Shown here one piece after another: positions 1 through 64,000 of a DNA stretch of 64,000 nt. The notes under the pieces are model-generated. The model did no database searches, was not told the origin of the DNA, and saw only the letters and a program-made list of their open reading frames with translations. Both the position numbers and the translations under genes were made by a program. Each line of letters starts with the position of its first letter. Within the stretch, counting starts at the first letter, position 1. Origin of the DNA: Anthoceros angustus (Eukaryota; Plantae; Anthocerotophyta); assembly GCA_010909165.1 (NCBI GenBank), contig MU008169.1, positions 1,860,001 to 1,924,000 on the forward strand, written 5' to 3'.

Positions 1-272
1 GGATGGAACACTATCCTATCGATCCACAGCATCAAGTTAATAAAATAACGTTAATAAAATAACTAGGCACCGTACGCCATGGAGCATTTCGGCAAAAAAT
101 AATTTTCCATTTATTAAAAATTGAAACTCTTCGGACCTTGATGCCCAACTTATGAAAAATAGTGGACCGATCGCTGATGAAAACAGAGAATTATAATCCT
201 CAGTATAAGAGGTAGAGGGTTTTTCTGCATAACTTCTGTCAAACAAGTAGCTGGAGCCACTTTTCGCCACGG

Positions 273-552
273 TGGGAAAGGCGGCCACAGAAGCCGACTT
301 TGTTTACGGCAATTTCGCTCAAGCCCGGAACCTGGGCCTAGGCAAAACTTGGGGGCATGTATACTTTGAAATATTTATGTAAAGTCTCTAAATTCTCTAA
401 AACCAAACTTCGGGAAAAGGCGGCTGCGGAAGCCAGCTTTTTTTTCGACGATTTCGCTCAAGCCCGGAGCCCGGGCCGGGGCAAAATTTCGGGCACCTGT
501 ATACTTTGAAATATCTATATAAAATCTCCAAATTCTCTAAAACCCAGCTTTC
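273..552. repeat. Two-copy degenerate tandem repeat (~140 bp unit) upstream of the PPR gene
   Basis: ATTTCGCTCAAGCCCGGA...TGTATACTTTGAAATAT...AAATTCTCTAAAACC occurs at ~312-405 and again at ~451-544. Confidence 0.8.
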
Positions 553-676
553 GTGCCCGGAAGCCATGCAGGTAGGCGAGGGGAATGTCGGACCCCAAAA
601 TTGCCCAATAGAAGAAACTCTTTGTGGAATCTGATCGTTTTCGTCGCCAGAAAAGTCCTTTAAGAGGTTCCTACGA

Positions 677-3600
677 ATGCTATCCACCGAAGGGGCACCG
701 GTTTCTTCTCTTAAAAAAAAGGCTCGGGCCTGCACTATGCATAGGGTGCAACGAGCTAAACCTCCGCACATGCCAATGGCATGTGGGCCCTACATCACAT
801 CATGCCATGATACATGTATGTTCACACATCCCCTCGCCGTTCGCACCTTGCAAGTCTTGCAGTTACTGCCTAGGCCGTCCCAGTTCTCGCTCCAGGCTCA
901 CCAGGCGATGCGTCGGCGGGGACCATTGTGGACTCGACAAATTGGTGTATGTGCAAGGATTCTACGAGCTCCCGCTCAGCTCACTTCAGGGAGTGACCCC
1001 CCGGGCCGAGCAAACAGCCGAGCCTTCAGGTCGAGCAATGTCAGGAGCCCAGCATTTCCACTTCCGAGAAAATCTGTGGATTGGGATGCGCTATCCAGCG
1101 ATGGCCGTCGCCAGGAGCAGGAGCACTTGTGGCACCAATTTTTTCTGGACCCTACCATGTGGTGGGACAACAGACGGGCTAAGAAGAGCTCCCGATCGCC
1201 GGACTTCCGGCGTAAGGGGTCCGGCGAGGTGCTGTGGTTAAACAGGATCAAGCCAGCTTGGGTTGATGAGCAGCTCCTTTCCTTGGATATGCAGATGGGG
1301 CATGGTACCTCTCCTTCCGAGTCCAGGTTTCCGGATAAGGCTGAACCTGGCAGGCGGGGAGGATCGGGAATGGGCGTCGTTACGGCTGTAACAGTGAGCA
1401 CGTTGTGTCAGCAGGGGAGGCTTTCTGAGGCCGTTGGAGCCCTGGAATCTCTCGCGCAGACAGACTGTGCTATTTCTCAGTCTCTGTTTTGGACTGTGCT
1501 GAAACTGTGTACTGCGAAGAAGGATCTGGCTGTGGGGCGACGAGTTCATGATCTCACTGTCAAACTCGGGCATGAGTCGGATGCATACTTTGGGAACCTT
1601 ATCTTGCGCATGTATGCAAGGGGAGGTAGTCTGCAGGGGGCCATGGATGTGTTCTCCAGGGTGCGCAAACCTAATGTCTTCATGTGGTCTTCCATGATCT
1701 CTGCATATGCTAAGCATGGAAAACCTGACGAGGCCATACAACTGTACCATGAAATGCATTGGTCAGGAGTGAAGGCGGATGCTCACGTCTTTGTAGCTGC
1801 TCTCCAGGCTTGTGCATTTGCCGTTGACTTGGAATCTGGGAGAAAAGTGCACTGTGATGTGTTGCACAGTGGCATTCCTCCTGACTTGTTTGTTGGCACC
1901 TGCCTGGTGGACATGTATGCAAAATGTGGTGAACTGAAAGATGCACGCCGGGTTTTCGACAGCATGGTCACAAAGGATGTGGTAACATGGAACGCCCTGA
2001 TTGCTGGGTATGCAAAATGTGGTGAACTGAAGGATGCACGCCAGGTTTTTGACAGCATGGCCTCAAAGGATGTGGTGACGTGGAATGCCCTGATAGCTGG
2101 GTATGCTGACCAAGGGCTTGGACATGAGGCACTTGTTCTGTATGGACAAATGGAGCAGGAAGGGCTGATTTTGGCCAACCATGTTACTTTTGCTTGCCTT
2201 CTGAAGGCCTGTGCAAGTACTGGTGCCTTACAGAAGGGCAAGCAGCTGCACTCACAGATTGTGAAAAGCGGACTGCTGGATGATGTAGTGTTGGGCAACT
2301 GCCTAGTGGACATGTATGCAAAATGTGGTGAACTGAAGGATGCACGCCAGGTTTTTGACAGCATGGCCACAAAGGATGTGGTGACCTGGAATGCCCTGAT
2401 AGCTGGGTATGCCGACCAGGGGCTCGGACATGAGGCACTTGTTCTGTATGAACAAATGGAGCAGGAGGACCTGATTTTGGCTAATCGTGTTACTTACACT
2501 TGCCTTCTCAAGGCCTGTGCAAGCACTGGTGCCTTACAGAAGGGTAGGCAGCTGCACTCACAGATTGTGGAAAGAGGAGTGCTGGATAACTTAGTGTTGG
2601 GCACCTGCCTGGTGGACATGTATGCAAAATGCGGTGAACTAGAAGATGCACGCCAGGTTTTTGACAGCATGAACACAAAGGATTTGGTGACATGGAATGC
2701 CCTGATTGCTGGGTATGCAAAATGTGGTGAACTGAAGATGCACGCCAGGTTTTTGACAGCATGGCCTCAAAGGATGTGGTGACATGGAATGCCCTGATAG
2801 CTGGGTATGCACCAAGGGCTTGGACATGAGGCACTTGTTGTATGGACAAATGGAGCAGGAGGGCTGATTTTGGCCAACCATGTTACTTTTTGCCTTCTGA
2901 AGGCCTGTGCAAGCACTGGTGCCTTACAGAAGGGCAGGCAGCTGCACTCACATTGTGAAAGAGGACTGCTGGATGATGGTGGTGGGCACCTGCCTGGTGG
3001 ACATGTATGCAAAATGTGGTGAACTGGAAGATGCACGCCAGGTTTTTGACAGCATGGCCACAAAGATGTGGTGACATGGAATGCTGATTGCTGGGTATGC
3101 ACAGCAAGGGCTCGGACATGAGGCGCTTGTTGTGTATGGACAAATGGAGCAGGAGGCCTGATTTTGGCTAACCATGTTACTTGCCTTCTGAAGGCCTGTG
3201 CAAGCACTGGTGCCTTACAGAAGGGCAGGCAGCTGCACTCACAGATTGTCGAAAGAGGACTGCTGGATAACGTAGTGTTGGGCAACTGCCTGGTGGACAT
3301 GTATGCAAAATGTGGTGAACTGGAAGATGCACGCCAGGTTTTTGACAGCATGGCCACAAAGGATGTGGTGACATGGAATGCCCTGATTGCTGGGTATGCA
3401 CAGCAAGGACTCGGACATGAGGCGCTTGTGTATGGACAAATGGAGCAGGAGGCCTGATTTTGGCTAACCATGTTACTTTTGCTTGCCTTCTGAAGGCCTG
3501 TGCAAGCACTGGTGCCTTACAGAAGGGCAGGCAGCTGCACTCACAGATTGTGGAAAGAGGACTGCTGGATAACGTGTTGGGCACCTGCCTGGTGGACATG

Positions 3601-6097
3601 TATGCAAAATGTGAACTAGAAGATGCACGCCAGGTTTTTGACAGCATGAACACAAAGGATTTGGTGACATGGAATGCCCTGATTGCTGGGTATGCACAGC
3701 GAGGACTCGGCCAAGAAGCACTTGTTGTGTATGGACAAATGGAGGAGGCAGGCCTCATTTTGCCTGACAATGTTACTTTTGCTTGCCTTCTGAAGGCGTG
3801 TGGAAGCACTGGTGCCTTGCAGAAGGGCAGACAGCTGCACTCACAGATTGTCGAAAGAAGACTGCTGGATGATGGAGCAGTGGCCCACTGCCTGGTGGAC
3901 ATGTATGCAAAATTTGGTGAACTGAAAGATGCACGTCAGGTTTTTGAAAGCATGGCTAAAAAAGATGTGGTGACATGGACGGTGCTGATCGCTGGGTATG
4001 CACAGCAAGGGCTCGGGCAAGAGGCGCTTGCCGTGTATGAAAGAATGGAGCAGGAGGGGCTCATTTTGGCTGACCATTTTACTTTTGCTTGCCTTCTGAA
4101 AGTCTGTGCAAGCACTGGTGCCTTACCAAAGGGCAGGCAGCTGCACTCACTGATTGTTCACAGAGGACTGCTGGATAACGTAGTGGTGGGCACCTGCCTG
4201 GTGGACATGTATGCAAAATGTGGTGAACTGGAAGATGCACACCAGGTTTTTGACAGCTTGTCCACAAAGAATGTGGTGACATGGACTGCCCTGATTTCTG
4301 GGTATGCACAGCAAGGACTCGCCAAGAGGCGCTTGTGTATGGACAAATGGAGCAGGAGGGCCTGATTTTGGCTAACCATGTTACTTTTGCTTGCCTTCTG
4401 AAGGCCTGTGGAAGCACTGGTGCCTTACAGAAGGGCAGGCAGCTGCACTCACAGATTGTGAAAGAGGACTGCTGGATGATGGAGTGGGCACCTGCCTGGT
4501 GGACATGTATGCAAAATGTGGTGAACTGGAAGATGCACGCCAGGTTTTTGACAGCATGAACACAAAGGATGTGGTGACATGGACCGCCCTGATTGCTGGG
4601 TATGCACAGCAAGGACTCGGCCAAGAGGCGCTTGTTATGTATGGACAAATGGAGCAGGAGGGCCTGATTTTGGCTGACCATGTTACTTTTGCTTGCCTTC
4701 TGAAGGCCTGTGCAAGCACTGGTGCCTTACAGAAGGGCAGGCAGCTGCACTCACTGATTGTCGAAAGAGGACTGCTGGATAACGTAGTGGTGGGCACCTG
4801 CCTGGTGGACATGTATGCAAAATGTGGTGAACTGGAAGATGCACGCCAGGTTTTTGACAGCTTGGCCACAAAGAATGTGGTGACATGGACTGCCCTGATT
4901 GCTGGGTATGCACAGCAAGGACTCGGACATGAGGCGCTTGCTGTGTATGAACGAATGGAGCAGGAGGGCCTGATTTTGGCTAACCATGTTACTTTTGCTT
5001 GCCTTCTGAAGGCGTGTGGAAGCACTGGTGCCTTACAGAAGGGCAGGCAGCTGCACTCGCACATTATTGAAAGAGGACTGCTGGATGATGGAGTGGTGGG
5101 CACCTGCCTGGTGGACATGTATGCAAAATGTGGTGAATTGGAAGATGCACGCCAGGTATTTGACAGCATGAACACAAAGGATGTGGTGACATGGACCGCC
5201 CTGATATCTGCGTATGGTACTTGTGATGAAGGTCACAAGGCACTAGATTGTTTTGAGGATATGTTAGTTGCTGGTGTTCAGCCTAATGATGCTACTTTTA
5301 CTTGCCTTTTAGTGGCATGCAGTCACGAGGGACTGGTCCACGAGGGTCGCAAGCTCTTTGACTCCATGGCCAAACAGCATGACATCAAACCTACTATTGA
5401 GCATTGCAATTGCATGATTGATCTTCTTGCGCGTGCTGGCCATTTAGATGAGGCAGAGAAGATGCTATTATTATGTGAGGACCAAAGTAATGTTGTGGGC
5501 TTGACGTCTTTGTTGAATGCCTGCAAAAGTCACGGGGATATAGAGAGGGCGATGCGGTGTTTTCAAAGCATTGTTAGGCTGGAGCCCCAGGAGGCGCCTG
5601 CCTATGTGCTCATGGCCAATGCCTACGCAGATGCAGGCAGGTGGACCGATGTAGACAGGATTGAAACACAGAGAAGGGCAGCAGGGGCTGACAAGAAACC
5701 TGCAGTGGCAACCATTGAGGTGAATAAGCAGGTACATAGATTTTTGGTGGGAGACAGGAGAGAGGATATTGCACTTAAGGTAGAGAGCACGAATGCACGT
5801 CTGAAGGAGGAAGGAGGCCACGTTCCTCACACAAAGTTAGTGTTGAAGAAAGTGTGTGAGAAGGAAAAGGAAGACGTGCTTTGTGGGCATGCTGAGAAGC
5901 TAGCTCTAGCGTTTGGTCTCTTGAACACTCCAAGTGGGACATCGCTGGTGGTAACTAAGAATCTACGCATGTGCAGTGACTGCCACAGTTCCACAGAGAT
6001 CATGTCAAAGCTTGAACACAGAGACATTGTTGTAAGGGATGGATACCGTGTGCATCGGTTCGCAGCAGGTTCTTGCAGTTGTAAGGGTCAACTGTGA
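677..6097 (+). CDS. PLS-class pentatricopeptide repeat RNA-editing factor: transit-like N-terminus, PDF motif, (P-L-S)n, P2-L2-S2, E1-E2, DYW:KP; intronless; frameshifted between ~2730 and ~4480
   Basis: ORFs 677-2782, 3164-3457, 3460-4365 and 4391-6097 carry repeated VVTWNALIAGY / HVTFACLLKAC / LVDMYAKCG motifs. The C-terminus reads KKPAVATIEV...GHAEKLA...KNLRMCSDCH...CSCKGQL. The start codon is uncertain (several upstream Met codons). Confidence 0.92.
1127..1276 (+). other. PDF motif (OSB organellar ssDNA-binding protein type) inside the PPR gene
   Basis: LWHQFFLDPTMWWDNRRAKKSSRSPDFRRKGSGEVLWLNRIKPAWVDEQL fits the LW..FF..P..WWDNR..K....PDF..K..GE.LWL....P.WV..QL pattern of OSB PDF motifs. 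Confidence 0.85.
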
Positions 6098-7293
6098 GAA
6101 AAATGAAGAAGAGCAGGGTGGAACAGGTGGATGGGTACCAGGCGGGAAGTGGAAGATCATGACATGACTAGCACCCCTGGGCAGCCGTTGTCTAGCTGAC
6201 TGCAAGCAGCATCACAGTGTCTCAACCTAGACTCTGAAACTCATCAGCAGGGACGTGGAGGAGTGGCTGCAGCAATGGCAGCCTACATGAGTGCTGATAC
6301 ATATTCAGGAGGTGGCAGCCCCGAATCAACATGCATTGTGAGGGCACACACTGATGAAATGTCACACTCTGTGTGATCTGCAAACCATAAGACTCATCAG
6401 GTAAAATTGCACATGACGGAGTAACCTCTAGCATCAGTGCATGAAGTCGGGGGCCTGCTATGAAGTGAACCACCCCCATCCTTGATAAATGCACCCTGCA
6501 AAACGAGGAGGCAAGAGGATTTCACAGCTTACAAGAATGCCTACCGACGTGACCATGTCAATTCCACGCCCAGTCCAGAGACCCGAATGACATCTTTCTT
6601 GCAACACACGAACCGGCCATGATTATTCTTCACACCTCAAGTCTTCTCACACCTCATAAGCAAAACCTGAGAGAGGATACACCAGCAACGTTGAAGGCTC
6701 CATAGGTAGGGGACGGCGGTCCTCTGGAGGCTATCCGCCGGCAAGTGAATGCCTCTTTGGAAGGTAAGTTGCCTCCTAGCCACATTAGTTAAAACGAGGG
6801 ACGGGAAAACCAAATGCAAATATTCTTCTCATTTCTTCTTACTGCTTAACGAACTCCATCGTTACGGACTGCATGCGTAGCGAGTCAGAATCCGTGATCG
6901 CTGGATCAAGAACATTCTACACTCTCCAGACAGATTTCCAGCCTATCTGGACATCAAAGCGCAACTTGAAATGTTCTCCAATGACAGCCATTCCAGTGGA
7001 CTGAAAATGTTATATCATGACAACAATTTCACATGAAGACATGCAGTTTGTATAACCTCAACCCAATACCATCACGTGTGCAAGATACTTGTTCACTCAC
7101 ATAAGCATATCTCTAGAGGTTATCAACACTCCATTTCCATTTCCTCATCTTGCTTTGAGCTCATTGTAATGTGGTTCCATACTGCCGCAGGACTCCACCG
7201 TGCTGCCACCAATACCACTAAGTAGTTCGATGCATGAAGACCAGATAGTTGCGAACACAGGCCACATACCGGCAAACACGCCTCCACCACAAT

Positions 7294-7365
7294 ACCAATT
7301 AACATGGAACAAAGTTGGAGCACCAATTAACATGGAACAAAGTTGGAGCACCAATTAACATGGAA
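7294..7365. repeat. 28-bp tandem repeat, ~2.5 copies
   Basis: ACCAATTAACATGGAACAAAGTTGGAGC repeated. Confidence 0.85.
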
Positions 7366-8068
7366 GCTCCGTCAAAGGGTTGGATCAATACTCTAACTAA
7401 ATACAAAATGCAAAGGAGTAAAGAGATATAACTTACTATTATACTATCTTTACTCAATATAAAAATGAGGATACACTGCATATATAGACTTAAGTTTGAT
7501 TGATATAATCTAGAGAAATATAAATTTAATTTCCATCCTTTGAGCTCGTTGTAATGTGTTTTTTCATTTTCCTTCGGGCATTTGGTAGTTTTAAAATGCT
7601 TGATCGTGGGGGCTAGTCCCCCGAATCTATACTTGATCTCTTAGGCTATGAGCAATATTACTACCTAATCTAAATCGAATTCCTTGAATCACGATTAATG
7701 ACTCTCGGTCCCACTTCATCACGTGATGGATAAGTAGGGGTGAGTCGTACATGCGTATGTAGGGAGGGGGTTACGTATGGCACCGTGCGGTTACGGCTGC
7801 GCATTCCGCAATCTGTAAAATTGAGGCTGCGAATCCGTTGCGGTTGCATGCTGCGGGAGCCCGAACCCTAATCTTGCACCCTTTGGCTTCTTTGCTGCAA
7901 GCTCTTTGCTCAACGTGGCCGGAACCCTCTATGAGGCGGTCCGCAGTATCATGAACGCCGCCATCACGTAGGTGGCCCAGACCCGGTCTAGTGACGAAGA
8001 CGGGCATCATCGAGCGCAACAGTGGCGGCCATGTCATTGTGGCCCTGGAGAAGCTGCTCGTTGCGCAG

Positions 8069-12649
<4,581 letters not shown>

Positions 12650-14724
12650 CTGGTTGTATTGATTGTTGGCCCCAATGCTCTCCCCTAGCGAGGCTCTGCA
12701 GTGTGTAGGCATCAGATGTGATTTAGACGATTTTGGGGAGGTTTTGGCTAGGTACTACCAGTTGTAAAGATTTTATTCACTGTCATAAGCGTGCAGAGCC
12801 TCGGAGTTTGTCCAGTACACTTCCAGGTGCTGTGCTCATCCTACCTAGGCTGCAATGGGACACTCAAGTTGTTCAGGACCTGTCTGCTCTTTGACCATAT
12901 TTGGTGCTTTGTGCGCTGCACAAGGCACAAGCACAGTTCGTGCGAGGTTGGTGCTGATAAGCAGTATGAAGATCACATATGTTCCTTGGCGATACTCCTA
13001 GAGGATAAACTGTTTCTATTGTAAGACAACACTCCAAGAGTGTTATTTCGTTCACTTGTCGCTGGTAACCGTTTTGTCTGGTGGATAATGTTCTCCTTAA
13101 TTTGCGGTGATGTGCTGTCTTTTTCTTCAACATGAACCTGTGAAAGCTTTTGATGAACGATATGGCTCTGCATGAAAGGTAGCAGGTAATTAGACTCTTT
13201 TGGGAGTCGGTGCTCAAGATCTTCAAGTATCTGAAGTTGGATGAGCTTGAGAAGCTGGTCATCATTTAGGGTGTCTGTGGTACGAGTTTGTCAGTATTTG
13301 TCCAAAGAAAAAAACGCACGGATTACTGTGATTGTATGCAAAACTCTAGGTGAAACTGATTTGAGCTCGGAAGTAGAGACGGTTGGTGGTTTTAGAAGTG
13401 TAGAGAGTCTGGTCAGCTAGGTGTTACATTTTTTGTGGAATCGCATATTGTCTGATATCCTCTCTTTCGTACAGGGATGTCACAGGTTCTCCAGGACAAG
13501 TATCCGATGTATTTGGTAGGTAACAGACGGCAAAGGTATTGGTGTCAGATCAATTGGGGGCAGGAGAGTGCGGAGTGTTCGGGTCCTACTTTTGCATTGG
13601 GCGGTCCACGATACTTACTGGTTTGATGTCTTCATGGTTGTCCCCTTGGAAGTGCTCGCTCTCCTGTATTTTGTCATGTCTGAAGTGAGAAGTACTTGGC
13701 AGATAGTCACGTTAGTGTCTTACAAATGTTGGCCAATTTAAGTTCCATTGCCAGAGGAGTATCTTGCTTACTGGTCACAGTGCTATGCTGCTAGTTGGAG
13801 GTAAGCATGCTATACTCTCCCAAAAATTGAAGATCTGACGGATCTATACCCCTCTGTAGTCAAGCTTTCGGGTGTCTTAGGACACACACTTAGGGGGGAT
13901 CGAATTTCCTGTTACGCTTCGGACAGGTGATTAAGAGTAAAAGAATGCTGACTACTTGTCGTCGTTACCAAAATACCTGACGATGCTCAGCTTCGTATGT
14001 ATAGCTGTCTGCTGTTGATTTGAAACTGGATTTTCTTTGTTGATTTGGAAACTCGTGCGGGCTTGCATCATGATTCCACAAATCTTTGATAGGTATCCCT
14101 GGCGGCCCTTGTTTCTGCGAGCCGGGTGTTTGGATCCTGATAGGTAGCTTTTGGCTATGGAAGGTCAGATGGCTTGTCACTTAAGAGGTCTCCCAATGTC
14201 GAACCTAGGATTCGTTCCAGTGTAGCGGGAATTGGGGTGGGCCACTATGTCATCCTTTGCTTAAGTGCTCAGGGCAGGTCGACCAGAAGCTCCGTACCTC
14301 TGGGGCCTAGTTCATCTCGCTAAGGCCTCAGTAGAAACGAAGTGGGTTCCGGTGCTGTCACTGATTTGTAGGTTCCCCGATCGCGTCTTGCTGTATTAAG
14401 GAGTCGACTACATCTATGCAGATGTCGATAGAATGGTCTGAGAAAGTTAATAGTGCAAGCATTGAGGCAAGCAGGTCCATTCGTCCGCAATGAGGGGATG
14501 ACATCTCCATCTTAGAGCATAATTCAGAGATGCGAGTGATATACTCGCAAGTGAATATCTGTACATCGAACTCTCTAGTTCAACCCGTAGACCAGGTGCA
14601 TTGTTTCTTGTATTAGCTTGGGCTTATGTTTAATGAATAATTCTTGCGAAGAACTCGAAGCTTGCAGTTGTTCGCTTCAAGAATCCAAGATAGCAGTGGG
14701 AGTCTCGTCCTCAACGTGAAAGGT

Positions 14725-15708
14725 ATGCAGGGTTGCCTTGGAGCCCTGACATGGGCAACACTGGGAGCATTGACATGGGCAACCGTGGGAAGCGTGACAT
14801 GGGCAAGGCCAGCGCAATTGAGCTACGAGCGGCATGGCCCTGGGCACCCTCTGCACTTGCTGGGTGCTAGCGTATTCCTCAGAGTGAACGTCCCGCCTCT
14901 CATCAAGCAGCAGCAGCAGGAGCAATTCGGGCTGACATTCTGCTCCGACCCCAACTGCTCCCTGGACGTCTCGGATGAGGACGCTGTGGACATCGGGCAC
15001 AGAATTTGGGTGAACGAATGCGGCGGCACTATCGAGGGCCTCACCACCTGGAACATCGGGGAGGAATTCGCGTCTTTGGGAATAGGGCACACCATCTGGT
15101 ATCCTGCCGGCGTCCGCGGGCCCTTCCAGGAGTCTTTCCCCTTGCTGGTCCGCTTCCTGGTCGATCAGGAGGGGGTGGTGATACCCGGCTGGCTCACCTA
15201 TGAGGGATCCCCTGACATTGTCACGCCTTGTCCCTGGCGAAGCAAGGCGGAGTTCGACGCGGCACAGGCGTCGCCGCAGATGCTGCAGCTCCGTACCCTG
15301 CTCGCCACCACTGTCAAGGAGCAGTGCCATTTCCTCGCTCGGAGGTTTCAGGAGGCGCTGCCCAAGATCCTGCTCAAGGCGCCTGTGGAAGAAAGAGAAG
15401 TTTTAAGCGCCAGGTTCTACAGCGTCGCTGCCGAGCACCTGGGCTTGTATCCTCTCATGGACTACACCAACTTCAAAGGCGAGGGCACCAGTAATACAGA
15501 GAAGTATCTAGGAGAAGGCTGGGGTCTGCTCCAGGTGCTGCAAAACATGGAGGACACTCTACCCGACGGAAGTATGCATGCCAAGCAAGCCTTTGTCGCA
15601 TCTGCCAAGCAGATGCTAACTCGCAGGGTTGAGAACTCTCCTCCCAATAGAGGTGAGAGACGATGGCTCCTCGGCTGGTTCAATCGCCTCGACACTTACT
15701 TGCTCTAG
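14725..15708 (+). CDS. Bacterial-type conserved hypothetical protein with lysozyme/muramidase-like motifs; candidate HGT gene
   Basis: Intronless GC-rich ORF (open from 14644, first ATG 14725): IWVNECGG...WNIGEEFASLGIGH.IWYP...FQESFP, YPLMDYTNFKGEG...GWGLLQVL, RRVENSP...RWLLGWFNRLDTY. It resembles a bacterial hypothetical family as I recall it, not a plant family. Confidence 0.75.
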   Translation: MQGCLGALTWATLGALTWATVGSVTWARPAQLSYERHGPGHPLHLLGASVFLRVNVPPLIKQQQQEQFGLTFCSDPNCSLDVSDEDAVDIGHRIWVNECGGTIEGLTTWNIGEEFASLGIGHTIWYPAGVRGPFQESFPLLVRFLVDQEGVVIPGWLTYEGSPDIVTPCPWRSKAEFDAAQASPQMLQLRTLLATTVKEQCHFLARRFQEALPKILLKAPVEEREVLSARFYSVAAEHLGLYPLMDYTNFKGEGTSNTEKYLGEGWGLLQVLQNMEDTLPDGSMHAKQAFVASAKQMLTRRVENSPPNRGERRWLLGWFNRLDTYLL

Positions 15709-16109
15709 GCACCTAGTGGTTGTAAGCGGATATGAAACAACTATCCGATGTTAAATATTTCTCAGATACGTGTAGAAGAAGAATTTTATTGAAGTCCACT
15801 AAGGACGGATTTCCGTCATGGGACTTGGTACTTAACAACTTGTACCATGGTGTGCCTACATATGCTTAGTTTGAAATCTCCTAACAAAGTTAGGACACTA
15901 TGGACTCACAGCTAGTGAAATCAATTTCAATCTGTCCAAATACTCATCCACCTAGGCTCAACGAGCAATTTGCAATGAACATTCAATTTTTCTTGAACCG
16001 ATGAACCCCCCCCTCCCTCCTATCCCAAACTAACAACCTACGGCCTGCTGTAGGAAACTGAACCACATACTTTTTATCTCTAATCACTTGTCCCTTAAAG
16101 GACTATGGA

Positions 16110-16720
16110 AATGGAGACTTCATAAATTTGCATAGATGGAAGGTCGCATCTGTATCAAGGCGATGAAGAACAATCCTCTAGAGGGTCCAAGAACATGTTG
16201 AACTAGCCCCCGCAATCGTCTACCCCTAAAGCTACCTACTGCTCCCAAGTTGTCATAGTCCGGAATACGGAAGGGCCTACTTTCCACTGGGGCTGAAGAT
16301 GATGCGTCCCTCGCGTTCAATGCCGTCTTGAATATTCTGTTGGCCAACGGCCTATGCAAGGCGATGGATACTCGTTACCAGAAAAATGCAACCACACAGG
16401 ATAGAGGGAGACCTAACTAGTTCGCGGGGATGTGGTATGCTTTAGCACATTGTCAAGCCTTGATAAACTTTGAGATGTCCTTGTCCATGGCCCCATGAGT
16501 CTCGGTAGCATTTTGAATGAAAACATGCCCTTCCTGCATGGGGGTGTACTTGAGAACCTTGGCAATTGCGCCTCCTTCCGCCGCCCATCCCAAAGGGTTG
16601 ATGATGATATGCTCAGAGATGGTGTTTTGAGAGACCATATTTGCAACAAAGACCTAGTCCCCCCGGGTGAGGAAAAGGTTAGCCATCGAGGAGCATCGTT
16701 AGGCAAAGAATATGAGCATG
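16110..16720 (-). mobile_element. Degraded 3' fragment of an RLE-type (CRE-like) non-LTR retrotransposon
   Basis: Broken frames read GWAAEGGAIAKVLKY...ETHGAMDKD...RVSIALHR, the K..KY / E..G / SIALQR C-terminus of the RLE domain. Confidence 0.6.
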
Positions 16721-17132
16721 CAACACGATAATATTTGAAGCGGCTGAATATACGAACCCGCTTCCGGAAATCAAAAACCCTCTTGCGCAAATCTTGACGT
16801 TAACTATATTGCATATTTAAGCATGTTTTGATTATTTGGGGTAGGTGGTATTCCTTCCGATTGTAATTTCAATCCATTTGTAAGAGCAATACCTGTCTAG
16901 GTACGGTGGTTGGCGCCGGCTTACCAGTGCCCATACCGAACCCCTCCGACATGTTTACAATAGGATGTCATGGATGGATCAAAAATCGGCCCTGAAGGCA
17001 TTACTCGTGAAAGGATTGATCGGTCGCGGCATCTTGCTACCTAACACAAAGTTCAACATAACGGTATGCAACCCTCGACCCACAGAAGTGCGCCCTAACC
17101 CGCACGCTCGTCAAAACAAGGCTGAGACCCTA

Positions 17133-17156
17133 AACCCTAACCCTAGGGTTAGGGTT
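17133..17156. repeat. Perfect 24-bp palindrome of telomere-like units
   Basis: AACCCTAACCCT-AGGGTTAGGGTT. Confidence 0.9.
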
Positions 17157-17715
17157 ATACTAATGAAGGCGCCAATATGCTAGCACCCTATGCTCTTATG
17201 CTCCCTCCATAGGGCGCCGGCATGCCGGCGTCCTTAGATAAGTTTTCTGTGAGCGCCAGTGTGCATGCGTCCGCATTAACACTAGGGCTTACAACCACTT
17301 GTCATGCACCCATGCACATTATGACTTACAAGAGGCCATGTGTCGTTTGCTCGTGCAAGAGAATGAGAAAGAACACACCACCTTTGACACTTCTGATGAC
17401 GACGCAGCCTTGGTCGCTCACAAAGATGGTGTCCAACACACAAAATACGTGTTCAATTGCTATGACCTCCGTAGAAAGATAGTCACGGCCTGCAGTGAGT
17501 TCGAGAATAGGGAAGGAACTTGGCCGTGTCATATCTCTCTTCATCGTTCGGATTCCAGTACAGTTTGCGATCATGAATATTAGGGCATGGGTAATTTCAA
17601 ACAGCGTGCTTAGAAAACCGTTGAAATTTGAAAATAGTTTCCATGATTTTGAGTCCAAGATTACGAATTATTAGAATAAGGGGATTTGAAACCGAACCAA
17701 TTATCTATCACTTTT

Positions 17716-17798
17716 ACAACACAAACTATGCTGGCCAAAATATACAACACAAACTATGTTGGCCAAAATATACAACACAAACTATGCTGGCCAAAATA
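17716..17798. repeat. 28-bp tandem repeat, 3 copies
   Basis: ACAACACAAACTATGCTGGCCAAAATAT repeated. Confidence 0.85.
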
Positions 17799-18299
17799 AA
17801 GAAGCATGACTCGAACTAGTAACCTCGGATTTTTATCTCTCTCATTTCAATCCATATTATCTATTCCCCAAACACTAAGAAAAATTTACCTTCAAAGGGC
17901 GCAGGCATGTCGGCGCCTCAAAAGGGACCTTGAACCCAAGTCCTCTTACTGCTTCATTAACTTTCCCATATTAAAATGTAAAGCAACACAAAGTATATGT
18001 TGAATGAGGACGCCGGCATGCCAGCGCCCTCATGCCCTCATCCTTCTTCTTCTTCTTCTTCATGGCCTTATGCTTCTCCATGCTCCTTGTTTTTTATAGC
18101 CAGTCCGGAGAAGCCATGACGGTTCAGGTGGGTTCTTAGCCACTAGCTTAGGTGTCTATCCGACGTTGAGCAGTCTGGAGAAGCCATTACGGTTCATGTA
18201 GTTTCTTAGCAGAAGGAGGGTGTCTGTCCGACGTCCAGCAGTCATTGCCAAAGACCATGAATCTTGGGCACCGGCAGTGTGTCGGCCAACAGCAAATAT

Positions 18300-19105
18300 T
18301 AATCAAATCGCAGTGGTGAAGTGGTTGGTGCGATGACAAAACCCCGTATACATGGACGAGCCAGAAGCCAAGCGCCTGCGTCCTTACCGGAACAAGACCG
18401 AAGCCGAGCTCTCGTGGACCTAGGGATAGAGGAGTCCAAGAGGACGGACTGGAAAGCCTGGCCGAGCGGCTTCTCAAGCAACAACGTCTGCAACCCCCTA
18501 AAACCATCGGAAATGAACATCGAGAAAGAAGGAAAATCCCGCATTTCTTTGGCCTGCCTCAAGGAAATTTGGAGAGGGAAGGTTCCCTTCTCCACTATAG
18601 ACACAAGATCCTCCAGAAAGGGCTTGTCTTAGAGGATGAAGTGAGAGGCCAAAGCAGGAGCTGATAGGGCCCAGCTGTCTACAAAAGCCGTCGGGGGATG
18701 CAAGCAGGCCACTTCTTTATCCCGCTCGCAGTCGAAACGTAAGGGGCAATGGCTATGGACTTCAATCAATTTCTCAAGTACTGTGCCAAATCCTACCATG
18801 CGGGCAAGCATGGTGCGGGGTTGTCCCTTTCTTCTTTCACAGTTTACTTCAAACAACGAGTTTCCATTGCCCTTCAAAGGGCCCTTTTGACGGCAATCCT
18901 TCATAAGGCGGCGACGGCAAGTGACGCATCTTCCTCTTCCTCCGTCATTTACATGCTATTTGTTCTTCTTGCATATGATGTTCTAGGAGCATTAGGTAAC
19001 TTTGGGTAAGGAGCTTAGTCGCTCTTTTTCACCTTGAGCCCCGAGGTCCATCTTCATTGTCTCGTGCTGAATGGGTTTTTCTCCATCGTTTTTTCCCTCA
19101 ATAAA
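18300..19105. mobile_element. CRE-like non-LTR retrotransposon fragment with inverted 5' part (18300-18720 minus, 18725-19105 plus)
   Basis: Minus strand SWALSAPALASHFIL..KPFLEDLV...ARLRSCSGKDAGAWLLARP; plus strand GAMAMDF...RVSIALQRALL followed by a 3' UTR with AATAAA at ~19100; both parts match the copy at 54190-55370. Confidence 0.75.
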
Positions 19106-19599
19106 ACATCATAAGGCTAAAGGTAGAAACTCTTAAGTTTTAGGTTGTCCTTCATTTTTACTCTTAAGTTTTAGGTTGTTTTTCAGAAGTTTATGATGAT
19201 AATTGGTCAAGTTTCCAATGGCAATTTTCAACCCAAGGACACTACTAGGTTGGGGGTTCGGACATAGTTAACTTGTAGTTGGACATATTGCAAACCAAAA
19301 TTCTGAATGAACCATGACACAAACACAATCGATATGTTGCATGTAGTTAACCGAGGTGGCATGCATAATTCAATTCAAAGTTGAACTGCGATGCCAGTTG
19401 AATCAAACATATATCTTTCCGAAGAGTTGAGAATGAACTGAGTAAATCTGGTAATCTATGGGTCACTTTTAGTAAATAACTAGGCCCTTATGTTTAGAAG
19501 TACAATGTCTTGCAAAAACCTCAAACTTTCTCAGCAAACCCATCCGTTAGCATAAGCTTTATAATGGAGAATGCATGTACATATATTGGTTTTGTATAA

Positions 19600-20640
19600 T
19601 AGTATTAGAAAAATTGATCATCCCAGATGAGCACCACTGCAATAAGAGCAGCACCAAATGTGATTGCCATGAATTTGAAAAATGGTGTATATGTTAAGCC
19701 AGCTCCTCCCTTGGGATGTAACCCTTAGTAAGAAGGTGGTTGATGGCGACATAAATAAAGACACCACATGCCAAACTCATAGAGCTAGCGTAAATCCAAT
19801 CTATTGTAGCTCCCCAGTTAGTGGAGTCGATGATAGTCCCAATTGGTACACTAATTGGTGTGAAGATAGTGAATGAAAAGGAGTAGAGTGCAGAGGACAA
19901 CAAAAGCCAGTTAGGCAATATTTGTAGACGAGCCGTGCCCATGGCCATTGCGGCAAATATTTTGTGCAGACTAACAGTCCTAAACGTTTTCCAAGCATAT
20001 GCCTTTGAGCCTGCAAGTCAAAGAGACCGTTAATGTAGCAGTACAGTCTAAAACTTACTTAACAGATATCGTCATCCACTTGATTATGTGTTTTCTTACC
20101 TGCAACTCTGATGGCAATGCCTTCAAAGATTGAATGAAAACCTAGAGCCAAAATTAATAGCAATGTATCCTCAAAAGATATTTTCTTCAGGTTTTCTTCA
20201 CCTACTTTACATGCACCAATGATATCTTTCAGCTCCCCGATTTAGGCTTGCTAGCATAACAAACAGTCAATCGCTGATATCATGTCGTCAAGTGCTTATA
20301 AAACTTGAATGTTGTCTTCAAGCTAGATCCAGCCGAACTCCGTTTTGCTCTGTGATATTATGCGACATACCATGCACCCCTTGAATTACCACGTCTCCTA
20401 GCATGGTGAGCAAATATCCCACAGTTGCCAACATGAAGGCAACAAATATGTCTTTGTGGTACGATCCTCAAATGTGGAATTCGCATCTTCCAGGAAATGG
20501 ATTAATGTCCCCTTATAAATTGCATTCCAAGGAGCAAGAACATCTCGTCCAAGTGCAAGAAATAAGGAGAAACTCATCTAAAGAAGGTCTTGAAGAAGAC
20601 AATAATCACGAGTAGGAAAGCAAGAATTAGTGGCAAATAC
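19600..20640 (-). pseudogene. ZIP2/ZIP11-like zinc/iron transporter pseudogene
   Basis: Spliced fragments VSPYF...FLLLGMQF, LIHFLEDANSTF, AFMLATVGYLLTMLGD, LGFHSIFEGIAI, SLHKIFAAMAMG, GVFIYVAINHLL, FFKFMAITFGAALIAVVLIWD; in-frame TGA and several indels; no start found. Confidence 0.85.
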
Positions 20641-21469
20641 TGCCTGCCTTTTTTCTCCTTCACAGTAGAGGGATTCCATGGGCTTCAAGCATCTCTCTAG
20701 AGGAAGTAGTGTAGATACAACAGACCCTACTTCTAGATACCTCCATTTCTCCGCATCTAGACCTCGCCTCTGCTCCTGCCTCTGCGGGGGAGGGAGCAGT
20801 TTCTTGGCTTCTCACCCCACCTTGCATCCAAGCCTTCTGATTCGCATCGGCTTCGTTCTCTATAGCGATCAAGTTCCCCTTGGGCTAGGTTCAACCAGTG
20901 GCCTGTTCGCTCCTGACTTGCAGCTGAGGGGCTCCCCTGAACGACTTCGAGATCCTCCTAGCTCACAATCCAATTGGTTGGTAGCGCAATGCTATACATG
21001 GCGCCATCCAAGACATCATATACTTGGTGACCAAGAAGAGTGGGTTTTTTTCCCTTCAGGGCATAACACGATAATATTTGAAGCGGTTGAATATACATCA
21101 AGCAGCTTTTGACGTGAATATACGCGGAACGGGGTTTTTGATGGGCATTAAAATGCCATATTTGAGCATACCCTGCAGAAGAAGGCACACAATTAGGGTG
21201 TCGTAGAGAAGTTTATATCTTTTAGCGGCCCATAATGGTAGACGAAGGGTTCGTCCTATAGGACGACCATTGTTTTTCGATGGAAATGATGCCCATGTTG
21301 TTAGTCCATGCGATTCATCAAACAACTGTAAATGAACATGGACAAGCATCTCTGCAGCAGCATCGAAGGGAATGCATATGGCTATTGCTATATTCGTGCT
21401 ATACATCCAATCCGGATACGGTCGACGTCATTGTGCACAACAGCCGAGATATGAAGACCCTAAATACTT

Positions 21470-22480
21470 CAGCCTGTGGCGTCTTCCCTTCTTACCTGCA
21501 AGTGCGGCTCCACCCTCGATGACTCTGGGGTGCACATCGGTCGTTGTCCGCATGAGGGTTATCACACCGTCAACCACGACGCTATCCGCGATGTCACGTT
21601 TGCCATAGCTCGCAAAAGCGGCTACATGGCCTGGAGGGAGCGGGGGTATCTTCTTCGAACAAATCGCTCAATCAGGGCTGACTTGTACTTTGTCCACTGT
21701 GACTAGGTCTCGGTGGTGGACGTGGTGGTTACTGACCCTGCTCGAGACACCATCTCCATTCTGGTTATCACTAACCGTCCTGGTTGGGTTGCCGCCGGTG
21801 CTGCGGCTCTCAAAACCTCTAGTGAGAGAAGACTAGCGCCCCCAAATTGCACTGGCATGGATGCTTGCCAGCGGGCCAAATCGCCCGCAGGGCACTCGAA
21901 AGCCCTTGAGCTCATGATGTCACCAAGAGTATCTATCTTCCTGTCAAACCCCTGAAGTCGAGACATGAGGACTGGAGATGGGGGGAGCGTGCAGATGAGG
22001 TAACCAGGGCGCCTAGCAAAGCAGGAGGAAAAAATTCCAAAAGCCACCTGAGCATCCCCCAACAGGGGGAGATTCTCGACATGGGACAGGTCCTCCGCGA
22101 GAGCCTAGTCCATGAAGTTCCCAATGAAGCCAGGAAAGCCAAAGGGGACCCCAAAATCCGTAGACCCAAGGCCGGAGCAATCTCCCTAGCAGGGAACTGC
22201 AAAGTGGGGAGGATACCTGATGCGGACCAGATGTGCCATTTAGAGAGCTTGACTTTTAATCTGACCAAAGAAAGCTCATGGGAGAAGAGTTGGAAGGCCT
22301 CCTTAACCTTGTCCCCATGCCCAAGGATATGAGAGTCATTTGCCAGCGATGGGAAGACATAGTCTCCCGAAGAGGAAACATCCTTGAAAAGAGCCCTATA
22401 GTGGGCTATGACAAAGAGGGCACCACCCAGAGGGTCGCCTTACCTGGTACCTATGGCTTATTCCAAGACAGAAATAGCAA
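21470..22480. mobile_element. CRE-like retrotransposon fragments: zinc knuckle + RLE (plus, 21470-21815) and reverse transcriptase (minus, 21820-22480)
   Basis: Plus strand CKCG..DDSGVH..RC....HDAIRD...RADLY...VVDVVV; minus strand GTR.GDPLGGALF...SLAND, LRILGSP, LARWQASMPVQFGG. Confidence 0.75.
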
Positions 22481-23903
22481 ATCTTGAAGAGATGTTCCTG
22501 TGATGATAGTAGAGATTGAAAGACGTCTCAAAATACTATCATAATATGTGAAATTATATATGTAATAAAAATATTATAATATTATAATATGTAAAATCAT
22601 AGGTCTTAAAAATAAACTTCTTAGAGAAAAGGTAATCCCCTAGAAAATCGCTTGAACAATCTCAATTTCACTTTTTTAGAGCTAAATCCTTGAAGTCTAT
22701 GATGGCTGTCAAGGCATAAAGTGGATAAATGCATCGATCCGCAATTGGACGTCAAGGCATATAGTATTTGGGATAAGCAGAGGCGGGGGATGCAATGAGA
22801 GCCACGCAAACTCGGAATAGTTTGGAGCATGAGTTTGAAGTCCTAAGCCAAAGCCTATCATGCTCGAGTGCAGGCGGGCTGTCGATATATTACTTCACGG
22901 CATTCTTGAGGGCTGTGTTTCCATTGCCCTTCAACATGCACTCAATGGCAATCCTCCACAAATCGGCGACAACAAGTGATGCATCCCCCAGGGGAGATTC
23001 TCGACATGGGATGTGTCCTCCGAGCCTAGTCCATGAAGTTCCCAATGAAGCCGGGAAAGCCAAAGGGACCCCAAAATCCGTAGACCCAAGGCCGGAGCAA
23101 TCTCCCTAGCAGGAGCGCAAAGTGGGAGGATACATGCGACCGGATGTGCCATTTAGAGAGCTTGACTTTTAATCGACCAAAGAAAGCTCATGGGAGAAGA
23201 GTTGGAAGGCCTCCTTAACCTTGTCCCCATGCCCAAGGATATGAGAGTCATTTGCAGTGATGGGAAGACATAGTCTAAGAGGAAACATCCTTGAAAAGAG
23301 CCCTATAGTGGGCTATGACAAAGAGGGCACCACCCAGAGGGTCGCCTTACCTGGTACCTATGGCTTATTCCAAGAAATAGCAAATCTTGAAGAGATGTTC
23401 TGTGATGATAGTAGAGATTGAAAAGACGTCTCAAAATACTATCATAATATGAAATTATATATGTAATAAAAATATTATAATATTATAATATGTAAAATCA
23501 TAGGTCTTAAAAATAAACTTCTTAGAGAAAAGGTAATCCCCTAGAAAATCGCTTGAACAATCTCAATTTCACTTTTTTAGAGCTAAATCCTTGAAGTCTA
23601 TGATGGCTGTCAAGGGCATAAAGTGGATAAATGCATCGATCCGCAATTGGACGTCAAGGCATATAGCTGTATTTGGGATAAACAGTAGAGCGGGGGATGC
23701 AATGAGAGCCACGCAAACTCGGAATAGTTTGGAGCATGAGTTTGAAGTCCTAAGCCAAAGCCTATCATGCTCGCGGGTACGGGGCGGAGCTGTCGATATA
23801 TTACTTCACGGCATTCTTCAGACAGCGTGTTTCCATTGCCCTTCAACATGCACTCGCAATGGCAATCCTCCACAAATCGGCGACAACAAGTGATGCATCC
23901 CCC
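22052..23903. repeat. ~920-bp tandem duplication bounded by GCATCCCCC microhomology
   Basis: 22052-22980 is repeated at 22981-23894; GCATCCCCC occurs at 22052, 22981 and 23895. Confidence 0.85.
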
Positions 23904-24075
23904 TTTTCCTCCATGGTGTATCGGCCATTTTCTTTTCCTGCATATTATATTGCTGACATATCAGGTGACTTTAGGTAGGGAACTTAGTTGCTCCTTTTCA
24001 CCACGAGCTGCGAGGTTTCTCTTTCTTGTCCTCTACTGAACGGGCTATGTGGCCCTAGATACACTTTTTCTTTGT
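23740..24075 (+). mobile_element. 3' end of a CRE-like retrotransposon
   Basis: YFTAFFRQRVSIALQHALAMAILHKSA followed by the same 3' UTR type as 18900-19100. Confidence 0.65.
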
Positions 24076-24178
24076 TTGGAGCATATTGGATATTCTACAA
24101 CATTACGTATGAGTATAGAAATATTTTTTTAATATATTTCTTTAACCTTTGAATGTTAAGTTTTGATAATGTAAGAAC

Positions 24179-24450
24179 AATTTCCTCATAAACTCTTGAA
24201 GGGTAATTTCCTTATAAACCCTTGAAGGGTAATCTCCTTATAAACCCTTGAAGAGTGATCTCCTCATAAACCCTTGAAGAGTAATCTCCTCATAAACCCT
24301 TGAAGCGTAATCTCCTCATAAACCCTTGAAGGGTAATTTCCTTATAAACCCTTAAAGGGTAATTTCCTTATAGGTTCATAAGGAAATTGTCCTTCAAGGG
24401 TTTATAAGGAAATTATTCTCCAAGGGTTTATAAGGAAATCACCCTTTAAA
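24179..24450. repeat. 26-bp minisatellite, ~7.5 forward copies then ~2.5 inverted copies
   Basis: AATTTCCTTATAAACCCTTGAAGGGT x7; after ~24375 the reverse complement ATAAGGAAATT..CCTTCAAGGGTTTATAAGGAAAT. Confidence 0.9.
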
Positions 24451-25453
24451 AGACATTTCTATAAAGGTGATTTCCTAATCAACCTATTCGTGAACACCAT
24501 ATATACATCACATGGAGTAGCTCATGGCTAAGTACTCCATATGATGTGTATAAGGGATTCACGCATCAATGTCTTTACTCCCTTTTCTTGGGTAATATAT
24601 ATATGGTGTTCACTCATCAATGTAATTATTCTCTTTTTTGTACACTTTGTATGCATACACATTATCGTCTTCATTTTTGTAAGGTTTTCATGCATATACT
24701 CAGGAGACCAACTCACTTGAGATGAAGTAGAATAATTTTATAAATGGAATAAAGGAATTTAGGTGTACCAAGGAGGAACTTAACAAGGCGTGAACCCTAG
24801 AGACTTTATTACGAAAAAGAGATTGGGAAAACCCATCTACCCCAAGAGAAAGGGGAACAACCCTTAGGAGGGCACTAGACCTTTGGCTTGCTCATCCCTA
24901 CTCATCCCTATGGATGACAAAAATATATATTTTGTGTACAATGAGTTGTGAAAGAAAAAAAGATACTATGGAAAACATATTTGAGCTTATATTTGGGAAT
25001 GATTTATAAGTTTGGTACTTTGCAAACCTCCTAACTTAGGATAAAAGATAGGTTCAAATTCTACCCGAGCTTCAGGTTAAACAGTCCTACCCATAGGTAA
25101 CCTGAACAAGGTATATATATATATATATATCGGATTCCAAAAATTCATAACTTGAACTTGAGCTAGGTAGCTTGAACAATTGTTCTATATATGCTCAATG
25201 CCCAAAAATTTTACCTAAGTGAGTTGACATGTGCTACACCAGTTTCGTGACGTATGTGGTCTAAGACCTGGTGCTATTGGCGTGACCTTCACACTGGCCT
25301 GTGGTCAACAAGACTTGGGGGAGGGCCCGGATGTTCTACTAATTTGTTGGTTTGGGTCAAGAAATTGCCAAAGAGCACATAAGGGACATTCACCACCTCC
25401 GTAGAAGTAGTCTAAACAAGAACAACATCTTGGTTCTTGACAAACACAACAAT

Positions 25454-26575
25454 ATGTCTGAGTTACATACATCAACAATGGACTTGGTAAGTCTTTGCTT
25501 GATCATTAGAAGGTTATATACAAACATGATGTCTTGCATGTTGGGATAGTGAGTAATTTTTGGATTGTGAACGATTACGCGAATTTTTCATAAGCAGAAA
25601 CTCTACTATGAACGTTGAGAAGGTTATCAAGATATGGCGAGATTGTGAATGATTTTTACGAATGTGAATAACTTTCTAGTTGTGATTGACTTTTCATGTT
25701 TGTAAATGAATGATTTTTCACGTTTGTAAATAAATTTTTTTTTATTGTGAATGACTTTTCACGTTTCTGTCAAGCAGAAGATTTACAATGAATCCGGAGA
25801 AAATTTTGAAGATATTTACATATTAGGGACGAAAATTGGGACAGGATCCTTCGGCATTGTTTTCGAATGTATGAATCGGAGTACAAAACAGCTATGGGCC
25901 TGTAAATGCATCTCAAAATTAGAGAAGGAAATAGAATCCATTGAAAATATGAGACTTGAAGTACGTATTATGAAACATCTTCCAAACCATCCTTGTATCA
26001 TAGGATTCCAAGATTGTTTTGAGAACGATTATGAAATACGAATAGTTATGGAATTATGCAAAGGAGGCGATATGTTTGACTATATTACTACTAGAGGATA
26101 TTATCGAGAGCAAGATATAGTTAAATTATTTCGACAAGTAATTCAAGCTATCCAATTTTGCCATGACCATGGAATTATACATAGGGATTTGAAACCAGAA
26201 AATTTCCTTTTTGTTGATAGTGACAAGCAAGTTTTAAGACTCATTGATTTTGGATTGGCTGCCTTTCATACCAAAGATAAAAAGCATTCTACTATTGTGG
26301 GTAGTAACTCTTATATGGCTCCAGAGGTATTTCATCAAAGCTATGGGCTTGAAGCAGATATATATAGTGCAGGCATAATATTACATGCTTTATTGAGTGG
26401 ATATGTTCCTCCCTTTTGTGGAAATGGAGTTTACATGAAAGTAAACTTAAGGGAAAATTCTTGGAAAAACATTTCATTGAATGGGAAGGCTTTATTACAA
26501 CTTATGTTAAATCCTCATCCCTGGCTACGCCCAACCTTAGAACAGGTCCTTAATCATGCGTGGATGAAGGAATAG
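25454..26575 (+). CDS. CDPK/CAMK-like Ser/Thr kinase without EF-hands; probable short upstream exon (25454-25486) spliced to 25778-26575
   Basis: GTGSFG, ACK, MELCKGG, HRDLKPENFLF, DFG and APE are all intact. A phase-0 GTAAGT donor at 25487 and CAG acceptor at 25777 give an in-frame join. Stop follows HAWMKE. Confidence 0.8.
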
Positions 26576-28572
26576 GTATGTTTATTGCATACGTTGTATT
26601 AATACATGCCCTTTCTAATATGATATAAGGTTTCTGAGTGATTATTTTTGTTTATAGATTAAATTAATTGATTACATAAGTTATCTCTCGATTTAATTAT
26701 TTTTATATTTATCTGAGTGGTTAACATTGTCAGCCCATTATTCCGAGTCCCAAACCCCCGATTCCAGCGATTTGAATTTTGTTTGCCACATGAGAGATAT
26801 CAATCGGAGCAAAGCACGCAATCAGACTAAATCCGCAATGTGTCGTGTCGTGCTATGTGGCATCCAAGCTAGTCATCCTTCTATCATTGCCTTACACATG
26901 CACTCTTATTCTCACATGCCCTCAATATCACACACCACATAGATGACAAGAGTCACGTTATTTTTCAAGGAGCGATCTGCCATAGCAACAACCTATGTGG
27001 TGATGTTGTTCCTCTGCCACCATTGTGCGCTGATGTTGGTCCTCCACTACTAGAATCTGCTCATGGTTATAGGGTATTACGAGACCCTTATTTTATGTTG
27101 TCTGCGACTTCACCATCACTATTTCAATGCTAATCAATTCCAAAGTTTTTCTTGTGCAACTTGATTCATTTTTCTTCTTTCTTAAGGTCTAATTTCATGT
27201 CAACTTGGTAAATATTATGCTTTTGGAATAATGGCATGTACATCTTCCCCCCTGCTCCCCCCCAACGAATACTTTTGGTAAGGCTTTGATGACCTTATGA
27301 GTGAACAATGAATTTTTCCCACATAAGTTGCACTTTGTCAACAATTGTGAATTGTGTATGCCTATGGAATGATCTTCAACATCTGATGAAACAGTTGTAC
27401 AAAGCAATCTTGCTCCATCCAATATAGTGGCTATCACTTTCTGTTACACAAAACTCCTCTAGATCTCGAAAGAATTGCACTTCAATGCGTATGCCTTCAG
27501 TTTACTGCTTGGTTTAACTGTTCACCATGATAAGAATAAAGCTTCGTGACTCTCTTCTTATATTCACACAAACTACTTGAGAGCAATCAGACATAGCTTG
27601 TCAATGACCTCTCAAGTCATGTCATCGTTGGTATCCAACTATGTATCTTTTAAAAATGCTTAAGTTTGAATGTTTTGTTATTGTTGGTTAGTTCTAGAGA
27701 ATGTCAAAGTTATGAACGATAATCCTTGAAACAGAGGAGATAGACTTTCTAACATTTGAGAAATTAATTGTTAAGAGAATTGGGTTAAATGCACATTTTC
27801 TTATGGGGAGCGTGACTTTTTGCCTAAGGATCCTGCTCAAAAGGGTTCAGCTCATTTGCCAACTCATGTGGAGACTAGCTCATTTGCCAACCAGTTGCCC
27901 TGTCTTGGACACAAGGGAGAGGCAGCTGTGAGGGCGAACGATTAAAGAATACCTGGTGAGCTGGGAGAGCGACTGTGGCATGCCGCCAAGCTAGGAGACT
28001 TAAGCTTTCATGGACAATTTCTAGCATCTGTTTCAACGTGATCAGGAAGAAGGAATAAGCCCTTCATACAATTCTATTAAGAGAAAGGAGGAGGATGCCA
28101 TGGCAGCGCAAGCCATGGACGAACGAGTTAGCAACGAGCTCGATGTGATCGAGCCGACTGATCATCAGCCGGATGGGTATCGTAGCTAGCGGCCCGCTTA
28201 GCAGCCAAGGCAACTTAGGGCACACAAGGAATAGAATGGAACCTTAATTAGGTTAGTTGTGAGTCAGCCTAACCCCGATTAGAACTAACCCAGTCTAGTA
28301 AACAGACCAACGTCCTAGGGTCAAGAACAAGATGTTGTCCTACGGAGGTACAAGACCAACGGAACAAGGCCAATAGAACTCTCTTACATTCTCGATGCTC
28401 GCGCATCTTGTGACCGTGTGCGCCTTGGCGACGATGCTCACGGAGATCTTCGGTTGCAACGCTACCAGGGTGAAAATAGTAGGCTTGATGCATGTCCTCA
28501 CGCTTACAATTAAAACATGACAAGATCTATAAATGATCATTTGATTCACTTGGAATGGCTTTTAAACAATTA

Positions 28573-28573
<1 letters not shown>

Positions 28574-28634
<61 letters not shown>
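28574..28634. repeat. (TTA)n microsatellite, ~20 units
   Basis: Direct reading. Confidence 0.95.
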
Positions 28635-28637
<3 letters not shown>

Positions 28638-28643
28638 TTTAAC

Positions 28644-29990
28644 TAAGGTAGAGGACCTACATCTGCTGTCATACTACTGACCATATCCGCTGATTTTGCA
28701 GATATGCTCATTGGCGTTCATGTAAGCATTGTAAAATTGAGAAGAATCTACAGATGAGGTGACGGCGGACTCAATAAAGTAAACTCTATTGAGCATCAAA
28801 TCACTTATGGAGGTCCAATTCCAATTTTGCCAATCATTGCTAAGAGTTATGTGTTTGGTTACCTAAAATGTACATATGACATATTTCCAAATTTTATCTT
28901 TAAAAATAAAGAAATACGTACTCCCCACATGGTATAATCATTGTTTACGAGGAAAATTTACCGTGACAGCATCTGTAAAACAAAATATTGAATAATTTTG
29001 TTTTTGAAACAATTAGTGCCAACTTCCTCCTGGACAAAAGCATAGGCATAGAAAGAAAAAATGTGAATACGATCTAAACTTAATTTTACACAAGTTCTTA
29101 CCTGGGCATTTGTTGCACCAAAGAGTCGACAAAATGGTTCATCGTTATTATGACTTTCATGTTAATATTTCCTGTTTCGTCACCATTGTGTCCCAATAAC
29201 ATAACCTGAATTGCATGAACGCATGGGTATGAAATTTGTAGGAAACAACAGGGTAGCTTTTTTCACGCGAATATTTTGTAATTGATGGAATTCATATTGA
29301 ATTAGTAATGCATACCTTGTTGTGAGACGTATTCGAGATAGTAACATTGGTTGAACCGAGTCTTACGTCTATCAAACTATCCGCACAATCCGACATAAAC
29401 ACATGGTCGATCCATTTATTATTGCCGGTGATGAATGAGATGCCATCACCATCGTTGTTGACCACCCACTCTAAGTGATATGGATCAATTTGTATTTACG
29501 TATTCCCAGCAAGTGTGGAATTATATATGCTGATCCCAAGAATTATGACATTATGCACATTCCTAATAGTGATACAAGGCCCATGTGCAATGTGAACATC
29601 AGCTCTTCTACCATCAATTGTCTTGTTATTTTCAACCATAAGTGTTTGTTCAGAGCGATTTTCATATTTGTTGCAAAAGTGATCCACAACGGCTCGATTT
29701 GAGTCACTACATGGCGAAGTGTGCCCGGTGCAAGATTCACAACTTCGTCATCACTTGAGGTGACTATATAGATATTGCCATTTTTCCCACCATTGGCATA
29801 TTTAGCAAAACCAATTGCACATTCTGCCGAGACTAGTGTTGTCTATTGTTTGGCCTATTTGCGTCACATCTCCAGCAATCATCAATTGGGTTTCCCGTTG
29901 TTGAACATGTCAAGCTGGTTAAATAATACGACACGAGAATAAAACATTTATAATTAATACATATGTTGCATGGAATCATGATTATAAATG
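28644..29990 (-). pseudogene. Pectate lyase (PL1) pseudogene
   Basis: TGNPIDDCWRCD, AECAIGFA...GGKNG, PGTLRH..TQIEPLWITF, KTIDGR, DGDGIS, WIDH...DCADSLID, NWTSISDLMLN; frameshifts at ~29830 and ~29630 and an in-frame TAA at ~29496. Confidence 0.85.
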
Positions 29991-31573
29991 CAAGTTGGGA
30001 ATATGAATGCACAACAAAAATCATTTACAAAACAATTTGAAACATGCGAAGGACAGTCACATACCTTGAGACTTTTGAGGAGAAAACCTTGGCATGATAT
30101 TTAGTTGACATCGGTGCATTGTGAGCATCTAATGACGTTGCATAAGGAAAAGCAGAGATTTTAGTTGGAAAAGATTTAAATGAACGGTGTAACTGATGTG
30201 AATGGACTAAGGAAGATGTGATGAGACAAAGACATGAGTAGAGAAAAAATAATTCGACATAGAGTGACCATTTAGAAATTAGAGGAACGGTGGCCATCTT
30301 TGATAGATAGATAGTTTGTACATAGATAGAATAAATTTTCTCATCCTTTGGGTCGCACGCAAGGCACTAGGAAAACCAGTGCTAAAACTTGGACTTGAAG
30401 TTGCACATCTAAGGGAAATAAAGAAAGAGCAGATTTTACAAAGGACAATAAGGAAAGGTTAGAAGAAAGCACATTGTGCTATACACAATAGCAGTATTAA
30501 TGTGTCCAATGAAGTTTTAGTATTTACAACTAAACAAAACACATGATATAGGTTGCAAACAAATTTAGAAAGCACGAAGTAAGTAACTTCAACATGGAAT
30601 TAAATTATCATAATAAGTAAATAGTTATATTTAATTTTAAATATTTCTAAAATATCTATAAAAACTTTTAATTTTACTTTTAAAATCCATAATTAGTTTT
30701 TTCTAAAAAATTTGAAGAGAGAGAATTTTATGTGATCAAATATAGGTCATATTAATTCTTAATACCAAATCAACTGTCTTGCTTATCTTTTTCTATATCT
30801 TACGTATTTTCTTATTTCTAAAGTATCTGTACCATCTATTGATATTGCACTTGGCGGACTTTCTGGTCTCAGTGTACAAGCATATGTACCTTGGTTTTGA
30901 AATGCGTGATTGTGGGGCTTAGTCCCCTTGGCATGGTGTCCTTCATTGGGTTTTTCCTCCTTTGTTTTTTGAGTGGATGGGTTTTTCGTATCTCTTTTTA
31001 ATAATAAAGTCTCCTTGGTCGAGTCTCACTATTCAGACATACCTTGGTAATGAATTGATTTTGAGATTAATAAATAAATTTTGAGATTAATTCAACGGTT
31101 CATTGATTTGTTCATTAATTCGTAGGTGCTATTCGTGCAACGACTACAGGGTGACGATTCGCCCATTCACACAAAAGGCCATGGGACATACAGGTGTACT
31201 AGTTGGACAAATTGGTAAAAGATCGCCTCAGAACTGCTTGGGGCATTCCGATTCCCACAACATCAGATTACGATAACATGGTACCCGTTACAGTGCATTC
31301 CAGACTGCAAATTCTGTGCACTCCGAGCTACTCACACGTAGACTATCAACAAACGAAAAGAGCCACAACCCTGCCCAAAAGCAAGAGCAATAGCAAGAAA
31401 AGCTATAAGACTCCTGGTCATCAGTCTAAACCCTAGCACCAAATGCACAAGAAAAGCGTTACATCCTCACCAGCCCTAACAGCAAATGCACAATGAAGCC
31501 GAGAGTTACAGTCTAACAAACCCTAGCACCAAATGCACAAGCAGAGCGCCATCGCCATCGCCATCGCCCCGAG

Positions 31574-32088
31574 CTACTGTATGTAGGACTGGCCGGTGAT
31601 GTCCCTCCCCCGGTCCCCGCTAGAAGGCGGCTCGTGCTGCACATGGTGCGCGGGCATGTCCTCCGCCAAGCCCTCGGCGCTCTGGAAGTCGCTGGCCCGG
31701 CCCAGGCCCTGCTCGGCCCCGGGAGCCAGCTCCTGCTCGTCCTTCCTGTAGAGGCCCCGCCGTAGGCATCGCGGGTCACCGGCGTGAGCGCCGGCACAGC
31801 AGGGCCGGCGCTCCGGCCATGGCTGCCGGTGCTGGCGCTGGTCACCGTGCTGCCTTCCTCGGTGGATCCAGTGCGGGACTCCTCGTGGGGCTGATCTTGC
31901 TCCCCTGCCTGCGCCGACGAGTAATCCTTCGAAGTTGCTGTGGACACGTTACAGCGCTCGACTGTGGAGCCTCCCGGCGGCAGGCCTTGTCCCGATGTGA
32001 GCAGCTGCGATATGGAGCTGGTGTCTTCCGAGTCCACTCCTCCCGCAGACATCTTTGCTGTGGCTGATTTCTGCGCGTCTCGCTCCAT
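31574..32088 (-). CDS. Small hydrophilic protein ending ...DITGQSYIQ (conserved plant family); apparent 1-nt frameshift in a homopolymer at ~31755
   Basis: PALTPVTRDAYGG continues as GLYRKDE...ASDFQSAEG...PPSSGDRGRDITGQSYIQ* if one G is added to the G run. Confidence 0.7.
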
Positions 32089-32167
32089 AATCCGCTCTCG
32101 ATCGCAGCTCCACGCTCGCCTCCACCTGGCCGCATCCTCCGGCTAGCAGGAGCGGCCAAGTGTCCTT

Positions 32168-32180
32168 GCCACGTGTCGGT
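32168..32180 (-). promoter_or_regulatory. Overlapping ABRE (GACACGTGGC) and DRE/CRT core (ACCGAC) ~80 bp upstream of ATG 32088
   Basis: The plus strand reads GCCACGTGTCGGT. Confidence 0.6.
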
Positions 32181-32318
32181 ACATGCTGCGCCTGGCTGGC
32201 CTTTCGTCCAAGCCACATTTGTTGCAGCATGTAAAAGGGCATGTAAGTTGCGACCCCTAACCACGGTGGTGTCACTAAGGACCATTAGGTGCCATACGTT
32301 ACATGTATTGGGGATGAA

Positions 32319-35300
32319 TTAATTTACTTCAACTTGATTGAGTTCATAGTCATAGTATTGTTTTGTTTTAGGATCGTAGTAGCAATCTATGGACGTATAT
32401 GGGGAGTCCGGGGCCTCCGAGCTTCCTTTGCTACTTGCCCCACCTATACCTATATAAAAATACAAATATAAGTATTATATAAATATTAAATATATAAAAT
32501 AAATTATTTTTGAGTATAAAAAACTTACTTGTATATATATTCACATTGTTAAGTCTTTCAGATAGAGAAAAATTCGGTTCTTTGATATTAGAGTTATATG
32601 ATTGCCACAAAGTGGACAGAGAAGATTTGCAGGAAGTTGCATCTAGCTCATGCGGAAGTCCTTTTGACTTAATCCTGAAATACATAATATTTATTAGCAT
32701 TTAAAAGTACTAAGTATCTAAAAATATTCAGATATACTATAAAATATTAATATAAATTTATTTTTAATCACAACATCTAGTTTAATATTTGAAAAACTCA
32801 ATTGATTACATACTTATTGGCTTTGATAGTTGTATTAAGTGAATGTTCATGTGACGGGATGTATTCATTTGCGGTATCATGTTCGGTTTCCTCTTGAAGA
32901 TACTGAATATCATCAATTCCTTCGTTCTGCATAAATAAGTTGGTAAATAAAATTTTAATTATTCAAGAACTAAGTTTATGATTAGAAGTAAGTAATTTTA
33001 AGTTTAATTACTCAAGAACTAAGTAAATGATTGGGATTCATTAATTAATTAAAAATTTTAATTACTCATGAACTAACTACATGATTGGAGTAAAGTTTGG
33101 TGGAACCTAATTACCTCTTCGTGGACAATCCATACTTGCTCAGTACTTTCTGAAAGATCCTTGTATGAGGGTTGCAGCTCTTTCTCAATGTTGCATGAAG
33201 GTTGCGCCTCTTTCTCAAATTTGTCTTCATTTGGTAGTTCTAAATGTATTAAAAGGAATGTAAGACTTTAAGAATTATACTTTTAGTTTTCATACTATTT
33301 GGATATATAAAATCTTATAAAATATAGTTTGACATACTTACCATTAATCAATGGGAGCGAGGATGTGTAGGTAGGTTGAATACTATTGGACATTGTTCCA
33401 TCTTTCCTCCCTGAGAAGATATGAGATGAAAAACTAGAAGAAACATCTAAGTCAGACCCTGGAAGATCATCCATTGAGTCCCCTTGTAACATAGTTGAGC
33501 AACTTGAAGACCAGCTTCGTGCCCCCATATCAGTTGAAGCCACAAAACTGGTCTTCATATGACTCACATTTAGCTCTTTGCTATGCAAGTCATAACATTT
33601 AAAGCTATCCAAGTCAAGTTGTGAGCTATTGGCTATGGATGGGGGATCTTGTTCATCTTTGAAAAGAATAGATGCAAGTTCATATTTGTTGGTTTCCTTA
33701 TTATCATAATCTAACCTTGCAATTGATTTGGAAATAGGTATGCTATGGCTACTTGTAGAAGGACCGTAAGTGTCACAAGGAACAGATGCTTCTGATATTC
33801 TCATGTTTGCATGGTGTTCTTCAAATAAAGTCTCAACCATCTTCTCTCTCATGCAAAGGTTGTCCTTCTCATTCACGGGAGTATTGCTGAAGCCTAAAAT
33901 CACTTTGTTGAATATCTCATTATTCTTGTGGATGTCTATATCAGTACTAGGATCACATTGCGAGAGACAGTCTCCTTTAATGCTAGTATAATTGCTCGGG
34001 GTGTAGAGTCGTGAAGAAGACCTTTCCTTGTGTAGTGATCTAGAGCTACTTTGGGTTATAACTTTCTCACTTGAAGTATCTTGTGCAAGCCATCTGTCCC
34101 AACCACAAGGAGGACTCTCGGGAGGCGAGTCCTTATATCTTGAATGCTTATATTCCTTTACTTTGGAAACATCAAGTTGAGTAGTCTTTTTGGTTTGCTT
34201 GGAAGAGTCTCTCTTTATCTCGTCTTTCTTCTTGTTGAACTTTTTCCATTTTGATGTACTTTCCTTATTTTCCACAACCAAAACATGCTCATCAATCAAA
34301 GCGCTTTCTGTCTGGACAATCATTGAGCCAGGCTCATCCTTGCAGCTCATGAGGGAGTGACCATCTGGTTCATTCCCTGTTTCATCTCGACATTCTGATA
34401 TAGGCTGGCTTTGTCGATCATTTTCCTGAATAGAAGGCATAGCTGTTTGATAAGGATCCAACCTTTTAAGCTCAGATGTAAGAAGATTATGAGTGTTAGA
34501 TGCTAATAGTTTTTGCCTCTTTGATCCAGCTAGAGCTTTCAAATCTGCTAGTGATTGTATATGTTTTTGATCAAGTGCAACGACAGGTGCAGCTGCGATT
34601 TTTGGTTTTATAGTCTTTTGACTTTTTGCTTCTCTATGGTTAATCCCCTTGTCACTATGAATCTTACCAAATACAGGCTCTTGACGATTATGTTGAGTAC
34701 CACTGTCATTTGGAAATTCGGTATTTATTTGCACTGTGGATATAGCCAACGGCATTCGGGATCCAAAAGCTATATTAATTGATCTTGGATTTTCCAACTT
34801 GTTCATTTGTCTTCGATTTGCTAGATCAGAGATCCCGTTTATAGCTGAAATTCCTACACATAAGTACCTAAGTGAAATTCATATTTTAACAGAAAAGTTG
34901 AACACCCCATAACAAAAGCTACTTACCCTCAACTGATGCAAGCAACCCTTGAGTGCTTAGAAGCGTGCCTACATCAATCACCTGGTTGCAAGAGTCTACA
35001 CCAACAGTGAAAGCATGTTCCGTAGGCAGATTTTCTTCACCCTCTTTTTCAGCGTTTTCTTCACACTCATGAAGGCGACTCCGCATTGTGAATATCTTCC
35101 TCAGCTTACAAACTGGACCTAGAACAATCGAATCTATTGACCTGTGAGCACACAAAATTGCCTTATCTTCAAGTTTTTTCTAGCAAGCACTTCTTATGAA
35201 TACAACTTCTAGAACATTTGAAATCAACAAATTATGAAATTTGTACCTGAAGCTCATAACCCGAAAGCAATGGTGAAATAGATCAGCAACATCAAACACT

Positions 35301-36443
35301 AAATTCAGCCATTTGTTTCGCTGTATCTGCAAATGAGAAAAAATATATTTATATCCATGGATTTAGGAAGATAGAAAGTTTTTAATAATTCAATAAAAAT
35401 ATAAAATTTCATCCAAATTACTTTATCACAGGAAGTACTAACCATGGAGATAGGTATTTGGCAATGAAGAGGTGTACTCTTGATCTCACTGAATGATGTA
35501 GAAAAATACATCTTCCTTCTAGTATTTGTAGTATCACTCACTCTGAAATACGTTCATAGTAACATAACTTACTTTTTAATGTAAAGTTTTATACACTAGT
35601 TAACAAGACCGATCTCACATTGTACTCAAATTACCTGAGTTCAAAAGAAAAGTGTTGTCCTTGTGGTACAATTAGTTGCAATACCAAAAAAGGTTGCAAT
35701 AATTGTAGTCCTGATATTTACATGTAGTATAAGCCTAAACAAAATTTTGCAATGCAAGGGATTGTACAAGTAGGATGCAATTGACGAAGTTTGAATACGA
35801 GAACATGCTGGTACCAGCTTTTATATCATCTTTTGGAATTTGTAATTTTGAAGATGGTCCTCCTGTACAACTATACGTGTAACCCTTGACGGTTTTTTCG
35901 TACACCTGAGCAAAGGATACAACTCAAAATAGGGCTTAAGATCACACCAATTTATTTCATGCACTTCAGAGATGACCGACAATCTAGTATAGAAAAGTTG
36001 GAAGGCGACTACCTCAAGGTCAGAATAATGTAGAGACATGTGGTCCTTTAATAGAGAACCTATAGTTACCTACAACTCGTATGACATCATTATAAAGGAG
36101 TGCTAAAACGACCAAATTGTCTATGTAAAAGGGATAAATGAATAGAAGTGATTTAATGGCTTACCTTCTGCACACCCTTGCCAGTAACTTTGCAATTTCC
36201 AATAGGATTGCTACCCTGAATTTGAGCAAGCATATAATCCATTTTATGCAAATCATAGCAAAAACAACAAGATATTTTTTTTGTGTGTGTGTGTGTGTGT
36301 AAAATGTAATAGGAGAGTTATTGATGGACTACATTTATCAAGACAACAAAATATTGTAAGGAACTTACTTGTGCGCTGAAAACTGTATATGACGATCCGC
36401 CTTGATATCGAGTTGATGTGATGGATTTGCTCATGGATGCCAT
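32319..36443 (-). CDS. CFAP20DC: CFAP20 domain-containing protein (C3orf67/CFAP20DC orthologue), ~12 exons
   Basis: Exons 36443-36369, 36215-36165, 35905-35815, 35710-35635, 35542-35443, 35326-35247, 35141-34927 and 34853-33342 splice in phase to YQGGSSYTVFSAQGSNP...LQLLQPFLVLQL...RRKMYFSTSFSEIKSTPLHCQIP...WLNLVFDV...CKLRKIFTM; the last exon has DCYYDPKTKQYY. Exons between 33342 and the last exon are approximate. Confidence 0.85.
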
Positions 36444-38531
36444 TTTCATCACATGTTCACTCCAAATACCAACTCGGTCAACGTGAACAAAGAGCTGATA
36501 ACAATTTATACTGTCGCTTGCCGAATAAATTGGTTTGATGTTGAATGTTGCTAAAATTTGCCTTGTTGATTATCCATCAAGTCACACGCCGCACTTATCA
36601 CATACCGTAAGATAGTTATTGAGCTATATCAACAACTTATTGATCTACACGTCTTGTGTCTTCAATGTACTTGAACCTTGATTCCAATATATCCTTACAC
36701 TATGAAAATGCAGCACTCACAAGTTCCACGAATTCAACTCTATGGTCTTGTCCTAATGCATCATGTATTGCAACTCCCTATTTTGTTCTAGTCAAGAACA
36801 TTTTCCTTCCCTCATTTGTTGCATGGTTGCATGCCAAGAAAAATGTTCATGTCATGCTACTTAGTTTTATTTTCTTGAAATTCCCTCCAAGAAATCAATA
36901 TTTTTATTCAAATATTATTATATAAGATACCTTGTACATTATGAGCAACATATTCTTATGTCTTCTCAATTAGATCCTTCTCAGAGTGAAATTCTACTAA
37001 GTGGAATAATGGAATGTCAAACATGACCTTAGGGACAACTAAGCACCACTTTAGTCCATGGTGCAACATAGAATTCAAGCTCCACACAAGTAACCCAAAC
37101 TCTTGAACCAGAGCAACTTAGTATCTTCGCTAGTACTTTACCATATCAAAGCCTAGCCATTCAAGGTCAATTGTTCTTGTTGTTTGCGATCATAAGAAGC
37201 TTTACTTAACAGCTGGGTCTTGGGGCATGAACAAGTACAAATCTATAGTAATTCATGATTCATGAGCTGATTTATATCCACAAACTTTTTCATCAAATAA
37301 AAGTCTTAAACTTTCTTGAACATGAGGAGTCCTCTTTATTTCTAATTATTTTTAGGAATTATATAAATTACATTGGAAGAAGCTCTTTTAAAAGCCCTCA
37401 AGTTTTGTACCACATAGATAATTGATGAACAAGTACTAAGCCTGAAAAGTGCAGAATTGCAAATGCCAAATAAAACACAAGCTCATTTTAGCTCACACCA
37501 CTAATAAGCTATATTATATGTTAGGTAATAAATTTTTAATAATACATGATTGTAGATTATAATATACTACATGACCATAAGAACACTAAGGACGGATGAC
37601 CGTCATGGGACATCCAATACATACACCACCATGTCGGGTGTGCGGATGAGCAGCAAACAAAACAGTGAGCGTGCTATTATAAGTGGTAAGTACATATGTA
37701 CATACATGAGGCGGGGATGATGAACGTGCGGCGCGTGAAAGGCCAGGTCAACTGTCCTCTCCCGAGATGACATCACGCAAATTCGGTCGCCCCTGTGAAA
37801 GAAAGGCCATAGAAAGGGGAATCGGATGCATCCAGCATGTTGGTGCTGCGATACATCCAAGCCAAGCCAGGCTATGGCAGCACAGCACAGCACAGCGCGG
37901 CTTCTGAGCCAGCAGCACATGGAGGAAGGCAAGGTGAAGGTGGAGGCGAGGTTTCACCTTCAGCACCCAACAAGGAAAGAAAAGGGGTGGAGAATCCACT
38001 CTACAATGCAGACGCCGCAAGCGAGGAGGCGAGGTGGGTCGTATTTCGGGAGCGTCGTCGGCGGCGGCCCCCACCAGCAGCGTCACCCGTCTGCTTATAA
38101 TATGGGGAATGGACGCACCACCCTCCAGCTGCGCAATGGCAGCCTGGCCCGGCCTGCTTTGATGCCTTCCCTTCCTTCCCTTCCTTCCCTTCGTACAGCA
38201 AAAGGGGGGAGGAAGTGGAGGCACGAGCCGGGCCCTGCGAATGCTGCCTCGCTTCCTTCCCTTCTCCCCTCCACGCACCCTGCCAAGTATGTAGCGGGAG
38301 GCCCCACCCCGGAGGAATCAACGCGCCTTCCTCTCTTTCTACTTTGACCATGCGTGACAGCCATGCGGCGCCTGCGCACACGCCTCCTTCCAGCTTTTGG
38401 GCTTTCCATCCCCCGTTGCCTGCTCTGTCGATCAGTTCCGGTTGTGGGTTTTTGTGGGCGGTTCGGGAAAATGCGGGGCGGGCGAGGATCTGGTAGCAGG
38501 TAGCAGCGCAGGGTGGTGGAAGCAGGCGGCC

Positions 38532-41500
38532 ATGGGCGCCTTCAAGAATCTCAATCTGGGCGCGCCTGCCCCCAGGCCTGCCGACCACTACGGGAATGGG
38601 GGCCCAGGAGCCTGGGCTCCTGCCCCTGGGATGCACGGCTTTGCTCCCCATCACGCTCCAGCTCCAGCTCCCGCTCCAGCTCCAGCTCCAGCTCCTCGTC
38701 CTTACCCCGCCCACGTTCCAGCTCCAGCTCCAGCTCCAGCCCCAGCCCCAGCCCCTTCGTATGCTCCAGCTCCATCCTACGCTCCAGCCGCTCCTGTTCC
38801 GGTTCCACCTTTTCACGCTCTGGCTCCGGCTGCACCTGCGGCACCTCCTGCTGCTGCTGCTGCCGCTCCTGCCAAGGAGAAATTCAGGCTCAAGAATTTG
38901 TTTAAGAAGAAGGGGAGCAAGGCGGGATCGGAGGGCCCGGGGTACGAGAAGCAGGCTGCGGCGGATGGGTATGGTGGGCAGAGGCAGGCCGAGGCCCAAG
39001 GGGGGTACAGGGGGCCTGGGGATGCGATTGCGCCAGGTGGGTTTGATCCTGGGCCGGAGGATGCTGTTCCGCCGGAGGAACTGATGTGCCCCATCTCGAT
39101 GCTGCTCATGGCGGAGCCGGTGACGGTGTCCTCAGGGGTGGCGTACGAGAAGCGCTGCTTCGAGGCCTGGTTCCAGGCAGGCCAGCGCTACTGCCTCAGG
39201 ACGAACATCCCCATGGAGACCAGCGTTTGCATCCCCAACATCGGGGTGGCCAAGCAGATTGCCCGCTGGTGCCAGGAGCATCAGAGGGGGTTTCCATTGC
39301 CTCCTACCCCGGAGGTCGCGGCTCTGTATGTGCGCAGGGTTTTGCAGCAGCAAGGCGCCCATGTTCCTCCTCCGGGGCCTGGGTTTGGAGGTGGGTCGTT
39401 GCACAAGGGGCATGGGGGGAATGGATATGGGAATGGTGGGAATGGGTATGGGAATGGTGGGAATGGGTATGGGAATGGTGGGAATGGGTATGGGAATGGG
39501 TATGAGCGTGGGGATGGATATGGTGCTGAGTATGCTGGTGCCGGAAATGGGGCAGGGGAGGCAGTGGGAAGTGGGTGTGAGGAGCAGAATGGAGATCTCG
39601 ACGTAGGGGAGGATGCGTATCCGGTGGGTGAGGATCCGTATCCGGTGGGTGAGGCTCCCGATGTGTATATGCCTTCTGCTGGTGTGGGAGTTTCTGACAG
39701 GCACCAGTACCAGCATAGCAGGAGGGGTTCCTCTTCCAGCGACCATGCCAGCACCTCTCGGGCGGGTAAGGAGTATTGGGGGTCAGATTCTAGTGGGGAG
39801 GTGCACAGGCCCTGGGCTGCCAGCTCCAGGCCTGGGAGTAGCGGTGGTGCAAGGCCAGGGAGTAGCGGTGGTGCAAGGCCAGGGAGTAGCGGTGGTGCAA
39901 GGCCAGCGAGTAGCAGTGGTGGAAGGCCGTGGAGTGCAGGAGCAGCAGTTGCTGCTGACGGATTCAGGGTGGTAGTGCCCCCTTCCGTCGGTGAGGGAGT
40001 TCCTACTTTGGCATCCAGATCGACACCAGGTTCAGGACCTCCTTCTGGATCTTTCCCGGACATGGGAGGGAACCAGTATGTTGAGAAGTATGGGGTTGCC
40101 TCTGAGGGGCCCTATTCGGGACCCCCACCACCTGCAGGACTGGTTCCAGCTTCGTTCCAGTACCCTTCCAGCGGGCAGCATGGGGAAGGGTTCAGTGGAG
40201 GGCTGTATTCGGGCGCACCTTCTGAATCTTTGGCCCACTCAGAGAGGGTGGAGGTTGTGCCTGCTTCTGAGGAACCATCGCTACAAGCACCATCTGAAAC
40301 GTTTTCCGACTTGCCAAAGGCAGACAATGCTGTGGATGTTAGTGAGCTTGCTGTTGATGATGATGGCGGAACTGGTTCCCGACCTCATGATTTTCCTGTG
40401 GCCGAGCCTTACCTGCCATCAAGCCCACATTCTGATTCCTCGTCAGGCCTACACTCTGCTTCCTCATCTGGCCCACACTCTTCTTCCTCATCAGGCCCAC
40501 ACTCTGCTTCCTCATCTGGACCGCAGTCAGGGCCTTCTTCTGGATCCTTCCCTGCAGTCTTACCTGTAGTGCAGGCTGTGGAGCAGATTTCTAGTGACGA
40601 GGCAAGGATGACAGCACAGGTAGCATCGAAGCCTCCGCGCAGCAATCTTCTTGTCCACTCCACTTCGTGGACACCTGGTGGCAGCAGTCATGAAGCTGTT
40701 GCTGCTGTTGCTGCTGCTGGTCTTCCTCTGAGTTTGAAAACTGTTCCATCATCTTACTCTGGTGAAAGGCGCCCTCCTCAGGGAATTCCGGAAGAGACAC
40801 GGCCAAGTTCGCAAGCGGCACCGCATTTTGAACCATCTGTGAGGTCTGAAGCAGGCACAAATCTTGAATATCTGGTGGACAAGCTGTATTCTAAGTACCC
40901 CAAGGAGCAAGATGAAGCTGCAGCTGAAATTAGGAAGCTCACACGAGACAGCACAGAGAACAGATTAGCCCTGTGCCACGGAGACCTGGCTGAGAAGGTT
41001 CTTGGTGGATTGATGGAACTTCTGCAATCTCGTCATCAAGCGGTGCAGGTCAACTCAGTAGCTGCAGTCATGAATCTGTCTTTAGAAAGGGAGAACAAGC
41101 TGAAGATTGCTAGGGCTGGTGTAATACCTCACCTGATTGAGGTTCTGAGGGGCAGTGGGGAGGCCCAGGAAATAGCTGCTGGGGCCATTTTCAGCCTGGC
41201 CTTGAACGAGGAAAATAGGATGCCTATCGGTGTGCTTGGAGCCATTCCTCACCTAATGCAACTCTTACGAGTTGGTCGGGGTGGTGCACGAAGAGATGCT
41301 GCAATGGCACTCTACCACCTCTCTTTTGTCCAGATGAATCGCAGCAAGCTTGTCAGGGCTGGCGGGGTCAACATTCTCATGGGCCTCGCTCAGGAGCAGC
41401 AAAGTGATCTAGTCAGCAGGGCACTGCTGATCCTGAGCCACCTTGCTCTCATTCCAGAGGGCAGAGCTGCCTTGTCAGAGATGAGCAACGTTTCGATTCT

Positions 41501-41840
41501 TGTGGAACTACTGAAGGCCCCCATCAATGCGGAAGCTGGAGAAGATGTCCGACCACAGAACTGGGCTGAAGTCAGAGAGCATGCGGCGGCAGCCTTATTC
41601 CAACTTTCCAATAACAATCTGAGATTCAGGTCCCAGGTGGCACAGACAGACGCAGAGGAGCGTTTAATTGTTCTTGCTAGCACTGGTACGACTCGAGCCA
41701 GGACGAAAGCGTCAGCTCTTCTCAACATCCTAAAAGAGACTCCTACCAATGAAGGACAGGAACCTGCCTACCCATTTCGCGGCAGACAAACCAGGCCGGA
41801 CTTGGACCAAGATCAGGCACCGTCTTCGGCTTTGTTTTGA
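38532..41840 (+). CDS. U-box/ARM-repeat E3 ubiquitin ligase (PUB38-41-like) with long low-complexity regions; intronless
   Basis: U-box PPEELMCPISMLLMAEPVTVSSGVAYEK...IPN; ARM repeats VMNLSLERENKLKIARAG, AAGAIFSLAL.EENR.PIGVLGA, ARRDAAMALYHLS. Confidence 0.92.
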   Translation: MGAFKNLNLGAPAPRPADHYGNGGPGAWAPAPGMHGFAPHHAPAPAPAPAPAPAPRPYPAHVPAPAPAPAPAPAPSYAPAPSYAPAAPVPVPPFHALAPAAPAAPPAAAAAAPAKEKFRLKNLFKKKGSKAGSEGPGYEKQAAADGYGGQRQAEAQGGYRGPGDAIAPGGFDPGPEDAVPPEELMCPISMLLMAEPVTVSSGVAYEKRCFEAWFQAGQRYCLRTNIPMETSVCIPNIGVAKQIARWCQEHQRGFPLPPTPEVAALYVRRVLQQQGAHVPPPGPGFGGGSLHKGHGGNGYGNGGNGYGNGGNGYGNGGNGYGNGYERGDGYGAEYAGAGNGAGEAVGSGCEEQNGDLDVGEDAYPVGEDPYPVGEAPDVYMPSAGVGVSDRHQYQHSRRGSSSSDHASTSRAGKEYWGSDSSGEVHRPWAASSRPGSSGGARPGSSGGARPGSSGGARPASSSGGRPWSAGAAVAADGFRVVVPPSVGEGVPTLASRSTPGSGPPSGSFPDMGGNQYVEKYGVASEGPYSGPPPPAGLVPASFQYPSSGQHGEGFSGGLYSGAPSESLAHSERVEVVPASEEPSLQAPSETFSDLPKADNAVDVSELAVDDDGGTGSRPHDFPVAEPYLPSSPHSDSSSGLHSASSSGPHSSSSSGPHSASSSGPQSGPSSGSFPAVLPVVQAVEQISSDEARMTAQVASKPPRSNLLVHSTSWTPGGSSHEAVAAVAAAGLPLSLKTVPSSYSGERRPPQGIPEETRPSSQAAPHFEPSVRSEAGTNLEYLVDKLYSKYPKEQDEAAAEIRKLTRDSTENRLALCHGDLAEKVLGGLMELLQSRHQAVQVNSVAAVMNLSLERENKLKIARAGVIPHLIEVLRGSGEAQEIAAGAIFSLALNEENRMPIGVLGAIPHLMQLLRVGRGGARRDAAMALYHLSFVQMNRSKLVRAGGVNILMGLAQEQQSDLVSRALLILSHLALIPEGRAALSEMSNVSILVELLKAPINAEAGEDVRPQNWAEVREHAAAALFQLSNNNLRFRSQVAQTDAEERLIVLASTGTTRARTKASALLNILKETPTNEGQEPAYPFRGRQTRPDLDQDQAPSSALF

Positions 41841-42210
41841 TGTCTACTATCTGTTTTTGTGTACAGGTCCAGCTCCTGACCGGAGGTCTGTAAAACTTCT
41901 TCTCGTCTGAAGTCATTGCAGTGAACAGGCTGGCAAACCTCTCCAGATCTCTTTTCTTTCTTAGCCATCAGAGAAACCTATACGATTTTCTGGTTTTCAC
42001 TCGTTTGGTTTTGCTGTATATCAAAGTGAGCCGTATATGGTCCTTAGACATGAGCATTCTCTCCCCTATTCAGTGTCTGTGTTGCTGACATTTGAACAAG
42101 TATTGAACAATACGCATAAGTTTTCAGTGCCCCTTGCATCTGAACTAATATAGTAACTGTACCATTTGAGCCCTCTTGGAGGGCTATCACATTACCTTGA
42201 GGCAACTATG

Positions 42211-42936
42211 CTATCCAATTCTGGGAACCTGGGCTACTTGGCCTCTTTTGTCAACATCTAAGAATACCCGATTGTTTCTCAAATCCTGAATGCGATAGAA
42301 CCCAGCTGGACCGTAGATAACTTCTATTCCAATCACTTCCGTCAATATGGTTTTAATAGCCTGCTGGTAGTCCACACCAAGAAGTTCTGGCCATCCGGGG
42401 TTCACACCTACGAGCAATGATCCACAACAAGGAATACTTCAGATACAGATACATAAATCACACAAGGTAACAACAGGGGAACGTCAGCACTATAGGAGGA
42501 AGCGAGCCTTACGGTTCGGGTGCCACTGGCCACGCGCAGGAATCTGATAGATGAAGCCATTGCTGTCTGTGTAAAGCCAAACCTCATCATCGTGCTTGTA
42601 CGGGTTGACGGTTATGGCGGAAATTCCGCTCTTAGGTGACCAAACAGTCGCGTTTTCGTCCGCCAAGTGAACCCTCACCTCGTCTCCCAACATGTACTGA
42701 TACTCTGGCCAAGCATCCTTAGCGTCTCCTGCAAACACAGACACGAGCTCAGTGTCAGCTCCTCCTCCGCGGATGTACGAATCGTTCCGACGTTCTCCGT
42801 TTTCCACAGTTTCTGACATACCACGACTTGTGAACGCTGCCATGGTGGTAGCCTGCAGCGACAACAGTGCGGCTAACGCCAGGTACGCAGAAAGGAAAAG
42901 TCGGTGTCTAAAATTCCTGCTCCCTGCGCCTTCCAT
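42211..42936 (-). CDS. Secreted two-domain potato inhibitor I family protein, copy A (exons 42936-42822, 42728-42513, 42407-42211)
   Basis: Signal-like exon 1; domain 1 KDAWPE...VWLYTD..G.IYQIP.RG; domain 2 WPELLG...RIQDLRNNRVFLDVD...VAQVPRIG; phase-1 GT-AG introns. Confidence 0.85.
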
Positions 42937-43329
42937 CTTTGGGGACTCTGCATCCACAATCACAAATCAAGTAGTGTGACCTTTCCTTCGCATTCTAGCA
43001 CAGATCGTGAAGGTTTCTTCGTACCGTGGGTCGGCGCCCGCGCAATCAAGCCTGCAGGCAAATTCTTGGAACAATTAGTGGGATGGCCAGTGAGAGTGGG
43101 AGGGGCTTAACATTGCTCCGCCTTGTTTCCAGGGCCGAGGAGTCGGATTGACGTGAGACGGGAATGGGATGATGCAGCCTAAGCGAATCCTCGAACTGGG
43201 GGGAACTTTTCTCCATTTCCAATGCATTAGTTAGGTACTGTAAGATTATTCCACATGATTAAAATTATGATAATTCACAGTGTGTCGGAGACAACTTAGG
43301 GATTCCGGTTATGAACCCCGGCACAGGCT

Positions 43330-44506
43330 CTAACCAATTTTTGGAACTAAGGCAACATTTCCGTCCTTGTCAATATCCAGGAACACGCGGTCCAGCCTAT
43401 AGTCGCGCGTGCGAGGGAATCCTTTTGGCCCATAGTGCACGGTTACTCCAATCACTTCCTTCAAGATGGCTTTTGTGGCGTCCAGGTAATTCACGCCCAC
43501 GAGCTCTACCCACCCGGGATCCACGCCTGCAAAGTGCAAACGTGCAAGGATTGGTGAGGCACTATCAAATCAATTCAAACAAATGGCTAGTGCAAACGTG
43601 CAAGGATTGGTGATGCACTATCAAATCAATTCAAACACATCGAAAGTGCAAACGTTCAAGGGTTGGTGATGCACTATCAAATCAATTGAAACAAATGGCT
43701 AGTGCAAACATGCAAGGATTGGTGATGCACAATCAAATCAATTCGAGCAAATGGCAAGTGCAAAAATTGGTGATGCGCCATCGATCAATTCAAACAAATG
43801 GCAATAGCGATCGTGCAAGGATTGCTGATGCACTATCATTCAATCCAAACAAATGGCAAGTGCAAGCATTCTCCGAGACAACCCGGACACAGGTTGGTGA
43901 AGTTTGCATATCAAATTGCAGACAGAAACCCTGGGCTCGGGCATATTTCCATTGCTACAAGCAACGGACCACTCCTCATGTCAGCGACCCCAGTGCAATG
44001 TTGATTTAACAGACGAGAAAGTTGCGAATGGCTTACGATTAAAGTGGAAGAGCCCGCGCTTCGGAATCTGGTAGACGAGGCCATCATAATCAGTGTAGAT
44101 CCAGACAGATTTCTCACTGCCGGAGAAGAAAGGGGGAGACTGGCTCGGGCTCGGTCCCCAGACAAACACGAAATCTACAAGCCCGCTGGTCCGGATCTCG
44201 TCCGCAACTTCTGTTGCGTTGGGAGCAAAATAGTACTCAGGCCAGGCATCCTTCACCACGCCTGCAGGCATCAAAATCCGTTGAAAATGTCCGTGTTGCG
44301 CAAGCAAAGATTTCTGACTAGAAATCACAATCTGGAACATTTGTCTCAAGCCGAAAAATCTGATCCATCTGGCGGAAGAGGTAGCAGATCAAACCTGACT
44401 CTCTATTGTACTTCGCCCGCTTTGCCATTACGGCGGTGAGCGGAGATGACAACACCGCCAGAACGAGCAAGCTCCAGATGAGCCTCGTCGCCTTCACTCC
44501 CTCCAT
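43330..44506 (-). CDS. Secreted two-domain potato inhibitor I family protein, copy B (exons 44506-44395, 44261-44037, 43526-43330)
   Basis: Same exon phases as copy A; domain 2 loop PRTRDYRLDRVFL. Confidence 0.85.
43534..43866. repeat. 56-bp minisatellite, ~6 copies, in intron 2 of inhibitor copy B
   Basis: GTGCAAACGTGCAAGGATTGGTGATGCACTATCAAATCAATTCAAACAAATGGCTA repeated. Confidence 0.9.
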
Positions 44507-45330
44507 GCTGCCTCCCACGTCGGAACGAAAACGCACAAGATTTCGCAAACGCAAAGCAGCGGATCCTGTGCTTGCAAGACAGGAAGAAGCCTTCCCCATT
44601 TATACCGCTGAGATGCGGAAGCGGTCGCCGTGGTCTGAACACCCCGCAGACATGGCCGCCCACCGACGACGGCTGGGAAGCTTCCCGGCAGGGAATTTGC
44701 GAAAACGGCAAAAGGTTCCAGCAAAGCTCGGCGCTAGCAAACGTCCGGCGTGTGGACTCGTCAGCTCAATGTACATATCCAGTGTGGCGCCGACACGTCC
44801 ATACATACTGTATACATTATGTACGTCCGTGTACGATACTGTACCCAAAGTGCGGGCTGCATCCTTTATGTTGTCGGACAGTGCCGTGTCGATAATGTGG
44901 ATAAAAAAGTCTGGACATTTTAGTGAATTCCGGCACGCCAAATTCTAACAACAATTTCGATGTATCAGATCTTGCAGGATAGAAAAAGAAAAAGAAAAAA
45001 AACAAAAACGGCCTCCACTTCTCTGCGCCGTGGCATCGATCGAGGTGAAGGTCTCCTCCTGAACCTTCACATAAGCAGGCGTTGGGACATAATCACAAAC
45101 CACATCATTGTTTGAATTTGGTCGTTTCCGTGGCCAAGGTGCGCATGTAGCCGGATTGACGTGGGAGGGGAATGGGATGATGCAGCGAATCGTCGAACTG
45201 GTAGGTGGAACATCTCCATTTCCAATGGACTCAATAGGTAGTGTAACATTATTCCACATAATTTACATTATGATAATGAACCTCAGTGTGTGCCGGGGAC
45301 AACTTATTCCGGTTCACACCGCCTCAGGCT

Positions 45331-46187
45331 CTAACCAATTCTTGGAACTAAAGCAACATTTCCGGCCTTGTCAAGGTCCAGGAACACGCGATCCAGTCTA
45401 AAGTCTTCGGTGCGAGGGAATCCTTGGGGCCCATACTGCACCGTGACTCCAATCACTTCCTCCAAGATGGCTTTCGTAGCGTCAAGGTAATTCACTCCAA
45501 CGAGCTCTCTCCACCCGGGATCCACGCCTGCGAAGTGCAAACAAATGGCGAGTACAGACATTGTTAGAGTCTTCGCAGAGACAATCCGGACACAGGTTGG
45601 TGCGGCTTGCATATCAGAAATTGCAGACAGAAACCTCTGGTCCCGGACATTTTCCAATTGCTACAACTAACGGACCGCTTCTCGCACGTGAGCGACCCTA
45701 GCGCAATGTTGATTTGATAAACGAGCAAGATGCGAATGGCTTACGATTGAAGTGGAAGAGTCCGCGCTTCGGAATCTGGTAGACGGATCCCTCATAGTCA
45801 GTGTAGATCCAGACAGAATTCTCCGTGCCGGGGAAGAAGGGGGGGGACTGGCTCGGGCTCGGTCCCCAGACAAACACGAAATCTGCAAGCCCGCTGGCCT
45901 GGATCTCTTCCAAAACTTCTGTTCCGTTGGGAGCAAAATAATACTCAGGCCAGGCATCCTTCGCCACGCCTGCAGGCATCAAAGCCCGATTGTACCTAAC
46001 ACTGATTAGGTGTCCGTGTTGCACACAAGCAACGATTTAATGTCTGGCATGTCTCAAGCCCAAGGTAGCAGATCAAACCTGACTCATTATTGTACGCTGC
46101 CTTCACCATTACGGCAGTGAGCGGAGATAATAAAACAGCCAGAACAAGCAGGCTCGAATTGAGCCTCGTCGCCTTCACTCCTTCCAT
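45331..46187 (-). CDS. Secreted two-domain potato inhibitor I family protein, copy C (exons 46187-46079, 45969-45745, 45527-45331)
   Basis: Close paralogue of copy B, with flanks also duplicated; domain 2 loop PRTEDFRLDRVFL. Confidence 0.85.
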
Positions 46188-46853
46188 GCTGCGTCTCACG
46201 TTCGAACCTGACACAAGATGGAACGAAAACAGAACGCAAAGCAGCGGGTCCTGTGCATGCAAGACAGGAAGAAGCCTTCCCCAATTTGTACCGCTGAGAT
46301 GCGGAAGCGGTCGCCTGAATCTGGACAACCATTTTCAGGCATGGCCGCCTGCCGACAACCTGAGAAGCTTCTCAAGCAGGATGTTCGGCGAGACGGCGAA
46401 GGTTCCGGCCCGAGCGTGGCAAGGCTCGGCGCTAGCAAACAAGCCGTAATGTAGACTCGGGTCATCTCAATAATGCCAGCACATCAAGTAGGGCGACGAC
46501 GCGTACATACCGCGTACATTCGTATAGGCAACGAGAGCAGCCGATCCCGGCATGACTCGTCTTGTTAGACATTGGAGTACCTATCCACATATGATACAAA
46601 ATTCCGGCCATTTTAGTGAATTCCGGCAGGCCAAATGCCGATCACCTACATTGAGAAGGCTTGCTCTATGATTAAATCTGGCTGGGACAGAATACAGTAA
46701 TGGGAAGGGCTCAGCCCCCTTCTCTACAATGCTTGAAGGGGGGACCTGCTAAGTTCGAGGGGAACGAAGTCGAGGAGGAACACTTCAAGGTCTGGAGAAC
46801 CGACATGTTTATGGTACAGAGAAAGTGAAAAAGACAAACAGGTGATAGCTCAC

Positions 46854-48833
46854 TCACCTGCCATCAAGGAGCTCCACACTGAGATATTCCTTTCTGCAAG
46901 ATGACACACAGCTGGGGATGCCTGGTGGAGATGCCAGTTCCAGGGTACCTCTGCTTCCGAAGACGTAAGCTCGAGGGCTGTCGTGATTCGACCTGGGAGT
47001 GAGCAGGGGCAGTGGCCGGTCTGGCATCTCTGGAATGGCCATATCCCCTTCCAGTATTCTGAGAACGTCCCGCATTCTGGGTCTAAAGGCTACCAGAGGA
47101 TGTGCACAGAGGATGCTGATTCTGACGAATCTTTCCAAATCGTCCTTGGGGGTGGAGGCTTGGATCCTCTCGTCGACAATGTCTTCGAGTCTGCTGTCCT
47201 TGAGTAGTGCCCAGGCCCAGTCCACAATCAGCTTCATCTCAGGTAACTCGGACCCAGTGTCCAGTGCTTTGCGTCCACTTATCAGCTCCAGAAGAACAAC
47301 TCCAAAGCTGTACACATCCCCCTTCTCAGTGATCCTCCCGTACAGAGCGTACTCAGGGGCAACATACCCATATGTGCCTGCTACACTGCCTTCCTTGCCA
47401 GTTGCAGTTGCCAGCTCTGTTATGGTCTTTGCCAGACCGAAGTCTGCCACATGGGCTTCAAGTGATGCATCCAGGAGGATGTTGCTGGACTTGATGTCTC
47501 TGTGGATGATGGCAGGCTGCATATCATCGTGCAAATAGGCAATGCCTTTGGCCATACCAAAGGCAATCTTCCTTCTTGCTTGCCAAGTGAGGACAGGCTT
47601 GATGCCGTAAAAGAGATAGTCATATAAACTGCCGTTGGCCATGTACTCGTAGATGAGCAGGCGCTGGTGGCCATCTGTGGGGGTGCTGGCAATGCAGCAC
47701 CCTCTCAAAACCACCAGGTTGCGGTGACGCACACTGTTGATTCTCTCCACCTCACTCCGGAAGTCTGCATCCGTCTCTGGAGAGCAGTTCTTGAATCTCT
47801 TCACTGCGACCTCCATTCCAAGATCATCCATGTACCCTTTGTAAACCTTCCCAAATCCCCCCTCCCCAATGAGGTGCTTGTCAGAAAAGTTTTTGGTGAC
47901 AGCCTTGATATCATCAAAGTTGAACCACACCAAGCCCATGTTGGGTCTCAGCATCCTGCTGTTTCTGTCGAGGAAGCTCTGGTGAATGGCTCGTCTACGC
48001 CTCCGCCACCAGTAATAGAAGGCAAATGCCACGGCAAGGCTGAAAGCCAGTATGATTCCTGCACCAAGACTGACATCCAAGACTATATGGCGACTTTTCT
48101 CGGTGCTCAACGCAACTGTCACCCCCAGAATACACTCAGCAGCCCCGGGGTCAGATGGGCCCTTCACATTAGCCACTCCAGCTGAATAAATTACCACAAA
48201 AGGAAGACATCTATTAGATGGAGTAGCATTCAGCTGCAACACAGCAACAGCCATGTCCGAATTGCAACCCCTGCAGTTTGCAAGGTCCAGCAAATCCCCA
48301 TTGCAGCTTTTCTTCAACGCGGAAGTATCCACTCTCGCCTCAAAGTCACCTGTCCTCAAAATCCCTTGACACAAACTGGGACCCTGTGTGAAGGGAGCTG
48401 CGGTAGGAAAACATTGTGGAACAATGTTCGGCAACAGCCCTTGACTCTGAAGCTTGGAGTCAAAGCCTTCCACACAAGCTTGGGCATTTTCTCCGCCAGG
48501 CACCTCGAAGTTACCAGATTTCTTCAAATACAAAGAAGTCACCAGCCCAAACCTGGACAACAGCGACTCGCAACAGGTGGATGTGTTGTTGGGCTCCAAG
48601 GTTCCCAGACAGTTCTGCATGGGTCTTGGGTACCCATCCAGCACACTGAAATCCAAAGGGCAAGACGCATCCAACAAAGCCCTAGTCCCGCCTCTGCGCT
48701 CATTCAGGCCCCTCCCCCTCCCCCTGCTCCCAGCTGGAAGCTGGCTAGGTCCCCTTACGCATGTTGCCAGCTCCGCCCGCAGCAGCACGGCCACTATCGC
48801 CCACCATCGCAAAAGTGCACCCACTTTCCCCAT
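46854..48833 (-). CDS. Receptor-like kinase with Cys-rich SPARK-type ectodomain (RKF3/At1g11050-like); intronless
   Basis: Signal peptide, ectodomain CPLDF...CC...C, TM then RRRRRR, GEGGFGKVY, HRNLV.LRGCC, HRDIKSSNILL, DFG, GTYGYVAPEYALYG. Confidence 0.9.
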   Translation of the reverse strand: MGKVGALLRWWAIVAVLLRAELATCVRGPSQLPAGSRGRGRGLNERRGGTRALLDASCPLDFSVLDGYPRPMQNCLGTLEPNNTSTCCESLLSRFGLVTSLYLKKSGNFEVPGGENAQACVEGFDSKLQSQGLLPNIVPQCFPTAAPFTQGPSLCQGILRTGDFEARVDTSALKKSCNGDLLDLANCRGCNSDMAVAVLQLNATPSNRCLPFVVIYSAGVANVKGPSDPGAAECILGVTVALSTEKSRHIVLDVSLGAGIILAFSLAVAFAFYYWWRRRRRAIHQSFLDRNSRMLRPNMGLVWFNFDDIKAVTKNFSDKHLIGEGGFGKVYKGYMDDLGMEVAVKRFKNCSPETDADFRSEVERINSVRHRNLVVLRGCCIASTPTDGHQRLLIYEYMANGSLYDYLFYGIKPVLTWQARRKIAFGMAKGIAYLHDDMQPAIIHRDIKSSNILLDASLEAHVADFGLAKTITELATATGKEGSVAGTYGYVAPEYALYGRITEKGDVYSFGVVLLELISGRKALDTGSELPEMKLIVDWAWALLKDSRLEDIVDERIQASTPKDDLERFVRISILCAHPLVAFRPRMRDVLRILEGDMAIPEMPDRPLPLLTPRSNHDSPRAYVFGSRGTLELASPPGIPSCVSSCRKEYLSVELLDGR

Positions 48834-49439
48834 TTCGGATAGCATCGGCCTAAAGCAAATGCAAATCAAGCTGTTCCGGCACCCACATCTCACCTCGCAG
48901 AAACCCAAGACCCACAATCACAAGCACATGGTCGTCAGCCGTCATCAGAACAGATAAAAGATCTCTGGGCAACATATCATGGCACCAGACCCGGCAGAGG
49001 GGTAGCTCTGGCATACAGCTACCAGAGAAGGTCTGCACTGCATCTTCTAGCTCACCTGTCCTTTCACATGAAACTTTTTTTTTGGGAGACTTTATTATGA
49101 AAAAGAGATGGAAAACCAGGAGAGGGGGGCCTGAGCAGGCACCAGACCATGGGGGACTTTCACATGAAACCTGTATACAATGCTGAGGTCGTTTCTGACG
49201 GTGGGAAATCCAGACTGCTGATGACGCGTAGGGAACCAGTGCTTACACGGAGCGTCGGGTGGAAGAGCCAAATTCCGAAAGAATCTTTACAATTACAAAT
49301 TTGCAGTCCACGTTGACGGTGAACAACTCCAGCTGCTCCAGCACACTACCAGAATGTACACTCCAGAAGTCGGTCGGGTGCCTCTCATCAGGAACCAGAC
49401 AGTTGGAACCTCGGTTGAAACAGGGAATTTTCTCAAATT

Positions 49440-50749
49440 TCAGGAGATACGCCTCTTGACATCGCGTTCCTGCCTCGTGTCCTTCTTGTCTGAGAGCAAA
49501 GTAGGGATAATGGCCACCACTCCGATTAAGAAGAAGGTTAAAAGTGTCTTCGGATTACGCAGATCGTTGAAGGATTCTAGTTCACTCAGGGTAAGCCCAG
49601 CCTGCCAACACCAAGTCTGTTCAGAGGTTGATGCTCACAGTGTAGCTGTCTCCATAAGACAGCTGTAGGAGAAGGAGCACGGATTTTTCTCCGAATGAAA
49701 AACACGAATTGAGAGCTAAGGAGTGTGTTCTTACCCTCACGGTTACGACAGATCCAGGAATAAGACCAATAATTGTTGACAAGAAAAAGGTTGGAAACGA
49801 AATGCCCACGATGGGCGACGAGAAGTTGATGAACGTGTTCGGCAGAGTTGGGGTGATTCTCAGAAACAGCATGTAATTAAGAAGCCTGCTCTTCCGTTTT
49901 CTAACCTGAAGAGGGAGAAATCTTAAATTGTGAGTCATCGAAAGCACAAAATTTCTAGCAGTCAAAGTCTCTTTCTCCAGGTACATGGTAGATCTAATAC
50001 TTCAAAACCACTGGTCAAGCCCTCCAGAACATCCTACACGTAATCCGGGTTGAGGATTAAGAAAATACCTCATTGCGAAGATCTGTCAACCTATCAGGCC
50101 ATAGCCAGAACACAATCGGCCCGCCAATCTGCAGGGACAAAAAGTAGCAAGCCGATGCACCAGCAGTGGCTGCGCCAACTACCAGAAAAAGGGCTGGAAC
50201 GAAACCAAACAGAGCTCCGCCAAGGAGTGACAAGCATATCGTCCCAGGGATCATGAAAGTTTGCATCAAGACGTAAATCACCGTGAATCCAAGCACCATC
50301 TGTAAGGGGAAATCTTCAGCATACGAAGCCAGGTAATCCCTACAGGTTGGTCAAGCGTCTCACGATCAAACACAAACAAAGTTGCTACGACACGGACTGT
50401 ACATGTCCTGCAAAAATAGCATTAAACAACTTCAGGGCATCACTTCCTCAACTTCAACATTGCTTTCCTTCATCATTCATCATGCACACAATTCAGCCTC
50501 AGGCGCTTACTTAATAGTTTGAAGCTCTTCAATGCTGTGCGGAACCTTCAATACGCTGTAGTCCACCGATGGCATAATAAAATACATGGCAACCAGCACG
50601 AGACCAAACACCAAAACCAATGAACAAACTCCCAAGACCTCCTTCCTCGTAACCGTAAACTCCCTCACGCGAACAGCTTCTCGCTGCTTCTCGACAGCAC
50701 TCCACCACGAGCTGGTTTGCACAGTCGGAACAGACGCGATTCGGGCCAT
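49440..50749 (-). CDS. VTT/SNARE-associated Golgi (TMEM41-like) membrane protein, 4 exons
   Basis: YVLMQTFMIPGT..LSLLGGALFG, LLNYMLFLRITPTLPNTFINFSSPIV, IGLIPG, AGLTLSEL. Confidence 0.88.
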
Positions 50750-51921
50750 TTTTTTTTCTCTGCCCTGGAAAACCACTCACACTATAGACCTTGAAATCGC
50801 ATCCTGAGATCCTACAAACTCCTCCGAATCACCCCCGAGTACCTTCAGCAGTAATGTTTGTTGTCAGAAACTGACTGCTACAAGAAGTGAATTTCCACAC
50901 ACCCCATTCGGTTCTCGTAGACGATGGCTTCGAGCTTTTCAGGGCGATCACAATTGGTCACTTGCATGTTAAGGAAAGTTGTTTTGAACGCAAATATATA
51001 CACATCTTCACCCTACAGGTTCTGGCAGAGACCCTACCTTCCCGAAACGGTGGGATCCCTGAGTGGCCATCCCGACCGTTTCCATGTTTCCTCGGATCGG
51101 ATCCGGAAGTGAGTACACGTTCTGCCATTCTGGTCCTAGACGCGTGGTGGATAGATTGTTACACGCTTCGGGTCTCACACGGGGGAACCAGCCTCCATTC
51201 GGACTGTACTAGTCGGGCCAGGAGCAGATCGGAACTGCCAAGGCGCTCAAAGATGTAAGTGACTGGCCAGTGCAGTCTAGATGTGCTCGTAGTTGCAGGG
51301 CTTCGTGATCATGTCTCCCTAAGAGCTAGGATCGGTGTATGTGCAGTTCGCCTTCAACGTGACCATCCGCTTCCTGTGCCAGGACTTGGAACTCAGTGAT
51401 CAGGAGTTGGATGCGTTCCGAGCCAACGCACCTCTGGTGGAACGTGCCTTCATGGTGATTCCGCTCAGGATGCCCGGGAGTCCTTCGACCAAGGCTGTCG
51501 AGCCTGTCGAGCACTTTCCAAAGACGGAGAAGAAGAGGAATTCTATTATAATCCAGGATTGGCATGAAATCGGGTTATTTCAATACTATCCCGAATTATT
51601 TTCACTGAATAAATCCAATTTCATGCCTATTCCTGCAACTATGGTTCATTTCCGTGCTTGACGAACAAATAGAATACAATACCAGAAATTGATTGCAGAT
51701 CTACTGAGTGTTCTCCTAGCCCAACCGCCCATCCCTCTGATTATTATTAGTTCGCCTTAACCCCGTCACGGTTAATCAACTCGCCACACAACCTAGAATT
51801 TGCCGCGGAGCCTGACAGCGAGGCAATTTGGACCACCCTCCCCGCAACCAGCTGAACAACAAAAAGCTCACCGATAGGAGTTGAAGATCTTAAGAGCATT
51901 CACAAGGCTGCTCATGGAGAT

Positions 51922-53853
51922 CTATTCACATCGATATAACGTGATTTCCTGCTGCTTGAAATAGCGCCTGTCTTCCTCGTCGACAAGGACCAAATTCAGG
52001 TAGTACTTCACACTGAATTTGTTGTTGATGTTACGATATGTAGGTGTCAGATCGTAAGGGCTCAAGAATAATCTGATCGGTATAGACTCACCTGTAAACA
52101 TTGGCCAAGGACACAAATGACGCTGAAAATCAGGACAAGCGAGTCTAGTTACCAGGAGAGGAGACTGTAGAGGGAGCTTGAGAATAAGGTGGTTACCTCG
52201 CACCGGTGCGCCATCCATAATCTCATACTTTGCTAGCGTCTCACTCTCATTGTATGTATTGGGCCCAGATCCTGTAGACTCACGGCGTCGAATCTCAAGC
52301 TCCATGTGCTTGATCTTTATTCGGACCAGCAAGAAGTAGATCTTTCCAACGATCACATCTTTAAGATGATATCTGCACATTTGGTTTAAGAGATGAACGT
52401 GTTGAGGACCAGGCATTCAACTCAACAGATAGTGCAACCAGTATTCAAAGTTAGCCTTACTTGCTCTTGCTGTACTCAAACTCAATATGCAAACAGTCTT
52501 CTATGCCGACCTCCATCTGCAAACATCATCTGTGATACATAGTGCTCCAGCAAACTGAGCAGCATGAAGAACCGTGTCACAAAATGCTGAACATCTGACC
52601 TTGATGCTGTTGTTGATCTCAGGAGGCGGCGAGAAGTTTCTGACCTGAAAGTAACGAGGTAATGCAGAATTACAATGCATACGACCACAGCAAAAAGTAC
52701 AGCAAAAGGGAAAGCATACGGCAATCGAGTGTTGCATTTGAACATACCCAGAAGTCCTTATATTCTACAATGTTGGATGCATAGCTCCGACTGATGGTTA
52801 CCTTGAGGATATACCTGCAAGTTCCTCCATAAGCCTGTGCCGGTATAACTAGATATGAACCCGACCGAAGAGGCTGGGACATGCTGGTCGCCAGCTCTAG
52901 CAGAAGACTCAAGCTTGACCAATGAGCCAGAGCTCGACCCTCTTCAAGAATGGCAACGAGGAATAGAGGCAGACACTCCTGGGGCATGCCTGATATGCAG
53001 GACCAATGTGACCAGAATTAAGGTTTGTAGTTTACCTGAGCCTCACGTTCTGACCATTGTACGACTCATATTGCATCTCCACCGTGGAGAACTCAAAGGG
53101 GTAGATCTTCCTTTCGGCAATTTCCCCTGGCACATCAAGCTCTCGGACTACACAAGGCCAGGCACCTGGTTGTCAGAGACCAACACTGTGCTGCACAAAC
53201 ACCGAGCCACTTCACTCCTGCTAATTGTGCAGGTTCACTCACAACAAACACAAGCAGCGACAAATTGATATTCTCTGAAAGGATCTCACCAAGGGAAGTG
53301 AAATCATAGAAACTTCCTCGATCAAAATACAGCTCTACAAAACATTCCAAAGACAAAACATTAGAGCCATACAAACAGCGTCACGTCAGAAAGCAAGAAG
53401 GAAATGATGTCCAAGACAACACCACCAACCAATCTGTCCCAAGAGCTCAATTTTCACCCCCATATGCTCGAATTTCTTCCCAGGGTGAGGATCAATTCGG
53501 ACCTGAATAAGGAAAAAAAGAAAAACCCAGATCAGGGTAGGTTGGACCCGAAAAAAATGAAACCAGCCTGCTCTACTCCTTGCCACTCCAGTATGCGTAT
53601 GCAGCCCACCTCTCCAACCACGCTCTCTTGGCCCTGAAACAGCGGGACCAACGAAGTCTGGCCATTTTCCTTCTTGATGCTGGCCTGCATTGCAGCTTCC
53701 AGATAAGTCTCTAAAATTTACAGCAGAAAGCAGATACCAGCTGGAATCCCGGCACAGAAGCAGAAGTGGTACCTGCTTGCGCGTCTCCCCGTCTGCGAAG
53801 TCGATTGAGATGGTGCACAGCGGGCCAAACGCACCGATCAGGAAATTCTGCAT
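51922..53853 (-). CDS. VPS26: Retromer subunit VPS26, multi-exon
   Basis: NFLIGAF...RKQV, HMGVKIELLGQI, FYDFTSL, EINNSIK MEVGIEDCLHIEFEY, YHLKDVIVGKIYFLLVRIKIK, GESIPIRLFL, DEEDRRYFKQQEI. Confidence 0.93.
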
Positions 53854-54025
53854 GACTCCCGACGATGATCCGCGACTGGCATCCGGTCGGACTTCAGTCC
53901 CAAATGCCCTAACCAGGGCGATATTAAAACCTATTCATTTTTAATCATACGAGAAAGAGCGGTTGTTCGATTTCGACCCTGGTAAGGGGTGCTACAGAAC
54001 GCTGAACATAAGCTATAGTGGTAAC

Positions 54026-54107
54026 ATCAGAGTGGCGCAGTGGAAGTGTGGTGGGCCCATAACTCACGGGTCTCAGGATCGAAACCTTGAAGAACTTGGC
54101 TCTGAAA
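54026..54107 (+). tRNA. Initiator tRNA-Met(CAT) pseudogene with a 10-nt insertion at 54088-54097
   Basis: ATCAGAGTGGCGCAGTGGAAGTGTGGTGGGCCCATAACTCACGGGTCTCAGGATCGAAACCT[TGAAGAACTT]GGCTCTGA matches plant tRNAiMet, with mostly C>T changes. Confidence 0.85.
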
Positions 54108-54189
54108 TTCATCGATAACAACGTCCTCTCTATCGAAGACGCCTTACTTGAACGTCCTTAGACAACACACCGTTGTACAGATAGTGAGA

Positions 54190-55370
54190 GATGATTTATT
54201 GAGGTGAAAGAACGATGGAAAGAGACCATCTAGGAAGGGACAACAAATGGGGACCCGGGGGTCGGAGTGAAGAGGAGCAACAGCTCCCTACCTAAAGTGA
54301 CCAACTGCACCCACAATGTCATATGCGAGGTAGAATAAACGGCCCGCAAACCACGGAGGAAGAGGAAAGGCATCACCCACCGCCGCCGCCTTATGGAGAA
54401 TCGCTGAGAGCGCCTCATCAAGAGCAATAGAAACCCGTCGGAAGTATGCCGTGAAGTACGAGAGGGACACGACTATGCTCACATGGTAAGCTTTGGCACA
54501 AGACTTGATGAATTTGTCAAAGTCCATAGCCATTGCCCCATACGCTTTAGAGCAAGCGGATAAAGAGGTGGCCCGCTTGCATCCTCGCTATACTTGCGGA
54601 CCTTGAGAGTCCAGACGGCACCACCGGGTTGGTGATGACTGAGCGGAGGTGGCGCCACGCGTGGTCGAACCACTACATCCGCCACCACAACCTCGTCGCC
54701 ACGGACAAGGTATAAGTCCGCCCGATTGAACGACTGAAGAAGAGTATACTCCCGCTCCCTCCAGCCATATAGCCACTTTCGCGAGCAATGGCAAACATGA
54801 CGCCACGGATGGCGCCATGAGTGGCAATGCGCGATTCTGGGGACAACGAGCAAGGTGGACACGGAGGCGTCAAGCGAGCCGCACTCACAAGTGAGGGCGA
54901 AGAAGCCACAGGAGTAGGCCGAGACGGAATCGCATCGCAGAGTGAAGGTGGTTGGTGCGATGTGAAATCCCGTATGCATGGGCGGGCCAATAGCCAAGCA
55001 CTGCCCCTTCCTGAACAAGAGCGGCCGCGCTCTAGTGGACACAGAGATGGAGGGGTCCCGGAGGATGATCAAAAGCTCGGCCGAGCCGCTCGAGCAGATG
55101 CCGCAATCCCTAAAGCCATCGATGATAAATGTAGAGAAAGGAGGGAAGTCCTTCCGAGCATCTGCTGATAACATGTCTCTGGCCTGCCTCAAGGACGATT
55201 GGAGAGAGAAGGTTCTCTCCTCCACACTTGATACGAGATCCTCGAGAAAGGGCTTGTCATGGAGGATGAAACGGGAAGCCAAGGCAGGGGCAGAGAGGGC
55301 CCAACTCTCCAAGAAAGCCGCCGGGGAAGAGACCTCTGATGAGAGCAGTCCTACACCGTTGTACATAGGT
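54190..55370 (-). mobile_element. 5'-truncated CRE-like (RLE) non-LTR retrotransposon
   Basis: GVGLLS...FLESW, CECG..D, (H)GAIRGV...IARESGY, RADLY...VADVVV, LKVRKY, ...GAMAMDF, RRVSIAL; AATAAA near 54195; many indels. Confidence 0.8.
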
Positions 55371-55528
55371 AAGGACATTCCTACATCATGTTATTTAAAA
55401 ATTAAAAATTACCTACCTATTCATAAATGAGTTATTTCTAATAATTTATTTCAGCGAGGGTGCAGCGTGTGTGCACATGGTACGCACACGAGACGCTCTG
55501 GAATTCGCAGCTCGAAGCCAGGGGATCG

Positions 55529-56884
55529 ATGGCTGTCGCCTGGCCGCTGCGTGGCCACGAGCCTTGCATGTTGGCGGAGGTGCACATTCCCAGTCCTGGA
55601 AGGACAGGGCTGTGCAGGCGTGGAGGATTGGTTGTTGCAGGTACGTTACACCCGATGCTTTGCTCGCGGGATGGCTGGAGCTGGTTTGTGAAGGAGCGGA
55701 AGTTGGTGTTGGCTTGGTGCTGATTTCGGAGGTGTGTGGAGCAGCGGCAAAGGATGGCAAGGCGAAGGAAAGCGAGGTCCGGAGAAGCGTTGCTCGAGCA
55801 GCTGTGAGTCGGGGTGTGTAATTCTGGAATTTGAAGGAGGAGGGGTTTGATTGCGCGCACAGCGGTTCATGGATGTGATGTTGCCGTGGCTGCAGAGAGC
55901 GCTCCCGATCCGGCTTATAACCGTGGGGAAGCACCGGGACTCTGCGGTGGAGCATGTGGTGCTGGATTTTGGAGAGAAAATCCGGCGCTACTGCAGCTTC
56001 GAAGAGGTTCAGATCCGGTCTAACCCTAAGAATACAAGGCAAGGCTTGGACATGCACAGCACATCGGCTGGCTGTTGGAATGTTGGAGCTCTACTGTGCT
56101 TAATTCCGGTGGCGGGAAGATGTGCAGTGACATAGAGACGCAGATCAGCTCTGAAGGTGAGCAGGTTCTCCGAGCCATCTCCAATAAAGACTGGGTATGT
56201 GAGCCAGCCAGGGAGCCTGCCTGCCGTCCCGCCAGCTAGCTGCATTTGCTCACGGATCTGGCTTGGCTTCAGCTTGTAGTGCTAGATGAGAGGGGGAAGG
56301 ACATGACATCCGAGCAGCTTGCTACATCCATTGCGGATGCGGGTGACAGGGTGAGTCTTTTCTTGCAGTCTTTGTGTTCACCCTAGTTTCCCTTGCCACC
56401 TTTGTGCTTTACCCTAATATCCCTTGCAATCTTTGTGCTTTCCCCTAATCTCCTTGCAATCTTTGTGCTTTCCCAAATTCTCGTCTCATTCCATGTTCTA
56501 TTGCCACGAATCTACAGGGCGCTTCGTCCATAGTGTTCTGTATAGGCGGGCCATACGGCCACGGGCCCCAGATGCACGCGCGAGCCAACCTGGTGTTGAA
56601 GCTCTCTTCCATGGTGCTCAACCACCAGGTAGCTCGAATCGTCCTGGTGGAGCAGATTTACAGGCAAGCAGCTTTCTTTCTCCTGTGTCTCGCTTTCCCT
56701 TTTGTCTCTTTTCCCTGTGTCTCTCTTTACCCCTTGTCGTCTTTCTTCTCCCTTTGTCTCTCTTTTCCCCTTGTCGTCTTTCTTTTCCCTTTGTCTTGTT
56801 CACTGCTTCAGTGCTCACCTTGCCTCTGTGGAGTGACTCCTCAGAGCGTGGACAATCCTTCGGGGAGAAAAATACCACCACTGA
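55529..56884 (+). CDS. rlmH: RlmH-like SPOUT rRNA methyltransferase (At5g10620-like), organelle-targeted; 5' exons inferred
   Basis: RALPIRLITVGK, VVLDERGKD..SEQLA, FCIGGPYGHG, LSSMVLNHQVARIVLVEQIYR, AWTILRGEKYHH*. Confidence 0.88.
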
Positions 56885-58480
56885 TCCATGATCCGTGTCC
56901 CGAAACATGCACCAGTCCTTGTTTCGTGAGCCGTGATCTGCATCAAGCGCTGCCGTGGTGGATCACCCGTCGCTCCTTCACCTTCACGGATCCACCGATG
57001 GATGAAGATGTGTGTGCATGCCGGCTCACTCACACATGCTTACTGTTCAGAGTCGAGACAAGCATCAAGGAGCTACCCGTTTGTATGTACATGTGTACAC
57101 GCCACTCGCAGCTACATATCTACCCTCCTGGTAGAAGACAACCATCTTGGCGTACACAGCAATGGAGCGCACATGGTCACGTGCGGCTCTCACCAAACCC
57201 CGGCCGTGAGGGGCGCCGCGCTTTGCGCTGTTGCGCCGTATTACGCCAGCGGCATGTGGAGCTCCGGCCGGCCCAGGCAGGATTCACGGCTAACAGAGTG
57301 GACGCAGACTGGAGCCGACACCTGGCGCAGGTAGGTGCCCATTCCCGGTCGGCCTCTGTCTGCATGTGGAACATCATTTCTGGGTGCGCCGGTTTGTCCC
57401 AGATGCACAGAAGCCTCCTTCCAGCTTTCCCCTCCCGTGACCCGTGATTTCTACTTGCGTCGCTAACCCAGAAGGCCAGTTCGAACCACGGGGTTGGACC
57501 CGCGGTGGGGCCTCAGGAAACGGGTGTGGCCCGATGTGAGCCAATTAGGGGCCGGGAAATCCCAGTCCCGGCCAATGGCCGTTTCCGAATATCGCAGTCC
57601 AGCAGTGGAGTGTGGTTCGCATCGCGTCCCGTCATGCAATGTGCGCCCTCCTTTGCCGAGATTCGCGGGTTCTGAGCGCGTCCGCTGCTGGCTTCGGCAG
57701 TCACCAGTCTGCAACTGTACCTGTGCAGGGGTCCGGTGCCGGGGCCAGCCCAGAAGGACCGCTGGCGCCGCTACTTCCAACGTCCATCTCTCTCCCCTTC
57801 CCTTCGCTGGAGAAATGTGTCCGGTGGAGTCGGCCAGCGGGTGCGCAGGCGGTCACGGGACCCTCGTTCCTGCCCGGCTTCCCCCCCTGACAGATTTTGC
57901 GCCTATCATGCAGGTTCCAGAGAAGGGCCACCCTGGTACCCGCCACGGATCCTCTTGCAGTCCAGTGAGTCTGCGTTTTCACGAGAGATGCGCCCCAGAG
58001 GGAGGGGGGATCGAACCCGCCACCTCCCCTTCCCACTTTTCACACCTTCGCGCTAAGAGCCTCGGATGTGAAACTTCGATAGTGAACATTCCGTCGGAAG
58101 CGACTTGCCAGTTACGCGGTCGTTTTCTACTTATCATGTCCGGTTCACACCGAAGGATTACCGTTTCAGGCCCGCATATGTCGATGGGCCGAGTGAAGGC
58201 ATGCCGATGTGGCACCCGTCACTTGGTCTGAACGTACCACTAAAATGGACCCGACTCGGGAAAATAAGTAGGTAAATAGAGTTTTGTGGTAATGCCCGAC
58301 GAAGGCGAGTTTGGGAAAGTTCGGCCCTAACCAACCCGCCAAGTTCCGCAAACTATATAAGCGCACCTCCATATCACCAAGTGGGACAAAAAGCGGCCAT
58401 CGGATCCCGGGCTCGCGCCCGGCCGTTCGTTCCCGTCTCTCCCTTTTCTCCCTCCCCACAACCGGGCTTCAACTTTCCGG

Positions 58481-58540
58481 ACGGCGACCGGTCAAAGCGA
58501 GCGGCGACCGGTCAAAGCGAGCAGCGACCGGTCAAAGGAA
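58481..58540. repeat. 20-bp tandem repeat x3, each containing a W-box (TTTGACC on minus)
   Basis: GCGGCGACCGGTCAAAGCGA repeated. Confidence 0.8.
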
Positions 58541-59331
58541 GCAGCGCTGAAGCAGACGCCGGCTAATTTGCCGGAAGGGCCTCCACTTGGAGGTGTAGCC
58601 ACATTGGACGGGATACTGCTACGGTACGGGGATTTTGCTTGTTCGGGGAAGGAAACGCACACGGGAGAAATGAAGAGACTGCCAGACCACCGGCCAGTCC
58701 CGTGGCCACAAATTGCGCTGCCTTGGCGGAACTAGGCGAATCGTTCTCCTCCAGCCATGCTCCACCCAGGGGAATCGGGCGGTGGCCATGGACGGCGCAA
58801 GCAGCAAAAAATCTGTGCGGCGAAAGCGTCTTCCTCCTTCCTCCGCCTCCTCCCTTTTCCAGCTCATTCCTAGCTCGCCTCTGCGGCGAGCCGCTGCTAC
58901 GCGCAGCATTTCATCAGCAGCAGCCCACGCTCCAAAAGCACGAACCCAGCCTGACAGCCGCCCTGCCTTCCCTCCCCTTGAAGAGCCAACCCGAGCCCTT
59001 CCTCCTCCCTCTTTTCACCGCTCCTCGCATTCTCCTCACCGTCTTCTTCTCTTCAACTCGTCCTCAGAGCTGAAATCTCGCATTGCGCACTTGTCTTCCT
59101 GAAGGAGCCCGGCTCCGAATTTCGCTGTTTTCAGTGCTTGGACTGTGAAGAATGTTGTTTCTGGCCTTGTTCCCGGCTGCAATCTCCTAGCCGCCTTCCT
59201 CGGAGCTGCCCCGGGATTGGTGCTTCTGGTGTTTTTTGATGTGTTTGTGTGTGTTTTTGTAGCTTTCTTCCTCTGAGAATCGTGTGTGCTTCCTTGTTTG
59301 GTCTCTGCTTGTTGACAAGCCGGTAGTAGTC

Positions 59332-61045
59332 ATGTTGCTGGTGAGGAGCTCGTCCACGCCGGTGCTAGGGTCGCTGGTTGCCTCTATCCATACATGCGAG
59401 ACGGTGAAAGAGCTGGAGCGGGAGGTGGAGCCGGCGCCGCTCTCCCGCAGCTCCAGCTGCAATGTGTCCTTTCTGTCCGCCTTGCACTCGCCCGTCAATG
59501 CGTGCATGGTAGGCGTGGCGGATGATATGTGCTCTGTCGAAGGCGGGGACTGGGACTTCGACAGGGAGGTGGTGCCTTGGCCGAGGTTCCGGAGAGCGCA
59601 GTCGGAGAGTGATCTGCAGAGTCTCGGGCGTCAGGCTGGCGGGGGTAAGACTCTGGGGTTGATTGGTAAATCCATGGCTTGCGGCGATCTTGTAGCGGAT
59701 GGTAGTCTGCAGCGGCACTGGAGTAGGCGGATGACGCTCAGGAGGACCTCGTCGTTGACGATTATGCAGTCCGACAGCTCCGAGAGCAGCCAGGGTTGTG
59801 ATTCCGACATTGGCTTGCACGGGATCAGGATGCCTCTTTCCAAGGGGATGTATGATTTGAAGGAGGAGGACACGCCCGCGAATTCTTACATGGAGTCGAG
59901 TTACCTGCAGGAACGTGAGAAATCGGGGGTGAAGGGGGAGGCTGTTGGTTTCCTGGACGATCCGCCGGTTGAGAACCTGGCGTTCATTGGCAGGCCCTTG
60001 GATCACGGGCATCCGGATTGCCTGTATAGCCATGCCGGTCCCGCGGATGATTATGTTGATGTCTACGGGAGGAATCCTGGAGCAGAAGAGGTGGCCTCGG
60101 TTTCAGGACGGGAGACTGAGGGCTTGTGTAAGGTAAATGACGAGGTCTTCACCAGCACAGCTGTCTCCGCCACTGGCTCTTTGCTGCTTTGCAACGCCAA
60201 GGGATGCCGACCCCTTCAGGAAGGGGAGGAGGCGGAGGGTCTCTTCATAGCGGGGGGTATTGGCATCGGAGGAGGAGATGGAGGTGGCGGTGGGGCCGGG
60301 TGGAGAGGCGTTGCAGGAGGGGGCGGGTCCTCGGGATGGGGTGGATTTGGTACCGAGACGGATGCCTACTACAGGAGGATGCTGGAGGTGCATCCGGGAA
60401 ACGGTCTCTTGCTCAGGAACTACGCCCGCTTTCTGCATGAGGTACAGCGCTCAGCCCTTGTCCTTTATTGTCTATGGCTTGTAGGAGTCGTGCGCTGTTA
60501 TCAGGGTTTATGGATCGTTAACAGTACCCCTCAGTGGGTGTGTGGCCCACAAGTGGTCCTGTAGCCGGCCAGCTGCATGGGCTTGCGTTTAACGTCTATC
60601 TGGTTCTGTCTTCAGGTGAAGAAAGACTCGGCTAGAGCCGAAGAATACTTTGAGCGTGCCATCCTTGCAAACCCTGGTGATGGCGAGCTTCTGGCTATGT
60701 ACGCCAAGCTGATTTGGGACAACAACAGAGACCAAGAAAGAGCAGGGAATTATTTTGATCAGGCTATCAAGGTAGCTCCTGATGACAGGTGAGTCCTTCC
60801 TTCTCTTTCACCTAAAGGGGAACTTCTAGTCACATCTGTTGAAGAGTGCTGTAGCTTAATGAGCAATGAGAGTCGGCTAAATCCTGTGACCTGTTGCACC
60901 AACCTGCAGTTACGTCCTCGCCGCCTATGCTTCTTTCTTGTGGTCATCCGAAGATGATCAGGAGGATGCAGCACCAGAAACGGGGGAACCAAGCACTCAC
61001 ATCCCAAGCATGCGGCCATATGGGTCAGCAACCACAGCATTTTGA
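59332..61045 (+). CDS. Plant TPR-like protein (MLL.RSSSTP.LGS family; exons 59332-60441, 60616-60788, 60910-61045)
   Basis: RRAQSESDL, FIAGGIGIG, YYRRMLE.HPGN.LLLRNYARFL, RAEEYFERAILANPGDGE.L..YAKLIW, YVLAAYASFLW. Confidence 0.88.
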
Positions 61046-63297
61046 AACAGATGCTGTGCCACTAACATTTCATCTTTCATGGAGGCAGAAAACCTCTCCT
61101 TGTCTAGACTTTTCTGCAACATTGGAGACCTGTACAATCATACCTAATACGTGGTAAACGTTAGTATGTGCATGGGCTGCGATCAACAAATTTTGGCGCT
61201 CTTTTGCTCGCAGCAAGCAGCAGGTATCAGTGAACATTCACATGGCCGGTGTCGGGCGGCCTTCATTGGAGCTGCGGCCTTAGGAGGAGCTGTGAGCCTG
61301 AGGGGAGGGCCTTGCAAAGGAGTCTGCAGTCCTAGATCTTCTTTGGTTTCCTTATAACTTAGATAGTATGGCTTGGCTTTTGCTCCGATTGTGGGATCAG
61401 GGGGATGTGGGTTACAGAGCACTGTAGGTAGAGAACACGTATTCGGGTGGGACACCGGAGTTGTCATCTGTAAGAATAGAAATCTGTGTCACACTACCAT
61501 TTTAAATGTAGTTCAAAGTCGCTTCCCCTTTGGAATCTAGTGTAAAGTGTTTCCTTTGTCTTTGATTCTGTTCAATCTTTATCTCGCTCGTTCGACGATC
61601 CTTTAAAAGGTTTCGAATGTGAACCTCGGCCAGCCTCTCGCTTTCCTGCCCTAACTGGGTGCCTCCTTTCCGAATGATCAACAGTGCTTGGTTTTCAGAA
61701 CCCTTGCTGAAGACTTTTCCCCGGGGTTTGTTGTGATTTAACTTCAAAATACCATATGAAAAATCAAGATTGCTAGCCGCTAACTATGTCTCCGTATAGG
61801 CTATAGAGGGTCTACCCTCTAGCCTACCATGTAGGCACTGGCCTCTTACCGGCTTGGTCAATTTTCAAACATCATCCATAATAATCCTTTTCTTGAAGGC
61901 ATGATGCAGGAGGTTAAAATACAACAACACACATACACCATACACCAACACTAGGTCTCTAAATAGTCCGCTAAATAGTTACTAACTTCAGGATTCCATA
62001 TAACTATAGAGATGATCAACTTGCTCTATAGGAAATGCAGGAGGCCCTACACAGACATGCGTCAAAAATAATACTACTGACTTCAGTAACTATTAGATAT
62101 AACTTTTATCCAACCCTATTACTCAACTACCTAGTTTCAAGAATTATGCAAGACATATTATGCATATGATTTATACAATCTATAATCTACCCTTTGTAAT
62201 CGAGGAACATTTGGAATCAGTAATGTAGCTCCCATTTAGAAAGGTGTCCCATAAGCATTTTCATAATTTAAAAAAAATAATAAATTCCTAAAATCTTATG
62301 AGAACTTTAATGTAATATTTATAACTTTTAGGATTAATAAAATTTCAAGGATATTATTTTTATTATTATAAAAATTATAAACCTTTTTCTATGATATTTT
62401 ATTTATATTTCTATGAAATGATTATTATCAGAAATTTTTAATCAAAGAGGTGTTGTGGTGTACCAAAGAGGGGATATAGAGACACTGAGCCCTTTGGAAC
62501 TATACTTGTTGAGCCTCTGGCATTGCTGGATTTGGATTGTCCCCATAAGATGCAAGGGCGGGCCAGAAAGCGGGTAACTTCTCCTTCTTAGTCTTCCGGG
62601 TAACTTCTCCTTCTTAGTCTTCCATTCCATAACCCAAATAAGTTGCCTGAGATCACAGGTGCAAGACAAGTTGGGGAGCAAAACGGAAATGCCGAGCTTC
62701 CGACTTGGACCGGGTTTCGCCTAATTGCAACAGAGACTTTCAAGTGCGGTGGCCTGGATATCACCGGCTCGCTTGTGGCTGGCCAGCATGTGCACTCCCC
62801 CGGTTATGCCTTGCAGCTTGCAAATTGGAGCTTGCTTAAATCCGGCTAGCCCCCTGGCTCTTGCTTGGCCCTTTAGCGGATTGTCCACCCTCGGTTCGGG
62901 GTAGATGGTTTTCCCAATCTCTTCTTTTTAATAAAGTCTCCATTGTTCTCTTAAATCCGGTATTTGATTGGAAGCTCTCAAGCCGTCTCCTGGCTTCCTT
63001 CCCTGTCGGTGGAGTTCTCGTTCCTGGCATTTCTGACAGTTCCGGAGGACTGGAGCACATGTGCGGGCACTGAGCTGCTCGAGTCTGAGGCTATGGCGAT
63101 GGACTATTCACCATCCTCTTCCTCCTCGAGTGCGGGCTGTAGGGTTTGCCGGACTGACATACTGCAGCTGAGGACTGCTTAATGCAGCAGGGGTCAGGGC
63201 GCTTGAAATTGTGCCAGCGGGGATGAGCATCGGAGGGGAGGGCTACTGAGGTGAAGATCGAGGAGCGTGAGAAACGGAAGCTTCATGTCACGCAGAC

Positions 63298-64000
63298 ATG
63301 GCCAAGACCATGCAGTTGAAAGTAGGTCGCACAGTTCTGAGAGTGGTGCAAACCAGGTTTCTGTCCTGCTTGATTTCGCAGGTGCTAGCCTGTGGGATGC
63401 TGATTGTTCTCGTGACTTTCATGTTTGGATGGTGGACATCTGAGAGCCCCGGATCCGGCTTCGGAGGGGATGGCTATATAGATGTGAACACCAAGGGGTT
63501 CATCAATTCCACACGGCCTACGTTTTTGGTTCAAAATGAGCGCTCCAAAGAGCTGGAAAGGCTGAATCTGCTGCCACCCCGGAACTTGGACCTGTATCCT
63601 AGGTTGAAGAAAGAGCACGTGAAGATAGTCCTGTACGTTCACAACCGGCCCCAGTATTTGAAAGTCGTGGTGGAGAGTTTGTCCAAAGTGGAGGGGATTA
63701 GCGAGACACTATTGATTGTGAGCCATGATGGCACATTTCCAGAGATGAATGCCATTGTTCATAGTATTCGCTTTTGTCAGGTAAAGCAAATTTATGCGGT
63801 GTTTTCTCCACATGTCTATCCGGACTCGTTTCCAGGAATCTCTCCAGATGACTGTCAACAGAAAGACGACGAAGTGGTGAAAAGGGGTTGCAAGGGGGAT
63901 GCCGACCAGTTCGGAAATTACAGGTCCAAGATTGTCTCGCTGAAGCACCACTGGTGGTGGATGATGAACACCGTGTGGGATGGGATGGTGGAAAATGCAG
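63298..64000 (+). CDS. MGAT2: Alpha-1,6-mannosyl-glycoprotein 2-beta-N-acetylglucosaminyltransferase (GnT-II), 3' partial
   Basis: Type II TM, then PPRNLDLYP, IVLYVHNRPQYL, LLIVSHDG, IRFCQVKQI, FPG.SP.DC, SLKHHWWWMMNTVWDG; runs off the window. Confidence 0.92.
   Translation, partial: MAKTMQLKVGRTVLRVVQTRFLSCLISQVLACGMLIVLVTFMFGWWTSESPGSGFGGDGYIDVNTKGFINSTRPTFLVQNERSKELERLNLLPPRNLDLYPRLKKEHVKIVLYVHNRPQYLKVVVESLSKVEGISETLLIVSHDGTFPEMNAIVHSIRFCQVKQIYAVFSPHVYPDSFPGISPDDCQQKDDEVVKRGCKGDADQFGNYRSKIVSLKHHWWWMMNTVWDGMVENA

Follow-up and report, generated by a model that had tools for sequence, protein, structure and literature searches.

A bacterial-family gene of the hornwort Anthoceros angustus with a predicted lysozyme-superfamily fold

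An intact reading frame of bacterial type

A 64-kb stretch of DNA from the hornwort Anthoceros angustus, the window analysed here, carries a reading frame whose relatives are bacterial, and the questions it raises are where the gene came from and what its product might do. A preliminary description made from the letters alone had called the frame intact and intronless. Indeed, it runs from an ATG at 14725 to a stop at 15706-15708 and specifies a product of 327 amino acids (Table 1). The frame is free of stops from 14644, giving a TTG-started version of 354 amino acids, and because no further in-frame Met precedes M186, the ATG at 14725 is the sole one that takes in the domain described below. 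No second copy of the gene is present in the 64-kb window, and an exact look-up of the 327-residue protein returned no record in public assemblies.

The frame is almost surely the published gene AANG002465, an assignment made by gene order and description, not by sequence. Zhang et al. 2020 (PMC7027989, Supplementary Fig. 80) describe AANG002465 of Anthoceros angustus as intronless, Verrucomicrobia-derived, encoding a 'hypothetical protein' and having plant genes on both sides, and in their annotation AANG002463 is a DYW PPR; in the window a DYW PPR gene likewise lies two positions upstream of the frame. Given this match, the horizontal transfer is already known. The same study found no homologues of AANG002465 beyond bacteria and hornwort, demanded transcript support in its HGT pipeline, and gave the protein neither a fold nor a function. 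What is new here is the fold and the functional reading, not the transfer, and a published 'hypothetical' HGT gene now has a function that can be tested.

Table 1. Features of the locus, with positions in the window
Feature	Positions	Strand	Basis or remark
PPR-DYW gene, final ORF (plant organelle RNA-editing factor type)	4391..6097	+	Context; corresponds to AANG002463
Multi-exon gene with RS-rich N-terminus and split protein-kinase domain (PRP4K-like)	7991..12649	+	Context
ORF, intact and intronless, 327 codons and stop	14725..15708	+	Probably AANG002465; GC island matches ORF, gene order as in Zhang et al. 2020
N-terminal extension, plant-side, residues 1-42	14725..14850	+	24-nt tandem repeat x3; pLDDT <50; without counterpart in bacterial homologues
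Likely relic of bacterial signal peptide, residues 43-58	14851..14898	+	Aligns with bacterial P0001, residues 1-16 counted from Met1
Poly-Q and linker, residues 61-75	14905..14949	+	CAG/AGC run; missing from bacterial homologues
Domain, lysozyme-superfamily (GH46/VgrG3-C-like), residues 76-327	14950..15705	+	50-58% identical to bacterial homologues; AlphaFold model
Glu98 codon (N-E-C), predicted general-acid catalytic residue, end of helix 84-99	15016..15018	+	Invariant in 201 bacterial sequences; alignment offsets
Glu113 to Ser117 codons, start of beta-hairpin	15061..15075	+	Glu113 and Ser117 both invariant

Residues ~76-327 place the protein in a bacterial family without a name, which comprises 3825 clusters and at least 595 GTDB species, is found mainly in Verrucomicrobiota, and whose members are ~250 amino acids long and carry signal peptides or lipoboxes. 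The best 120 database matches are all bacterial or metagenomic and are annotated only as 'hypothetical protein', in keeping with the earlier impression of an uncharacterised bacterial family. None of these 120 is named for a eukaryote and none exceeds 58% identity, the searched set being one without a plant genome collection. The best 80 genome loci come mostly from Chthoniobacterales, Terrimicrobiaceae and Verrucomicrobiales. Neither the window protein nor bacterial members matched anything in Pfam (E<=1), NCBIfam or PHROGs, and PDB sequence and profile searches (profile E<=10) gave no meaningful match; a LysR regulator, the single PDB match at E 0.12, was dismissed as noise.

Hydrophobic N-termini are found in 57 of 84 bacterial sequences and lipobox-like motifs in 14. 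The family members stand as single genes in a neighbourhood that is mainly housekeeping (dnaN, PolX, CinA, FKBP, ClpXP, trigger factor) and for that reason uninformative. In 22 loci the family gene is followed on the same strand by one for a YkuD L,D-transpeptidase, the two mostly overlapping by 4 nt, and in 19 a GH3 (NagZ-like) gene lies close by. This arrangement occurs in a single clade, with 2 changes on the tree, and therefore counts as one observation; the clade is not the one nearest the plant gene. The bacterial proteins are exported (periplasmic or lipoprotein), mostly basic, ~250 amino acids long and probably enzymes that cleave the glycan of peptidoglycan.

Predicted fold and candidate catalytic residues

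The AlphaFold model is confident, with pLDDT above 90 over residues 79-327, and displays the two-lobed alpha+beta architecture of the lysozyme-like superfamily (T4 lysozyme, GH46 and GH19 types), in which an N-terminal helix leads into a small beta-sheet and a helical lower lobe and a cleft runs between the lobes. Its closest structural matches are GH46 chitosanases, which align over the whole domain (189-197 residues) with Z 8.0-9.8, rmsd 4.3-5.6 Å and 9-12% identity. They are followed by the VgrG3 C-terminal domain (4nso, 4noo; Z 8.0-8.4 over 176-185 residues), the P22 and T4 lysozymes (Z 6-6.8, ~140 residues aligned), a GH80 chitosanase (Z 6.2), and pesticin, SagA, GH108, MltC and MltE (Z 5-6). 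In a wide structure search more than 40 of the best 50 chains are lysozymes, chitosanases or T4L fusions, and a second search agrees. The top nine Foldseek matches are all GH46, with probability up to 0.97, and the language-model neighbours of the domain are GH46 and VgrG3-like_C. At Z 8-10 with this rmsd, the fold match of the predicted structure is of moderate strength. The lysozyme-like fold that the preliminary description had proposed is thus recovered in the model, by GH46 as well as by T4/P22 structures.

The three motifs singled out in that description, N97-E98-C99-G-G, L118-G-I-G-H122 and G317-W318..N-R321, are all present and are invariant across the family. In the model residues 84-99 form a helix, and residues 116-118 and 123-125 form strands. 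Alignment start offsets, read on the assumption that helix 84-99 contains no gap, set model residue 81 at chain residue 2 of two GH46 entries labelled 'E19A' (7c6d, 6lwu), which places Glu98 on E19, and model residue 88 at residue 1 of T4 lysozyme, which places Glu98 on Glu11. The idea that the glutamate of N-E-C echoes the catalytic glutamate of T4-type lysozymes therefore finds a counterpart in the model offsets. The companion idea, that the LGIGH hairpin corresponds to IGIGH of T4 lysozyme, stands in that the motifs align, yet hhalign gives the comparison of the family profile with T4 lysozyme a probability of just 3.7% over 20 columns, and we use it as a lead; in this alignment G-I-G-H lies on G-I-G-H and Ser117 on Thr26, but Asp20 of T4 lysozyme falls on Ile111. 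The third likeness, of GW.NR to GH108/TtsA, lacks specific support because GH108-type structures reach only Z 5.3-5.6 (2ikb 5.3, 2nr7 5.6), GH46 and VgrG3-C being closer. A GH108/TtsA-type muramidase (PF05838) was rejected, there being no Pfam match and a Z of ~5.5, well below GH46 and VgrG3-C.

Comparison with characterised enzymes places the domain near several families by fold, and by sequence it matches none of them. The GH46 chitosanases (B. circulans MH-K1, 1qgi; Streptomyces N174, 1chk; B. subtilis CsnMY002, 7c6d) are likewise two-lobed, mostly helical proteins of ~240 amino acids, and judged by the model they share a catalytic Glu that ends the first helix, in the place of Glu98, with a beta-hairpin after it. 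They differ in that no sequence similarity was detected, PF01374 is not matched, and the genomic context of the bacterial family points to its own cell wall, not to chitosan. The spacing of the carboxylates differs as well: GH46 enzymes have the second one at about +18 from the catalytic Glu, whereas Glu113, the candidate second carboxylate of the plant domain, follows Glu98 at +15. The C-terminal domain of Vibrio cholerae VgrG3, a T6SS effector (PF21277), has the same chitosanase-like lysozyme fold, again with neither a PF21277 nor a sequence match, but the family of the hornwort gene consists of free-standing exported proteins, and no VgrG spike or cognate immunity gene was seen adjoining. 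The GH24 lysozymes of T4/P22 type belong to the same superfamily and have in common with the domain the catalytic position (Glu98 on Glu11), the L/I-G-I-G-H hairpin and the correspondence of Ser117 to Thr26. The hornwort domain is, however, ~100 residues bigger and does not match PF00959, and neither its sequence nor a Glu-Asp-Thr triad would make it a member of GH24.

Substrate, targeting and possible role

Because a lysozyme/chitosanase-type fold goes together with a retained catalytic Glu, the protein probably cuts a cell-wall sugar chain. On balance we favour, with a modest degree of confidence, the reading that this is a nuclear hornwort gene of bacterial origin whose product is a glycosidase with one domain, a member of the lysozyme superfamily closest in architecture to GH46 and VgrG3-C. 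In such an enzyme Glu98, which closes the first helix on its C-terminal side, would protonate the beta-1,4 glycosidic oxygen of a glycan lying in the inter-lobe cleft, and a second conserved residue on the next hairpin (Glu113, with Ser117/Asn110) would place or activate the water. We infer that the substrate is most likely bacterial peptidoglycan, or else a chitosan-like glycan, and the biological role may be antibacterial defence or the handling of associated bacteria, Nostoc included.

If peptidoglycan lysis is indeed the activity, a land plant would here have captured a bacterial lysozyme of a second, independent kind, GH25 being the first. Metcalf et al. 2014 (PMC4241558) describe a bacterial GH25 muramidase gene transferred to Selaginella, an aphid and fungi, and that case resembles the present one in that a bacterial cell-wall glycosidase gene was taken into a plant nuclear genome and is still intact. 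The two differ in that GH25 is a TIM-like barrel, whereas the hornwort protein comes from an uncharacterised family and has a predicted activity only. As the host lineage houses cyanobacteria, it would be directly testable whether the enzyme helps to control symbionts or the microbiome. The same reading extends to the large bacterial family, which, with thousands of sequences from at least 595 species and no Pfam model, looks like an unrecognised branch of the lysozyme/chitosanase superfamily.

The most serious competing view of the substrate, which we nevertheless consider unlikely, is that the protein resembles chitosanases in hydrolysing GlcN/GlcNAc polymers (chitosan or chitin of fungal walls, or another amino-sugar glycan) and that the hornwort either directs it at fungi or uses it in concert with them. 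All nine of the top structural matches are GH46 and span the whole domain, which fits this view, as do the GH46 language-model neighbours and the GH80 match, and the acidic plant copy (pI 5.1) might be likened to the cleft of chitosan-binding enzymes. Yet no GH46 sequence is matched, the VgrG3 C-terminal domain, which degrades peptidoglycan, is built on the same architecture, and the bacterial family occupies housekeeping neighbourhoods, with one clade showing the operon-like pairing with an L,D-transpeptidase gene and a NagZ-like gene close by. The bacterial domains, moreover, are basic (median pI 9.3), a difference from the plant copy that could reflect an altered substrate or role.

The preliminary description had noted a GALTWAT-type repeat in three copies and a poly-Q stretch in the N-terminal extension, and both are there: a 24-nt tandem repeat of 2.8-3 copies at 14737-14808 gives an 8-residue repeat of G-A-L-T-W-A-T type, and a CAG/AGC run at 14906-24 codes for the poly-Q. 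Residues 1-27 are uncharged and rich in Thr, Ala and Gly, an Arg follows, and the first acidic residue does not come before position 35. The N-terminus is moderately hydrophobic only (the Kyte-Doolittle 11-residue mean peaks at 1.31), which makes secretion of the plant protein no more than possible. Residues 1-42 are a possible targeting peptide, of signal or transit type alike, the two not being separable by the simple hydropathy and composition used. Residues 43-58, to judge from one weak pairwise alignment, are the likely leftover of a bacterial signal peptide. After the transfer the bacterial signal peptide has probably decayed in the plant, which gained a new N-terminus of 42 residues, partly from the 24-nt tandem repeat, and the poly-Q linker; the domain turned acidic and retained nearly all of its family-invariant residues.

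A fuller scenario can be built on these features, and in its full detail it is speculative and rather unlikely to hold. The family would be a new, unnamed glycoside hydrolase family of periplasmic peptidoglycan cleavers within the lysozyme superfamily, and the hornwort copy, with its new targeting peptide and acidic shift, would be secreted into apoplastic mucilage cavities, where it would control or feed on Nostoc or other bacteria.

Bryophyte chloroplasts retain a plastid peptidoglycan layer, and the product could instead be plastid-targeted and remodel that layer, with foreign bacteria playing no part. Residues 1-27 and the Arg after them suit a transit peptide no less than a signal peptide. 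The extension, however, is a young-looking tandem repeat, and an essential plastid role is unlikely because the gene is hornwort-only according to Zhang et al. 2020 (PMC7027989), whereas peptidoglycan in plastids goes back much further and occurs far more widely. We hold plastid remodelling to be quite improbable.

Descent, conservation and chromosomal setting

The gene is bacterial in origin, and its donor lies in or near a subfamily dominated by Verrucomicrobiota. In a careful ML tree the frame falls inside a 34-row bacterial set, mostly Verrucomicrobiota (UFboot 96 / SH-aLRT 88), so that the nesting within bacteria by which the preliminary description proposed to judge a transfer is found. 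Inside this set it joins three Kapaibacterium/Ignavibacteria rows (95/63), and a rare spacer of 12-13 amino acids (5 of 201 sequences) is shared with that group alone. Sequences of Kapaibacteria type may be the closest sampled relatives.

Of the 91 columns conserved across the family, 88 are retained in the plant copy (55 of the 57 conserved at >=99% and 33 of the 34 at 90-99%), which has the majority residue in just 64 of 155 variable columns. Its end branch, at 1.03, is about five times the median of 0.22. This pattern fits selection acting on the protein, although it does not single out the stretch of the branch that belongs to the plant. It could be argued that the plant does not use the gene, which would then be a relic, decaying or without function, whose conservation dates from a bacterial donor outside the sample and precedes a recent transfer. 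The composition of the frame (GC/GC3 0.59/0.71) is still like that of bacterial homologues (0.61/0.69) and unlike that of neighbouring exons (GC3 0.43-0.60), and the best 120 database matches hold no orthologue, just as public assemblies hold no exact record of the protein. Set against this, the frame of 327 codons is intact, the plant-side changes (new N-terminus, poly-Q, charge shift) are all in frame, the conserved columns have been retained along the long branch, and the pipeline of Zhang et al. 2020 (PMC7027989) kept transcript-supported genes only. We regard a relic as very improbable.

The chromosomal setting is that of a plant. The frame had been described as lying between PRP4K and TE debris, and this holds in outline: an RS-rich kinase gene, which is PRP4K-like, lies ~2 kb upstream on the same strand, and gene-poor, repeat-bearing DNA lies 3' of the frame, with a further plant kinase at 25751-26575. 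We sought repeats or TE ends beside the frame that might account for its capture and found none. The flanks hold no remnants of bacterial neighbour genes, so that host genes surround the frame and no donor genes accompany it. As a gene of a bacterial family sits within plant DNA, bacterium-to-plant transfer is the right reading. A sharp-edged GC island coincides with the frame (GC 0.51-0.66, against 0.37-0.47 in the flanks). This island and the bacterial-type, intron-free frame could by themselves suggest DNA of a contaminating bacterium, or a chimeric join in the assembly, instead of plant DNA, but we reject that explanation as extremely unlikely: the island is just ~1 kb long and is flanked on both sides by plant-like, AT-richer, ORF-poor DNA without bacterial genes, identity to any of the thousands of sampled bacterial sequences is at most 58%, the plant-side N-terminal extension occurs in no bacterial member, and the same arrangement is present in an independent published assembly (Zhang et al. 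2020, PMC7027989).

Fold and putative active site

An AlphaFold2 model of the ORF product, computed from an alignment of 74 sequences, reaches pLDDT >90 over residues 79–327, and residues 1–71 are disordered. In an exhaustive structural search, combined with a second look at the Foldseek matches, the domain matches GH46 chitosanases over its whole length at Z 8.0–9.8 (189–197 residues aligned) and the VgrG3 C-terminal domain at Z 8.0–8.4 (176–185 residues), followed by P22/T4 lysozymes and fungal GH24 proteins at Z 6–6.8 (about 140–150 residues) and by GH80 chitosanase, pesticin, SagA, GH108-type proteins and MltC/MltE at Z 5–6.4. The nine best Foldseek matches in the PDB are all GH46 (E 0.05–0.5, probability up to 0.97), endolysins and chitosanases are among the best matches in a viral library at weak E-values, and the language-model neighbours, taken as a lead only, are GH46 and VgrG3-like_C (score 0.83). 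ESM Atlas models of the bacterial homologues superpose at TM 0.96. Because almost all high-ranking chains come from one superfamily and the matches cover the full domain, a lysozyme-superfamily fold is well supported by the model. Moderate Z values and a high rmsd (4.3–5.6 Å) would be in line with a different hinge opening.

The preliminary description had called the domain lysozyme-like, with echoes of GH24 and GH108. For the fold and the catalytic Glu that reading is supported, but the nearest known architectures are GH46 and VgrG3-C rather than GH24 or GH108 (Z 8.0–9.8 vs 5–6.8), and the GH108 echo is not borne out, GH108-type proteins appearing only in the lowest-scoring group. Sequence tests of membership failed for every named GH family, and the domain is best regarded as representing a new member family, still uncharacterised, within the lysozyme superfamily; the HGT gene that carries it was already known.

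Helix 84–99 terminates in an invariant N97-E98. Model residue 81 aligns with residue 2 of the GH46 entries 7c6d and 6lwu, both titled as the catalytic mutant E19A, and residue 88 with residue 1 of T4 lysozyme; by both offsets Glu98 falls on the catalytic Glu (E19 of these GH46 entries, Glu11 of T4 lysozyme), provided that there is no gap within the helix. The offsets for 1chk (78 with 2), 1qgi (77 with 16) and 4olt (78 with 5) likewise place Glu98 on Glu22, Glu37 and Glu25. In the hairpin that follows, E113, S117, G119, I120 and H122 are invariant, and Glu113 is a candidate general base. The L-G-I-G-H motif noted previously is conserved. The hhalign alignment that sets S117 opposite Thr26 of T4 lysozyme and G-I-G-H opposite G-I-G-H has a probability of only 3.7%. 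Two further invariant blocks in the lower lobe, D-Y-x-N-F-K-G-E-G (246–254) and G-W-G-L-L-Q (265–270), probably line the cleft.

Bacterial relatives and transfer

Scans of Pfam, NCBIfam and PHROGs matched no curated family, and PDB sequence and profile searches were blank. A word-index search returned 3825 clusters, the best at 50–58% identity across ORF residues ~76–327, in keeping with the uncharacterised bacterial family first proposed. Nearly all are 250–300 aa and unnamed or 'hypothetical', the few named ones being Terrimicrobiaceae or Chthoniobacterales. At least 595 stretches of a species-representative genome collection encode a relative; among the best 80, Verrucomicrobiota (Chthoniobacterales, Terrimicrobiaceae, Verrucomicrobiales) predominate overwhelmingly, and a few come from Kapaibacterium/Ignavibacteria, Obscuribacterales, Elusimicrobia and other bins.

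In a maximum-likelihood tree of 82 rows (LG+C20+F+G4), the ORF nests, as transfer predicts, inside a mostly verrucomicrobial set of 34 rows with support 96/88, on an end branch of 1.03 changes per site (median 0.22). We confirm that the ORF has a bacterial origin and reflects horizontal transfer, not contamination. Its GC and GC3 (0.59/0.71) are still close to those of the homologues (0.61/0.69), and a sharp-edged GC island coincides with it (0.51–0.66 inside vs 0.37–0.47 just outside on both sides). Its flanks hold no remnant of the genes neighbouring bacterial homologues, and no second copy was found within the 64-kb window.

This origin is already published. Zhang et al. 2020 (PMC7027989) reported one A. 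angustus HGT family from Verrucomicrobia; its gene AANG002465 is an intronless 'hypothetical protein' on scaffold19 with plant genes either side and homologues confined to bacteria and hornwort (Supplementary Fig. 80). In the same paper AANG002463 is a DYW-type PPR (PPR table), probably the PPR-DYW gene of the window, and the order PPR-DYW, kinase gene, ORF would match gene numbers ...463, ...464 and ...465. By gene order and description, the ORF is very probably AANG002465. That paper's HGT pipeline dropped candidates without transcript evidence, and this filter is our one indication that the ORF is expressed.

The closest rows to the ORF are three Kapaibacterium/Ignavibacteria sequences, a grouping not fully supported (95/63) and possibly due to long-branch attraction. 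Because a rare long W156-P170 spacer is common only to the ORF (13 aa) and that group (12–13 aa; 5 of 201 bacterial sequences, including genome loci L010, L013 and L056), the donor may have been Kapaibacteria-like rather than verrucomicrobial as published.

With conservation columns set from the 201 bacterial sequences, leaving out the plant protein, the latter retains 55 of the 57 columns conserved at ≥99% and 33 of the 34 at 90–99%, departing at F123T, V248T and R260K; of the 155 variable columns, it agrees with the majority residue at only 64. The pattern reads as that of a working protein, the constraint being not assignable to the plant part of the branch. The domain is acidic in the plant (pI 5.1) and the homologues are basic (median 9.3, >8.5 in 65 of 79); the plant branch shows a pronounced change of charge.

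Substrate and targeting

Peptidoglycan is the somewhat favoured substrate. The bacterial proteins are exported, judging by N-termini that are hydrophobic and signal-peptide-like, some with lipoboxes; they are basic, as many lysozymes are; their gene is single-copy amid housekeeping neighbours; and VgrG3-C, of the same architecture, can act on peptidoglycan. In one verrucomicrobial clade, a YkuD L,D-transpeptidase gene comes next on the same strand (22 loci, typically with a 4-nt overlap) and a GH3 NagZ-like gene lies 1.7–3 kb upstream on the other strand (19 loci). However, being confined to that clade, with two changes on the tree, the YkuD arrangement counts as a single observation. Chitosanases also head the structural matches, which speaks against peptidoglycan and for chitosan-like or other glycans, an unlikely alternative; the remaining probability falls to no catalysis or no function.

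The first 42 residues and a 15-residue poly-Q insert, encoded by a CAG/AGC run, are in no bacterial member; this insert and the threefold G-A-L-T-W-A-T-type repeat are present as first described, in an ORF that is indeed intact. The new N-terminus is uncharged over 27 residues, then reads T-W-A/R-P, and is modestly hydrophobic (highest 11-residue Kyte-Doolittle mean 1.31); judged from sequence, it could be either a signal peptide for secretion or a plastid transit peptide. Defence, Nostoc control and plastid wall remodelling, the roles put forward in the preliminary description, are hypothetical. Residues 43–58 align with residues 1–16 of one bacterial homologue and look like a decayed bacterial signal peptide.

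Genomic neighbourhood

Features of the window and of bacterial loci (the latter in their own coordinates)
Feature	Position	Strand	Description
PPR-DYW gene	677–6097	+	last ORF 4391–6097, Pfam PPR, E-motif and DYW deaminase domains confirmed
Kinase gene	7991–12649	+	multi-exon; RS-rich first exon, split protein-kinase domain
First kinase exon	7991–9298		very long, Arg/Ser/Asp/Glu-rich, 435-aa ORF
ORF	14725–15708	+	ATG 14725, stop 15706–15708, 327 codons; open frame from 14644
24-nt unit, x3	14737–14808	+	encodes 8-residue repeat
Domain	14950–15705		predicted lysozyme-superfamily fold
W156-P170 spacer	15190–15230		residues 157–169
Inverted repeats	17211–18030		24-nt GC-rich pair, 772 nt between
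Tandem repeat	17715–17803		28-nt unit x3
Kinase ORF	25751–26575		intact, intronless, 274 aa, complete Ser/Thr protein kinase domain; AT-rich stretch (36–38% GC)
GC-rich block	38001–40000		2 kb, 63% GC, far over surroundings (37–52%)
YkuD arrangement	about 5700–6350		in each of L015, L025, L028, L036, L040, L043, L045, L049, L050 and others

Two plant genes lie upstream of the ORF on its strand. An Arg/Ser/Asp/Glu-rich exon before split kinase exons is a usual feature of PRP4-type splicing kinases, and the second gene is a putative PRP4K; Pfam gave no match to the 435-aa ORF of its first exon. On the 3' side, ORF-poor DNA with small repeats is followed by a further plant kinase gene, and the tandem repeat and inverted repeat pair downstream of the ORF are possible TE debris.
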